Of a stretch of 2,417 nucleotides of DNA, positions 1 to 2,417 are shown in pieces. The notes under the pieces are model-generated. The model was not told where the DNA came from, did no database searches, and saw only the letters and a program-made list of their open reading frames with translations. Location of the stretch: the NCBI GenBank assembly GCA_000004985.1, contig GG739264.1, one strand, 5' to 3'. The translations under genes and the position numbers were made by a program. This DNA is from Naegleria gruberi. Its lineage: Eukaryota. Numbering within the stretch: position 1 is the stretch's first letter; every line of letters begins with the position of its first letter.

Positions 1-1
1 C

Positions 2-319
2 CGTAAAAAGATTTTAGATGCTGTCTTGGAGTATTATTCAGAGGCTTTTTCTGTAGAAAAAAGTAACGAGCAAATTAAAACAGAAATGGACCTTTGTTTA
101 CCGAAAAATGTCTGTAAGCGTATTTCATTTAAATTATTGAAAACAGGAGTCCAAAAAAAAGAAACAAATATAAATTCCATTAGTGAGAAAGTTTTGAAAA
201 TTCCAAAAAAAGAAAAGAAAATTGAAAATCATGAAGAAGTGCTTCTTTCCCAAGCAGACTTGGATGATTTTAATAAGGAACCAACACAACATGACACTGA
301 GGAGAAAAAAAACAAATAA
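2..319 (+). CDS. 3' portion of a protein-coding ORF that runs off the 5' edge of the window. The C-terminal tail is Lys/Glu-rich and low-complexity (...KIPKKEKKIENHEEVLLSQADLDDFNKEPTQHDTEEKKNK*); product unknown.
   Basis: Frame 2 has no stop from position 2 to TAA at 317-319. The 'M' in the ORF track at position 26 is a TTG codon, so the real start is probably upstream of the window or in an upstream exon. Codon usage looks protein-like (GAA/AAA/ATT/CCA/GGA). The basic KIPKKEKK stretch resembles an NLS-like patch. A TTTTAG acceptor-like motif at 12-17 could mark an exon start, but this is unverified. Confidence 0.4.
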   Translation, partial: RKKILDAVLEYYSEAFSVEKSNEQIKTEMDLCLPKNVCKRISFKLLKTGVQKKETNINSISEKVLKIPKKEKKIENHEEVLLSQADLDDFNKEPTQHDTEEKKNK

Positions 320-495
320 TGGAGTATACTGAGCAGTATGTTCAGAAAAAGGCACAGATGGATAGTATTACTTTTCCCAAAAAGATTAGAGCAAGACTTG
401 ATCAAATTTCTAATGTTATTGCTAAAACCTGTATTCATCTAATCGAAGAAGAAAGTGTAAAAGTGGAAGAAAAAGGAGGCAACTTGTATTCCTAA
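319..495 (+). CDS. Hypothetical 58-aa ORF (MEYTEQYVQKKAQMDSITFPKKIRARLDQISNVIAKTCIHLIEEESVKVEEKGGNLYS*). It may simply be 3'UTR of the upstream gene.
   Basis: The ATG at 319-321 overlaps the TAA at 317-319 of the preceding ORF (TAATG). The frame is open to TAA at 493-495. The ORF is below the 60-aa track cut-off. Codon composition is plausible, but no domain is recognised and there is no clear upstream signal (a GAGGAG at 299-304 sits 14 nt upstream, a poor spacing). Confidence 0.15.
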   Translation: MEYTEQYVQKKAQMDSITFPKKIRARLDQISNVIAKTCIHLIEEESVKVEEKGGNLYS

Positions 496-580
496 ATATC
501 ATTGTCAATTATAACAAAGATTACCGTCTCCTTCACCACCTTCAATTTTTTTGAAAGAAAACTCATATTCATGAAGAGTA

Positions 581-817
581 TCAATCCTCCCTAAGCAACT
601 CAATTATTCTTTTCGTTTCCTCCAATTTCATATCAAAACTCCTCAATGAATCTTCATGGAATTCCTTCTCTCCAAACAAGTGAGTCAATTTATGCTGATA
701 CGAAACTCTAATATCTGTATTTGTACTCTTTTGTAAACATTCAACGGTCCACTCAATTGAATCAGTCAATTCTCTTATAATACTCGATTGTTTTTCAACT
801 TGTGCATAATATTTCAT
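581..817 (-). CDS. Hypothetical 78-aa ORF. It is probably the C-terminal part of the F-box gene that was separated from it by the inverted-repeat element.
   Basis: ORF track: MKYYAQVEKQSSIIRELTDSIEWTVECLQKSTNTDIRVSYQHKLTHLFGEKEFHEDSLRSFDMKLEETKRIIELLRED*. The same frame stays open upstream of the ATG (codons E-R-C-F-L-N at 818-835) all the way to the element boundary at 835/836. It is closed only by a TAA (plus 845-847) 9 nt inside the element. It is in frame with the F-box ORF once 836..1620 is removed. Confidence 0.35.
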   Translation of the reverse strand: MKYYAQVEKQSSIIRELTDSIEWTVECLQKSTNTDIRVSYQHKLTHLFGEKEFHEDSLRSFDMKLEETKRIIELLRED

Positions 818-835
818 TTCACGACAGAAGAGATT

Positions 836-971
836 GAGAGCATTTTATCACTATTCACAAATAAAAAATTAATTACACAGATTTAAAAATTTGTGTTTGT
901 GTTTGTGTAGACAGACCATTTTATCTTGCACAAATATTTGTGAAAACACAAAAGTATTTTATTAAAATAAT
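836..971 (+). repeat. Left arm of the inverted repeat: block A 836-879, a 10-bp spacer, block B 890-936, an 18-bp insert TTTGTGAAAACACAAAAG, then block C at about 955-971.
   Basis: Direct comparison with the reverse complement of 1460-1620, as detailed in the mobile_element entry. Confidence 0.85.
890..907 (+). repeat. (TTTGTG)3 microsatellite inside block B of the left arm.
   Basis: tttgtgtttgtgtttgtg read directly from the sequence. Confidence 0.9.
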
Positions 972-1509
972 AAATTATTGTGGTCTTGAATCTTAGGTTG
1001 TTTTCTATGAATCTAGTAGTAAAAGTTCATTCGTCGTTGATCTTGAAATATGTGATCCGATATCAATATTGTTGTTGCAAGAATTGGACATGAATCGGGT
1101 TCTAACAAATGGTTGCTGATTTCTTCTCCCGTTTGATGAAGGAGAAGTTTAATACATTTTTTATTAATTAAATATTAAAAAATGTAAGAAGAACACCTTC
1201 ATCAGAGAAACCAACATCAACACCACCAACAACCCAAGATTCAAGTGAAATAAAGAGGGAAAGCAGTAACAGAATGGAATAATTAAATATTTGGAACAAA
1301 ACAGTTTGTTTTTGGAGCATGCTTTCATTGATTCCGCACCACCAGAACCAACTCCATCATCACTAATTAAATTAGGATACATTACATTCGAATCAACATA
1401 TTGTAGAAATACCTTTCTGATTTCAACTTATACCTTCTATTGAGATAGACATTAGTTGGAATAATTTTAATAAAAATATGTATTTGTGCAAGATAAAATG
1501 GCCTGTCTA

Positions 1510-1527
1510 CACAAACACAAACACAAA
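1510..1527 (+). repeat. (CACAAA)3 microsatellite. It is the inverted copy of 890-907, inside block B' of the right arm.
   Basis: cacaaacacaaacacaaa read directly. It is the reverse complement of the left-arm microsatellite. Confidence 0.9.
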
Positions 1528-1540
1528 TTTGTGAAAATAT

Positions 1541-1560
1541 TTTAGCACAATTTAGCACAA
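1541..1560 (+). repeat. Perfect tandem duplication of a 10-mer (TTTAGCACAA x2) inside the right-arm-specific insert.
   Basis: 1541-1550 and 1551-1560 are both tttagcacaa. Nothing corresponds to them in the left arm. Confidence 0.9.
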
Positions 1561-1905
1561 ATATTCACAAAAAATTTGTGTAATTAATTTTTTATTTGTG
1601 AATAGTGATAAAATGCTCTCATTGTCTAAATAATTAATTTTTTCATCAATTAAATTCCCAATTAGTGGACGAATTGAATCTTGATAGAAATTTTCTCCAA
1701 AGTCTAATTGTTCAATTTTTACATGACAATGGGATGGATCGATATGTTTCCGATATAATTGAAGAATTTGTTTCCAATAGAATGGATCTGTTGTGATACG
1801 ATTGTAAGTTGATTTGTTGATCAATAAAATGTTTCGAATATGTTTTAATGAGAGAAAGGAAAATATTTCGGTTTGTAATTCTGTTGGTAAATCCAATAGA
1901 GACAT
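1552..1905 (-). CDS. F-box domain protein (117-aa ORF as it stands). The F-box motif is at residues ~5-46. The last 22 codons and the stop are encoded by the right arm of the inverted-repeat element, which suggests a truncated or disrupted gene.
   Basis: ATG at 1905-1903. LLDLPTELQTEIFSFLSLKHIRNILLINKSTYNRITTDPFYWKQ fits the F-box consensus (LPxE(I/L)xxxIFSxL...I/L...VxKxW; Pfam F-box family). Pro codons are all CCA and Gly codons are GGA/GGG, which fits a nematode-like organism. Residues E96..C117 plus the stop lie in block A' and the spacer (1552-1620). The motif call is from memory of the F-box consensus and has not been run through HMMER. Confidence 0.6.
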   Translation of the reverse strand: MSLLDLPTELQTEIFSFLSLKHIRNILLINKSTYNRITTDPFYWKQILQLYRKHIDPSHCHVKIEQLDFGENFYQDSIRPLIGNLIDEKINYLDNESILSLFTNKKLITQIFCEYLC

Positions 1906-2013
1906 TTTTCTGTTATTATAATTCGAGTGACATCACAATCACCTTTTGATTATTCGATTTAGTATCGATCAATTTCTAATAATTCCCACACAACTCGATA
2001 AAGGAAATTCCAC

Positions 2014-2181
2014 ATGAAATTATCACAAATTGGATGTTCTACATGGACAAACAAACTCTTTTCAATTTCATTAGAAGTTTACAATATTTTTGATGAAATT
2101 TATGCAGAGAGTGCAGAAAGATTGGAAATTTTAAATAACAAGAGAAAGAGTAGTGATTTGATTGGATTTGTTTTCGAATGA
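2014..2181 (+). CDS. Hypothetical 55-aa ORF (MKLSQIGCSTWTNKLFSISLEVYNIFDEIYAESAERLEILNNKRKSSDLIGFVFE*), divergent from the F-box gene.
   Basis: ATG at 2014-2016 and TGA at 2179-2181. An AAGGA at 2001-2005 sits 8 nt upstream of the ATG and looks Shine-Dalgarno-like, but this is weak evidence in AT-rich DNA. The composition is protein-like and no domain is recognised. It is below the track cut-off. Confidence 0.2.
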   Translation: MKLSQIGCSTWTNKLFSISLEVYNIFDEIYAESAERLEILNNKRKSSDLIGFVFE

Positions 2182-2200
2182 AAGTCGAGAGAGAAGTGAT

Positions 2201-2222
2201 GAGAAAGTATTCATACTCTCTC
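2201..2222. repeat. Near-perfect 10-bp palindrome (GAGAAAGTAT tc ATACTCTCTC, 9/10 pairing). An alternative 7-bp stem, GAGAGAG at 2186-2192 against CTCTCTC at 2216-2222, is also possible.
   Basis: Read directly. It lies 20 nt downstream of the stop of the 2014..2181 ORF. No T-run follows, so it is not a canonical intrinsic terminator. Confidence 0.5.
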
Positions 2223-2417
2223 CTAGTTCAAAATTTAATATTGTGAATTGTGAAAATCCAAATGTTCCACCTATATTTATTCAACACAAATTGCATTCTA
2301 TTCCTTACTGAATTTTAGGAAATATATTGAGTACATTTCAGTGGACGATGAAATTCATGTAAAATTGGCAAACACAAGAATTGTTTCGTCTAACTATGAA
2401 GTTCTCTATCCTCCACT

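Follow-up and report, generated by a model that had tools for sequence, protein, structure and literature searches.

A terminal-inverted-repeat element within a small F-box gene of Naegleria gruberi, and its empty site in an intact copy

The stretch of DNA analysed here (the window; 2417 bp, 29.8% GC) carries two open reading frames (ORFs) on its minus strand that are separated by a long inverted repeat. This arrangement raises the question of whether the two ORFs are the halves of one gene, and if so, what has come to lie between them. The first-pass annotation of the window had proposed that the coding sequence of an F-box gene was interrupted by a transposon, whose own sequence now encodes the tail of a truncated ORF. 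For the gene and its junctions with the intervening segment, we distinguished the following features.

1621-1905, minus strand: 5' part of the F-box gene (codons 1-95, with the F-box at about residues 3-48), 99.0% identical to positions 89-378 of an intact metagenomic copy on contig L001.
581-832, minus strand: 3' part of the F-box gene (codons 96-178 and the stop codon TGA), its frame still open, 99.4% identical to L001 positions 375-733.
1552-1905, minus strand: truncated ORF as now present, comprising 95 native residues and 22 residues read from the right arm of the element (ESILSLFTNKKLITQIFCEYLC).
836-1620, no strand assigned: probable non-autonomous terminal-inverted-repeat (TIR) DNA transposon of 785 bp and 28.7% GC with ends 5'-GAGAGC...GCTCTC-3', absent from L001.
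833-835, no strand assigned: left copy of the target-site duplication, ATT; the next base, G836, is likewise repeated, and L001 has a single ATT(G).
1621-1623, no strand assigned: right copy of the target-site duplication, ATT, coinciding with codon N95.

Frame translation reproduced the gene structure on which the proposal had been built. The minus-strand ORF 1905-1552 is native up to N95 (codon 1621-1623), and residues 96-117 as well as the stop codon (TAA, 1552-1554) are read from the right arm of the element. This stop codon is localised to a 39-nt segment (1533-1571) that is present in the right arm only. On the other side of the element, the frame of the 78-residue ORF is open from codon 835-833 and is closed by a TAA at 845-847. 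Deletion of 836-1620 gives a protein of 179 residues and deletion of 836-1623 one of 178 residues, and the 534-nt coding sequence contains no frameshift or stop codon other than the insertion. The N-terminus of the rebuilt protein matched the Pfam F-box family PF00646 (residues 3-45, E = 5.8e-7, 29.6 bits), which places it above the gathering threshold of 20.5 bits and agrees with the original assignment.

We identified uninterrupted copies of the rebuilt gene in two sources. Comparison of the 178-residue protein with 5.8 billion proteins returned a single match and only close homologue, P0001 (175 residues as called), which is uninterrupted and 98% identical. P0001 is encoded by L001, a 1368-bp metagenome contig (ENA ERZ929261, run ERR1078381), and its 90% cluster includes the Naegleria gruberi protein XP_002678832.1 / EFC46088.1 (NAEGRDRAFT_65882). 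The latter is 178 residues long, is annotated in the reference proteome from a 537-kb scaffold and differs from the reconstruction at one residue (EKE[F/L]HED; 177/178 identical). The 3' part of the gene corresponds to its residues 96-178, within which this F/L difference lies. The host is therefore the heterolobosean amoeboflagellate N. gruberi or a very close relative, and the nematode F-box family setting suggested in the first-pass annotation has to be abandoned. The same match rules out a giant-virus or bacterial-symbiont origin, which the low GC content and compact ORFs had led us to consider; we also found no related F-box loci in viral contigs. Exact look-ups of the 117-residue truncated ORF and of a 58-residue ORF of the window returned no recorded sequence.

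The comparison with L001 defines the insertion to the nucleotide. L001 aligned to window positions 1910-1621 at 99.0% and to positions 836-478 at 99.4%, with the two alignments overlapping by 4 nt in L001 and the breakpoints falling precisely at 835/836 and 1620/1621. Written in the orientation of the window, the empty-site sequence is ...CGACAGAAGAG ATT GTCTAAATAATT..., and the intact junction is ...GAAGAG ATT GTCTAAAT..., i.e., the window minus 788 bp. Because L001 contains a single ATT, it lacks exactly these 788 bp, which are the 785-bp element and one ATT. An uninterrupted copy of the rebuilt gene is provided by L001, at ~99% nucleotide identity, and by XP_002678832.1; the proposal thus withstands the check that the first-pass annotation had suggested. 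The interrupted and intact copies differ at 5 nt in 645 bp (0.78%), of which three are non-synonymous and two synonymous. The earlier description of the insertion as recent holds only in relation to this divergence from the intact copy.

The ATT direct repeat that had been reported on both sides of the element is present, and we refined it to a repeated string of 4 nt, ATTG, at 833-836 and 1621-1624. An ATT duplication with symmetrical GAGAGC...GCTCTC ends would be the most parsimonious description. Alternatively, in the single copy examined, ATTG may be a 4-bp duplication, with the left end starting one base further in. Because the target AGAG-ATT-GTCT is nearly palindromic, the inverted repeat returned by the repeat finder runs seven bases past the element.

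An exhaustive HMMER search identified only seven further relatives of the rebuilt protein; those with names are without exception F-box proteins of N. gruberi, 150-180 residues long. The N. gruberi paralogues align collinearly across the insertion point and run continuously through it. Given these paralogues and the uninterrupted copies, the two minus-strand ORFs are, on the sequence comparisons, a single gene. The rebuilt ORF shares its N-terminal F-box and helical C-terminus with NAEGRDRAFT_65882, _68229, _63477 and _49593; unlike these small N. gruberi F-box proteins, the copy in the window is interrupted and encodes the first 95 residues followed by a 22-residue foreign tail. An AlphaFold model based on the paralogue alignment (mean pLDDT 70.9) positioned residues 95/96 in the central part of a long helix spanning residues 73-133, with no break at the insertion point, whereas a single-sequence model was of no use (pLDDT 42). 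Foldseek comparison of the better model with the PDB gave no significant match; the weak, non-significant top fold matches were Fbx4, Cdc4, Fbw7 and Skp2.

Based on the empty site, the continuous paralogues and the lack of a rescuing intron (see below), the original proposal stands: segment 836-1620 is very probably a non-autonomous class II (cut-and-paste, TIR) DNA transposon inserted in a small F-box gene. An alternative that accepts the same insertion concerns its consequence. It is quite possible, if short of probable, that this copy of the gene was already redundant or dying within a decaying cluster, in which case the element would be neutral debris and not the cause of the loss. Two neighbouring features bear on this alternative.

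1930-2208, plus strand: pseudogene copy of the gene encoding P0014, 5'-truncated and frameshifted, aligning to positions 352-665 of contig L002.
2-319 and 319-495, plus strand: two left-hand ORFs whose stop and start codons overlap by one base (TAATG).

The pseudogene is divergent from the F-box gene, in head-to-head orientation, and relative to L002 shows six deletions of 3, 5, 2, 11, 6 and 8 nt. P0014 itself is a 267-residue protein without a Pfam family, encoded on L002 from the same run as L001. The left-hand ORFs also look frameshifted, as a ninth A in the A8 run at 305-312 would merge them into a 163-residue frame; this pair could represent a frameshifted gene, a sequencing error in the homopolymer or an intron that escaped recognition, and showed no homologue in the 5.8 billion proteins. 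In addition, similarity to L001 stops abruptly 103 nt past the stop codon (window position 478) and 5 nt before the ATG (position 1910). Upstream, the two sequences have only a 21-mer in common (window 1960-1980, L001 74-54), and the non-matching flanks of L001 (1-88 and 734-1368) include an unrelated partial 191-residue ORF downstream. These limits point to a putative duplication or rearrangement with boundaries hugging the gene. Given the decayed neighbour and the surroundings only partly shared with the intact copy, the interrupted gene may represent a redundant duplicate, and the annotation of an intact copy in the reference proteome is in line with this. Against this, the coding sequence is otherwise undamaged and only 5 nt away from the intact copies, and L001 could equally be the allele of another strain with a flanking rearrangement.

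The remaining alternatives dispute the insertion itself or its effect on the gene. In other protists, introners are non-autonomous transposons bearing TIRs and target-site duplications, and an element that is spliced out as an intron would allow the full protein to be made. Segment 836-1620 does occupy a frame-compatible position, but we found no GT/GC...AG or AT...AC pair at or near its ends. Each in-frame canonical combination uses poor sites and either loses conserved residues or gains element-encoded ones, and we found no report of Naegleria introners in the literature. With no canonical donor/acceptor pair that restores the native protein, splicing cannot rescue the gene, and we consider an intron very improbable. 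It is likewise hard to believe that the interrupted state is ancestral and that the intact copies arose by precise excision. Cut-and-paste elements do excise, but the duplication and a footprint normally stay behind, whereas only one ATT is present in the intact copies; distant element-free paralogues are collinear through the site. Finally, although short-read assemblies break at repeats, an artefact in which a repeat was chimerically joined into the gene is scarcely credible, as it would not give a 3-bp duplication, symmetrical TIR ends and loss-free junctions on both sides.

The probable transposon has termini 5'-GAGAGCATTTTATCAC...GTGATAAAATGCTCTC-3', and its internal organisation is as follows.

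836-971, plus strand: left TIR, delimited by the repeat finder and gapped alignment of the arms.
1461-1620, minus strand: right TIR, carrying the extra 39-nt segment at 1533-1571 (two copies of TTTAGCACAA).
837-849 and 913-925, plus strand, and 1492-1504 and 1607-1619, minus strand: motif AGASCATTTTATC, two per arm, candidate transposase-binding sites.

The repeat finder identified two pairs of inverted-repeat arms, 829-884/1572-1627 (56 nt, 95%) and 882-936/1481-1535 (55 nt, 95%). Gapped alignment lengthened the arms to ~836-971 and ~1461-1620, corresponding to terminal repeats of ~140-160 nt that are ~97% identical in aligned columns and differ by 39-nt and 15-nt indels. The left arm has a private 15-nt segment near 940-955 without counterpart in the right arm. 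The predicted fold of the coding-strand RNA of the element has an energy of -275.9 kcal/mol compared with -147.8 +/- 8.7 for shuffled sequences, and this difference (z = -14.8) places the inverted repeat beyond chance. Motif AGASCATTTTATC gave 4 matches where 0.03 were expected, and CACAAAT occurs 10 times inside the arms compared with 1.1 expected over the whole window. Both arms also contain a (TTTGTG)3 microsatellite (890-908 and 1509-1527), and the interior of the element features a perfect-spacing palindrome (1153-1186) and an 18-nt inverted pair (985-1002/1228-1245).

Six-frame translation of the element revealed no Pfam domain and no transposase remnant, and a chimeric query of six-frame ORFs, which included the neighbouring ORF of L001, returned no protein homologue at E<=10. 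The element contains no tRNA or Rfam match, and we rejected a tRNA- or ncRNA-derived element on these grounds. Searches for a 43-mer, 23-mer, 20-mer and 21-mer of the arms in IMG/VR, JGI metagenomes and GTDB genomes yielded no real copy, the only hits being two chance 21-mers in L003 (51% GC) and L004. BLASTN against INPHARED phage records gave no match, and contig L005, from the same sample as L001, contains no copy. Besides the copy in the window, none was found in the viral, JGI metagenome and prokaryotic collections covered by these searches. We found no description of this element or of Naegleria TIR families in the literature.

Comparison with known superfamilies excluded several assignments. 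The junction flanks, ...GATT on the left and ATTG... on the right, have TA at neither junction, in contrast to Tc1/mariner (Stowaway-type MITE) insertions. We also rejected hAT, Merlin and MuDR, which make 8-10-bp duplications compared with 3, at most 4, nt here; piggyBac and Kolobok, since the duplicated nucleotides are not TTAA; and canonical CACTA/EnSpm, which combines a 3-bp duplication with CACTA ends where the termini here are GAGAGC/GCTCTC. Harbinger elements usually duplicate TWA. For PIF/Harbinger (Tourist-type MITE), the 3-bp length agrees with our element and the sequence is ATT instead of TWA, although one insertion cannot define a preference. The 3-bp duplication is compatible with Harbinger-like or Zator-like elements. 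PHIS elements (Harbinger/ISL2EU) duplicate none or 1-4 bp and Zator elements 3 bp (PMC10045372); these short duplications agree with the 3-bp ATT, whereas the GAGAGC termini are not diagnostic. With its long arms and terminal as well as internal binding-site-like motifs, the element also resembles IR-DR Tc1-like elements (Sleeping Beauty, Tc3) and Tc4/Tc5. Its ATT fits neither the TA duplication of the ITm group (PMC10045372) nor the 3-nt TNA that Tc4 duplicates inside CTNAG (PMC11071193). With MITE-like non-autonomous TIR elements it shares long TIRs, a short duplication and no coding capacity, as well as AT-richness, strong hairpin potential and genic insertion. Its 785-bp length and ~140-160-nt arms are, in contrast, at or above the size usual for MITEs, and only one copy was seen.

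Based on these features, we propose how the transposon would have come to interrupt the gene. A trans-acting transposase, provided by an autonomous relative, would recognise the motifs repeated within the two ~140-160-nt arms and excise the element. Integration would then proceed through a 3-nt staggered cut at ...AGAG-ATT-GTCT..., within codons 95/96 of a small F-box gene of the NAEGRDRAFT_65882 family, and gap repair would duplicate ATT. In the present sequence, the reading frame enters the right arm and stops after 22 codons, giving a predicted 117-residue product that keeps the F-box. The C-terminal 83 residues are replaced by the 22-residue tail, leaving the downstream 83 codons stranded. 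Such a product would be without most of the predicted long helix and the helical C-terminus, presumably the part that binds partners or substrates. We infer that it would be non-functional or titrate Skp1, and that transcripts reading through the element would fold into a ~140-bp hairpin.

Repeats account for ~5.1% of the N. gruberi genome (PMC6125883); only a minor part of these repeats is classifiable (PMC12344493). Against this background, the locus represents a textbook pair of occupied and empty sites in Naegleria, which provides the precise termini of one TIR family together with a target duplication. The pair indicates that such elements moved so recently that near-identical gene copies are polymorphic for them. 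Otherwise, the disruption of one gene of a multi-copy family by a mobile element is a routine event; it entails no new mechanism or open question, and adds at most one member to a known class of transposons. We think it unlikely that the element comes from a family that is still active in N. gruberi, or was so very recently, that is polymorphic among strains or haplotypes and whose ends, with GAGAGC, an ATT duplication and two binding-site-like motifs per arm, fall outside the standard superfamilies. If it did, its transposase would add a new lineage and the family could serve as an endogenous transposon tool in an organism in which genetic manipulation is difficult.

The contigs L001, L002 and L005 are Naegleria-like contigs of one metagenome run with 26-34% GC; we found no mention of the project accession, PRJEB11402, in the literature. 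Among the contigs of ERZ929261 / ERR1078381 are F-box paralogues, e.g., P0004, that are absent from the N. gruberi reference proteome, and on this basis the Naegleria in the ERR1078381 sample seems to be a strain or species other than NEG-M.
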